From: Macrostomum lignano
Taxonomy: Eukaryota
Assembly: GCA_002269645.1 (NCBI GenBank)
Contig: NIVC01001208.1
Location: 137,444 to 201,443 of the forward strand
Length of the DNA: 64,000 nt
Direction of reading: 5' to 3'
Both the position numbers and the translations under genes were made by a program. Shown here one piece after another: positions 1-64,000 of the stretch. How positions within the stretch are numbered: the stretch's first letter is position 1; the number at the start of each line of letters is the position of its first letter. Under the pieces are notes generated by a model. The model had not been told where the DNA came from, did no database searches, and worked only from the letters and a program-made list of their open reading frames with translations.

Positions 1-2669
1 AGACTGTTGAACAACCCGCTAGTGCAGACCTACCTGCCGGGCAGTTGCAAGCGAATTCACTTCTATCAGGAGCTGCTAATATTGTTCTGGAAAATGTGCG
101 ACATCAATAAGAAATTCATGTTCTACGTGTTGAAATCGTCGGACATATTGGACCTGTTGGTGCCTGTGCTGTACTATTTGAACGATGCCAGGGCCGATCA
201 GAGCCGCGTAGGCCTAATGCACATCGGAGTCTTCATACTGTTGTTGCTAAGCGGGGAAAGAAATTTCGGTGTCCGTCTTAACAAGCCGTACCAGATTCGA
301 GTGCCAATGGATATTCCCGTGTTCACAGGCACGCACGCTGACCTGCTTATCATTGTGTTTCACAAGATTATCACCACCGGCCATCAGCGCTTGCAGCCGC
401 TGTTTGACTGTCTGCTGACTATTGTTGTTAATGGTGAGCGATTCTGACTGCCTGAACCCATCTTGACTCATTCTGTACCTGTATAACCTTTCCTAGATGC
501 CATGGAAACAGTAGTAATAAAGCTTAGCGATTCCTCAGTACCAATTCAAACTTTTCATGACTTATAAGATTATTGCTGACCTTTATGACCCTTCTGAGCT
601 TTTATGATCCTCTCTGAACTTGTATTACCCAGTCTTCTGAACTTTTATCAATTATGACCCTTCTGAGCTTTAATGACCCCTTCTGAACTTTTATGAATTA
701 TGACCCTTCTGAGCTTTTATGATCCTCTCTGAACTTGTATCACCCAGTCTTCTGAACTTTTATGAATTATGACCCTTCTGAGCTTTAATGAACCCTTCTG
801 AACTTTTATGAATTATGACCCTTCTGAGCTTTTATGATCCTCTCTGAACTTGTATTACCCAGTATTCTGAACTTTTATTAATTATGACCCTTCTGAGCTT
901 TTATGACCCCTTCTGAACTTTTATGAATTATGACCCTTCTGAGCTTTTATGGCCCTTCCTAAACTTTCATGACCCTTCTGAGCTTTTATGATCCTCTTTG
1001 AACTTTTATTACCCAGTCTTTTGAACTTTTAATAATTATGACCCTTCTGAGCTTTTATGACCCCTTCTGAACTTTTATGAATTATGACCCTTCTGAGCTT
1101 TTATGACCCCTTCTGAGCTTTTATGACCCTTTCTAACCTTTCATTACCTTTATGAGATTTTATGACCCCTTCTGAGCTTTCATGACCCTTTCTGACCTTT
1201 TAAAACCCCTTCTGAGCTTTTATGACCCCTTCTGAACTTTTATGACCCTTCTGAGTTGTTTTGACCCCTTCTGAGCTTTTATGACCCTTTGTGAACTTTT
1301 ATTACCCTTCTGACCTTTCATGACCCCTTCTGAGCTTTTATGACCCAGTCTTCTGAACTTTTATGACCATTCTGACCTTTCATGACCCCTTCTGAGCTTT
1401 TATGACCCTTTTTGAACTTTTATTACCCTTCTAAACGTTTTTTATCCCTTCTGACCTTTTACGACTCTTGATCTTTATTGACTTTTTCACCTGTAGAACC
1501 TTCATGGCTCTTCATGACCATTTTTAACCATTAATGACTCTTTATAACTTTCTGACCTTTCGTGACCCTTTATGATCCTACTAACCCTTCACAAGCCTTT
1601 TTTGACTCAATTTGATTCTTCAAGACCTTCCCAGCGCATCATTTCTGATCATTCATAACCTATCCTGACTTGCCTTGACCAGGTCCAGTCTTATTACTAA
1701 GCTGCCAATCAAATTGATCTCGCCCGCAGTGTCGCCCTACCTGAAGAGCCTATCGATGGTGTCAGCTAACAAGCTGCTCCATCTATTGGAAGCGTTCAGC
1801 ACGCCTTGGTTCCTGTTTTCAACCCCCGGCAATCATCATTTAGTATTCTTCCTGCTGGAGGTGTTCAACAATATTATCCAGTACCAGTTTGATGGCAACA
1901 GCAGTTTGGTCTACTGCATCATCAGGAAGCGGGCCGTCTTTCATCAGCTGGCTAGCTTGGCTAGCGATCACGCCAGCATTGCGGGTATGCGGCTGTTGGT
2001 GCAGCTTGATTCAGGGTTCCTAATCCTAATGAGGATCTGTAGTGATCCCAATGAGGATCTGTAGTGATCCCAATGAGGATCTGTAGTGATTCCAATGAGG
2101 ATCTGTAATAATCCCAATGAGGATCTGTAATGATCCCAATGAGGATCTGTAATGATCCCAATGAGGATCTGTAATGATCCCAATGAGGATCTGTAATGAT
2201 CCCAATGAGGATCTGTAGTGATTCCAATGAGGATCTGTAATAATCCCAATGAGGATCTGTAATGATCCCAATGAGGATCTGTAGTGATCCCAATGAGGAT
2301 CTGTAGTGATCCCAATGAGGATCTGTAGTGATCCCAATGAGGATCTATAATGATCCCAATGAGGGTCTGCAGTGATCCCAATGAGGATCTGTAATGATCC
2401 CAATGAGAATCTTTAATGATCCCAATGAGGATCTGTAGTGATCCCAATGAGGATCTGTAATGATGATCCCAATGAGGATCTGTAATGATCCCAATTTTAG
2501 GTTGTCTGTGGATCCCTATTTCGTTACTTTTTTAAATCCCCATTTAGGCTTTTTAAAATATCCCAAACCAAAATGCTGTTCTGCAGGTGCCCTAGCTAAG
2601 AAGGCCACCGCCGGAGCCTCTGTTCGAAAGCAGCAACAACAGCAGCAGCAGCAGCAACAGCAGCAACAA

Positions 2670-2705
<36 letters not shown>

Positions 2706-4429
2706 AACTCGCAGCAGCACCCTGCCTCAGTGCAGTCCAACGCAAACGATTCCCAGGAAGGCTCAACGCCTGCGGCTCCAGCCGAGCCGGGCACCCTGAA
2801 GACGTCGCTAGAAGCGACTCCGGCTCTCACTAACATGACCGAGCGCTCCCCGGCCGACGCCGGCGCCGACGCCGACGCGAATTCCGGTGCGGCCGCTGTT
2901 GACGGGTCGACGCCTACGGCATCCAGCGACGGCGCAATCGCGACAACATCCGCCACCGTGCCCAAGACCAAACCCGTGCAGCAGGCGCCGCCGCCGCCGG
3001 CCACCCCGACGCCGTCAGTTACGTCGACAGCTTCATCGTCCACTGTCGGTTGGGTGGCCACGCCTGACTGGGTGTCCAGTTGGAAAAGCAAATTGCCGCT
3101 ACAGACTATTATGCGTCTGCTGCAGGTGCTGGTGCCGCAGGTTGAGAAGATTTGCATTGATAAGTGAGTTCTGAGTCTTGCTGATTATGGAGTAGCTTGG
3201 GTCAGGGATGTGTCTTTGTGGGTCAGGGATGTGTCTTTGTGGGTCAGGGATGTGTCTTTGTGGGTCAGGGATGTGTCTTTGTGGGTCAGGGATGTGTCTT
3301 TGTGGGTCAGGGATGTGTCTTTGTGGGTCAGGGATGTGTCTTTAGTTGGCCAATGGATGTCTTTGTGGGTCAGGGATGTGTCTTTAGTTGGCCAATGGAT
3401 GTCTTTGTGGGTCAGGGATGTGTCTTTAGTTGGCCAATGGATGTCTTTGTGGGTCAGGGATGTGTCTTTGTGGGTCAGGGATCCGGATGTGTCTTTGTGG
3501 GTCAGGGATGTGTCTTTGTGGGTCAGGGATCCGGATGTGTCTTTGTGGGTCAGGGATGTGTCTTTGTGGGTCAGGGATGTGTCTTTGTGGGTCAGGGATG
3601 TGTCTTTATGGGTCAGGGATGTGTTTTTTTTTTGGTCAGGGATATGTCATTAGTGGGTCAGGGATGTGTCTTTAGTGGATCAGGGATGTGTCTTTGTGGG
3701 TCAGGAATGTGTCTTTGTTGGTCAGGGATGTGTCTTTAGTGAGTCAGGGATGTTTTTGTGGATCAGCGATGTGTCTCTGTGGGTCAAGGAGGTGTCTTTG
3801 TGGGCCAGGGATGTATCTGGGTCATTAATGTATCTTTGTGGGTCAGGGATGTCTTTGTGGGTCAGGGATGTTTTTGTGGGTCAGGGATATGTCTTCGTGG
3901 GTTAGGGATGTGTTTCTTGTTGGCTAGGGATGTTTCTTGTTGGCTAGGGATGTTTATTGTGGGCTAGGGATGTTTCTTGTTGGCTAGGGATGTGTTTATT
4001 GTGGGTCAGAGATGTGTTTATTCTGAGTCAGGGATGTGCTTATTGATTGTTAGGGATGCGTTTGTAAGTCAGATATTTTTAGTTCGTGCCAGAGATGTCT
4101 ATATTTGTCTCTATGGAAGTGTACGCTCTGTGGATCAATGCGTGGAGATTTTAACTCAAAAATAAGTCGAGGTAAAATTGTTCAACTGCCCCCCTCACCA
4201 ATGCAGAGGCCTCACTGACGACTCGGAGATTCTGAAATTTCTCCAGCACGGCACCCTGGTGGGCCTCCTGCCCGTGCCGCACCCGATCCTAATTAGGAAA
4301 TATCAGGCCAACGCTGGCACCACCATCTGGTTCAGGACCTACATGTGGGGCGTTATCTACCTGCGCAATGTGGATCCGCCAATCTGGTACGACACTGACG
4401 TCAGGCTGTTTGAGATTCAGCGAGTTTGA
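1..4429 (+). CDS. HID1: HID1 (Golgi/dense-core vesicle maturation protein), 3' part; 5' exons lie outside the window
   Basis: Exons <1..433, 1730..1984, 2587..3163, 4207..4429 join in frame with GT-AG sites (phases 1,1,2; 1488 nt). The peptide follows HID1 closely: QTYLP..FYQELLILFWK, GERNFGVRLNKPY, VVN/VSPYLKSLSM, PAAPAEPGTLKTSL, SWKSKLPLQTIMRLLQVLVPQVEKICIDK/GLTDDSEIL and the C-terminal WYDTDVRLFEIQRV*. Confidence 0.95.
575..1600. repeat. Degenerate ~19-20 bp minisatellite (TGACCCTTCTGAGCTTTTA) in HID1 intron
   Basis: Direct tandem copies are visible, with a longer composite period. Confidence 0.85.
2025..2492. repeat. 22-bp minisatellite (AGTGATCCCAATGAGGATCTGT) in HID1 intron
   Basis: About 20 tandem copies. 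Confidence 0.9.
3197..3975. repeat. 21-bp minisatellite (GGGTCAGGGATGTGTCTTTGT) in HID1 intron
   Basis: Tandem copies that degenerate towards the 3' side. Confidence 0.9.
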
Positions 4430-5739
4430 TTGAGTACGGCCGGGACTCAAGAGATATCAATGTTGGGATGAATTTTTATTTTTTTTTATCTCCATTAGGG
4501 CCATAGACAATATGAGCATTGATCTGGTGTGGATTTCCATCTGTCAAATTGACTGCTTCACACAACCTCTTTTGGGCCATAGACAATAAAAAGCAAGTGT
4601 TTAATAGTTTGAATCTTCCAACTAAGGATTAAAAATAGCAGTTTGTTTCATTCAATACTAAAATAGTCTATGGTCCTAACTCCTTGGCCATAGAAATTTA
4701 TTTAGTAATCCGTTAAATCTGTCAGTTAGTCTGCCCAAAAACATTGGACTGATTTTACATTTTATTGAGTGAGCCTACTTTAAGTAGCTTTGAAAGGGGT
4801 ATTTTTCTAATTAATGGGTCAGGACGCATAAGATTATTAATTAGTACATGCGTTGGTTGTCTTCAGTCTTTTTAATATCCGCTATTATTGATAATTAAAA
4901 TGAGTTATTGATTTTTGTTTTTTGGCTTCTCTAACGTTGGTTTTAAAGGCTTTAAAATTCAATAAATTCTGATTGCTGATAAGCCTGTCTTGTGTTTTAC
5001 CTTCAAAATTAATTATCCTTGTTTATGCTACTAATTTACAAAGTACATAGTGTCACTGATTTGCGTGTTATTAAAAAAATTCAACTAATTAAAACAGATT
5101 GTTAATCAGTGTTTTCGTCATATTTTAAGCGTTGTTAGCTAAAATAATTATATTTGCCTACTTCCACGTGTTGTACTAATATTTGTTTTAGTTATTAACT
5201 GTACTTACAATCTTCATAAATTCTGTCACTAGTAAGTAAAGCTCTGTAAAATATGTAATTGAATTTTTGTTTAACTTGTGAGTCACAAAATTATAAATCT
5301 TATTTAAAATTTTCGTATTCTCCGTGACACTGCTTTATTTAAATATATTTTGTTTTAATCAAACTATTATTTACACTTGGACATATGCATATATGACACA
5401 TGTACTACTAGTGCACTTTGGGTACTTAGCATACTAATTTATGAGCATGAGTCCATGACTAGAGCCCTTTTTAATGGCGTTAAAAATACTTTATAGACGA
5501 TTTAGATAGTGATAAAATATTGTGTTGTCTCTGGCATAATTTTATTCTAAAGTGTAATTATAACATTTTTTGTTTGAAACTTCTCTATTAGTTAATAAAC
5601 TACGTTTTCTTGATATTTTGCTTAAAACTTTTTTTTGTTCCTGAATAAGAATTTTGAATTTATATTTACAAATTGTAGAGAATTACTCTTTTGGTGGCAG
5701 TGAAATGTTATTTAGATTTACACACTTATATAAACCAAC

Positions 5740-6235
5740 CACCACAGACCCCAACCCCCACAAGCCGAATCCCCACGGACACAAACCCCCCCCCCACAGG
5801 CCCCACCCCCCTCAGACCCAACCCCCACAGACCCCAACCCCTGCAGACCCAACCCCACAGACCCAACACCCGCAAACCCTAACCCACAGAGACCCCAACC
5901 CCCACAGACCCCAGCCCCCACAGACCCAACCCCCAGAGACCCCAACCCCCACAGACCCCAGCCCCCACAGACCCAACCCCCACAGACCCCAGCCCCACAG
6001 ACCCAACCCCCACAGACCCCACAGACCCAACCCCCAGAGACCCCAACCCCCACAGACCCCAGCCCCCACAGACCCAACCCCCACAGACCCCAGCCCCACA
6101 GACCCAACCCCACAGACCCCAGCCCCACAGACGCCAACCTCCACAGACCCCAGCCCCCACAGACGCCAACCTCCACAGACCCCAGCCCCCACAGGACCAG
6201 CCCCACAGACTCCAACCCACCTACAGACCCCAGCA
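5740..6235. repeat. ~16-bp C-rich minisatellite (CCCAACCCCCACAGAC)
   Basis: Tandem copies with strong strand asymmetry. Confidence 0.9.
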
Positions 6236-6739
6236 CAGAAGACATCTTTAACTATTGAATTTTGCTATATTAGGCCTCATCTAAAAAGATTTATTTATTC
6301 TTTTATCCATTCCATAATTATGAATCCTTTTATAGCTCGTCCTTTGTGTTCCGTGAAGAGTTTATCTTATTATAAAGCATTTTTTCAATGCGAATATATT
6401 AATTATAATATTTTTGCCGGCAGTACGCATTAGCTTTAGTTACTGTTATTAATATTTTTACTTTTTCCTTCAATCGATGCTTGCATCAGCTTGCTTGCAC
6501 TCTGTTCCGTGCCTGTGTGTCTCATGTCCACCATCTCTCATCTGGCTTTTTGTCGTCTGTTTTGACTATATAAACAAACATGATAAATGAAAATATAAAA
6601 GTGTCTAGCTGACAGTTAACGTGGCGCACACAATCTCTAGATTTACCGTCTGTTTTAATGTTGTTAAATATGCTTGTTTTAGATTACTGTTAATCCGGTA
6701 TACTTAATTTTCCATCGTTTGCTCAACCCAATAACCATC

Positions 6740-7600
6740 ATATGCTCAGTTGCTGGGCCAGCATCCCAGATCCTCAATTGCTGGGCCAGCCTCCCAGATA
6801 CTCAGTTGCTGGACCAGCCTCCCAGATCCTCAGTTGCTGGGCCAGCCTCCCAGATCCTCAATTGCTGGGCCAGCCTCCCAGATCCTCAGTTGCTGGACCA
6901 GCCTCCCAGATCCTCAGTTGCTGGGCCAGCCTCCCAGATCCTCAGTTGCTGGGCCAGCCTCCCAGATCCTCAGTTGCTGGGCCAGCCTCCCAGATACTCA
7001 GTTGCTGGGCCAGCCTCCCAGATCCTCAGTTGCTGGACCAGCCTCCCAGATCCTCAGTTGCTGGGCCAGCCTCCCAGATCTGCATTTGCTGGGCCAGCCT
7101 CCCAGATCCTCAGCTGCTGGGCCAGCCTCCCAGATCCTTAGTTGCTGGGCCAGCCTCCCAGATCGTCAGTTGCTGGGCCAGCCTCCCAGATCCTCAGTTG
7201 CTGGGCCAGCCTCCCAGATCGTCAGTTGCTGGGCCAGCCTCCCAGATCGTCAGTTGCTGGGCCAGCCTCCCAGATCCTCAGTTGCTGGGCCAGCCTCCCA
7301 GATCCTCAGTTGCTGGGCCAGCCTCCCAGATCGTCAGTTGCTGGGCCAGCCTCGGAGATCCTCAGTTGCTGGGCCAGCCTCTGAGATCCTCAGTTGCTGT
7401 GCCAGCCTCCCAGATTCTCAGTTGCTGGGCCAGCCTCCCAGATCCGCAGTTGCTGGGCCAGCCTCCCAGATCCGCAGTTGCTGGGCCAGCCTCCCAGTTG
7501 CTGGACCAGCCTCCCAGTTGCTGGGCCAGCCTCCCAGATCTTCAGTGTCTGGGCCAGCTTCCTAGAGTGTCAGTTGCTGGGCCAACCTCCCAGATCCTCA
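6740..7600. repeat. 28-bp minisatellite (CTCCCAGATCCTCAGTTGCTGGGCCAGC)
   Basis: About 30 copies. The same unit recurs reverse-complemented at ~20270-20332 and ~23165-23615. Confidence 0.92.
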
Positions 7601-7994
7601 GTAGCTCAGTCTACGAGCGTACTGACATTTCTAATTATTCCCAAAACAGTTTTTCATTAATAATTCGAACTGACTCGGACGCCGATCAAAACGCAGGTGA
7701 AGTAGTGCATAAACAGACGGTTGCCTCTGTCAATGCCTGTCCATTGAGAATCGTAGGCAGTACGTTGTAGTCAGAAATCTTTGTTTCAGTTGCATAGAAC
7801 TACTAATTGAAACAATCAATGGACTTACATAAGGGGACAAATTTATTTCTATGAAATTTCATGCGCAAAGCTGTTGTATCATCAGTTTTTTGGTACAGTT
7901 GACTACAGCTTAAAAGTGCATGCAGTGTTGGAACAGTCTTGAGAAAGCCAGAGGAGTACGATGCATTTACATGTACATGCATGCTTATCTGCAC

Positions 7995-8088
7995 CGTCTG
8001 TCTGTCTGTCTGTTTGTCTCTGTCTGTCTGTCCTTCTGTCTGTCTGTGTGTGTCTGTCTGTCTGTCTGTCTGTCTGTGTCTGTCTGGC

Positions 8089-8137
<49 letters not shown>

Positions 8138-8350
8138 GTCTGTCTGTCTGTCTGTCTGTCTGGCTGTCTGTCTGGCTGTGTGTCTGTCTTTCTGTCTGTC
8201 TGTCTGTCCGTTTGTTTGTCTCTGTCTTTCTGTCTGTCTGTGTGTGTGTGTGTGTGTCTGTCTGGGTCTGCCTGTCTGTCTGTCTGTCTGTCTGTGTGTG
8301 TGTGTGTGTGTGTCTGTGTGTGTCTGTCTGTCCTTCTGTCTGTCTGTGTG

Positions 8351-8381
<31 letters not shown>

Positions 8382-8498
8382 GTCTGTCTGTCTGTCTGTC
8401 TGTGTCTGTCTGTCTGTCTGTCTGGCTGTCTGTCTGTGTGTCTGTCTGGCTGTCTGTCTGTCTGTGTGTTTGTCTGTCTGTCTGTCTATCTGTCTGTG

Positions 8499-8533
<35 letters not shown>

Positions 8534-8540
8534 GTCTGGC

Positions 8541-8583
<43 letters not shown>

Positions 8584-8750
8584 TTGTCTCTGTCTTTCTG
8601 TCTGTGTGTGTGTGTGTATGTGTGTGTCTGTCTGTCTTCCTGTCTGTCTGTCTGTCTGTCTGTCTGTGTGTGTCTGTCTGTCCGTCTTCCTGTCTGTGTG
8701 TGTCTGTCTGTCTGTCTGTCTGTCTGTGTGTCTGTCTGTCTGTCTGTCTG

Positions 8751-8793
<43 letters not shown>

Positions 8794-8904
8794 GTCTGTC
8801 TGTCTGTCTGTCTGTCTGGCTGTGTCTGTCTGGCTGTCTGTCTGGCTGTGTGTCTGTCGTTCTGTCTGTCTGTCTGTCTGTTTGTTTGTCTCTGTCTTTC
8901 TGTC

Positions 8905-8944
<40 letters not shown>

Positions 8945-8974
8945 TGTCTGGGTCTGCCTGTCTGTCTGTCTGTC

Positions 8975-9010
<36 letters not shown>

Positions 9011-9292
9011 TGTGTGTGTCTGTCTGTCCTTCTGTCTGTCTGTGTGTGTCTGTCTGTCTGTCTGTCTGTCTGTGTGTCTGTCTGTCTGTCTGTCTGTCTG
9101 TCTGGCTGTCTGTCTGGCTGTGTGTCTGTCTTTCTGTCTGTCTGTCTGTCCGTTTGTTTGTCTCTGTCTTTCTGTCTGTCTGTGTGTGTGTGTGTGTGTC
9201 TGTCTGGGTCTGCCTGTCTGTCTGTCTGTCTGTCTGTGTGTGTGTGTGTGTGTGTCTGTGTGTGTCTGTCTGTCCTTCTGTCTGTCTGTGTG

Positions 9293-9323
<31 letters not shown>

Positions 9324-9440
9324 GTCTGTCTGTCTGTCTGTCTGTGTCTGTCTGTCTGTCTGTCTGGCTGTCTGTCTGTGTGTCTGTCTGGCTGTCTGTC
9401 TCTCTGTGTGTTTGTCTGTCTGTCTGTCTATCTGTCTGTG

Positions 9441-9475
<35 letters not shown>

Positions 9476-9482
9476 GTCTGGC

Positions 9483-9533
<51 letters not shown>

Positions 9534-9548
9534 TTGTCTCTGTCTTTC

Positions 9549-9579
<31 letters not shown>

Positions 9580-9702
9580 CTGTCTGTCTTCCTGTCTGTC
9601 TGTCTGTCTGTCTGTCTGTGTGTGTCTGTCTGTCCGTCTTCCTGTCTGTGTGTGTCTGTCTGTCTGTCTGTCTGTCTGTGTGTCTGTCTGTCTGTCTGTC
9701 TG

Positions 9703-9745
<43 letters not shown>

Positions 9746-9856
9746 GTCTGTCTGTCTGTCTGTCTGTCTGGCTGTGTCTGTCTGGCTGTCTGTCTGGCTG
9801 TGTGTCTGTCGTTCTGTCTGTCTGTCTGTCTGTTTGTTTGTCTCTGTCTTTCTGTC

Positions 9857-9906
<50 letters not shown>

Positions 9907-9936
9907 TGTCTGGGTCTGCCTGTCTGTCTGTCTGTC

Positions 9937-9969
<33 letters not shown>

Positions 9970-10064
9970 CTGTGTGTGTCTGTCTGTCCTTCTGTCTGTC
10001 TGTGTGTGTCTGTCTGTCTGTCTGTCTGTCTGTGTGTCTGTCTGTCTCTCTGTCTGTCTGTCTG

Positions 10065-10103
<39 letters not shown>

Positions 10104-10122
10104 GTCTGTCTGTCTGGCTGTG

Positions 10123-10165
<43 letters not shown>

Positions 10166-10245
10166 TTGTCTCTGTCTTTCTGTCTGTCTGTGTGTGTGTG
10201 TGTGTGTCTGTCTGTGTCTGTCCACCTGTCTGTCTGTCTGCTCTA
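7995..10245. repeat. Compound (TCTG)n/(TG)n microsatellite, ~2.25 kb
   Basis: Direct reading; it begins right after the K2P stop codon on the minus strand. Confidence 0.95.
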
Positions 10246-10249
10246 TCAG

Positions 10250-14420
<4,171 letters not shown>

Positions 14421-14549
14421 GGCGCTGATTTTGGATTGCTGATTCGCTGACTTCGAGTTGCCTGCAGATTTGGCGAGAATATCTCAGTGACTCTGATCGA
14501 GTAGCTGCTTATTTCGAGCAGCCTGCCTCAGTATCAGTCCGTCATTCAA

Positions 14550-15265
14550 GTAGCCTGTCAGTCTAGTAGCCTGTCACTCTGGTAGCCTGTCAGTCTAGTA
14601 GCCTGTCAGTCTAGTAGCCTTTCACTCTGGTAGCCTGTCACTCTAGTAATAGTTTGTCACTTTATTAGCCTGTCACTTTATTAGCCTGTCACTCTATTAG
14701 CCTGTCACTCTATTAGCCTGTCACTCTATTAGCCTGTCACTCTATTAGCCTGTCACTCTATTAGCCTGTCACTCTAGTAGTAGCCTGTCACTCTAGTAGC
14801 CTGTCACTCTAGTAGTAGCCTGTCACTCTAGTAGTAGCCTGTCACTCTAGTAGTAGCCTGTCACTCTAGTAGTAGCCTGTCACTCTAGTAGTAGCCTTTC
14901 ACTCTAGTAGTAGCCTGTCACTCTAGTAGTAGCCTGTCACTCTAGTAGTAGCCTGTCACTCTAGTAGTAGCCTGTCACTCTAGTAGTAGCCTGTCACTCT
15001 AGTAGTAGCCTGTCACTCTAGTAGTAGCCTGTCACTCTAGCGACCCGTTACTCTAGCGACCTGTCACTCTAGCGACCTGTCACTCTAGTAGTATCCTGTC
15101 ACTCTAGCGACCTGTCACTCTAGTAGTATCCTGTCACTCTAGCGACCCGTTACTCTAGCGACCTGTCACTCTAGCGACCTGTCACTCTAGCGACCTGTCA
15201 CTCTAGCGACCTGTCACTCTAGCGACCTGTCACTCTAGCGACCTGTCACTCTAGTAGTAGACTGT
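14550..15265. repeat. 16-19 bp minisatellite (AGCCTGTCACTCTAGTAGT)
   Basis: Tandem copies just upstream of the K2P start. Confidence 0.9.
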
Positions 15266-15874
15266 CAGTCTGGTACCTAACTGATGACCAACATGATTAA
15301 CTGATCAAAATACGAGTTTGAACTCATTTTTCACAGTGCCCACCAAGAAAAGGCGGTATTTCACTCACGAAAATGCGCTTTGACTCTTCAGTTTATTCCG
15401 AAATCTTAGTGCTATGGTAAATAAATCACTTTTTCAGGCATGCTGGCCAGAAACTTCTTACAGGACAGACTCGGGATTCCTCCCAGGTTGTTGATATCTG
15501 AGTTATTCGGGCTGCTTATTCGACCAGATCTGTGCGACCAATGCCTGCGATTTTGATTGGCTATGGAGACCCCGAAGTCTTGATGTGAGCTCATGTTTAA
15601 GAAATACATGCTTCTGTTCTCAATGTTCGAGGCTTGTCCAGCTATAGCTATAGGACTAGGTGAGAATAGATTTCTTGTGAAGAGAATGGATGAAATAGAA
15701 TAATACTAGATTGGATTAGATGAGGTTTGGTGAGACTTTTCAAGATGAAAGCTGAGAATTTATGAGACTGGGAGAGATTAGATGAAATTTGGGTTGGAGA
15801 TGAAATTGTATCAGATTTTTTTGACATGGAATGAGAATTTTTAAGTTTGAGAGTTTTGGTGAGTTTTGGTGAGA

Positions 15875-16608
15875 CGGAGGGAGATGGGGTGAGATGTGGT
15901 GAGATGGGGTAAGATGGGATGAGGTGGAGTGAGATGGGGTGAGATGAGGTGAGATGAGGTGAGATTGGGTGAGATGTGGTGAGATGGGGTTAGATGAGGT
16001 GAGATGGGGTGAGATGAGGTGAGATGGGGTGAGATGAGGTTAGATGAGGTGAGATGGGGTGAGATGGGGTTAGATGAGGTGAGATGGGGTAAGATGGGAT
16101 GAGGTGGGGTTAGATGAGGTGAGATGGGGTGGGATGGGGTGAGATAGGGTTAGATGAGGTGAGATGGGTTAGATGAGGTGAGATGGGATGAGATGGGGTG
16201 AGATGGGGTGAGATGGGGTGAGATGGGGTTAGATGGGGTGAGATGGGGTTAGATGGGGTGAGATGGGGTTAGATGAGGTGAGATGGGGTAAGATGGGATG
16301 AGGTGGGGTTAGATGAGGTGAGATGGGGTGGGATGGGGTGAGATAGGGTTAGATGAGGTGAGATGGGTGAGATGGGGTGAGATGGGATGAGATGGGGTGA
16401 GATGGGGTTAGATGGGGTGAGATGGGGTAAGATGGGGTGAGATGGGGTGAGATGGGGTGAGATGGGTGAGATGGAATGAGATGGATGAGAAGAGGTGAAA
16501 TGTCGTGAGATGCGGCTAGATGGGGTGAGATCCTGTGAGATGGGGTGAGATGGTGTGAGATGGGGTGAGATGGGGTGAGATGGGGTGAGATGGGGTGAGA
16601 TGGGGTCT
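15875..16608. repeat. 10-bp G-rich repeat (GATGGGGTGA)n
   Basis: Direct reading. Confidence 0.9.
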
Positions 16609-17049
16609 TATCTAAGTCGAATGAATAGAACTCAACGACAGTATCATTATCAACCACAGAACTCTCAAAGTTGTTTTTTCCTCTTCAAAAACTCAACTTT
16701 TAGACACCCGAAATGCAATTTAACAGGCGCTAAGAGGTCGTTGCTTTGCAAATTTAGGTTGGGTAGTGAGGCCGGTTCCCCCTAGGATTGGAGTGTGAGA
16801 GTACAATTTCAAGCCCGATTCCATTTCAGGGATAAATTTCCCTGGGGAACACAAGTGCGGTGGATTCAAGGGCTGCATCCTCTGCTTAACTCGTAAATTT
16901 CTCTGAAAAAAAGTTTGTTTCATTCAATGAATTGCCATGAATGTGCATAAATTTTAATTTGGACAAATGCTCAAAACCCCAGGGACTTTATTGGGTGAGA
17001 TGGGTGAGAGCCTTTTCTCTAAATTCTAAATTCTCTAAGGGTGCCTGTA

Positions 17050-18098
17050 GGTACCAGCATGAGACACACTAGATCAGTGTGTAATACCAGCATGAGACAC
17101 ACTAGATCAGTGTGTGAATACCAGCATGAGACACACTAGATCAGCGTGTAAATACCAGCATGAGACACACCAGATCAGTGTGTAAATACCAGCATGAGAC
17201 ACACCAGATCAGTGTGTAAATACCAGCATGAGACACACCAGATCAGTGTGTAAATATCAGCATGAGACACAGATCAGTGTGTAATACCAGCATGAGACAC
17301 ACCAGATCAGTGTGTAAATACCAGCATGAGACACACCAGATCAGTGTGTAAATACCAGCATGAGACACACCAGATCAGTGTGTAAATACCAGCATGAGAC
17401 ACACCAGATCAGCGTGTAAATACCAGCATGAGACACACCAGATCAGCGTGTAATACCAGCGTGAGACACACCAGATCAGCGTGTAAATACCAGCATGAGA
17501 CACACCAGATCAGCGTGTAATACCAGCATGAGACACACTAGATCTGCGTGTAAATACCAGCATGAGACACACCAGATCAGCGTGTAAATACCAGCATGAG
17601 ACACACCAGATCAGCGTGTAAATACCAGCATGAAACACACCAAATCTGTGTGTAAATACCAGCATGAGACACACCAGATCAGCGTGTAAATACCAGCATG
17701 AAACACACCAGATCAGCGTGTAAATACCAGCATGAGACACACCAGATCAGCGTGTAAATACCAGCATGAGACACACCAAATCTGTGTGTAAATACCAGCA
17801 GGAGACACACCAGATCAGTGTGTAAATACCAGCATGAGACACACCAGATCAGCGTGTAAATACCAGCATGAGACACACCAAATCTGCGTGTAAATACCAG
17901 CATGAAACACACCAAATCTGTGTGTAAATACCAGCAGGAGACACATAAGATCTGCGTGTAAATACCAGCATGAGACACACCAGATCAGCGTGTAAATACC
18001 AGCATGAGACACACCAAATCTGTGTGTAAATACCAGCAGGAGACACACCAGATCTGCGTGTAAATACCAGCATGAGACACAGATCAGTGTGTAATGCC
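17050..18098. repeat. 34-bp minisatellite (TACCAGCATGAGACACACCAGATCAGCGTGTAAA)
   Basis: About 30 copies. Confidence 0.92.
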
Positions 18099-18829
18099 AG
18101 CTCAAGTTAAAAAGTCAACAATATTCAATCATCATTCAGCAGTATCCCAGGCTCTATATGACGCTATTAACGTGGACTTCCTCAGCCAGACAGACATTAG
18201 CAGAAATCCCGAAGAGGCCGTCAAATTTGAGACTCGGAAAGTAAAAAGTAAAGAAAAAACTTTGCGGCTGATTAAATAATGCGAAGGACTCGACATGCAA
18301 ATTCGAAGAGTTCTAGCTCCCTCTCCTTCTCGGCATACTTTTGATTCGATAGAATTCTCGTTTCAGAATCGAATTTTCGTTTCTCGGTCAAACGAGCTAA
18401 TAAATGCAATTTGTTGTTTCCTTATCCCGTCTCCTTTTCTCCCCTTTAGGTCCTTGCGCCTTTGGATTTGATTGCCAAACTAACTTTTCTGGTTTGGTCA
18501 AGCAGAGTTAAAGAAACGTGTAAGGCATGAAGGATGTCTGGTTGAACAATTTTTAGTCGTATATAAGATTACGGCAGACAGTGGACTACATGTACTGAAT
18601 ATTAGTTAGAGTATACTATTCGTTGAGTGCCAGTAAATAAGTGAGAGAAACGACATTTGATGGATGACTGGCCTCGCTAGACTTAAACTCTTAGGATGAA
18701 AAGGATTGGCTCAATTCGACTTTAGCACATTTCATAACAATTTGGATTTACTTTAACAGTCAATAAGGTTCTTTACAGTTTTGGTTGTTCTGTGAAATAG
18801 GAGAAATCAGTAATTAATTCTGCGTTCTT

Positions 18830-19285
18830 GGGGTGAGGAAGCGAGGTGTTTTTAGGGGTAGGGAGTGAGGTGGATGTTTTTGGTGGCAGGGAGTGAGGTA
18901 GATGCTTTTGGGGGCAGGGAGTGAGGTGGATGCTTTTGGGGCAAGGGAGTAAGGTGGGTGTTTTTCGGGCAGGGAGTGAGGTGGGTGTTTTGGGGGCAGG
19001 GAGTGAGGTGTGTTTTTAAGGGCAGGGAGTGAGGTGGGTGCTTTTGGGGCCAGGGAGTGAGGTGGGTGTTTTAGGTTCAGGGAGTGAATTGGGTGTTTTT
19101 GGGGGCAGGAAGTGAGATGGGTGTTTTTGGGGCCAGGGAGTGAGTTAGATGTTTTTGGGGGCACAGAGTGAGTTGGGTGTTGTTAAGATCCAGGGAGTGA
19201 GTTGGGTGTTTTAGGGTCAGGGAGTGAATTTGGTGTTTTTGGGGGCAGGGAGTGAGGTGGGTGTTTTTAGGGGTAGAGTGAAGTG
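18830..19285. repeat. ~28-bp G-rich minisatellite (GGGAGTGAGGTGGGTGTTTTTGGGGCA)
   Basis: Tandem degenerate copies. Confidence 0.85.
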
Positions 19286-19989
19286 AGCGTTTCAAATCCA
19301 ATATGCTAAAATAAAATGTACGTACGCATATATAGGGAACTAAATTTCAATACAATACGGAGATGCAGCTCTCTAAATGAACTCGATGAAGCACTAACTT
19401 ATTCAGACGGTTCCCGAAAAAGGAACACCGTAAAATGCAAATTCAATTTAATAGCTTGATCGTCAATCATTTGGCTGTTTCAAAGCAGAAAAAGCAAGCT
19501 TAAGAAGAACCGCCTACGCACGAGTTTTGTAAGAAATTATTCACAATATTTACTTTACATATATCTATCATACATACGATGTATACAGAAGCCTACTGCA
19601 CCCCAGGTGAACTCGGCATGTTGAGCAAACGTTTTTGCCCCTCCCCTTACCGTTGAACAAAATGTTGGGAAGACGAAAAAGGCGCGGCAAATAACTACGT
19701 CTTTTGCAGAACAAATTGAACCGACGCCATATAATATTCAGTCACCCAGAGTGCTGAGGAATTAGCAATGCGTCCTTAACTTGACTTCCTCTTTTTAACC
19801 CCGTCGCCAAGGTTGCTTAGACAGATTTCCCACGAGAGTAGGTTTGAGGGATTCATATGTTAGACTAATAAATGAATTAGACAGTTGCTAAAATGCTAAG
19901 AACAAAAGTGTGGGAAAATTCATTGTCCCCCATTTGTCTTCCAGTATCGCGGTAGATGGGTCTGTGGGAGCATCATCGGGTCTGGAGTC

Positions 19990-20250
19990 TGGATCTATGA
20001 GATTGGGGTTAGGATCTATGGCCTTGGGGTCAGTTTTATGGGCTTGGGGTCAGGATCTATATGGGATTGGGGTCAGGATCTATGGGCTTGGGGTCAGGAT
20101 CTATGGGCTTGGGGTCAGGATCTATATGGGATTGGGGTCAGGATCTATGGGCTTGGGGTCAGGATCTATGGGCTTGGGGTCAGGATCTATATGGGATTGG
20201 GGTCAGGATCTATGGGCTTGGGGTCAGGATCTATGGGCTTGGGGTCAGGT
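19990..20250. repeat. 21/23-bp minisatellite (GGATCTATGGGCTTGGGGTCA)
   Basis: Tandem copies. Confidence 0.85.
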
Positions 20251-21324
20251 CTTTGGGCACAGTTTGATTAACACTGAGGACCTGGGAGGCTGGCCCAGCA
20301 ACTGAGGAACTGTGAGGGTGGCCCAGCAACTGATAGTTAGTAACCTGGAATAACAATGTATGCCATTTATCGCTTATAGTTTCAGTGCAGAAAGCAATGA
20401 AATCAAGTCAGCGATATCTGTTACAGGTGAGTTTTGTTGTACATGAAAATGACACCAAAATACCTGCTGCACAGAGTTTTACTTATTGCTCAACAACACG
20501 GGTTTAAACAAATGGAGGCATTAAAAATGTTCATTGAGTTCATTGAGTTTGCGGTAAACATATTCAATAAATAAGCTAGCGCTAGGCGAGATTGCACCCA
20601 CAAAAGTGCATTTGAGTAAGCAGCTGAAGCGATAATCAGTTTGATCAGGAATAAAAGTTCCTACAAAGAGGGTATAAATAAGTGCAATAAAACGACTGGA
20701 ATGTGTTCGATTTGTTGGGGTCGCTTAGAAATTCTAGGCCAGGAATGTGCGCAGCATACTACTATTGTTAGTAAAAAGTAAAACAAATTGCACTCGCAGG
20801 AAAAATAATGAGCGAATGAAATTCGGTTAAAATTATCAAGCTGACAAAAAATGAAAAAAGAACAAAAAAACAAAGCTGACTTCGGATGGAAAATTAGAAA
20901 ATTGACTTGATTTTAAAAATCAGTTTAGCTTGCAGAAAGATTAACAAAAAGCATTTTGCACATTCAAAATTGTGTTGTAATAAACAGGTTTTAGGTTCTA
21001 TGAAATGTTATAAATAACTTAAATACAACAACAGAATATAAAAAATGTTATAAATATGAATTATTCATAGATATAAAAATATTGCACAATGCACTTAAAT
21101 GTGCTATAATCCATGCATAAACTTCTACACAGATTATTGCACAGTTGTAAAAGTTTTGTTGCTAAAATTTTAACGATGTTTAATTTCTTTAACAGACACT
21201 GATACAGCTTTTGTAGCACTTGAAATTCATTGTAATGACAGCACAACGTGACCGCTTGTGTATCACCCCTGAACCCTGAATTGTAATAAACTAATCTAAC
21301 TGCTGAATAGTTTTTACAAACTGA

Positions 21325-22712
21325 ATAGCTAATTACAACCATCGATCTACACCCTCAATAGTTTATTACAACCATCAATCTACACCCTGAATAGTTTATT
21401 ACACTCATAAATCTACACCCTGAATAGTTTATTACACTCATAAATCTACACCCTGAATAGTTTATTACAATCATAAAGCTACACCCTGAATTGTTTATTA
21501 CAACCATCAATCTACACCCTGAATAGTTTCTTACAATCATAAAGCTACACACTGAATAGTTTATTACAACCATCAATCTACACCCTGAATAGTTTATTAC
21601 ACTCATAAAGCTACACACTGAATAGTTTATTACAACCATCAATCTACACCCTGAATAGTTTATTACACTCATAAATCTACAACCTGAATAGTTTATTACA
21701 CTCATAAATCTACACCCTGAATAGTTTATTACAATCATAAATCTACACCCTGAATAGTTTATTACACTCATAAATCTACAACCTGAATAGTTTATTACAC
21801 TCATAAATCTACACCCTGAATAGTTTATTACAATCATAAATCTACACACTGAATAGTTTATTACAACCATCAATCTACACCCTGAATAGTTTATTACACT
21901 CATAAATCTACACCCTGAATTGTTTATTACACTCATAAAGCTACACCCTGAATAGTTTATTACACTCATAAATCTACACCCTGAATAGTTTATTACAATC
22001 ATAAATCTACACACTGAATAGTTTATTACAATCATAAATCTACACACTGAATAGTTTATTACAATCATAAATCTACACACTGAATAGTTTATTACACTCA
22101 TAAAGCTACACACTGAATAGTTTATTACACTCATAAAGCTACACACTGAATAGTTTATTACACTCATAAATCTACACCCTGAATTGTTTATTACACTCAT
22201 AAAGCTACACACTGAATAGTTTATTACACTCATAAAGCTACACACTGAATAGTTTATTACACTCATAAATCTACACCCTGAATAGTTTATTACACTCATA
22301 AAGCTACACACTGAATAGTTTATTACAATCATAAATCTACACCCTGAATTGTTTATTACACTCATAAAGCTACACACTGAATTGTTTATTACACTCATAA
22401 AGCTACACACTGAATAGTTTATTACACTCATAAATCTACACCCTGAATAGTTTATTACACTCATAAAGCTACACACTGAATTGTTTATTACACTCATAAA
22501 GCTACACACTGAATAGTTTATTACACTCATAAATCTACACCCTGAATAGTTTATTACAATCATAAATCTACACCCTGAATAGTTTATTACAATCATAAAT
22601 CTACACCCTGAATAGTTTATTACAATCATAAATCTACACCCTGAATAGTTTATTACAATCATAAATCTACACACTGAATAGTTTATTACAATCATAAATC
22701 TACACCCTGAAC
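21325..22712. repeat. 33-bp minisatellite (AAATCTACACCCTGAATAGTTTATTACACTCAT)
   Basis: About 42 copies, starting immediately 3' of the claudin-like stop codon. Confidence 0.93.
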
Positions 22713-22720
22713 AGAACCTT

Positions 22721-24729
22721 CTACACAGTGGTATCGCCGCCAAATTCTTCGTGCGCTTTCAAAGGTCGCGAGCTCGCGCCGTAGCCGCGACGCTCGCCGG
22801 CGTAGCGACGGAAGCCGCTGTCAACGCCGGCGCCGACGCTGGCATTGGCGGGCGCGGCACCGTGGCTCAGATGACTGGACGCGGTGATTGACATCGGGAA
22901 ATTGTACTGCTCATCGTCCAGCCTCACCGCGTCGGCCAGTTGCTGGCTAAACAGCACTATTATAGCGAAGCCGGTGAAGAAAGTGGCCAGGCAGGAGAGA
23001 CCGAACGACCAGGATGGCCAGTTCAAGGATGGGATCGGCATCCAGTAGGGATCGTTGTGTTTGAATGCGAATATGATGTTGGCGATGATTAGACAGCAGA
23101 CTGCGGGACAGGATTGACATGGATGAGCTGCCGGTAGACTTTGATTAGGTACATGGAGTACTTAGGAGGCTGGTGGGTGGCCCCAGAAACTGATTATCTG
23201 GGAGGCTGGCCCAGCAACTGATTATCTGGGAGGCTGGCCCAGAATATCTGGGAGGCTAGCTAAGCAACTGACACTCTGGGAGGCTGGCCCAGGAACTAAG
23301 GATCTGGGAGGCTGGCCCAGCGATTGAGTATCTGGGAGGCTGGCCCAGTAACTGAGCATCTGGGAGGCTGGCCTAGCAACTGAGGATCTGGGAGGCTCGC
23401 CCAGCAGCTGAGAATCTGGGAGGCTGGCCCAGCTACTGGGGATCTGGGAGGCCGGCCCAGAAACTAAGGATCTGGGAGGCTGGCCCAGCAACTGAGAATC
23501 TGGGAGGCTGGCCCAGCTACTGGGGATCTGGGAGGCTGGCCCAGAAACTAAGGATCTGGGAGGCTGGCCCAGCAGCTGAGTATCTGGGAGGCTGGCCCAG
23601 CAACTGAGTATCTGGAAGAGTTTAGCAAAGAAAGTCAGTAATAAAAGGTGTAAGACTTACAGATAAAAATGTTGATGTAGTACAGCACCCGAGACAGCAG
23701 GACCCTCTGCTGCACATGGGTGATGACATCACAGGTGTAGACAAGCATTAGGATTACATTGGCTAGGCCAATCAGGAATGCCAAGGTTACAAACAACTGA
23801 ATGAATCGAAACCAAGCTAAAAAGTGTTGCACAGGGAGTGGGTTCTTGTTTTTATGATTCAGAGCATTTGGAAGGCAAGATAAGGAGATATTATAAAATA
23901 TTAACAAATCATTTTGGTATATTTATAAAAAAAATTTAAGTTATATACCATAAAGTATGGCTTTTCAAATTTAGTTTACCTACATTTTATGAAAAAAATA
24001 ATATACAAGCAAAACAAGAAAACTATTAATAAGCTATGTTATTAACTTGTAATAACTTGCAAATTATTTTCCGAATTGAAAATATTTTGGAATTTTTTTA
24101 TGACTTTTATCTAAGCACTTGTCTTATATTTTAGGTTTCAAGTTTTAAACACTAATAATAATAAGTTAATAATTGATGGAAAATCCCAGTTTATATAGTT
24201 CAATTGTAATTAATTCAATTATTATACTATTTCAAATAGGCAATCAATCTGTGATTGAAAGGATTTTATTGGTAGGCAGATCTATAGTCAGGCATAACAA
24301 TATGCATATACATATATCACATAAATTTATGGTACGGCATTGTACAGAACTTCTAAAAATTGTATTAACGGTCTCTTGTGCATAAAAAAGGATTTTATTG
24401 CAGCAGAAACATTACTTACGAGGAGTTAGTACATTCCGAATAGGATCATAATATGGAGCGAATATCCACCAGCATCCATAAAATGACTGCACATTTTCAT
24501 CCCGTCTGTGTACATAGCCGTCCATGCAGAATTCCCATAGTCCGAGTTTATCAAATGGGGTGTGAATACGCGACCAAGAGACGAGCCAGTAAGGAGAAAC
24601 AAAAGAAATTAGAACTGAAATGAATGATACAATACTGAAAACTGTCGCAACAACCTTCTTTTGAAAAAATCTCCTTGACATCCTCGCGGACTTCCCATTT
24701 TGCTGTTGGTATGGCTGATACTGGTTCAT
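22721..24729 (-). CDS. Claudin-like (PMP22/claudin superfamily, invertebrate septate-junction type) protein, ~281 aa
   Basis: Exons 24729..24420, 23816..23661, 23100..22721 total 846 nt in frame. TM1 is followed by SPYW..GLWEFC..C (claudin W-GLW-C-C signature); four hydrophobic segments; NDPYWMP..WSFGLS before TM4; C-terminal DTTV is a class I PDZ-ligand-like end. Confidence 0.85.
23165..23615. repeat. 28-bp minisatellite (reverse complement of the 6740-7600 family) in claudin-like intron 2
   Basis: Unit GCTGGCCCAGCAACTGAGGATCTGGGAG. Confidence 0.9.
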
Positions 24730-27074
24730 TATGGCAACAAAACAAAAGACCAGACGACTATTTTAAAAATCAAGAGCTGAAAGAGACTGTAATTTCTACT
24801 TTCAGCTCCTGGCCGCTGGCCTGACTTTGTCTCTGTACCTGGTCTCGGTCAAGGTACAAATCCAGGAAATTTTTTTATTTTGAAATTGTGCGCGCGTCAA
24901 TAGTGTGCCTAGTATATCAAAAATAAAAAAAAGTTATACGTTAAACTATTATTACAACGTGATGAAATTTATTTTCCGACGCTACATTCGTAATATACCT
25001 AGTATAATAGTAAAACTAAAGATTTTTTTATTTGCGGTATATGAAAATGAAAATACAAGAATACTACGAGTTTTCGCGTGATCTCATCCGTCTCAATGTA
25101 CTCGCAAGTGACTTGACTTCGCTCAAAAGCGATTTTATCGATTTTAGGTTCGTTTTTACAAACTTTAAATAGTGCTATGAGGATTGTTTTTTCGCATTTA
25201 ATACTATATAGTACGCCTTTATTGATTTTTCAAAAGTTTATTATTTGAAACAATATATTGATACCATGCATAAACGCAAAAAGTGTCAAAAACATGCATT
25301 AATTTATAAGCTTATAACCAAACCAGAAAATCAAACCAGAAAATATATATTTCATTTGCAAATATTCGCGTGATATATCAGCTTTGATAGATGATCTATG
25401 ATCGATCTATCATCTATCAGCTTTATTTCAGCTTTTTAGGTTCGTTCTAGTGATAGCGATTCGATCTTGAATTTATTAAATGTCAGTATGCAATTACATG
25501 TACATGTATATCTTCTTATCAATACCACAACATTTTTTTCATATAGTTGGCATTATGTGCATTTGATCTAAAGCCTAGAGTTCTGAGTTGCAAAAAGTGA
25601 ATAGACAATTCGATTTTATATGCGTTTTAATTGTAGTCAGTTCGAATGGACACGGAGCTAAATTAAAAAATTGCATGACCATGCATTCAATTATCGTCGG
25701 CCGATCGCGTATGTAGGCACTGCGCACTGCGCACTCCAAAGTCAGCCTCTATAACAGGATTAGTCCCTGGTTTATTTGGAAAGATCGAGGGCAATAATAA
25801 TAACTACTGGCATACGGATAATACATTAGCAACAGGGATAAAAATTGAAGGAGTTGGCCTTTTTTATTCAATTTCTGATCATACATTTACATGTAGGTAG
25901 AATTCTCAGGCATTCGATTGGATATCGAATTATTCGGCAAATTGCCAAAATCCCAATGGGAGTGGCACGATAGTGAGTGTATAGCTGGGCAAATTGCCAC
26001 GATCCATCTGCTAGTAGGGGCTAATTATTGCATGATTTGTGTCTCATTTTAGCTTAACTCTGTACTCATTCTAAGTACATAACTGCTATATTTTTTATTA
26101 TGATCAACTGTGAATCTACATGTAGTTGCATGGGTGAATAATGCGAATTTAATGGTACAAAAGTGTGATGGTGCTCACTATCTAATCAAATAATTATAAA
26201 AGTTACCAAATAAACAAATACAAGTTAAAAATAAAAAATCTAACCAAAACCATAAGCAAATTTGACGCTATTCATTACTATTCGCGACTTGTCTGCTCGT
26301 TGGTCGATAAACATGTACGAGCAAATAGTCTATGGCAAAACTTGTTTAATTTAGTGTACACTCGTATAATGGCAGCTAGCTTCTCTAACTCGCTAATGGA
26401 CGAGCACTTTGAAGCCAAATGAAAGATCATTATTTAGTAAACAATGATTGCGTGTTAAATAATTCCTGTGCACTTTTTGAGTCCTATAGATACTTTCAGA
26501 AGAAGTAAAGCTGAGCACTATTTTGAGGTCGGTATTAAACTGTTAAGTAAGTAATTAGATATTAGGATGAAAAAAGAATACATTAGTATCAATGGAACGC
26601 AATGTAATGCGCAATTCAGGACTATAATACTCCATAATAACGCGCAGTTTGAGAATAGAAGACTGTATGAGGTTGTGCTCATAAGCCTATACGATCCCGC
26701 AACACCATGCAATCTTCTTTTGGTATCCAGGAAGTAGCGGGTGATTCTCAGCTGCTTCCAATAAAACCGCTTCATAGCCTTACCTGTACAGCTTAGCCGC
26801 ACACGTCCCCTTTACAATGCGTTCCCATTTCGTTCTCATTTTAGGAGAACTAAGATTTATGATAGGATTCAGTACTCAAAAGCATCACATTGGCTAGGTT
26901 AAATCCGAGGGTTTACTCATGGATTATATAATTAAAGTTGAGGAAAAATGTCTAACCCTGAGGTCGTTGTCTTGGAAAGGGTTTTCCCATGAAACTAATA
27001 GTTTAGATAAGCATGTTGTGACTTGGTTGTAGTATGAGATAAATACACTGTGAAACGGGCGGGCTGAACGGGCA

Positions 27075-27480
27075 GGGTTGTGGCGTGAGGTGGCGGCATA
27101 GCGGGTAGCGAAATTAATTAGAATAAAAAGGCTGGATAAGGAGGCTTGCGGCGTGAGGTGGCTGCCTGGCGGGGTAGAGAGTGTAATTAGAATAGAAAGG
27201 CTGGATAAGGAGGCTTGCGGCGTGAGGTGGCTGCCTGGCGGGGTAGAGAGTGTAATTAGAATAGAAAGGCTGGATAAGGAGGCTTGCGGCGTGAGGTGGC
27301 TGCCTGGCGGGGTAGCGAATTTAATTAAAATAGACAAGGAGGATTGTGACGTGAGGTGGCTGTCTTGGCGGGGTAGCGAATTTAACTAAAATAGACAAGG
27401 AAGGTCGTGGAGCGAGGTGGCTGCCTGGCAGGGTAGATAATTTATAGAATGGACAAGCTGGATGTGAGGTGGGTGTCCTG
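27075..27480. repeat. ~69-bp tandem repeat
   Basis: GGCTGGATAAGGAGGCTTGCGGCGTGAGGTGGCTGCCTGGCGGGGTAG.. occurs ~5-6 times and degenerates. Confidence 0.8.
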
Positions 27481-28329
27481 AAATGAATGGAGGCAGAATA
27501 TACAGAATCAAAGGACACAGAATTTGGCACTACATATTTTTCTATATCTCAGTTGTCTAGCTTGATTCGCGCTACAAGTCACTAAAAGCAGCTCAGGAAA
27601 GAGAAAAATTACAATACGGAACAGGTAAATCACAGCAATAAGCGAACCTTCCATTGTTTCTTACATCAAAAGGGGATGCTTTTGAGTCCGCACGGGTAAA
27701 TTGATTGCAGCTTAAAAATAGATTAAGTCTAGATATAGATGGAATATGGATTCAGGTAATTATTTAGCGCAGCGACTGTTACATGCATGAAATCACAGTG
27801 CCTTGCTGGTAGACCCGCAGCCAAGGATAAAAAAGCAATTTTTTGACTGCATTTTTTTCGACTGTCAAAAACGTTTCCTCCTCTGAAGGCCTGATCAGCA
27901 ACAAAGGTTGGCTGGCAATTCGAGATTGAATGAGAGAGATAGGCAGGGAGCAAGGCAGATCAGTTGAGCCCTGAGCAGAATGAAGAGAGTACTGTATACC
28001 GTAGATGCCGACGAATGCACAAGGGTTATGGGTGATGGGATCTGCTCCATGCGCTGCGATTGGATGAATTCTATAGCTATATAACTTGGGATTTTTACCT
28101 GCAATTTACTGAGGCTTCTATAGGCGTATTGCAGAAATAAACCAACGTTTAATTTTCAACCATTCGGCTTCTGAAGTGAATTTGAGATATTTCAAGCCAG
28201 GGGTAAGTAGTGTCGTTTTTTCGACAATATTGATACTGCTGATATGAATTACTATTTCAGATAAAATTAAATGATCTGGGTTAGACTGACAGACGCGGAG
28301 TAGGTCAGGGTGTGATAAGGAGAGTCCCA

Positions 28330-30012
28330 CTGTGAGAGAAGGAGGGACTGTGAGATAAGGAGAGTTACACTGTGAGATAGGAGAGTTACACTGTGAGATA
28401 GGAGAGTTACACTGTGAGATAGGAGAGTTACACTGTGAGATAGGAGAGTTACACTGTGAGATAGGAGAGTTACACTGTGAGATAAGGATAGTTACACTGT
28501 GAGATAAGGAGAGTTACACTGTGAGATAAGGAGAGTTACACTGTGAGATAAGGAGAGTTACACTGTGAGATAGGAGAGTTACACTGTGAGATAGGAGAGT
28601 TACACTGTGAGATAGGAGAGTTACACTGTGAGATAGGAGAGTTACACTGTGAGATAGGAGAGTTACACTGTGAGATAGGAGAGTTACACTGTGAGATAGG
28701 AGAGTTACACTGTGAGATAAGGATAGTTACACTGTGAGATAAGGAGAGTTACACTGTGAGATAAGGAGAGTTACACTGTGAGATAAGGAGAGTTACACTG
28801 TGAGATAAGGAGAGTTACACTGTGAGATAAGGAGAGTTACACTGTGAGATAGGAGAGTTACACTGTGAGATAAGAATAGTTACACTGTGAGATAAGGATA
28901 GTTACACTGTGAGATAAGGATAGTTACACTGTGAGATAAGGAGAGTTACACTGTGAGATAGGAGAGTTACACTGTGAGATAGGAGAGTTACACTGTGAGA
29001 TAAGAATAGTTAGACTGTGAGATAAGGATAGTTACACTGTGAGATAAGGAGAGTTACACTGTGAGATAAGGATAGTTACACTGTGAGATAAGGATAGTTA
29101 CACTGTGAGATAGGAGAGTTACACTGTGAGATAGGAGAGTTACACTGTGAGATAAGGAGAGTTACACTGTGAGATAAGGAGAGTTACACTGTGAGATAAG
29201 GAGAGTCAGACTGGGAAAGAAGGAGAATCGGACAGAGAAGGAGAGTCAGACTGTGAGAGAAGGAGAGTCAGACTGTGAGAGAAGGAGAGTCAGACTGTGA
29301 GAGAAGGAGAGTCAGACTGTGAGAGAAGGAGAGACTGTGAGAGAAAGAGAGTCAGATTGTGAAATAAAGAGAGTCAGACTGTGAGAGAAGAAGAGTCAGA
29401 TTGTGAGAGAAAGAGAGTCAGACTGTGAGAGAAGGAGAGTCAGATTGTGAAATAAAGAGAGTCAGACTGTGAGAGAAGAAAAGTCAGATTGTGAAATAAA
29501 GAGAGTCAGACTGTGAGAGAAAGAGAGTCAGATTGTGAAATAAAGAGAGTCAGACTGTGAGAGAAGAAGAGTCAGATTGTGAAATAAAGAGAGTCAGACT
29601 GTGAGAGAAAGAGAGTCAGATTGTGAAATAAAGAGAGTCAGACTGTGAGAGAAAGAGAGTCAGACTGTGAGAGAAGGAGAGTCAGATTGTGAAATAAAGA
29701 GAGTCAGACTGTGAGAGAAAGAGAGTCAGATTGTGAAATAAAGAGAGTCAGACTGTGAGAGAAAGAGAGTCAGATTGTGAAATAAAGAGAGTCAGACTGT
29801 GAGAGAAAGAGAGTCAGACTGTGAGAGAAGGAGAGTCAGATTGTGAAATAAAGAGAGTCAGACTGTGAGAGAAAGAGAGTCAGATTGTGAAATAAAGAGA
29901 GTCAGACTGTGAGAGAAGAAGAGTCAGATTGTGAAATAAAGAGAGTCAGACTGTGAGAGAAAGAGAGTCAGATTGTGAAATAAAGAGAGTCAGACTGTGA
30001 GAGAAGGAGAGT
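28330..30012. repeat. Compound 21-22 bp minisatellite (AGAGTTACACTGTGAGATAGG, shifting to AGAGTCAGACTGTGAGAGAAGG)
   Basis: Two related unit types meet at ~29200. Confidence 0.92.
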
Positions 30013-30569
30013 CACACCCTGCCAGGCCTGACGGGGCCCCACTACAAGTTTGCTCACACTCCAAAAGAAAACCGAAAGCGCGCACAGAGTGGGTGATGGG
30101 AATGAGTTAAGGGTGCCTGAACTCAGCCTCCTCCTATCCCCCGTGTGTGCCCGCATAAATTATTAATGTTAGTCATATAGCGATTACTTACAAACCCTCA
30201 CTTCCCCCGTATGGATTAATGTCCCGTGAAATTTCCTTCTCCGCTCCCGTATTTATCCTCCCCCCTTCCAGCCCGCATGAGATTAGCAATGCTTCTAGAC
30301 AATTATAAGGCCAGGAAAGCACAGTGCAGTTGTCTTTAAACCCGAGTGTTTACATGTTTTTCTTGAAGCGTGAAAATGCTCTGCCTTACGACTAGCGACT
30401 CTGAATTAATGGCTTTCCTAGTTAACTGCATCTCGACCTGATGCAACTTTTTTCTAGTTTTCAGACGCCTTTTCAGATGGGCTCCTTGCCGTCCCTAGCC
30501 CTGCTCATATTCCTTCTCGTCAGGAAAGTGACATTCTTGCCTCTCAATTTTCACTTAGTTTTCTCTTTT

Positions 30570-31082
30570 ACACTCTTCTGTCACTCTCTTCTGTCACTCT
30601 CTTCTGTCACTCTCTTCTGTCACTCTCTTCTGTCACTCTCTTCTGTCACTCTCTTCTGTCACTCTCTTCTGTCACTCTCTTCTGTCACTCTCTTCTGTCA
30701 CTCTCTTCTGTCACTCTCTTCTGTCTCTCTTGTTTCCCTCTCTCAAGTTTCTGTCTAATTCTTTGTGTCGCTCTCTTCACTGTCACTCTCTTCACTGTCA
30801 CTCTCTTCACTGTCACTCGCTTCACTGTCACTCGCTTCACTGTCACTCTCTTCACTGTCACTCTCTTCTGTCACTCTCAAGTTTCTGTCTTATTCTTTGT
30901 GTCGCTCTATTTACTGCCCCTCTCTTCATTGTCACTCTCTTCACTGTCACTCTCTTCATTGTCACTCTCTTCACTGTCACTCTCTTCACTGTCACTCTCT
31001 TCACTGTCACTCTCTTCACTGTCACTCTCTACACTGTCACTCTCTTTACTTTCACTCTCTTCACTGTCACCCTATTGTCTGT
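30570..31082. repeat. 13/15-bp minisatellite (CTGTCACTCTCTT[CA])
   Basis: Tandem copies. Confidence 0.88.
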
Positions 31083-31477
31083 CACTCCATTCTGCCACTC
31101 TCTATTCAATCACTTTCCCCTTATTTTGCTATCTTCTCTTTCATCAGCCTCCCATATCTCCCATTTCCAATTCCCTATGCAGTTCTATTATCCTCATGCA
31201 CTCCTGCCTTCACTCCTCATCCCCTCACCCACTCTCCCAGCCTCCCAACCATAGTATTGTCAGTCAAGCCCTTTGTTATCCTTACCCATACGCAAAGCCG
31301 GTCTAAGCCAGTCGCTGCCTCAGGACATGGATGCTTAAGGCTGCGCACTCAGCGCTCCCCACTATTCTAGCTCAGACAGGGGGGGGGTTAAAATCTGAGA
31401 CTACGAGACTATCAGCTTCGGCCTTGGCTCTGTTATGCGTAGTTTTTGATACGTTAATAAATTATTAATTGCTGGCC

Positions 31478-31515
<38 letters not shown>

Positions 31516-31744
31516 GGTTATTTCTGTCTCCTATTCTTACACCGTTGAGAGTACTGAGCTCCTACAGAAGTATATGGCTTGACTCTGGCATGCGCGAATA
31601 GCGTAAAACTGTAGAGAATTGTATATTACTTTTAATTGATTGTAAAATTCACTAGAATGTGTTAAATGCCGTTACTTAAAATGATAAATGATTTTCTTAA
31701 AGAACAATTGATTTATAAACAATCAAAAGACAATGGAAAGTTAA

Positions 31745-32050
31745 GAGAATGAAGAATTTAGGAAAATTTAGGGAATGAGGTATTTATAGAATTTATGGAG
31801 TAGGAAATTTAGAGGATGGAGATTTAGGGGATGGGGAATTTAGGGAATAGGGGATTTAGGGGATGGAATTTAGGGGATGGGAATTAGGGGATGGGGATTT
31901 ATGGGGATGGGGAATTTAAAGGATGGGGATTTAGGGGATGGGGATTTAGGGGATGGGAATTTAGGGAATAGGCGATTTAGGGATAGTGGAATTTAAGGTA
32001 GGGAAAATTTACATGTAAGGATTGGGGAATTCAGGGATTGGGGAATTTCA
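31745..32050. repeat. ~15-bp G-rich degenerate repeat (GGGGATGGGAATTTA)
   Basis: Direct reading. Confidence 0.75.
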
Positions 32051-32894
32051 GCAGAACAAATTGAGAGACAGTAGCAATCATTGACTGGGGCAGGCATCCA
32101 CTTTAACTAAGAACTTCGGTGGCAAAATTACGAGCTTAACGTCAACTGCTCTGTCTCATCAGCTGGGCAGTGAATGAGGTGTACAAACTTAAGTCTTGGG
32201 AGCTGGCAGGTTGGGCTGGATTTACGGAATCGATAGCACAACTCTGCAGAGCTCTAGCTCATTACTCGGACGCGCTCAGCTAGAGAATATGTGAGTTTGC
32301 AGCCACAGCTCGTACAGCCCGTGTCACTCAATATTCATAGACTCGCTCTGGCCTCCTTCCTCGTGTCGCGCTAAAAGTAAGATCGATCTGAACTCATCCT
32401 TCTCTGGCGTGTGTCCGATGCCTTCGATTTGGCAAAGCTTGCACCCACTCTCAAACTTGGAAAGGTTTTCGTACGCGAAGCTATTGTAGATATTCATCAT
32501 AACGATTACTCTCTTTTTTCACAGTTTTTATTGAGTCTACTGAATTAGCCTACTGAAAGTAGCATGCAGAGAAAGTTTCTTAAAAAATTGGAGAGTTTAG
32601 TGAGATCTGATCGTCTTTGAAAACACGGATAGCTGCGTTTTCTGCAAGTTTTCTTTATCAGTTCAAATTACTGCACGAATTTGAAGACACTTAAAAGAAC
32701 AAAAATTGCGAATAATTAGCTCGCATCATGCAGAAATTACTGCGGTTATTAAAAGTTTTTTTAGCAACAAAAAAATAAACACAGTTGAGTCATTAAAACA
32801 AATTGGTCTACGAAGGTTTTTGAACGACAACACTCTTAATAGATCAGAAAATAAGGCTGTGGAAAAGTCACCATCTTCAAATAGTGGGAAAAGG

Positions 32895-33265
32895 GGGTTA
32901 TGGATGACGTCACTCTCTAAAATTGGAGGATCGGTGGTTTATGGATGACGTCACTCTCTAAAATTAGAGGATACGTGGTTTATGGATGACGTCACTCTCT
33001 AAAATGGGGGTGGTTAATGGATGACGTCACTCTCTAAAATTGGAGGATCGGTGGTTTATGGAGTCTACTCATAAACCACCGATATGGAATCTACCCATAA
33101 ACTACCCATAAACCACCGATCTACCCATAAACCAAATTATGGATGACGTCACTCTCTAAAATGGGGGTGGTTTATGGATGACGTCACTCTAAAATTGGAG
33201 GATCGGTGGTTTATGGATGACGTCGCTCTCTAAAATTGGGGGTGGTCTATGGATGACGTCACTTT
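32895..33265. repeat. 35-41 bp tandem repeat with a TGACGTCA palindrome per unit and an internal fold-back
   Basis: TGACGTCA at 32905, 32946, 32987, 33022, 33144, 33179, 33254; 14-bp hairpin at 33047-33083. Confidence 0.85.
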
Positions 33266-33387
33266 GTATAAACTGAAAACAGCGTTGCGAATGATTTCAC
33301 TCTTGCCTAGTTAGAGAAAGAGGTTAGAGATTACGTCAAAATCTCTATAAATTTGCGGAGGGCAATTGCAGATGACGTCACAGTCTC

Positions 33388-34587
33388 TCAAATGCTCATG
33401 GCGCTGCCCCAGACGGCGCTGCAGCCAGCTACGCAGTACACAAACCAGATGAGCACAAGTCCCAATCCGCAGGCTAGTAGTGGCCAGAGGATGCAGTGAA
33501 ACACCTGACCTTGACTGAACTCTCTGCCTCTCAATGCCGAATATTCTTCCCAGCCGTTAATTGACTCCTTGCGAACGTAGCACTGGAAGCCATTGCCGTC
33601 GCTGTACATTGTGGCGTTGAGATTCGCGATCTGGCGGGCATTGAGCAGCTTGTCCTTGTAGCAGATTCTGGATACGCACTGGAAAAAAGAAAAAAGGAAG
33701 TGAAAAAAAAGCTATTAAAGCGCGCTAATTTAGACGGTATTCGCGACAGCACTCGCTGTTCTCGTTAAAATATCCAATAAATTGATTATATAATAAATAG
33801 TATAATTTATAATTTTTAATATATAATATAATATAATATTTAAAAAAACAAGCATGATAGTAAAGATAAAAAAGTATTTTCCTAATGAAACTTAAATTCT
33901 TTGAAAAAATGATCGGAAAGGCAATATTTTCTATCTTGAAATTTATGCTCTTAAAATTACCTAAATGAAAGGCAACGATAATTTTATTAAAATGAGTTAA
34001 AAAGTATAAAGCGTCGTACAGTTTTTGTTGTCTTATCATTAGGCTATGTATTATTATTACTATTATTATTAGCACAATTGCTGGGTTCAATTCTAGAAAC
34101 ACTTTTCCAGGAAAACTTTTGAACAAAAAAAGTAGCATTAAAACAAAGTATTTAATCAAAACAAAAAACGTGTTCAAACCTTAGCTGGCAGGGTAGCCTC
34201 TGCATAGTAGGTATACATGAGATAGATTGTGGCAACACCAGCATCAGCGAATCCGCTCGAAGTTCCATTGAAGGTGACTCGAACTGTCAAACACGGAAAA
34301 CTCGATGGGTCTCTGGAGAACACGTCCTGACAGAACTGATCTCCGGTGTAATAACTCGATTGGAATTTGCACACTGCAGCCTTGAATTTGTGCTCATTTA
34401 AATAGGGCCCAATGATGATGCCCAGGCAGATCATTTCAACTACGAAGCCGAGAGTGAACAGGGTGCCACCGAGTAGGTACAGCCACCTGCCGGCGCCCAG
34501 AACGATGCAGAACCGATCGCACCGACCGCCCTCTGCTGCTCCTCCAGTTGAACGCCGATTTCCTGTCGAGCTTCGATTCTTTGCCAT
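33388..34587 (-). CDS. BK channel beta-subunit-like (KCNMB/CaKB-like) protein A, ~232 aa
   Basis: Exons 34587..34180 and 33678..33388 (phase 0, AAG|GTTTGA...TTCCAG|TGC). Two TM segments flank a Cys-rich loop containing SSFPCLTVRV, FQCY and FHCILWPLL, matching the KCNMB-type YPCLQVxVN, FTCY and HCxxWP pattern. Confidence 0.8.
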
Positions 34588-34714
34588 GGTTTTAGCCTAG
34601 TTTATGGCTCGATTACTCTTGGGAGAGATCGGCTACTGAAAGTATAAGTACAGGCTTGCTACTATATAAATTTGTTACTTCGGTAAAAAAAGTCACCGTA
34701 ACAGGTTCAGACCC

Positions 34715-34950
34715 TCCTGTTAAATCGTGAACCTATGGTTCTACCCCTCTGTCGAGTCGTGAACTTGGGGGTTCTACCCCTCCTGTCGAGTCGTGAACTT
34801 GGGGGTTCTACCCCTCGTGTCGAGTTGTGAACTTGGGGGTTCCACCCCTCCTGTCGAGTCGTGAACTTGGGGGTTCCACCCCTCCTGTCGAGTCGTGAAC
34901 TTGGGGGTTCCACCCCTCCTGTCGAGTCGTGAACTTGGGGGTTCCAGCCC
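34715..34950. repeat. 34-bp minisatellite (CCCCTCCTGTCGAGTCGTGAACTTGGGGGTTCCA)
   Basis: About 6-7 copies upstream of KCNMB-like A. Confidence 0.85.
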
Positions 34951-35807
34951 TCCCATTGGGCTAGTTCCTACAGCTCCAGTTGAGCCGTGATCCTGAGTTC
35001 CGACCTGTCATCGAATCGTATAGAGGGTTCCCAGTCGTATGATCATGACGAGTTGGAATATAGCTAACATGAAGGCAAGATATTAGAATCGATCATTTAG
35101 CTTCACTTACCGTTTTGTCCTGCTCTCTAAATAGAATCCCGTGCTTTAATTGTTAATCCATCTGAGTATGCAAAATCCGTTTTAAAAAAACGTAGCTACT
35201 CTTAGAGAATAAAATAACGTTCAAGGCAAAGGAGGCAGAGAGAGAGCCAGAGTTGAACACGCGTTGGTTGGTACAGCCCTTGTTAAACCTACTCAAGCCT
35301 TATAAATCCGATAGCTAGACCACGGAGCCATGGCTGCACCCGTTTGCTCACAGAAACGCTCTCTCTCTCTGTCCCTCTCTAAATCCCAATTGGGATCTTA
35401 GGGAGAAGGGAAAACACCGCACAAATAATGCATAGGCCTGAGGGGCATTTTTCTTATTCTTATTTCTCTCTCTCTCTCTCTCTCTCTCCGTGAGTGCGGT
35501 TTGTTCGAGAGCTGTAATAGAGCTGGAATCAGCGGCATGCAATGGCCGGTCAGAAATCTGACACCATAATACGAGTTGAAAATGCGTAGTTCTCTACATG
35601 TAACTCAGCTTTGTCCATGCAGAGCTGCATGCCCTGAGCCAAGTGTTGGAACTTGGACATTTTTTTACTATCAAATTGGCACAGTTAAAGCAGCTATTGC
35701 AATTCATTTTCAACCCAAGTGGCAAAATGCCAAATCAAGTTGTAAATTGTTAATTCAGAGCTACCAAAAGGCCAAGTGAAGTGCAGCATTCATAGTCATT
35801 TCAAGTA

Positions 35808-36967
35808 CGAGGGGTGTCCGGAAAATTCGGACACTTGTAATCCCAGACCAAAAACAGTAGCAGTTGCAAGCACAACTTTGGTGTCATTTAAAAGCGGCAC
35901 ATCCTTTTCAATGAATTCAGTCGCGTGTATTTTGGTCATTTCTGTCAAAAGTTACGTGAGAAAAACCATAGCAATGCCATTAATCGATTATATCACTGCC
36001 ACAAATCCACTAATCCATATGATCGATTATGGATTATCGATCGATTATTGATCACCGATTATGGATTATCGATCGATTATTGATCACCGATTATGGATTG
36101 TCGATCGATTATTGATCACCGACTATGGATTATCGATCGATTATTGATCACCGATTATGGATTATCGATCGATTATTGATCACCGATTATGGATTATCGA
36201 TCGATTATTGATCACCGATTATGGATTATCGATCGATTATTGATCACCGATTATGGATTATCGATCGATTATTGATCACCGATTATGTATTATCGATCGA
36301 TTATTGATCACCGATTATGGAGTATCGATCGATTATTGATCACCGATTATGGATTATCGGTCGATTATTTATCACCGATTATGGATTATCGATCGATTAT
36401 TGATCACCGATTATGGATTATCGATCGATTATTGATCACCGATTATGGATTATCGATCGATTATTGATCACCGATTATGGATTATCGATCGATTATTGAT
36501 CACCGATTATGGATTATCGATCGATTATTGATCACCGATTATGGATTATCGATCGATTATTGATCACCGATTATGGATTATCGATCGATTATTGATCACC
36601 GATTATGGATTATCGATCGATTATTGATCACCGATTATGGATTATCGATCGATTATTGATCACCGATTATGGATTATCGATCGATTATTGATCACCGATT
36701 ATGGATTATCGATCGATTATTGATCACCGACTATCTCTGATTATTGACACCATCGTGAGCGTGATGAACGACTAAAATTCATTTTTGAGGACATCGCTTT
36801 TTATATATTTTAAACTTTTACAAACATTTTCAGGCATACATTGCGATGGTTTTTTCACGTAACTTTTGAAAGAAATGACCAAATTACACTCGACTGAATT
36901 CATGGGAAAAATATGTGCCGCTTTGCTCTGGGATTAAAAGTGTCAGAACTTTCCCCGACACCCCTCG
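35808..36967. mobile_element. Tc1/mariner-type non-autonomous element (long imperfect TIRs) with an internal minisatellite
   Basis: TA|CGAGGGGTGTCCGGAAAATTCGGACACTT at the left end and AAGTGTCAGAACTTTCCCCGACACCCCTCG|TA at the right end. The inverted similarity extends inward (35808-~35985 vs ~36840-36967). TA duplication on both sides; no transposase ORF. Confidence 0.85.
36015..36735. repeat. 32-bp minisatellite (ATCGATCGATTATTGATCACCGATTATGGATT) inside the mariner-type element
   Basis: About 22 highly homogeneous copies. Confidence 0.93.
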
Positions 36968-37415
36968 TATAGAAGACTCACTCTTTTCTGTGCAGTTTCT
37001 CTTGTGCCCAGCTGCTCCGCCAAGTGCAAGTTGGTTCGGCCTTTTGTATCCATGGTCGCTATTGCGCAACAGTTGCGCAACAGAAGCGCTCTGATTGGCT
37101 AATCTGCAGATCAACTGAATTTTATGCACTTTTGAGTTGGCTATTGTGCTACTTGACAGGAAAAAAAACAGACGACGCAATCTACGCCACGCCCGCGTTG
37201 CTCATCTTAACTGTGGGTGGGGACAATTCGCGTCACAAAGTCCTAGTTTAGTCTGGTGAGGAGAGAGCAGCTGAAAGTTATGAGTAGGGTTGGATTAAAG
37301 CTGCCACCTGTTGAAATGTATTATGACGATGACATGCAAATATCATTGAAAAGCTACCCTGTAACCATTTCAGGTTTTGCTCTGCACCCCATTGACTAAA
37401 ACAGCGCTAACGGAC

Positions 37416-38864
37416 ATGGCTCTTCGCCGCTGTCACCGCCTCTGCAATGTGATGGGCATAGCCAAATACGTTTTTCTTACCTGTGTATCACTAATCACCT
37501 GCGGAGTCATAGTTGGCGGTATCCTAGCTTATTTAATCATTCTGCCGTACTACCGAGAGGCGCGATTCGAGCAGACCAGCTGCGTGTACCTTGGCGAAGA
37601 GATGAAGCGTATTATTGACTGCGAAAGCAAGTGCGCCAAGGATAGAAGCAGCTATCCCTGCTACATGGTCAGGGTCAACATCTCGGGCGTGCCTGAGCAA
37701 GGTGTACTGTTTGAAAATTTTCTCACTTATCTGGAGCAAGATAAGGTAACTTTGTTGAAGAAACTGCACTGTTCAGTTTCTGTTCCTGAAATTGTGAAAC
37801 ATCTAATCTTTGAAAAAATGATATATTCATCAGAGTTGCCTAACGTGTAGGATCCTCTTTTGTTTCTGTATGAACCTTATTTAAAATTAAACAAGTCTCC
37901 GACGAAAAATAAAATACAGGCTAGGTCAGAGAAAAACCTTAAAATCTCTGACCCCCTGTGTAGTGCGTACACTCACGAATGTACATCTATTTAACGCCAA
38001 AGCAAAGCCAATTAACCACCCCCCGGAAATCACTGACGCAGTGACGCTCCATTCTGGGCCAGACCTGAAAACAATTCTTACCCCCCCTCCCTGCTGCGCC
38101 TCCGCCCCCCCCCAATTGAAGAAATGTTTAATGTACATCTAAATATGGGTGGAGAGAAACCCACTAACTCTCGGACCGCATGTGTACACTCACGAATGTA
38201 CATCTAGTCAACGCGATAGAAGTCACTGGCGCTCCAATCTGGGCCAGGCCTGAAAACAATTCTTACCCCCTGCTGCGCCTCCGCCCCCCCCCCCCACGAA
38301 AGTCACTGGCGCTCCAATCTGGGCCAGGCCTGAAAACAATTCTTACCCCCTGCTGCGCCCCGCCCTCAAATTGAACAAATGTTTAATGTACATTTAAATA
38401 TAGGCGGAGAGATCCCAACTTTCTGACGGCATGTGTACACTAACGAATGTACATTTAGAAAAGGGGCAAAAGGCGAAACCAAACCAATTACCCCTGCAAA
38501 CTCTAACCCCCTACGTACACTCGTTCTAGTCTAAAACAATTATAACCCGGCTGCGCCTCCACCACCCTTCCAGACAAACTGCAGCTCGGCGCCCTGCCTA
38601 CCCGAGGCGGTAGAAAACGTGGAAATGACCCGGCGCTACATTAAAACCCTGCGACGTCGCCGCAATTTCACCTGCTACTTTCGCGGCCCAGACTCTCGCC
38701 AGAAGAACTCGGTACTGCTCACTAAGATCTACACAAAAGAGCAGGCTAAGCACTGCGCCATCTGGCCAGCATTTGCCGTCTCAATTGGCGCCATCGTGCT
38801 CATCGGAACTCACTACTGCGCTGGGTGCACCGTGTGGACTCAAGATAAAACTGTTATTGCCTGA
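37416..38864 (+). CDS. BK channel beta-subunit-like (KCNMB/CaKB-like) protein B, ~206 aa
   Basis: Exons 37416..37745 and 38574..38864 (phase 0). Motifs: DCESKC..SSYPCYMVRVN, NCSSAPC, NFTCY, SVLL, HCAIWP, plus two TM segments. Confidence 0.85.
37960..38460. repeat. Two to three degenerate ~200-bp tandem units in the KCNMB-like B intron
   Basis: GTACACTCACGAATGTACATCTA recurs at ~37966, ~38184, ~38434; AAGTCACTGGCGCTCCAATCTGGGCCAGGCCTGAAAACAATTCTTACCCCCTGCTGCGCC is duplicated. Confidence 0.7.
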
Positions 38865-39181
38865 TCGATGCATAGCAGCTTGATCAGACTGATCGACACT
38901 CAATCAATGAACAAGAACAGAAAAAAACAGAAGCACTAGCTATGCATGATGCTGTTGTCATTTTCTCTATTTTCTCGAAAAATTATTTCATACATTTTAC
39001 ATTTTACAGCAAGAAAATTATCGGCTTAAAAGCGCACAAAAATTTGGTTTTCAATAACGAAACGCACCGTCATACTTACATTGATTTAAAGCCTTCTTCT
39101 AAGATATTAAATCAATTTGCTTAAATTCTGATAAAATAGCCAAAACATGATCTCTGTTCCTGACAGTAGTATTATGAGAAT

Positions 39182-41627
39182 TTGACGATCAGACCGACGC
39201 TCGATGCCACCTCGACCAGCCTGTCTATCTGGCGCTGGGCGCCTTCAACGGACGAGGACAGGAGGGCGAGGTCGTCGGCTGAGCCAAGCACGCTCAGGCG
39301 CTTTTCGCCATGGCGGCGACCGATGCGTCTGCGCAGCAGGAAGCCGTCATTAGCCGAGGGGAGTGCGGTCCGAAGCACCCAGTCCAGCAGCAGCACGAAG
39401 AGGAACGGCGCTAGCGTGTCACCCTGCAGAACTCCTGATGAAGTATCGAACAGGTCAGACCGGCCGTCCGCCGTCACCACAGCAGCTCGAGTATTGCAAT
39501 ACAGCGCCATGACAGCGTCGACTAGCTGCTGGGGTACCCGGTAGGCTCGAAGGACAAAGGGAAGTGCGGCTCTCAACACCGAGTCAAACGCCTTTCGAAA
39601 GTCAACGAAGACAATGATCAGCGTAGACTGGTGGATGCGCGCCTCCTCGATGACACGGCGGAGTGCGAGGATTTGTGTCACTGTGGCCGGAATCCGTTCT
39701 GCTCGTACCGCAGGTACGGGTCCAACACCGACTGCAGACGATCAAGCAGCAGCCGGTTGAAGAGCTTCGCGGTGCAGGACATCAGCGAAATCCCGCGGTG
39801 GTCTTCCTTCCGCGTTGTCCCTGCCTTTTTCGGGATCGGCACGATGTGCGCGACGGTCCACTTGGTGGGCGCAGGAGCGCCGGCCAGCACGCAGTTCATG
39901 ACGCCTGTGACCTGGGAGGCCACACAGCGGAGCCGCAGCGCTTCAACCCGGGACTTCGTCGGGGCCCAGCGCCTTGCCACCTGATGTTTTCCGAGCGAAC
40001 AGCACAACGTCCTCCGTGGTGACTGGTCTGTGCAGAAGTCCTCCTCAGCTGGGAGCGGCGTGTCCAGTGGGAGCGCAAAGCTGGCGGGCAGCGGCGACGC
40101 GGGCGCGTTCACGATGCCGGCGAAGAAGTCGCGCAATTCATTCCTGCGCTCCTCCGGGGTGTCGCCGGCCAGGTTCAGCGCCACGCGCTTTTTGCGCCCC
40201 GTCAGAGTCCGGACGGCTGTCCACACTGCGCGGCTCTTCACGTCGGGGCCGGCTGCAGTGATGGACCGAATGGCGTCGTCGACAGCGGCCTGCTGCCGCT
40301 CGTCAAGAAGGCGCTCAAATGCGTCTTCAGCGTCGCCCGTGGGCCGCCGGTTTCTGCGGAGTCGCTCGATGTTGAGCCGCGCCGGCGGCCTGCCTGATGG
40401 TCGGGTCGCTCTGCCAGACAGGCAGCGATTTCTGGGCTGGGCGCATCAGCGGGACCGTCTGCTCTGCAGCGGCTCTAACGGCGGTGCTGATGTTGGAATA
40501 CTCCACCTCGCGCTGGTATCCAAGCGCGCCGACAAAGGCACCCGCGAATTGATGCTTCACGCGGGTGTCCAACAGTGCGCGATAGTAGCGCCGTGGCCGC
40601 TGCTTTGGCGGTCGGTAGAGCTGGTCGCGGAGCCGCAAGTCGCAGATCAGGAGTCAGTGGTCTGACCGGAGAGCCAGCGGAGCCATGGTGTCGCAGTTGG
40701 TGACGCGGCGGCGCTCGCGAGTGCGAACCAGCGCATGATCGAGTTGCGCCAGTCTCCTCGTGGCATTCCGCCCGCGTGCGTTCCGCCGCCTTCTCTTGCA
40801 GCCCGCAAAGGTGACCAGGCGGGCAGGGGGCTTGCGGAACTGGGTGTTCGTGGACACCAGATCCAGCCGGTCAAGCAGGTCCTCCAGCACATCGGTATTG
40901 GCGTCCTCCAGCGCAACACGCACAGGTGCACAGGTGCTGACTGTGCCGGCCGACATCCCAGCGGACCTGACGTGCCGCGGCGCAGACTGGCAGACGACCA
41001 AGCTCGCACGCTGCCAGCGGTTCACCTACCTCTGCGGTCTGGTGCCTCACGTGGAAGAGGACCTCCGGCGGCGCAGGGGACTTGCCTGGGCGGCCTTTCG
41101 TTCGATCCGAGCCGTCCTCCAGTCTGAAGCGCTGCCCGACCGCCAGAGGGCTCGGCTGTGGCAGGCGGTGGTCGAAACGTCCTTCTCTACAACGCCGAGA
41201 CGTGGACGCTGACGGCTACCCTAGAGCGGCAGCTGAACTCGGCGCATTCAGGGCTGCTCCGTACGGCCTTTCGAGCTGACGAGAGCGTCGGGACCGAGGC
41301 TCTGTACGATCGGGCCAAGCTGCAGCGCCCGTCCACCATCCTGCGCCGGTGGCGACTTCAACTGGCGGGCCACGTGATCCGGGCCGAGGGCTACTGCCCC
41401 CAACCTGTTCAGGACGTCCTGCTGCTCACCTTGCAGGGTCCGTTCAGGCGGGTCAGGCCCGAACCCGTCGATACGTGGACTGCCTGCTGTGCGACCCTGG
41501 GGCATCCGACACTGCCAACGGAGCGGCCGACTTCGTTCGCTCCCAGGCTCTGCGGCGCGCCATCTGACGCGCCCTGCCCTAACTGTGACTTTGCATGCGG
41601 GGTTGCGTATTTTGTTGTTGTTGTTGT
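39182..41627. mobile_element. RTE-clade non-LTR retrotransposon, 5'-truncated with inverted 5' segment, decayed
   Basis: Minus-strand 40928..39182 encodes mid-EN through RT (frameshifted; YADD mutated to SADD). Plus-strand ~40929..41627 encodes the remaining C-terminus (RRRRGLAWAAF, LLYNAETWTLT) and ends in GCGTATT(TTG)n. Confidence 0.88.
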
Positions 41628-42363
41628 TTTTGAGCAATTATTGCAATAATCAACCTTTTTATAACAAAACGAGAGAAGCATGTAGGCAAATAACTGAGAG
41701 TGTATTTTACACAAAAATAAATTAAAGTGTCTTGACAGCATTAAATTCCATAATAAACCAATATGAATAGAGTGCAAAGGGCTGAAAATGATCTGAAAAT
41801 GTTGAGACGCGTAGCTGCCTGAGCAGCCAATTAATATAAATTACCAGTTTTAATTTTACTAAAGAATCCGAGCATTCATTTCAAGACAATGCCAATCATA
41901 TTCAACAATATTTCTACTCTTGTCTATGGTCAAAACAGTCTATGGCACAGGCACGACACAGCATTGAATTTAAGACACAGAGCAGTCAAATTCAGACAAG
42001 TGCCGCCAATGGAGCTGGAGAGTCCTCCAGACGGATACCATCTACAGAATTGGAGTTCCCATGGTGCTGCAGAGAATCGCGGAGTCAGGCGTGGATGTCA
42101 TCCCGGTTGTCAAGAGTGCACCCCGGTTTGCTCACGCACTGCGCTTCCTGACCAGCTGCTTGGCCCATGAAAATATCTGATTGAGCACACATATGTGGCC
42201 TGACAGTTTAGTCACAGTCGCTATAAAATATGTGCATCACAAAATGCCAATTCACTTTATCACTTGTTCGACTTCTGCGTCACAAATTACGCATTTTTGT
42301 CTAAAGGCTCCGAGTTTTAATGTCTGAACCATACATCTTATATACATATGATCTATGGTCTGA

Positions 42364-45300
42364 TCTGGCAGGACCAAGCGATGGCAGCGGAGCGCCCGTC
42401 GGCGTGTTGAGCGCCGGCGTGAGCGGAACCGACGAGGCCGGCTGCGTGGCGCCGCCCGTCGAGCTGCCGCGCGGGTCCACTCGGATCCTCCGGGTGGCGC
42501 CGGGGACCGTGAGGCTCAACTGCATCGAGCCCCAGCCGTACCACAGGGCATGCTTCGGGTCGGGACGCTGAACTGCCGCACTCTCAAGGCTGCTTGGCGT
42601 AGAGGGGTGCTAGCGAAGCTGGCGTACGACCTGAGCTGCGACATCATCTCGCTGCAGGAGGTGCCTATCAAGGCCGACCCGGGACTTCATTGTGAGGACT
42701 TGGGCGCCGGGTGGACCCTCTACTATACTTCTGCGGACCAGCGAGGCCGTGGAGGAGTTGGAGCGCTGATCGGGCCGAGGCTGCAGCAGAGCTGTCGCTG
42801 CGTCTCCCTGTCCCCCCGGTTGCTTCGGATCGACGTCCGGCTACGCGGTCGGAATGCTCGCCTGTTCTGCGCGTACGCGCCCCCTGCCACACGCCCTGAC
42901 GAGGCTCAAGAGTTTTTCGAGCAGCTCTCAGCGCAGGTAGAGGCGACGGCGCAGCGTGACACAGCGGTCGCCCTCGGAGACCTGAACGCAGTCCTGCGTA
43001 GGTCCGAGAGGTCGCTGTTCGTGACGCCACGCGGGAACAACAACACCGAGGCACTGGAGGACTTCCTGGAGAGGCAGGACATGGTGTCGGCCAACACCCG
43101 CTTCCGCAAGCCACTGAGCGGTCTCGCAACCTTCGTGGGCTGCAAGCGGAGGCGACGGAACGCGCGTGGCAGGAACGCAACCCGGAGACAAGCACAGCTC
43201 GACCACGTGCTCGTGCGTTTCCGTGAGCGTCGTCGCGCCGTCAACTGCCGCACCATCACGCCGCTGGCTCTGCGGTCCGATCACCGGCTCCTCATCTGCG
43301 ACCTCAACCTTCGCGATCCGCTCTACCGTCCGCCGAAGCGGCCACCGCGGCGCTACTACCGCGCGCTTAGAGCCACCGATACGCAGCGTCGCTTTGCTAG
43401 CGCCTTTAACACCGCGCTGGGCGACAAGCGTGGAAGTGCCGAGTATGCGATAGTGTGCGCTGCAGTCAGAACCGCCGCGGAGCAAGCAGTCCCGATGATG
43501 CAACCGGCTCAACGTGGGCAGCCGGTCTGGCAGGACGACCCTGCGATTCAGGCAGCGAGGGAAGATCTGGAGAAGCTCCGCCTGAGCAGGCGACCAACCC
43601 GCGAGGCAGAGGCAGCTCTGGCAGCTGTCTACCTGCAGCGCCAACAAGCGGCTGTCGATGACGCCATTCAGGCTGTCTATGCCGCTGGGCCCGATGCCAG
43701 AGGGCGCGTGGCCTGGTCCGCCATCAACGCTCTGACGGGACGAAAGCGGCGAAATCCGCTGAACCTGGCTGGTGACACTCCGGACGAGCGTAGGAACGAG
43801 CTGCGCGAGTTCTTCGCCGCCATCGTCAACGCGCCGCCACCCCCGCTGCCAGACAGTCTGACGCTGCCGCCGGAGACGCCGTTGCCGGCAGAGGAGAGTT
43901 TCAGCGTAGCCCCAGTCAACGCAGCCGACGTTGTCAAGCTCGCCCAGCAGTCACCGGGCGGGAAAGCGCTGGGTCTGGACGAGGTGCCCATCGAGGCGAT
44001 GCGCATCCCCTGTGTGGCCGCTGAGGTCGCCAGAGTGATGAACCGCGTGCTCTTCGGTGAGGCGGCGCCCAACGAATGGACCACGGCGCACATCGTCGCT
44101 GTTCCAAAGAAGCCGGGCACCACTAGGCTTGAAGACCATCGAGGCATCTGCCTTCAGTCCTGTGCAGCGAAGCTGTTCAACCGGATGCTGCTTTCGCGGT
44201 TGCAGCCCGTGCTGGATCCGTACCTGCGCCCAGAGCAGAACGGGTTCCGGCCCCATCGCGGCACAGTGGCGCAGATCCTGGCTCTTCGCCGAGTCATCGA
44301 GGAGGCGCGGATTCGTCAGTCGATACTGATTTTAATCTTTATTGATTTCAAGAAGGCATTCGACTCGGTTGTCAGAGCCGTGCTTCCAATGGTGCTCCGC
44401 GCGTACAACGTGCCTGAGCAGCTGATCTCCGCCGTCATGGCGATGTACCGTGATACGACAGCTGCTGTGACAACACTGGACGGCCTATCGGACTCCTTTG
44501 AGACATCCTCCGGAGTGCTTCAGGGAGATACGCTGGCGCCGTTTCTGTTCGTCCTGGTGCTTGACTGGGTGCTGCGGACTGCTCTTCCTACCGACGACGA
44601 CGGTTTTCTGCTGCAGCGACGCGTGGGTCAACGTCAACCGGAGAAGCGGCTCAGCGTGCTTGGCTACGCCGACGACCTCGCCCTGCTGTCCTCGACCGTC
44701 GAGGGCGCCCAACGGCAGCTGGACAGGCTGGTTGCCGTTGCGGCGAGTGTCGGCCTGGTGGTCAACACGCAGAAGACCGTTGTGCTCTGCGTGCCGGACG
44801 ACATCGAGGCTGCAATATTTTGCCGAGGCGCTGACGGGCAGGCGACCGAACTCCCGCGATGTCAGCAGTTCATCTACCTCGGCGGTCTGGTTCCAGACGC
44901 TCGCGAGGACCTGCGACGCCGCCGCGGGCTTGCCTGGGCTGCCTTTCGTTCTGTGAGGGCAGTCCTGCAGTCCGAGGCCCTACCGGACCGCCAGAGGGCG
45001 GCGCTGTTCCAGGCGGTAATCGAGACCGTCCTGCTGTACAACGCCGAGACCTGGACGCTGACGGACTCACTCGAACAGCAAGTCGATGCGGCGCACGCTG
45101 GTCTGCTGCGCGCCGCCTTCAACATCGGCGTCGAGCGAGTCACCAACGCGGCACTCTATCGCCGCGCTGGCCTGCCACGTCCAAGTGATCTACTGCGCCG
45201 TCGGCGACTCCAGCTCGCAGGCCATCTCATCCGCGCCGAGTCGTACTGCCCACAGCCGGTGCAGGAGGTGCTGCTGCTCACGCTGCAGGCACCCTACCGG

Positions 45301-45462
45301 CGAGGTCAAGCGCGAACTCGGCGTTATGTCGACTGTCTGCTGGCTGACGCCGGCGCCCCGGACACTGCCGGTGGCGCGGCCTTTGTTCGCGCCCAAGCCA
45401 TGAAGCGCGCCCTGTGACGCTGACTTTTACCATCATGACAGCGTATTTTGTTGTTGTTGTTG
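42364..45462 (+). mobile_element. RTE-clade non-LTR retrotransposon, young copy
   Basis: 10-bp TSD TATGGTCTGA at 42354-42363 and 45463-45472, (TTG)n tail, single EN-RT ORF and no C-terminal zinc knuckle. Confidence 0.92.
42550..45417 (+). CDS. Retrotransposon apurinic-like endonuclease / reverse transcriptase polyprotein (955 aa)
   Basis: EN motifs GTLNCRTL, LQE, AYAP, GDLNA, LDHVL, SDH; RT motifs RGICL, EQNGFRP, FIDFKKAFDSV, GVLQGDTLAPFLF, YADD. No stops or frameshifts. Confidence 0.93.
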   Translation: MLRVGTLNCRTLKAAWRRGVLAKLAYDLSCDIISLQEVPIKADPGLHCEDLGAGWTLYYTSADQRGRGGVGALIGPRLQQSCRCVSLSPRLLRIDVRLRGRNARLFCAYAPPATRPDEAQEFFEQLSAQVEATAQRDTAVALGDLNAVLRRSERSLFVTPRGNNNTEALEDFLERQDMVSANTRFRKPLSGLATFVGCKRRRRNARGRNATRRQAQLDHVLVRFRERRRAVNCRTITPLALRSDHRLLICDLNLRDPLYRPPKRPPRRYYRALRATDTQRRFASAFNTALGDKRGSAEYAIVCAAVRTAAEQAVPMMQPAQRGQPVWQDDPAIQAAREDLEKLRLSRRPTREAEAALAAVYLQRQQAAVDDAIQAVYAAGPDARGRVAWSAINALTGRKRRNPLNLAGDTPDERRNELREFFAAIVNAPPPPLPDSLTLPPETPLPAEESFSVAPVNAADVVKLAQQSPGGKALGLDEVPIEAMRIPCVAAEVARVMNRVLFGEAAPNEWTTAHIVAVPKKPGTTRLEDHRGICLQSCAAKLFNRMLLSRLQPVLDPYLRPEQNGFRPHRGTVAQILALRRVIEEARIRQSILILIFIDFKKAFDSVVRAVLPMVLRAYNVPEQLISAVMAMYRDTTAAVTTLDGLSDSFETSSGVLQGDTLAPFLFVLVLDWVLRTALPTDDDGFLLQRRVGQRQPEKRLSVLGYADDLALLSSTVEGAQRQLDRLVAVAASVGLVVNTQKTVVLCVPDDIEAAIFCRGADGQATELPRCQQFIYLGGLVPDAREDLRRRRGLAWAAFRSVRAVLQSEALPDRQRAALFQAVIETVLLYNAETWTLTDSLEQQVDAAHAGLLRAAFNIGVERVTNAALYRRAGLPRPSDLLRRRRLQLAGHLIRAESYCPQPVQEVLLLTLQAPYRRGQARTRRYVDCLLADAGAPDTAGGAAFVRAQAMKRAL

Positions 45463-45639
45463 TATGGTCTGAACTCAACTGGTTAATGTCTTAAATACTC
45501 TCCCCATACACGGTTTTAGCCATAGACAATCGTGAAAGCGTGGGTTGAATATGGTTAGTCCTAGCCGTGTCTTATATTCAATGGATCTCCCCATACACGG
45601 TTATGGCCATAGACTATCGTCGAAGCGGTGGGTTGAATA

Positions 45640-46028
45640 CATGGATGAATGAATAGAATGGATTGCTATTCTGGCTCTGGCTATTTTCGTTTTTGACTCT
45701 TTTGCATCCGGTTCCCCCCGTGCCTTTTCATTGGTTGATGATTGCCATAGACAATTTTCGGCCTTCGCCCCTTTCTTTCGATGCACAAGCGCAAAGAACT
45801 GATTTTATTGTAGACGAATCGACTCTCGAATCGTGCTTGTAGGTCTTCCCCCTTTATTTCAAAACACGAGCGAAAGCGCTTGTGCATCGAAAGAAAGGGG
45901 CGAAGGCCGAAAATTGTCTATGGCAATCATCAACCAATGAAAGGCACGGGGGGGAACCGGATGCAAAAGAGTCAAAAACGAAAATAGCCAGAGCCAGAAT
46001 AGCAATCCATTCTATTCATTCATCCATG
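45640..46028. mobile_element. Foldback MITE, hAT-like by TSD length
   Basis: Near-perfect 153-bp inverted arms 45640-45792 and 45876-46028 with an 83-bp spacer. Ends CATGGATG...CATCCATG; 8-bp TSD GTTGAATA at 45632-45639 and 46029-46036. Confidence 0.85.
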
Positions 46029-46289
46029 GTTGAATATGGCCATGTCTTAAATTGAATGCTTACCCAATACACGGTTTTGCCCATTGACATTCTCAGCGGG
46101 CGGTCTGTCTGCTGTGCGTTCCAGCTTCGACATATTCAGGCATAGCAACTTAACACGCATTGAATGCATGCAACATGTATGAATTAAGCTTTCGTCGTAA
46201 TACCAAAGATCAGAATTATCTCTATATGACCAAATCCAAAGGTCTAATATAAATGAGCAATCTACTCAACTCGTAGTTCTACTGGCTAT

Positions 46290-47289
46290 TCAGGCAATAA
46301 CAGTTTTATCCTTAGTCCAAACGGTGCACCCAGCGCAGTAGTGAGTTCCGATGAGCACGATGGCGCCAATTGAGACAGCAAATGCTGGCCAGATGGCGCA
46401 GTGCTTAGCCTGCTCTTTTGTGTAGATCTTAGTGAGCAGCACCGATCTCTTGGGGTCAGTGTTGTCGTCACCTCGATAATAGCAGGTGAAGTTTCTTCTA
46501 TGCCTCAGGGTGCGAATGTAGCGCTGGGTCATCTCTACGTTCTCCGTTGGCTCTGGCAGACAGGGCGAGGAACTGCAGCCCTCCTGATTGGGGCGGAGTT
46601 GAGGGGTAGGAAAATTCAAACGACCTGAATGTACATTTAGGGGTAGAGGGAGGCCAGAAGTGTACAGTAAGGGTTTGAAATAGCTCATATGTACAGCGAA
46701 AGGCAGAGATCGAGAGACCGATGATGCGCAGTGAAGTTTGGAAAGGGAATGTATGTACATTTGGAAAGAATGATGATGTACAGTGAAGGGCAGAAGGGAA
46801 TGTACATAGATAAAGGGCAGAGAGACGCACCGTAATGTGCTCATTGAAGAGGGTGTTTCTGTTCATTCGGAGGAAGGTTTTTAGAAAGATAGTGACCTGA
46901 GTATGTACAACAGTTTGGCTGAAATTATTCGTTTGTACACACACCTCGTACACGTCGGAAAACGTCAAGTAGTTCTCAAACAGAGTTCCAGCTGTTGACA
47001 GACCAGACACGTTGACCCGAACAACGTAGCATGGGAATCTGCACTTCTCCTTCTTGCACAAGTAGCCATAGCTTTCCCGTTGGTTGCGCATGCAATAGTG
47101 CAAATCTTCGCCAAGATATTCGCAGCTGGTCGGTTGAAATTGCGACTCGCGATAGTACGGCAATATGATGAGATAGGCAAGGATGCTGGACACTATTAAA
47201 CCGCAGGCGATCAACGATACGCAGGTGAGGAATACAATCTTTGCCAAGCCGATGACGTTGCAAAGTTTGTGGCATCTGCGTAAAGCCAT
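46290..47289 (-). CDS. BK channel beta-subunit-like (KCNMB/CaKB-like) protein C, ~212 aa; close paralogue of B
   Basis: Exons 47289..46945 and 46583..46290 (phase 0). Same MALRRCH start, FPCYVVRVN, CSSSPC, NFTCY, and a C-terminus nearly identical to gene B. Confidence 0.85.
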
Positions 47290-47499
47290 GACGAAACACT
47301 TAAAGGGAATCTTTGGTTAGAGCGCTGTTCTCGTGTGGACTTGCTTTATACTATTTGAATATGCATTGTGCGAACATGGTTGGCTGGCTGGCAAATGGAA
47401 GCCTTCAGCTGGGCCCAGTCTGCTGCATTGCGGCATTGAGATTTACATTTCTGGCGGGGTGATTCTGAAACCAGTCTGATATTGGTGGCCATTTTTGGC

Positions 47500-47830
47500 T
47501 GTATATTTAGGGCGAGGCGATTCTTGGGGGGTTGATTTGGGATGATTCTTGAGGGGTTGATTTGGAGGTAATTCTTGAGGGATGGATTTAGCGGTGATTC
47601 TTGAAGGGTTGATTTGGGGCGATTCCTGATGGGTGGATTTGGGGCGATTCCTGATGGGTGGATTTGGGGCGATTCCTGATGGGTGGATTTGGGGCGATTC
47701 CTGATGGGTGGATTTGGGGCGATTCTGATGGGTGGATTTGGGGCGATTCCTGATGGGTGGATTTGGGGCGATTCGGGATGGGTAGATTTGGGGCGATTCC
47801 TGAGGGGTAGATTTTGAATTGTTGCTAGCA
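47500..47830. repeat. 25-bp minisatellite (GATTTGGGGCGATTCCTGATGGGTG)
   Basis: Tandem copies upstream of KCNMB-like C. Confidence 0.8.
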
Positions 47831-48905
47831 GGGGTAGATTTGGGGCAATTCTTAAAAGGTAAGGGGTAGATTTGGAGTTGATGCTAAGTGGTAGGTTTTA
47901 AGCGATTCTCTCCAAGTTTAAAGGAAGTTTTGATGCTACATGTACATATTAGGACAAAGAACCCACTTTCAGGCGCTTTTCATGAAGTTTCTGATAGCTT
48001 GTGATAGCTCATACTTCGTATTTGTCTTGCGTGATTGGAAATACAAATAGTTCCTCCCTCCAAAGTTCCAACAGTGTCACAATCTGATCTGTCTGAGGAA
48101 TCTGCTGTCCGCCAATAATCTCCTCCAGAAATTGCATTGGACGACTCGTCACTTCTCAGTTTCGCTTCCCGAATGCCTAGTAAATCCGCCGACAAAGTTG
48201 AGTTGGTAATTCCTAATTATCCGCAGGATCATGTGGGGCAGAGTTTTCGCATTTTCCCCAGCTTATGCGCGTGTTTAGTAAAAGAATAAGAAAACTTACT
48301 GTATCAGAATTCAGCACCATATGGTTCCCTATATGATATTACATATGTATTGTTGCTGACTCCACACTTGACTGCTCACGATTTAGGTTAGGGCTAGGGT
48401 TTATGTTGTTTTAGTAAAAAATTAGGGCTGGTAGTCAATTGTTTGCAGTCAAAAGGGATTGGGAGTCAAACGTCACAGACAGTTTTTGACAACTTCACTT
48501 TAATTGCAGCAAACAATCTATTGACTTTTTAGAGGCATGGATTCGTAAAGTGCAAAACCATCTGCAAGAACAAGTACAGTTTAAGTAACTTTCGATACAT
48601 ATCGGATAATTTTTAGAATATTAAAATCTAACAATTTTTTGTGAATTTAAATGTGAACTTTTTATCTCTTTCGATACATATCGGCTAATCGCTACTACAA
48701 TAGTGCTTTATTGACATAAAATAAAAAGAAAGGGCATTTAATCCTTTTATCGTAAAATCACGCCGACTTGTTTGGCTATGCAATTTTTATTTTAAATAAT
48801 CAATTAATATATTAAAGTACAATGTAATAGCATAATTGAAATTGGTATAGCCTTATGCTATTCAATGCAGACAAGCACAAACGGGGTGAAATTAAACAAA
48901 GGTGA

Positions 48906-48960
<55 letters not shown>

Positions 48961-50204
48961 GTAACTCAGTCACCGAATGACCATCCGAGTCCCCACTCTC
49001 CTCGGCATCGCCTTATTTTAGTCGACTAGTCCATTTTTTGTTTTTACCCTACTAAATTAGTAGGAAAACGCAAACTGTGCTACTGATAGTACGAGTGTCG
49101 GTTATTATTGTCAATATTCATTCGAATGGCAGATGTATGAATAATTTAGCAGCCAAAAATGTGTAGAGATGCTGATGATTTCAGCCCAAATAAATTTGGG
49201 GTTGCAAGGAGACGGTGCTAATAATTATGAATATTGCATTCGCTTTAATGGAGGTGCTTTATTAAATTTACAATCTAGTAAAAATAATAGTAAAAACAAT
49301 CGATATTATATAAGATCAAACTCAAACAGAGAGCAGTAAAGCAAAATAAGCAAAGTTAGACTTTAATCTATTCGCTATTTAAGCCTTTCTTAAAATAGCA
49401 AATCGGCGAAATTAAAGCCAGGGTAAAATTTCAACTAAAAATTGGTTATGCGGCAACAAAACACACTAATATAACAAATTTATGAGCGCTTCAACACCGG
49501 AAAATAGGTCGAAAATAGAGAATGTATCGTTTTTTATACTAGCAGTAGCATCGTTGGTTTTTTTATCGATGCATAATTGGACTTTATTTCCGAAGAATGA
49601 ATGCAACCAGAAATTAGGAATCACAGTTTAGGATTATTGAAAATCTGAACTTTTTTAATAATAAAAAGTAAACTTAAATTTAAACCCTAAAATACAAATA
49701 CAACAAACAAAAGTCAATAGAGTACAATTTAGAAACACAACACAAAATTATTTGCACTAACGACGCCATGTAAATATCGTAGGAGCACTAACTAACAAGT
49801 ATAATACAACTAAATTTAATATTGTACAGGTTCAGAGCAAAGACTCGACACAGTAAATAAAACGAATAACTTGAGAAAACGTGCAACAAAGCTGTTATTA
49901 CTATCATTATTATTAAATCATTAGTAAGTAAGTACAAGAGATTCAATGAAATAAATAACTTTCTAGACGGCATACGAAAAAAATAGCCAATGACATTCGC
50001 TACAGTACAGATAGATATAAACGGTTAAGGAGAATGTCACGCACTGATTTCTACAAGTTTTATGCATAGAAAAGCAAAGTGTGGAAAGATGATAAACATA
50101 AACGAAATAGACGTTTAATATAATGAAGGATATGGAGCAATGCGTAAGTACTAGGAGCTCGCACAAACCCTCTTAAAATTTTGCAGCGAGAAACTGGCTT
50201 TAGT

Positions 50205-50540
50205 AAAATGTACACTCGATTTCTAAAAATAGCCACATGCTCCCTCCAGCCCAGTCAAAATCTCTACCCCGTCTAGATGTACACCCGATTTCTAAAATTT
50301 CTAAAAATAGCTACATGCTCCCTCCAGCCCAGTCAAAAGCTCTACCCCGTCTAGATGTACACCCGATTTCTAAAAATAGCCACATGCTCCCTCCAGCCCA
50401 GTCAAAATCTCTACCCCGTCTAGATGTACACCCGATTTCTAAAAATAGCTACATGCTCCCTCCAGCCCAGTCAAAAGCTCTATCCCGTCTAGATGTACCC
50501 CGGTTCTAAAAATAGCCCACATGCTCTCCCAGCCATGACT
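50205..50540. repeat. ~69-bp tandem repeat (TCTAGATGTACACCCGATTTCTAAAAATAGCCACATGCTCCCTCCAGCCCAGTCAAAA..)
   Basis: About 4-5 copies 3' of RIM-BP. Confidence 0.85.
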
Positions 50541-50821
50541 CTACCCAGCCTTGATGTAGCTCGTATATCCAATGTAAAAACAACCCACATGCTCCAGCTC
50601 AGCGAAAAATTCTATTGAATACTTTGCCTGGATGTACACCTGATTTTTTAAAAACAGTCTACTTGCTCCAGCGCACAGACAGTTAGATACATTACCTCTT
50701 CCAGAAATGTACACCTCGTATAAAAATTGCATCAACACAGAAGCGAAATAAATATACATCATGGTCATCTAGCAAACCGATATCCTGGCACAAGATATAC
50801 GAAACTAAAAAAGCAGCAAAA

Positions 50822-51098
50822 TCAGGACTCCTCTTGCAGGAAATTGCTCGGCACGAGACCCTCGGCACCATTTCGTTCTAACCGGCCCATTAGAAAGCCG
50901 TCGTCGTCCATTGGTCCCAGTGCGATGATCACGTCGCCAGCGACAAAGCTGAGCTCCATATCGGAGTCAACATTGGGGCTAAGCTCCTTGGGATCGTAGT
51001 CGTATAAAGCTACAAGTCGGCGAAGCGGCGTTGCACCATTTGCTGCTGACGAGGACGGTTGCTGCTGTTGCTGCTGATGGAGTTGCTGCTGCTGCTGC

Positions 51099-51133
<35 letters not shown>

Positions 51134-54100
51134 TTGTTGCGACAGAAGCAGATCCAGTTGGCTCGGATCGTCAATTTGTCCAACAGGAACTTCGTTCACC
51201 ATATTATAGGGGATCAGACCCGTGCGACCGTTGCATTCGCCGTGGTAAAATCCGTCTTCATCTCGGTCGCCCCACACCTTCATCAGCTGACCTTCCTGCG
51301 GTGGGGAAAGGAAATGGAAGAAAAAAATTGAGGAAAATCTCACATTGATCACCCCCCTGAGTCACTGCCATTCCCTCCTTGATCCTCCACTGAGTCACCG
51401 CCATTCCCTCCTTGATCCTCCACTGAGTCACCGCCATTCCCTCCTTGATCCTCCACTGAGTCACCGCCATTCCCTCCTTGATCCTCCACTGAGTCACCGC
51501 CATTCCCTCCTTGATCCTCCGCTGAGTCACCGCCATTCCCTCCTTGATCCCGACACCCACAGCCCTTGAGCACACCCCAGCACAGCGAATTCAACCAACC
51601 TTAAACGGCAACTCCTCTTGAATGGCATCCGGGTTCGGGCTCATTGTGGCGGGATCATAGTCGAATAGGGCAACAAAAATCCTGGATATCCCGGATGGAG
51701 CAGCTCGCTGTTGCTGCTGCGGTTGCTGCTGCTGTTGCATATGCGGCTGCTGCTGCGGCTGCTCAGGCTCCGGCATTTCAAATGACGACTCCTGCTGCTG
51801 ACTGGGATGCCGCCTTTGCCGGCCTGCTCGATCCCTGCTCCCAGCTTGATGATGATGGTGCTGCTGCTGCTGCTGCTGCTGAGGCGGCGCCGGCGGAGGC
51901 GGAGGCGGCGGCGAGTCAGACCGGTGGCCACTTTGTCGGCGACTTCGCGATCCTCCGCCTCCGCCGCCACCGCCGCCGCCGCCGCCTGCCGCCGCCGATG
52001 ACTGCCTGGCCTGATGCCGGCCGTGATGGTACGGCTCGCCTCGCCTGCCACCGTAGTGCCGGTCCCGCTGCTGCTGGTAGCGGTCCCGGTCCCGATCCCG
52101 ATCCCGGTCCCGATCCCGGTCCCGATCCCGGTCCCGATCCCGGTCCCGATCCCGATCCCAGCCGGAGCCGCGACCGCCGCGTCTGCCGCTGTCGTAGGGA
52201 TGCGTGACGTCATCGCTGATGATCTCGTCCTCCTCGGGCATGTACTCCTCTTCGGCGTCGGAATAGGGCAGGTCCTCGTTGGTGACGTCTGGAGGGTTGG
52301 CAGTCAGTTCTATGCTTGAGCGATTTCCGATGCATATCGTTGCAATAAGCTTAGTGAAATAAGACAACTGGCACTCTGATCCTGGCTTCTGTCATATGAC
52401 TCCATGTCCCTGTCATATGACTCCATGTCCCTGTCATATGACTCCATGTCCCTGTCATATGACTCCATGTCCCTGTCATTTGACTCCATGTCCCTGTCAT
52501 ATGACTCCATGTCCCTGTCATATGACTCCATGTCCCTGTCATTTGACTCCATGTCCCTGTCATTTGACTCCATGTCCCTGTCATTTGACTCCATGTCCCT
52601 GTCATTTGACTCCATGTCCCTGTCATATGACTCCATGTCCCTGTCATATGACTCCATGTCCCTGTCATTTGACTCCATGTCCCTGTCATATGACTTCATA
52701 TGATCTCCTTAATCCCTGTCACTCTCATCTCACTAATCCCTTACACTCTGATCTCCTTAATCCTTGTCACTTTCATCTCACTAATCCCTGTCACTCTCAT
52801 CTCACTAATCCCTGTCACACTCATCTCACTAATCCCTGTCACACTGATCTCACTAATCCCTGTCACTCTGATCTCACTAATTCCTGTCACTCCGATCTCC
52901 TTAATCCCTGTCACTCTGTTCTCACTAATCCCTGTCACTCTGATCTCACTAATCCCTGTCACTCTGATCTCCCTAATCCCTGTCACTCTGATCTCACTAA
53001 TCGCTGTCACACTGATCTCCCTAATCCCTGTCACACTGATCTCCCTAATCCCTGTCACTCTGATCTCACTAATCCCTGTCACACTGATCTCCCTAATCCC
53101 TGTCACTCTGACTCCCTAATCCCTGTCACTCTGATCTCCCTAATCCCTATCACTCTGATCTCCCTAATCCCTGCCACTCTGATCTCACTAATCCCTGTCA
53201 CTCTGATCTCCCTAATCCCTGTCACACTGATCTCCCTAATCCCTGTCACTCTGATCTCCCTAATCCCTGTCACTCTGATCTCCCTAATCCCTGTCACTCT
53301 GACTCCCTAATCCCTGTCACTCTGATCTCCCTAATCCCTGTCACTCTGACTCCCTAATCCCTGTCACTCTGACTCCCTAATCCCTGTCACTCTGATCTCC
53401 TTAATCCCTGTCACTCTGATCTCACTAATCCCTGTCACTCTGATCTCCCTAATCCCTGTCACTCTGATCTCCCTAATCCCTGTCACTCTGATCTCACTAA
53501 TCCCTGTCACTCTGATCTCACTAATCCCTGTCACTCTGATCTCCCTAATCCCTGTCACTCTGACTCCCTAATCCCTGTCAGTCTGACTCCCTAATCCCTG
53601 TCACTCTGTACCTCTGTCCCTGTACCCGCCCTGTCACTCTGTCCCTGTACCCGCCCGAAAGACAAGAGAAAGAAAGCAAGAACTCACGAATTTCAGGTAC
53701 AGAAACATTCTTTGACAGCCGTTTGTGACCTTGTCTGTAGGCTCTGTAATCTTCTGTAGGCGATTTGCCAACCTGGAATAAAAAAAAACAATTTCATATA
53801 ATATCAAATAAATGAAATGAAATGAAATAACTAAATTAAACAGGACAAGAAAAGTAAATCACTGAACAACACCAAGTAGAAAAACGAATTATAAGAATAA
53901 AAATGACTACAAGCCAACCAACGCCACACTGAAGCCGTCACCATGATAGAAAATTTATTTATCAAGTGCCATAAAACAGGTTCCTTGCCACCTCAACACG
54001 AAAGCTCCACCTCAGCTGGAGCCTTCGCCTCCTCCGGCGAGGTTCTTCGGGTCCAGCTTCTTGAACATGCTCGCCGTGCCCTCGCCGAACGCTTCAAATC

Positions 54101-57100
54101 TCTTCTTGGTGTCCCCACCGAAGGCGTCGAACTTTTTCTTAGTATCCTCGTTGAACGCTGCGAATTTCTTTTTATTTTCCTCGTTGAAGGCTTCGAAATT
54201 TTTTCGATTCTCCTCGTTCGCTTCGCGGATCTTTTCGCCCGTCTCATCGGCGATTTCCTCCACTTTTTCTTGGAATTCGTGGAAGCCTTTCTTTAGCCGG
54301 CCTAAGAAGCTCGAGTCCTCGGGATCGTTGGGATCGCCTTCGGCACCTTCAACACCTTCGGCACCTTCAGCACCTTCGGCACCTTCAGCGCCTTCAGCAG
54401 CCGCAGCTTCAGCAGCCGCAGCTTCAGCAGCCGCAGCTTCAGCAGCCGCAGCTTCAGCAGCCGCAGCTTCAGCAGCCGCAGCTTCAGCAGCCGCAGCTTC
54501 AGCAGCCGCAGCTTCAGCGGCCGCAGCTTCAGCAGCCACAGCTTCAGCAGCCGCAGCTTCAGCGGCCGCAGCTTCAGCAGCCACGGCAGCCTCCTCTTCA
54601 GGCGTTGGCAGGGGTTCACCCCTAGGGCCCCGCTGCCTACCCTCGGCCGCTTCGTCGACTGTCCGACCAAACTCGTCCAACAGTTCCCCGCCGGGTCCTC
54701 GGACAACCTGTCCGGTGGATTTGTCTTCGAGCACGCCGAACTCGTTGACCCGCCAGCCGCACTCGGAGGCCAGCAGATGACCGCTCGCCGGGTCGCGAGG
54801 CGCGCCGCACACCGGGCGACACCGAGCGTCGAAGTAGCGACCCTGGGCGTCTCTCAACGGCGCCCCGGTTGAGGCGTCGACCAGCAGGCCGAATTCGTTC
54901 TCGCGTCTTTCTGCCGAGTCAATAACGGCTTGACTGTCGGCGTCAACAAGCTGCTGCTCGTCGGCCAGACAGACTTTCCGGCAAGCCAGCGGCCGACCTC
55001 CGGCGTCGAGCAGCTCATCGTTTGGCCCAAGCACGGGCTGCCCGGTGTCCGAGCTGGTCAGCACTCCGAGCTCGTTCGGCTCGGCCGGCGACACCAGACT
55101 GCCGTCCGGGCGGCGGACTCCGTGCACCGGACGACAATCGGAGTCGAAAAACTCGCCGGACGGACCTCGGACTGGCCGGCCGGACTCGTCCAGCAGGACG
55201 CCATTGTCGTTGACGCCGCCAGTTGGCAGCGGCGTGCCAGTCGACGTGTTCAACAGTCGGCCAGTGGACGCATCAAGCCGGGCCCGGCGACAATCGATTG
55301 GCCGGCCGGACGGGTCGAGCAGCTGGCCGTCCGGCCCCGGCTCGCTCAGCACGCCGTAGTAGTTCGGCTGCTGGGCCTCGTCGTCGACCAGCTGGCCGTT
55401 CGGCAGCCGCCGGCCGTAAACGACGGCGCCGTCGGGAGGGCCATAAAATTCTCCGTTTAGTCCGCGAAGCGGCAGCCCGCGCGAGTCGGCCAGCACGTTG
55501 AACTCGTTGGCCACGGCGTCGGCCACTTCGTCCGGCGAGTCAACACGACGACAGGCGATTTCGGCTGCCGTTGCGTCCAATAGTTCGCGTCCGGTCGGCC
55601 CGGACAGTGGCCGGTTGTCTGTCCCGGACACTAACACGCCGAAGTAGTTGAGCTTTGGAGGCGGGTCGTCTGGCTTGCACGCCAGCAGACGGCCATCGTC
55701 GGGATGTCGGAGGCCGCCGAGAGCGGGCCGGCCGTCGGCACCAAAGAACTCGCCGCGGCTGCCTCGCAGCGGCACGGAGCCGACAGTCAGGATGCCGTGT
55801 GAGTTCGCCGCGGCCTCGGGAAACGCGTCCAACGGAGCAGCACCGTCCGGGACTGGCCGGCAGGCGATCGGCCGACCGTCCGAGTCGATTAGAGTGCCGT
55901 CTGGTCGGGTGAGAGCCAGGCCGGTGTCCAGATTAGCCAGGACGCCGAACCAGTTGACGGCGGGCGGCGGGTCGCCCAGCAGCTCGCCGTCGGGGCCGCG
56001 CGGCCCGTAGACCGGCTGGCCGTTGGAGGAGAAAAACTCGCCAGACTGGCCTCGGATCGGGACGCCGTTTTCGTCGATTAGCACGCCGTTAGCGTTGACG
56101 CTTGTAGCGTCGCCGAAGGTCGTAGAATTATTAAATCCGTTAGACTCCGGTACAAGACGGCCGTCCGGGGTTCGAGTCGCGATTCGACAAAGTATGGGAG
56201 CGCCGTCTGGCGGAGATCGGAATTCGCCGCTCGGAGTTCGCAGCGGCTGACCGGTTGAGGGATCAACCAGGATGCCGAATTCGTTGGTTTGGGCCTGACA
56301 CAAGGGGCGCGCATGCGGTAGTGGTGGTGGTGGTGGAAGGGTGCTGGTTTAATAGTGCAAGCTGTGCTTTGATTGACAGGCACGGAATAACGATGCTTCG
56401 CATATTTTTATGTGCAAAGGAGGATAAAAAGTTTACAGGGCAGGGATATAGGACAGGGAAACTATGGGTAGGAGTTGGGGTGGGTGTTTTATACACCCAG
56501 AGGAGGCTATAGTGTACATTAGGGCAGGAAAACTAAGGGTAGGAGTTGGGGTGGGTGTTTTATTCACCCAGAGGAGGCTATAGTGTACATTAGGGCAGGA
56601 AAACTAAGGGTAGGAGTTGGGGTGGGTGTTTTATTCACCCAGAGGAGGCTATAGTGTACATTAGGGCAGGCAAACTAAGGGTAGGAGTTTGGGTGGGTGT
56701 TTTATTCACCCAGAGGAGGCTATAGTGTACATTAGGGCAGGCAAACTAAAGGTAGGAGTTGGGGTGGGTGTTTTATACACCCAGAGGAGGCTACAGTGTA
56801 TATTAGGGCAGGAACAGCGAAGCTAGGAGTTGGGGTGGGTGTTTAATACACTCAGAGGGAGGCTACAGAGTAAATTGGGGCAGGAAAATTGAGGGTAGAA
56901 GTTGGGGTGGGTGTTTTTTACACCCAGAGGAGGCTACAGTGTACATTAGGGCAGGAAAACTGAGGGTAGGAGTTGGCTGGGTGTCTTATAGAACCTGAGG
57001 AAGTTTTACCTACATGTAATAAGTAACGATATTGGCTAAACTCTAAAGAGTTAGCAGGTTAGTATATATACATAAAATGTTACTTATAGAAAACGTTTAA

Positions 57101-59120
57101 ATAGCACAATCTACAACAAAATAAACGAGAGTAAGGTGATATCTTTTGTAAAGTTAAGACACAATCTATACAACATCAAAAGGCTACCACAGACACGTGA
57201 GAAAGGAAAAATCACTACGGATTCTAAGAAAGCTAAAATTGCTGCCAAATTGGTCTAGGCGTTACCCTCGGATTGCGCGAAGCGGACAACAGGTGCTGCC
57301 TGCGCAATCGATGGAATTTCGATGGACTAACGCTGCGACTTCGAATCATTCGGTGGTCCATCAGGGCTGAGGTGTTCGAGGCGGCGGCGGCGGCGGCAGC
57401 TCCTCGCCTACTGGAGCGATGATGCTGGGAATGAGGCTGGCGCAGGCTGCCATGCTGAGGCCAGTCATCCTGCTGCTGCACCAGCTGCTGATGATGAGGC
57501 GGCAGCTGCCAGTCATCAAAGGAGGCCTGCATCTGCAGCTGCCTGTAACCGCCGCCGCCGCCAACAGGGTTGGCATTGTCGTACATGGAGGCGGGACCTG
57601 CAACGCCGTCGTTGGGATGACGAAGCAGGCCGCCCTGCTGCTGCTGCTGATGGTGATAAGCTTGATTATAACCGGCATGAACACCTGTTGGCGACCCGGT
57701 TAGATGAGGCGGCATACCAGCGGTTCTACTGAACCTGGACGACGGGCCAAGATTCAAAGGCCTACCAGACGTGGAAAGTCTTTGTTGTTGCTGCTGCTGT
57801 TGTTGCAGGAGCAGAAGTTGCTGCTGTTGCTGCTTTCCGAAAGCCAGATGACGCTGCTGTTTTTTTTGTTTAAAACAACGGCATTTGTTTGGCGTTGTAG
57901 GATTTGAGGTTTTTGGGATTTGGGGATTTAAAGGGAACAGGGTGGGTGAGAAAAAGAATTATTTTTATCCCTTTAGAAGCTCTTGTAAAATAAAAAGTAA
58001 AAGTAGTTTCAGTTCAAAGGAAGCAAAGTCGCATATCGCCCATAAACCATAGGAGACCTATAGTTGCAAGATTACGAGTATTAGGATTAAGAATCTCTGT
58101 GAATTCCAACATGCCGATAAAGTTACGAGTAATAAATAATTATGAATTAGCCTAAAAAAGCAAATTTTCTAAAATAAACGATTTGTTATGTATGATGCGT
58201 GATTGCGGCACGATGGTTTTAAATAAAATTGACTTTCGATACATATCGGTACAACGAGAAAACTCTTTTTTTCGATGGTTAAGTTTTAAAAAATGCAATA
58301 ATGACTTAGAATCAAGGCAATAGAAATTCTTTAATTTCGATACAAATTAAGTCATTTATAAACAATCCTTTCTCCGATACATACCAGGAAGTTTGGCAAT
58401 TCCTGAAAACTGTTCTTTCGATACATATCGGAAAGTGTGGGAAATTCTTGAAAACTGTTCTTTCGACACATATCGGAAAGTGTGGGAAATTCTTGAAAAC
58501 TGCTCTTTCGATACATATCGGAAAGTGTGGGAAATTCTTATAAACTGCTTTTTCGATACATATTGGAAAGCGTTGAAATTTTCGAAAACTGCTGTTTCGA
58601 TACATATCGGACAGTATGGAAGTTCTTGAAAAACTGTTTTTTTCGATACATATCGGTAGCAAAAATAAACTTACATCCTCTGGCCTAGGCAAATCGATAG
58701 ACGAATTAGCGGCAGACAGAGTCAGCGAGCACGGCGGATCCGAGTCTAAACTCTCCACAGTCTGACCATTGTGAGTACCGACTGTGCGCACGGTCAGGAA
58801 GGCGGTGTGAGGCGGCAGGGAGTTCTGGGCGAGCAGGCAGTGATCTGAGTACGCGTCCAAGCACTCCGTGACCCGGTGCCTGCCGTCAGCGTACACTGCG
58901 TAGCCGGTGACCCGAACACCGTTGGACACGCCGTCGGAGTTGGCAACGGTGACCGGTAGCCAGGTGACTAGCAGGGAATGGTCCTGAGGACCGGGTTCGA
59001 TTTGAACGTCCAGGGGAGCGTCGGGCAGGCCGCCGGGCGTGGTTCGAAACTCCAAGGTGGCGGTGAGGAGAGGCACGGAGGTGCCCGTAGTTTTCGGAGG
59101 CCTGGCCCGCACGCACACCT

Positions 59121-59170
<50 letters not shown>

Positions 59171-62100
59171 TCTTTGTCGAGTCGTACATTTTAAGTTGCA
59201 CCTTTTGACAAAAAACGCCTGTAAACTACTTATAGTAGAGTGCATTTGAACAAAATTACATGTACGTAAATGAGTATAGGGATATTTCAAAATGGTCATA
59301 TGATGTATGAGATGATGTCTGACACTGCCAATCAGATAAGATGTCAGAAAGGATGTCAGGATGTTAGATGAGATTGGGTAGAGTCAGGGGAGGTGAAAAA
59401 ATACAAAGGATATTCATCATTAGAAGCCGCAAACCTTGTAAAGAGTGTCGGCAGTGAGACCGCTAATGAGCAGCTTGTAGTTGCCAGGCGGGCACTGTTT
59501 GTACTCTTTGCCGTTTACAGTCACCACGTGTTGAAGGCTGGAAGCAGCCGGCAAGAACATGAGCACCGCTGAGCCTGGGGTTACGTTTGATACCTGGAGT
59601 TTTGTTAAAAATAACAGTGATATTATTAGTTTATAAAAGTTTGTCATGGACGAGTGTTAATAAAAGGTTGTCAAGTTCTGTGATCATGGTCTGGTCATGG
59701 TCTCCAAGGGCTGACGGGGCTGTCAGTCTCCAATGGTTGTCAGTCTCCAAGGGCTAACGGGGCTGTCAGTCTCCAAAGGTTGTCAGTCTCCAAGGGCTGC
59801 CAAAGTCTCCAAGGGCTGTCAGAGTCTCCAAGGGCTGTCAGAGACTCCAAGGGCTGTCAGTCTCCAAAGGTTGTCAGTCTCCAAGGGCTGCCAAAGTCTC
59901 CAAGGGCTGTCAGAGTCTCCAAGGGCTGCCAAAGTCTCCAAGGGCTGCCAGAGTCTCCAAGGGCTGCCAGAGTCTCCAAAGGCTGTCAGAGTCTCCAAGG
60001 GCTGTCAGTCTCCAAAGGCTGTCAGAGTCTCCAAGGGCTGCCAGTCTTCAAGGGCTGTCAGTCTCCCAAGGCTGACGGGCTGTCAGAGTCTCCCAAGGCT
60101 GACGGGCTGTCAGAGTCTCCCAAGGCTGACGGGCTGTCAGAGTCTCCCAAGGCTGACGGGCTGTCAGAGTCTCCCAAGGCTGACGGGGCTGTCAGAGTCT
60201 CCCAAGGCTGACGGGCTGTCAGAGTCTCCCAAGGCTGACGGGCTGTCAGAGTCTCCCAAGGCTGACGGGCTGTCAGAGTCTCCCAAGGCTGACGGGCTGT
60301 CAGAGTCTCCCAAGGCTGACGGGGCTGCCAGAGTCTCCAAGGGCTGTCAGTCACCAAGGGGTGTCGGGGTTCCCAAAAAGGTCTGCAGATGTGTGATGGG
60401 ATCTGGAACAACAGACACGCGATCTCTAGACGAGACGAATAGGGATACTTTAAGGTCACTAAAGCCTCGAATGATGATTTCGTAGAATTTTCAAATGTTG
60501 CTCTTTATTCTCTATAATTTTTCGATCTAAGCTTTGTATATTGGTCATAAAACTTAATCCAAAAAGTCCAACCTGTAGATAAGTAGGCGCTAGGTGCGAG
60601 TCGCGATCCTTGCCAGTCAGCAATGTACAGGCCGGGTCTTTGGATGTCAGACCCCTGGTAGTGACTGATCGCACACAGATCCTGTGCCTCTCCTTCGGAT
60701 TAATACCCTCAATAAGTGCTTTAGTCTTCTCGCCGGCACTAACCGAGCACTTGAATTTGCCATCAACGTAGACGTGATAAGCAGATAGAGGGTCGTGCAT
60801 CAGCACGCTAGTCGGATCGTGAGCCGGGGGTCGCCAGCCAATCACAATCGAGCTAGCCAGTTGTCTTTCTAAAGCTAGAAATCTAGGCGGAGAAACAGTA
60901 TCATCCGAGAGACCCTCGGCTCGAATGATTTCCTCTTCGTAGGAGTAGGTTCCGCCCGTAGACAGCTGCTCAGCGGCTGGATAGGCCGAGGAGACCGGGT
61001 CGTAGCCGGAGAATCCAGTCTCAAATGCGGCAACATCGTCGTCTTGAGGAGGAGTGGTTGTTTTAGTGCGCGAATTTAAGAACTAAAAAAGCCAATAAAA
61101 TGGAGATTGGGGAGATACAGGGAATTGGGTGGGTGTGTGCAGAAGGGCAAGGAATGGAGACGAAAATGAGGGGGGAGACAGGGAATGGGGTGGGTGCGCG
61201 CATAGAGTGGCAAGAAATGGAGATGAAAATGAGGGGGTGGGGAGACAGGGAATGGGGTGGGTGCGCGCATAGAGTGGCAAGGAATGGCGACGAAAATAAT
61301 GGGGTGGGGGAGACAGGGAATGGGGTGGGTGCGCGCATAGAGTGGCAAGGAATGGCGACGAAAATAAGGGGGTGGGGAGACAGGGAATGGGGTGGGTGCG
61401 CGCATAGAGTGGCAAGGAATGGCGACGAAAAAAGGGGGTGGGGGAGACAGGGAATAGGGTTGGTGCACGCATAGAGTGGTAAAGAATGGAGACGAAAATA
61501 AGGGGGTGGGGGAGACAGGGAATGGGGCTGGTGCGCGCATAGTGGCAAGGAATGGCGACGAAAATAATAGGGTGGGGGAGACAGGGAATGGTGTGGGTGC
61601 GCGCAAAGAGTGGCAAGGAATGGCGACGAAAATAATGGGGTGGGGGAGACAGGGAATGGGGTTGGTGCGCGCATAGAGTGGTAAAGAATGGAGACGAAAA
61701 TAAGGGGTCGGGGAGACAGGAAAGGGGGTGGGTGCGCGCATAGAGTGGCAAGAATTGGAAGCGAAATTGGGGTGGTAGGGAGACAGAGAGTGGGTGGATG
61801 CACGTATAGAGTGGTAAGGAATATAACAAGGACGACTTACGTAGAAGGAAGGGAAACCTTGTTTCTTGGAAAATTTTAGAAGGCAGGTTTTCCCGAAAAA
61901 ATACACTACGGAGATAGGAAGTTTGCATTTTTTCAGCACAAAAATTGTTATTGCTATTGATAGGAGGCAGATCCAGTGTTCATCTTTTGATATGTTGTGC
62001 CTTTCTTAGTGCTCTATCGATACTCATAGAGCTTTTCGTTCAGAAAATTAGGATTCTATGTTAATTTTTTATTCTACGTACATTTCCTGTACCTAAAAAT

Positions 62101-63316
62101 CATAAAAATGCATGACACAACTCGAATCTTTGGTTTTATGAATCTATTTTATCATCTGTTACAAATATTTGTTACAAAGTCAGCTGAGAATGATAAAATA
62201 GACTCATAAAACCAAAGAGCCGAGCTGTGCCATTTCAATGGCTTTTAGGCACAAGACACGTGCAAATTAAATTTTTTTACATTTTACATTTTTTACATTT
62301 TTACATGTGTAGTGGCGGGCAGTCCAGCTAGGCTGATGGAGGGTATAAACAAGAGATAAAACAGAGGAAAGCACTAAAATCAATATTATTTACTCGTATA
62401 AAAGCGTTTATCTGATCGTGTTTAGTTTTGAGCAATTAAACTTGCAAAACAGTTAAATTAAACCTAGAAATCAAAACGTCTAGCATAGCATAAGATGACC
62501 TTATCAAGTGTTTAAAGCTGCAATAATATTCCGATTTTACTACTAATGCAGGCTAAGTAGCCACCTGAGGCATTCCGCTGCTACTTTCTATAAAAAAATT
62601 CATATTGACGACGAGAAAAAACTAGGGCCCCTTGGTTCTCCAGTAAGCTGAATAAACAAAAAATGATAAATATATTTGCATAACTGCTGTAGCAAAAATG
62701 CTGATTGGAAAAGCGTAATAAAAAACTAACAAGGTAATAAGTAGCTCATACTTGAAATAAACTAAATTATTATTGTCTATAATGCTTACTAGAAAATCGC
62801 CTTCCACGGCTTCCGGTGTCTAAATATTCAACAAGAGAGACAAAATTATGACAGAGGAGAACAATTACCTGATGACAATAGCTAACCCAGTGCTCAATAT
62901 GAACAGAGTAAAACAAATCAGTCATCCAGTGCTAGAATTAATTATTAATCCCCTAAACTCCCCAATTCGGTATCGAATCTGTGCGTCACCATTGACAGGT
63001 TTTGCTTGTCAAATGAATTAGGAAAATTAAATTACAGCCCCCGTCCAGCTTATTCAATCAAATATCAATAACTGCAACTGGATTGGGAAATCTAGAAATT
63101 GAAGATGAATAGAATAAATTAAATTATAAATACATGGCTTGATAGTGTATAAAGCTAGTAAATGAGTCCTAGCGATAAGAGCACAATGCGCTAGTATGGG
63201 TATTTATATACACAACTGTTATTGAATAATTTCGACTCACTAGGCAGTGGTTCGACGTAGTTGGAGGGCACATAGCCTCTCTTGCCGTCCATCATCTCGC
63301 CATAGTAATAGCCATC
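50822..63316 (-). CDS. RIMBP2: RIM-binding protein (RIMBP/RIMBP2 family), 5' end outside the window
   Basis: Exons 63316..63241 (end of SH3-1, DGYYYGEMMDGKRGYVPSNYVE), 61082..60573 (FN3-1, LERQLASSIVIGWRPP), 59593..59435 (FN3-2), 59118..58675 (FN3-3, PPDAPLDVQ-like ..SLLVTWLPV), ~57856..57266, 53772..53688 (tentative), ~52309..51600 (SH3-2 start, IFVALFDYDPATMSPNPDAIQEELPFK), 51295..50822 (rest of SH3-2 and SH3-3, VALYDYDPKELSPN..GLVPSNFL). SH3-(FN3)3-SH3-SH3 order is diagnostic. Linker exon boundaries are less certain. Confidence 0.9.
51350..51550. repeat. 33-bp minisatellite in RIM-BP intron
   Basis: GAGTCACCGCCATTCCCTCCTTGATCCTCCACT x6. Confidence 0.9.
52390..53625. repeat. Adjacent 21-bp (TGACTCCATGTCCCTGTCATA) and 24-bp (CTGATCTCACTAATCCCTGTCACT) minisatellites in RIM-BP intron
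   Basis: The unit switches at ~52700. Confidence 0.92.
54012..56294 (-). CDS. Large candidate alternative terminal exon inside the RIM-BP locus: ~11 novel 45-60 aa repeats, (EAAAA)n linker and 11-mer amphipathic tail
   Basis: Uninterrupted ~760-codon GC-rich frame with protein-level but not DNA-level repetition, which argues it is a real coding sequence. Acceptor CCCCTTGTGTCAG| at 56295, phase 0, matches the upstream RIM-BP donor at 57266. Stop at 54012, AATAAA at ~53954-53959, no in-frame ATG at the start. Confidence 0.75.
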   Translation of the reverse strand, partial: AQTNEFGILVDPSTGQPLRTPSGEFRSPPDGAPILCRIATRTPDGRLVPESNGFNNSTTFGDATSVNANGVLIDENGVPIRGQSGEFFSSNGQPVYGPRGPDGELLGDPPPAVNWFGVLANLDTGLALTRPDGTLIDSDGRPIACRPVPDGAAPLDAFPEAAANSHGILTVGSVPLRGSRGEFFGADGRPALGGLRHPDDGRLLACKPDDPPPKLNYFGVLVSGTDNRPLSGPTGRELLDATAAEIACRRVDSPDEVADAVANEFNVLADSRGLPLRGLNGEFYGPPDGAVVYGRRLPNGQLVDDEAQQPNYYGVLSEPGPDGQLLDPSGRPIDCRRARLDASTGRLLNTSTGTPLPTGGVNDNGVLLDESGRPVRGPSGEFFDSDCRPVHGVRRPDGSLVSPAEPNELGVLTSSDTGQPVLGPNDELLDAGGRPLACRKVCLADEQQLVDADSQAVIDSAERRENEFGLLVDASTGAPLRDAQGRYFDARCRPVCGAPRDPASGHLLASECGWRVNEFGVLEDKSTGQVVRGPGGELLDEFGRTVDEAAEGRQRGPRGEPLPTPEEEAAVAAEAAAAEAAAAEAVAAEAAAAEAAAAEAAAAEAAAAEAAAAEAAAAEAAAAEAAAAEAAAAEGAEGAEGAEGAEGVEGAEGDPNDPEDSSFLGRLKKGFHEFQEKVEEIADETGEKIREANEENRKNFEAFNEENKKKFAAFNEDTKKKFDAFGGDTKKRFEAFGEGTASMFKKLDPKNLAGGGEGSS
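56440..56990. repeat. ~71-bp tandem repeat in RIM-BP intron
   Basis: TAGGGCAGGAAAACTAAGGGTAGGAGTTGGGGTGGGTGTTTTATTCACCCAGAGGAGGCTATAGTGTACAT x~8. Confidence 0.88.
58370..58660. repeat. 45-bp tandem repeat (TTTCGATACATATCGGAAAGTGTGGGAAATTCTTGAAAACTGTTC)
   Basis: About 6-7 copies in RIM-BP intron. Confidence 0.85.
59700..60360. repeat. Compound minisatellite (GTCTCCAAGGGCTGTCAGA; GTCTCCCAAGGCTGACGGGCTGTCAGA)
   Basis: Tandem copies in RIM-BP intron. Confidence 0.88.
61095..61820. repeat. ~65-bp G-rich tandem repeat in RIM-BP intron
   Basis: GGGAGACAGGGAATGGGGTGGGTGCGCGCATAGAGTGGCAAGGAATGGCGACGAAAATAAGGGG.. x~11. Confidence 0.88.
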
Positions 63317-63454
63317 CTGCCGTGTAAATAGAAAGAGATTATATTTATAAGCATGATTTTAGAGGTGTGCTAACATTCGTTCCATTTGGATTTGGGGAGC
63401 TTATGTAAGCGTTTGGTTGATTTTTAGGATAAACATATGAGATCATTTAAGTCC

Positions 63455-64000
63455 TAATTACCTCTGGGATCTGGGACTAATTGAGTCTAATTACCTCTGG
63501 ATCTGGGACTATTTGAGTCTTAAGTAAAGTCTTAAACCTCTGGGATCTGGACTATTTGAGTCTTAATTACCTCTGGGATCTGGGACTATTTGAGTCTTAA
63601 TTACCTCTGGGATCTGGGGACTATTGAGTCTTAAGTACCTCTGGGATCTGGACTATTTGAGTCTTAAGTACCTCTGGGATCTGGGACTATTTGAGCTCTT
63701 AAGTACCTCTGGATCTGGGACTATTTGAGTCTTAAGTATCTCTGGGATAATGGAACTTTTTTGAATCTTAATTACCTTGGGATCTGGGACTATTTAAGTC
63801 TGAGTACCTCTGGGATCTGGACGATTGAGTCTTAAGTACCTCTGGGATCTGGGACTATTTGAGATCTTAAGTACCTCTGGGATATGGAACTTTTTGAATC
63901 TTAATTACCTCTGGGATCTGGACTATTTGAGTCTTGAGTACCTCTGGGATCTGGGACGATTTGAGTCTTAAGTACCTCTGGGATCTGGGACTATTTGAGT
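63455..64000. repeat. ~34-bp minisatellite (TAATTACCTCTGGGATCTGGGACTATTTGAGTCT), runs off the window
   Basis: Tandem copies to the window end. Confidence 0.88.

Follow-up and report, generated by a model that had tools for sequence, protein, structure and literature searches.

A candidate 3'-terminal exon within the RIM-BP locus of Macrostomum lignano, encoding a hairpin repeat array and possibly an alternative RIM-BP C-terminus

RIM-BP is a synaptic scaffold whose C-terminal SH3 domains place calcium channels and the vesicle-release machinery at the active zone, SH3-II and SH3-III being the binding sites for RIM and CaV channels. We know of no RIM-BP C-terminus that lacks SH3-II/III but carries a new module. 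Arrays of short hairpins have been described in other settings; for example, the cell-wall/choline-binding, glucan-binding and clostridial CROP solenoids form extended arrays with an aromatic-aromatic-(F/L)-D-x-x-G-x-hydrophobic-x-x-G pattern. In the 64-kb window, i.e., the whole stretch of M. lignano DNA that was analyzed, we found a RIM-BP gene with a long open frame inside one of its introns, and we compared its predicted product with these systems. All positions are those of the window.

The host gene was assigned by Pfam (PF25523 (Ig_RIMBP2), E=5e-30; SH3_2/SH3_9, E about 1e-17) and its exons were mapped by tblastn. SH3-I, three FN3/Ig_RIMBP2 domains, a low-complexity linker and SH3-II/III followed in the order of the family on one strand, and the best RIM-BP homolog of the host protein in the protein collections was that of M. 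lignano (57%). The exons that bear on the argument are as follows.

58675..59121, minus strand: RIM-BP third FN3/Ig_RIMBP2 exon; donor GAT/gtaagt after 58675, phase 0
57266..57856, minus strand: RIM-BP Q-rich linker exon; phase 0 at both ends, donor AGG/gtaacg after 57266
53688..53772, minus strand: next canonical RIM-BP exon; strong acceptor tttttttttattccag/G, phase 0
50831..51692, minus strand: RIM-BP SH3-II and SH3-III coding exons (Pfam, tblastn)

The donor of the exon at 53688..53772 (TTC/gtgagt, phase 1) matched the acceptor at 52309, and the canonical path 57266>53772>52309 was phase-consistent. The candidate exon lies within the verified 3.5-kb RIM-BP intron that runs from the end of the linker exon (57266) to the exon start at 53772. 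Its features are listed below.

56295..56296, minus strand: acceptor AG, ccccttgtgtcag/GCC, sequence read directly; exon start 56294, phase 0
54012..56294, minus strand: candidate 3'-terminal coding exon, 760 codons and stop; frame open from 56348
54615..56291, minus strand: eleven hairpin-rich repeats of ~49 aa, organized as ~98-aa AB double units
54337..54602, minus strand: spacer of (EAAAA)n and, after it, (EGA)n; encoded by a 15-bp tandem array and then a 9-bp array
54045..54308, minus strand: C-terminal tail, eight 11-residue repeats of the KKKFxAFNEDT type
54012..54014, minus strand: stop codon TGA
53954..53959, minus strand: poly(A) signal AATAAA, ~55 nt past the stop; a GT-rich stretch follows

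The open frame (56348-54015) spanned 778 codons from stop to stop and was longer than all of 500 dinucleotide shuffles, in which open frames averaged 269 codons and reached 705 at most. GC at the three codon positions was 0.74/0.53/0.74 and resembled that of the RIM-BP exons; the sequence around the exon is 65% GC locally. From the acceptor at 56294 (tgtcag/G), which has no in-frame competitor between the preceding stop and repeat 1, the frame encodes a product of 760 aa, in which the first in-frame ATG stands only at residue ~742. This acceptor was in phase with both upstream RIM-BP donors, 57266 and 58675, and phase agreement with an upstream donor is a 1-in-3 chance event. No GT[GA]AG donor was present in the 2.3-kb exon, nor did any other donor in it score at least 5 of 7 consensus positions. 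The two phase-0 GT sites inside the exon, 54974 (aaa/GTCTGT) and 54812 (ccg/GTGTGC), each scored 4/7 and lacked GTRAG, and the best-looking internal GT site (54640, agg/GTAGGC) is a phase-1 site whose use would shift the reading frame. Because the exon has neither a usable ATG nor a usable donor, it can be expressed only through splicing at 56294 and polyadenylation after 53959. An in-phase acceptor, a stop and a poly(A) signal of its own and the lack of a downstream donor, the features of an alternative last exon, were thus all found together. The preliminary description had likewise placed the exon in a RIM-BP locus, with an acceptor (56294) matching the phase of the upstream donor (57266), its own stop and its own AATAAA, and these points held.

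The repeats occupy the first part of the product. Their units are as follows, all on the minus strand.

56291-56142, 56102-55962, 55961-55812 and 55811-55662, minus strand: repeat units 1-4
55655-55515, 55514-55371, 55370-55221 and 55217-55083, minus strand: repeat units 5-8
55082-54933, 54905-54756 and 54752-54615, minus strand: repeat units 9-11

Eleven NxxG[VIL]L motifs were located in a single frame, with their first codons at 56285, 56096, 55955, 55805, 55649, 55508, 55364, 55211, 55076, 54899 and 54746. The pattern N..[GN][VIL]L occurred 11 times, compared with about 0.09 expected in 560 residues of the region's own composition. In the alignment of ~49 columns, N and L were invariant and two G nearly invariant, and no other ORF of the window matched the unit profile. 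Residue autocorrelation peaked at lags 95-110; lags 7, 8 and 15 were weak (z about 1.8-2.4). Units of the same parity were 40% identical and those of opposite parity 34% (permutation p=0.011), and the five AB double units had 16 invariant columns in common. Unit 1 is a hybrid, nearer to the B units yet with the Cys-Arg of the A type. The A/B alternation is real but soft. The array is hierarchical: hairpins of 7-8 residues make up ~15-residue GxxGEff-DxDGrPv modules, these form the ~49-aa units, and the units pair into ~98-aa AB double units, ~560 aa overall.

At the DNA level, TRF did not detect the array, and the mean nucleotide identity between units was 0.50. Synonymous divergence exceeded nonsynonymous divergence (pS>pN) in 52 of the 55 unit pairs, 3-4 synonymous codons were used at the conserved G/P/R/L columns, and no frameshift was found across the eleven old repeats. 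These results bear out what had been described for the array, namely eleven NxxGVL-type repeats, their alternation (to the soft extent given above), their divergence in DNA and the coding constraint upon them. Read from the sequence, 56294-54012 is a 3'-terminal exon that truly codes for protein and has been maintained for a long time.

We modeled one AB unit (55961-55656) with AlphaFold2 from a 5-row alignment of internal repeats and obtained a pLDDT of 87.3 and a pTM of 0.77; the full-length single-sequence model (pLDDT 49) was too weak for the repeats. According to the model of the unit, AB double units probably fold as compact domains. Foldseek comparison of this model with PDB and BFVD gave nothing significant (best E=1.8, TM about 0.2), and the AB unit may represent a new fold. 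Pfam, NCBIfam and PDB sequence searches with the repeat ORF gave no matches either; the domain had been called unrecognized in the preliminary description, and it remained so in all of these comparisons. A word-indexed search returned no homologs of the repeat region, an exact-protein look-up gave no match for the exon product, and a metagenome scan for the repeats yielded nothing. A HMMER scan of 1.84 billion representative proteins with the unit profile revealed no ortholog, only generic hairpin-repeat proteins and none below 1e-30; among its 75 matches, none had the NxxGVL periodicity or the tail.

The nearest of the proteins retrieved, at best E=1.8e-26, carry unnamed 15-residue GPNGELLGPDGxPLx repeats (uncharacterized bacterial/protist proteins P0001, P0007, P0010, P0012 and P0016). 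They have a core in common with the exon, G-P-x-G-E-hydrophobic-hydrophobic and x-x-D-G-x-P-hydrophobic, which corresponds to columns ~13-40 of the 49-aa unit. However, these proteins are strict 15-residue tandem arrays joined to other domains (DSP phosphatase, EF-hand), whereas the exon ORF does not keep a strict 15-residue period and is dominated by lags 95-110. These proteins have no NxFGVL start, Cys-Arg, 49/98-residue higher order or tail of the kind seen in the exon product, and convergence may account for the similarity.

DUF3659 (PF12396) had been named as a loose likeness. The repeats do belong to the same motif class, with G-x-hydrophobic-hydrophobic-D-x-x-G hairpins, but they differ in period, conserved residues and higher-order unit, and neither the whole ORF nor any AB unit gave a DUF3659 match at E<=10. 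That is, the resemblance of motif class stood and membership of the family did not. P0004 and P0017, both retrieved by the unit profile, matched DUF3659 above threshold. The cell-wall/CROP-type solenoids have a hairpin pattern similar to that of the exon, although theirs are extracellular and bacterial. Pfam CW_binding had no match in the exon ORF, and dextransucrase (5ngy) and TcdB (7n9r) appeared far down the Foldseek list for the AB model with insignificant values (E about 4-5, TM 0.15-0.18). We also considered two foreign origins and rejected both. Origin from a transposable element was rejected as TE Pfam domains were lacking and no inverted or flanking direct repeats surrounded the ORF; horizontal transfer was rejected as the host exons have the same GC at the codon positions and no bacterial protein has the same architecture.

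The array is followed by a spacer of ~70 residues, in which the 15-bp tandem array had 12.7 copies with 96% matches, and which was predicted to form a single long alpha-helix (residues 565-633). The tail of ~88 residues (DNA period, 33 bp) was predicted to be an amphipathic helix at residues 663-744 (pLDDT 73-80). Its hydrophobic moment peaked at 1.06 at 98.2 degrees, compared with 0.28+-0.14 in shuffles (z about 5.5); the periodicity is 11/3, with Lys beside a narrow Phe/aliphatic stripe and the acidic residues on the opposite face. The prediction is of a class-A-like amphipathic helix of eight 11-mers, and its periodicity suggests that the tail may bind lipid surfaces. In 11-mer period and moment the tail resembles the lipid-surface helices of alpha-synuclein, perilipins, exchangeable apolipoproteins and group 3 LEA proteins, but it matched none of Synuclein, Perilipin, Apolipoprotein and LEA_4 at E<=10. 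The nearest Pfam match was the phasin PhaP_Bmeg (E=0.096, below threshold), and no homologs of the tail were returned by the word-indexed search.

We hypothesized that the exon yields an isoform of RIM-BP through use as an alternative last exon, a tentative reading that we rank as the most likely and to which we give a little less than an even chance. During RIM-BP transcription, the phase-0 donor at 57266 would meet the acceptor at 56294 before the canonical acceptor. The isoform would then keep SH3-I, the three FN3 domains and the linker, and would continue into hairpin repeats, helical spacer and amphipathic tail instead of SH3-II/III. It would lose the binding sites for RIM and CaV channels and acquire a repeat array shaped like a rod or platform, together with a reversible anchor to lipid surfaces like those of synuclein, perilipins and apolipoproteins, e.g., for vesicles or the presynaptic membrane. 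An acceptor with a cis donor upstream is expected to be cis-spliced and not trans-spliced, as Conrad et al. 1993 are cited in a passage of PMC8629364; by this rule, the in-phase upstream donor at 57266 favors cis-splicing of 56294. Several observations count against the isoform. Agreement of phase arises by chance in 1 of 3 cases, a novel module of 760 aa exceeds the usual size of an alternative last exon, the high confidence of the AB model comes from five aligned rows of internal repeats, and the repeats are absent from the M. lignano RIM-BP fragments and from two neodermatan loci. Specifically, the annotated M. lignano fragments (P0076, P0086) contained no repeats of the exon type, and none were present in the 10-13 kb upstream of SH3-II in Spirometra (L001) and Dicrocoelium (L002), loci that cover the orthologous intron in part, with FN3-3 outside the stretch. 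None of the five homolog sequences of RIM-BP/RIMBP2/TSPOAP1 that we read carried them. The complete version of the isoform reading is unlikely when taken jointly; in it, SH3-II/III would be exchanged for five and a half copies of a previously unseen ~98-aa hairpin domain, a rigid spacer formed by one helix and an 11-mer helix of the synuclein kind, which would grip vesicle or plasma-membrane lipid.

The exon may instead belong to an independent nested gene whose transcript is trans-spliced to a spliced leader (SL) at 56294, with the AUG of the SL as in-frame start (ATG/GCC CAA ACC). The preliminary description had mentioned a nested gene and left out SL trans-splicing. The product would be a free cytosolic protein of 761 aa that starts with M-AQTNEFGIL and carries the same repeats, spacer and tail; its outron would come from an intronic promoter of its own or from the RIM-BP pre-mRNA. 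The exon has no in-frame ATG before residue ~742, a first exon of its own is not credible, and the acceptor is in phase 0, three residues ahead of the first repeat, with a second codon (GCC, Ala) that supplies a favorable +4 G. M. lignano has an SL with ...TTGCATG as its 3' end and trans-splices about 30% of its genes (PMC8629364), and all reported flatworm SLs have a 3' ATG as a possible initiator, according to the part of PMC12582326 that cites Cheng et al. 2006. In M. lignano, the trans-acceptor motif is [T/C]TNCAG and the cis motif CAG (PMC8629364); TGTCAG at 56294 is only one position off the former and fits the latter. On the other hand, cis-splicing is favored for a gene nested on the same strand downstream of a functional cis donor in phase with it, obligatory use of an SL AUG is the rarer case, no SL RNA gene was found in the window, and the strong same-strand poly(A) site would cut host transcripts short anyway. 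SL trans-splicing is an equally simple explanation and agrees with the sequence no less well than the isoform; we regard it as possible, at clearly less than an even chance.

A non-functional relic or a chance open frame in GC-rich sequence, unexpressed in either case, would agree with the local GC of 65%, with shuffled frames reaching 705 codons and with the lack of a homolog in any search. However, the observed 778 codons exceed every shuffle, the repeats, despite a DNA identity of only ~50%, have kept their residues by using synonymous codons (pS>pN in 52/55 pairs), the codon-position GC resembles that of host exons and eleven repeats have passed without a frameshift; we judged this explanation improbable.

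Because the exon requires an ATG upstream, a nested gene could also have a conventional first exon elsewhere (upstream of 57856 or further) that is spliced into 56294. The 971 bp upstream (56295-57265) contained no credible ATG-plus-donor mini-exon, having poor donors only, and no candidate ATG with a phase-0 GT[GA]AG-type donor; a more distant first exon must skip one or more in-phase RIM-BP exons on the same strand, and we hold this to be very improbable. An internal cassette exon, in which 54974 or 54812, both in phase 0, would join a partial repeat array to 53772 between the FN3 domains and SH3-II, is scarcely credible, as these donors score 4/7 without GTRAG, 54640 is in phase 1 and shifts the frame, and the conserved tail, stop and AATAAA would go unused.

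Whatever its relation to the host gene, the exon presents a repeat domain that has no family assignment and whose confidently predicted structure has no structural match. It also exemplifies exons that need splicing for their start codon and are missed by ORF-based annotation, and it provides a clean test case for an obligatory SL AUG as start codon. If the isoform exists, an active-zone scaffold would hold its partners by protein-to-lipid and not protein-to-protein contact, and, with SH3 domains replaced by a tail that binds lipid, the RIM-BP scaffold would be wired in a new way.

The repeat ORF, a candidate 3'-terminal coding exon of 760 aa, lies on the same strand as its host gene, RIM-BP, which encodes a synaptic scaffold. 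RIM-BP exon coordinates were taken from Pfam hits, a tblastn exon map and direct reading of the sequence.

RIM-BP exon map
~63319-63236, minus strand, SH3-I
60938-60495, minus strand, FN3-1
59614-59429, minus strand, FN3-2
59121-58675, minus strand, FN3-3 / Ig_RIMBP2
57856-57266, minus strand, Q-rich linker exon
53772-53688, minus strand, small exon
from 52309, minus strand, exon leading into SH3-II
end near 50831, minus strand, SH3-III

Phases agree along the canonical path 57266>53772>52309; therefore, the repeat ORF sits within a real 3.5-kb intron. The nearest database RIM-BP is from Macrostomum lignano (57% identity). The repeats were not found in annotated M. lignano RIM-BP fragments or in two parasitic-flatworm RIM-BP loci, in both of which the intron is only partly covered. 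The linker exon before SH3-II (51591-52309, minus strand) carries a (DR)12 dipeptide run and poly-Gly, poly-Pro and poly-Gln tracts. Minisatellites crowd the RIM-BP introns, and long spurious ORFs on both strands arise from several of them.

RIM-BP intron minisatellites
56449-57001, 71 bp x7.8
52701-53608, 24 bp x38
52389-52699, 21 bp x14.8
58375-58656, 45 bp x6.3
51345-51550, 33 bp x6.2

A single open frame runs on the minus strand from 56348 to a TGA at 54014-54012. The preliminary description had reported eleven NxxGVL-type motifs, and 11/11 were found in the same frame; the chance expectation of this repeat-start pattern, given the composition of the region itself, was ~0.09. The units have ~49 alignable columns (consensus xxNxFGVLxDxxxGxPLRGPxGExxDxxGRPxxxRxRxPxGxL), and their profile matched no other ORF of the window. 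Because identity was higher between units of the same parity than of opposite parity (0.40 vs 0.34; permutation p=0.011), residue autocorrelation was strongest at lags 95-110 and 16 columns are invariant across the five AB double units, the proposed alternating (AB)5A layout holds, with unit 1 a hybrid. Divergence at the DNA level and coding constraint were likewise borne out: units were ~50% identical in DNA, TRF did not pick up the array, pS exceeded pN in 52/55 unit pairs, and columns conserved for Gly, Pro, Arg or Leu each used three or four synonymous codons. Across 500 dinucleotide shuffles the open frame averaged 269 codons and reached at most 705, short of the 778 codons observed. Codon-position GC (0.74, 0.53 and 0.74 at positions 1, 2 and 3) matched that of adjacent RIM-BP exons, which argues against a recent foreign origin. 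Pfam detected no TE domains in the ORF, and no terminal repeats were found around it.

The domain had been called unrecognised, and indeed neither a family nor a solved structure nor a structural neighbour turned up in Pfam, NCBIfam, PDB or Foldseek. An exhaustive unit-profile search of 1.84 billion representative proteins retrieved 75 proteins, all at E of 1e-30 or higher; these were unrelated uncharacterised proteins from bacteria, protists and a snail. Since they share with the ORF only a core G-P-x-G-E-L-L-G-P-D-G-x-P-L module, usually in strict 15-residue arrays, and two bear Pfam DUF3659 (PF12396), the suggested DUF3659 likeness stands as a resemblance of motif class, not as membership. 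AlphaFold2 predicted one AB unit as a pack of short hairpins (pLDDT 87.3, pTM 0.77), an encouraging model whose alignment consisted of paralogous rows only, the five internal AB units. Searches of protein collections and a metagenome scan returned no ortholog of the protein or its tail. We consider it very probable that this is a genuine exon encoding an unrecognised domain.

Located 3' of the repeats, a 15-bp coding tandem array (54392-54582; 12.7 copies, 96% matches) encodes (EAAAA)n, followed by (EGA)n, a stretch predicted as a single long helix. This microsatellite is much younger than the upstream repeats and is therefore likely length-polymorphic between individuals. The last ~88 residues form eight 11-mers (…KNFEAFNEENK KKFAAFNEDTK KKFDAFGGDTK KRFEAFGEGTA…), predicted helical (pLDDT 73-80), with a sharp hydrophobic-moment peak at the 11/3 angle (1.06 vs 0.28±0.14 in shuffles). 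The reversible lipid-surface helices of synuclein, perilipins and apolipoproteins follow this 11-mer design, and the tail, as predicted, has their architecture; Pfam gave it no membership in these three families. A second AATAAA lies within the coding tail (54171-54176, minus strand), ~160 nt 5' of the stop; polyadenylation directed by this second signal would give a non-stop transcript.

The first in-frame ATG occurs only at residue ~742 of the 760-residue product, and the sole in-frame acceptor ahead of the first repeat is tgtcag/G at 56294 (phase 0). Within the 2.3-kb exon no donor is of the GT[GA]AG type or agrees with the consensus at 5 or more of 7 positions; the donor-like site that looks best, 54640, is phase 1. 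The exon ends, as previously noted, with its own TGA and an AATAAA 55 nt past it. It has the anatomy of a 3'-terminal exon needing splicing for its start codon; no convincing mini-exon with an ATG and a donor occurs in the 971 bp that separate the acceptor from the donor upstream of it.

As had been claimed, acceptor 56294 is in phase with RIM-BP donor 57266; it is in phase with donor 58675 too. Cis-splicing from 57266 (or 58675) to 56294 would create the alternative-last-exon RIM-BP isoform proposed earlier, a reading to which we give somewhat less than an even chance. Spliced leader (SL) trans-splicing at 56294 fits equally well in phase and would instead make a nested gene, its product beginning M-AQTNEFGIL…; we regard this as a little less likely than the isoform. 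The M. lignano SL ends in …TTGCATG and about 30% of genes are trans-spliced (PMC8629364), and all known flatworm SLs are described as having a 3' ATG able to initiate translation (PMC12582326). However, where a functional cis donor precedes an acceptor in one pre-mRNA, as it does here, cis-splicing is expected (Conrad et al. 1993, as cited in PMC8629364); because of this, and because the junction is in frame, we slightly favour the cis route. Explanations other than these two appear unlikely.

Elsewhere in the window, the AT skew is -0.99 in a 2.2-kb (GTCT)n microsatellite (7996-10240, about 577 copies). An intact 955-aa non-LTR retrotransposon ORF (42550-45417, plus strand, 65% GC) with Exo_endo_phos endonuclease and reverse transcriptase domains, together with an older, fragmented copy (39172-41650), accounts for a GC-rich block at 38-46 kb. 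Just past the 3' end of RIM-BP, two paralogous ORFs resembling the BK-channel beta subunit family (Pfam CaKB) flank a retrotransposon in opposite orientation:

37377-37850, plus strand, CaKB match above cutoff (E=1.8e-6, 28.2 bits)
46498-47289, minus strand, CaKB match below cutoff (E=0.0036)

Mammalian RIM-BP homologs recruit BK channels, and a flatworm CaKB-like gene beside RIM-BP seems worth a look.
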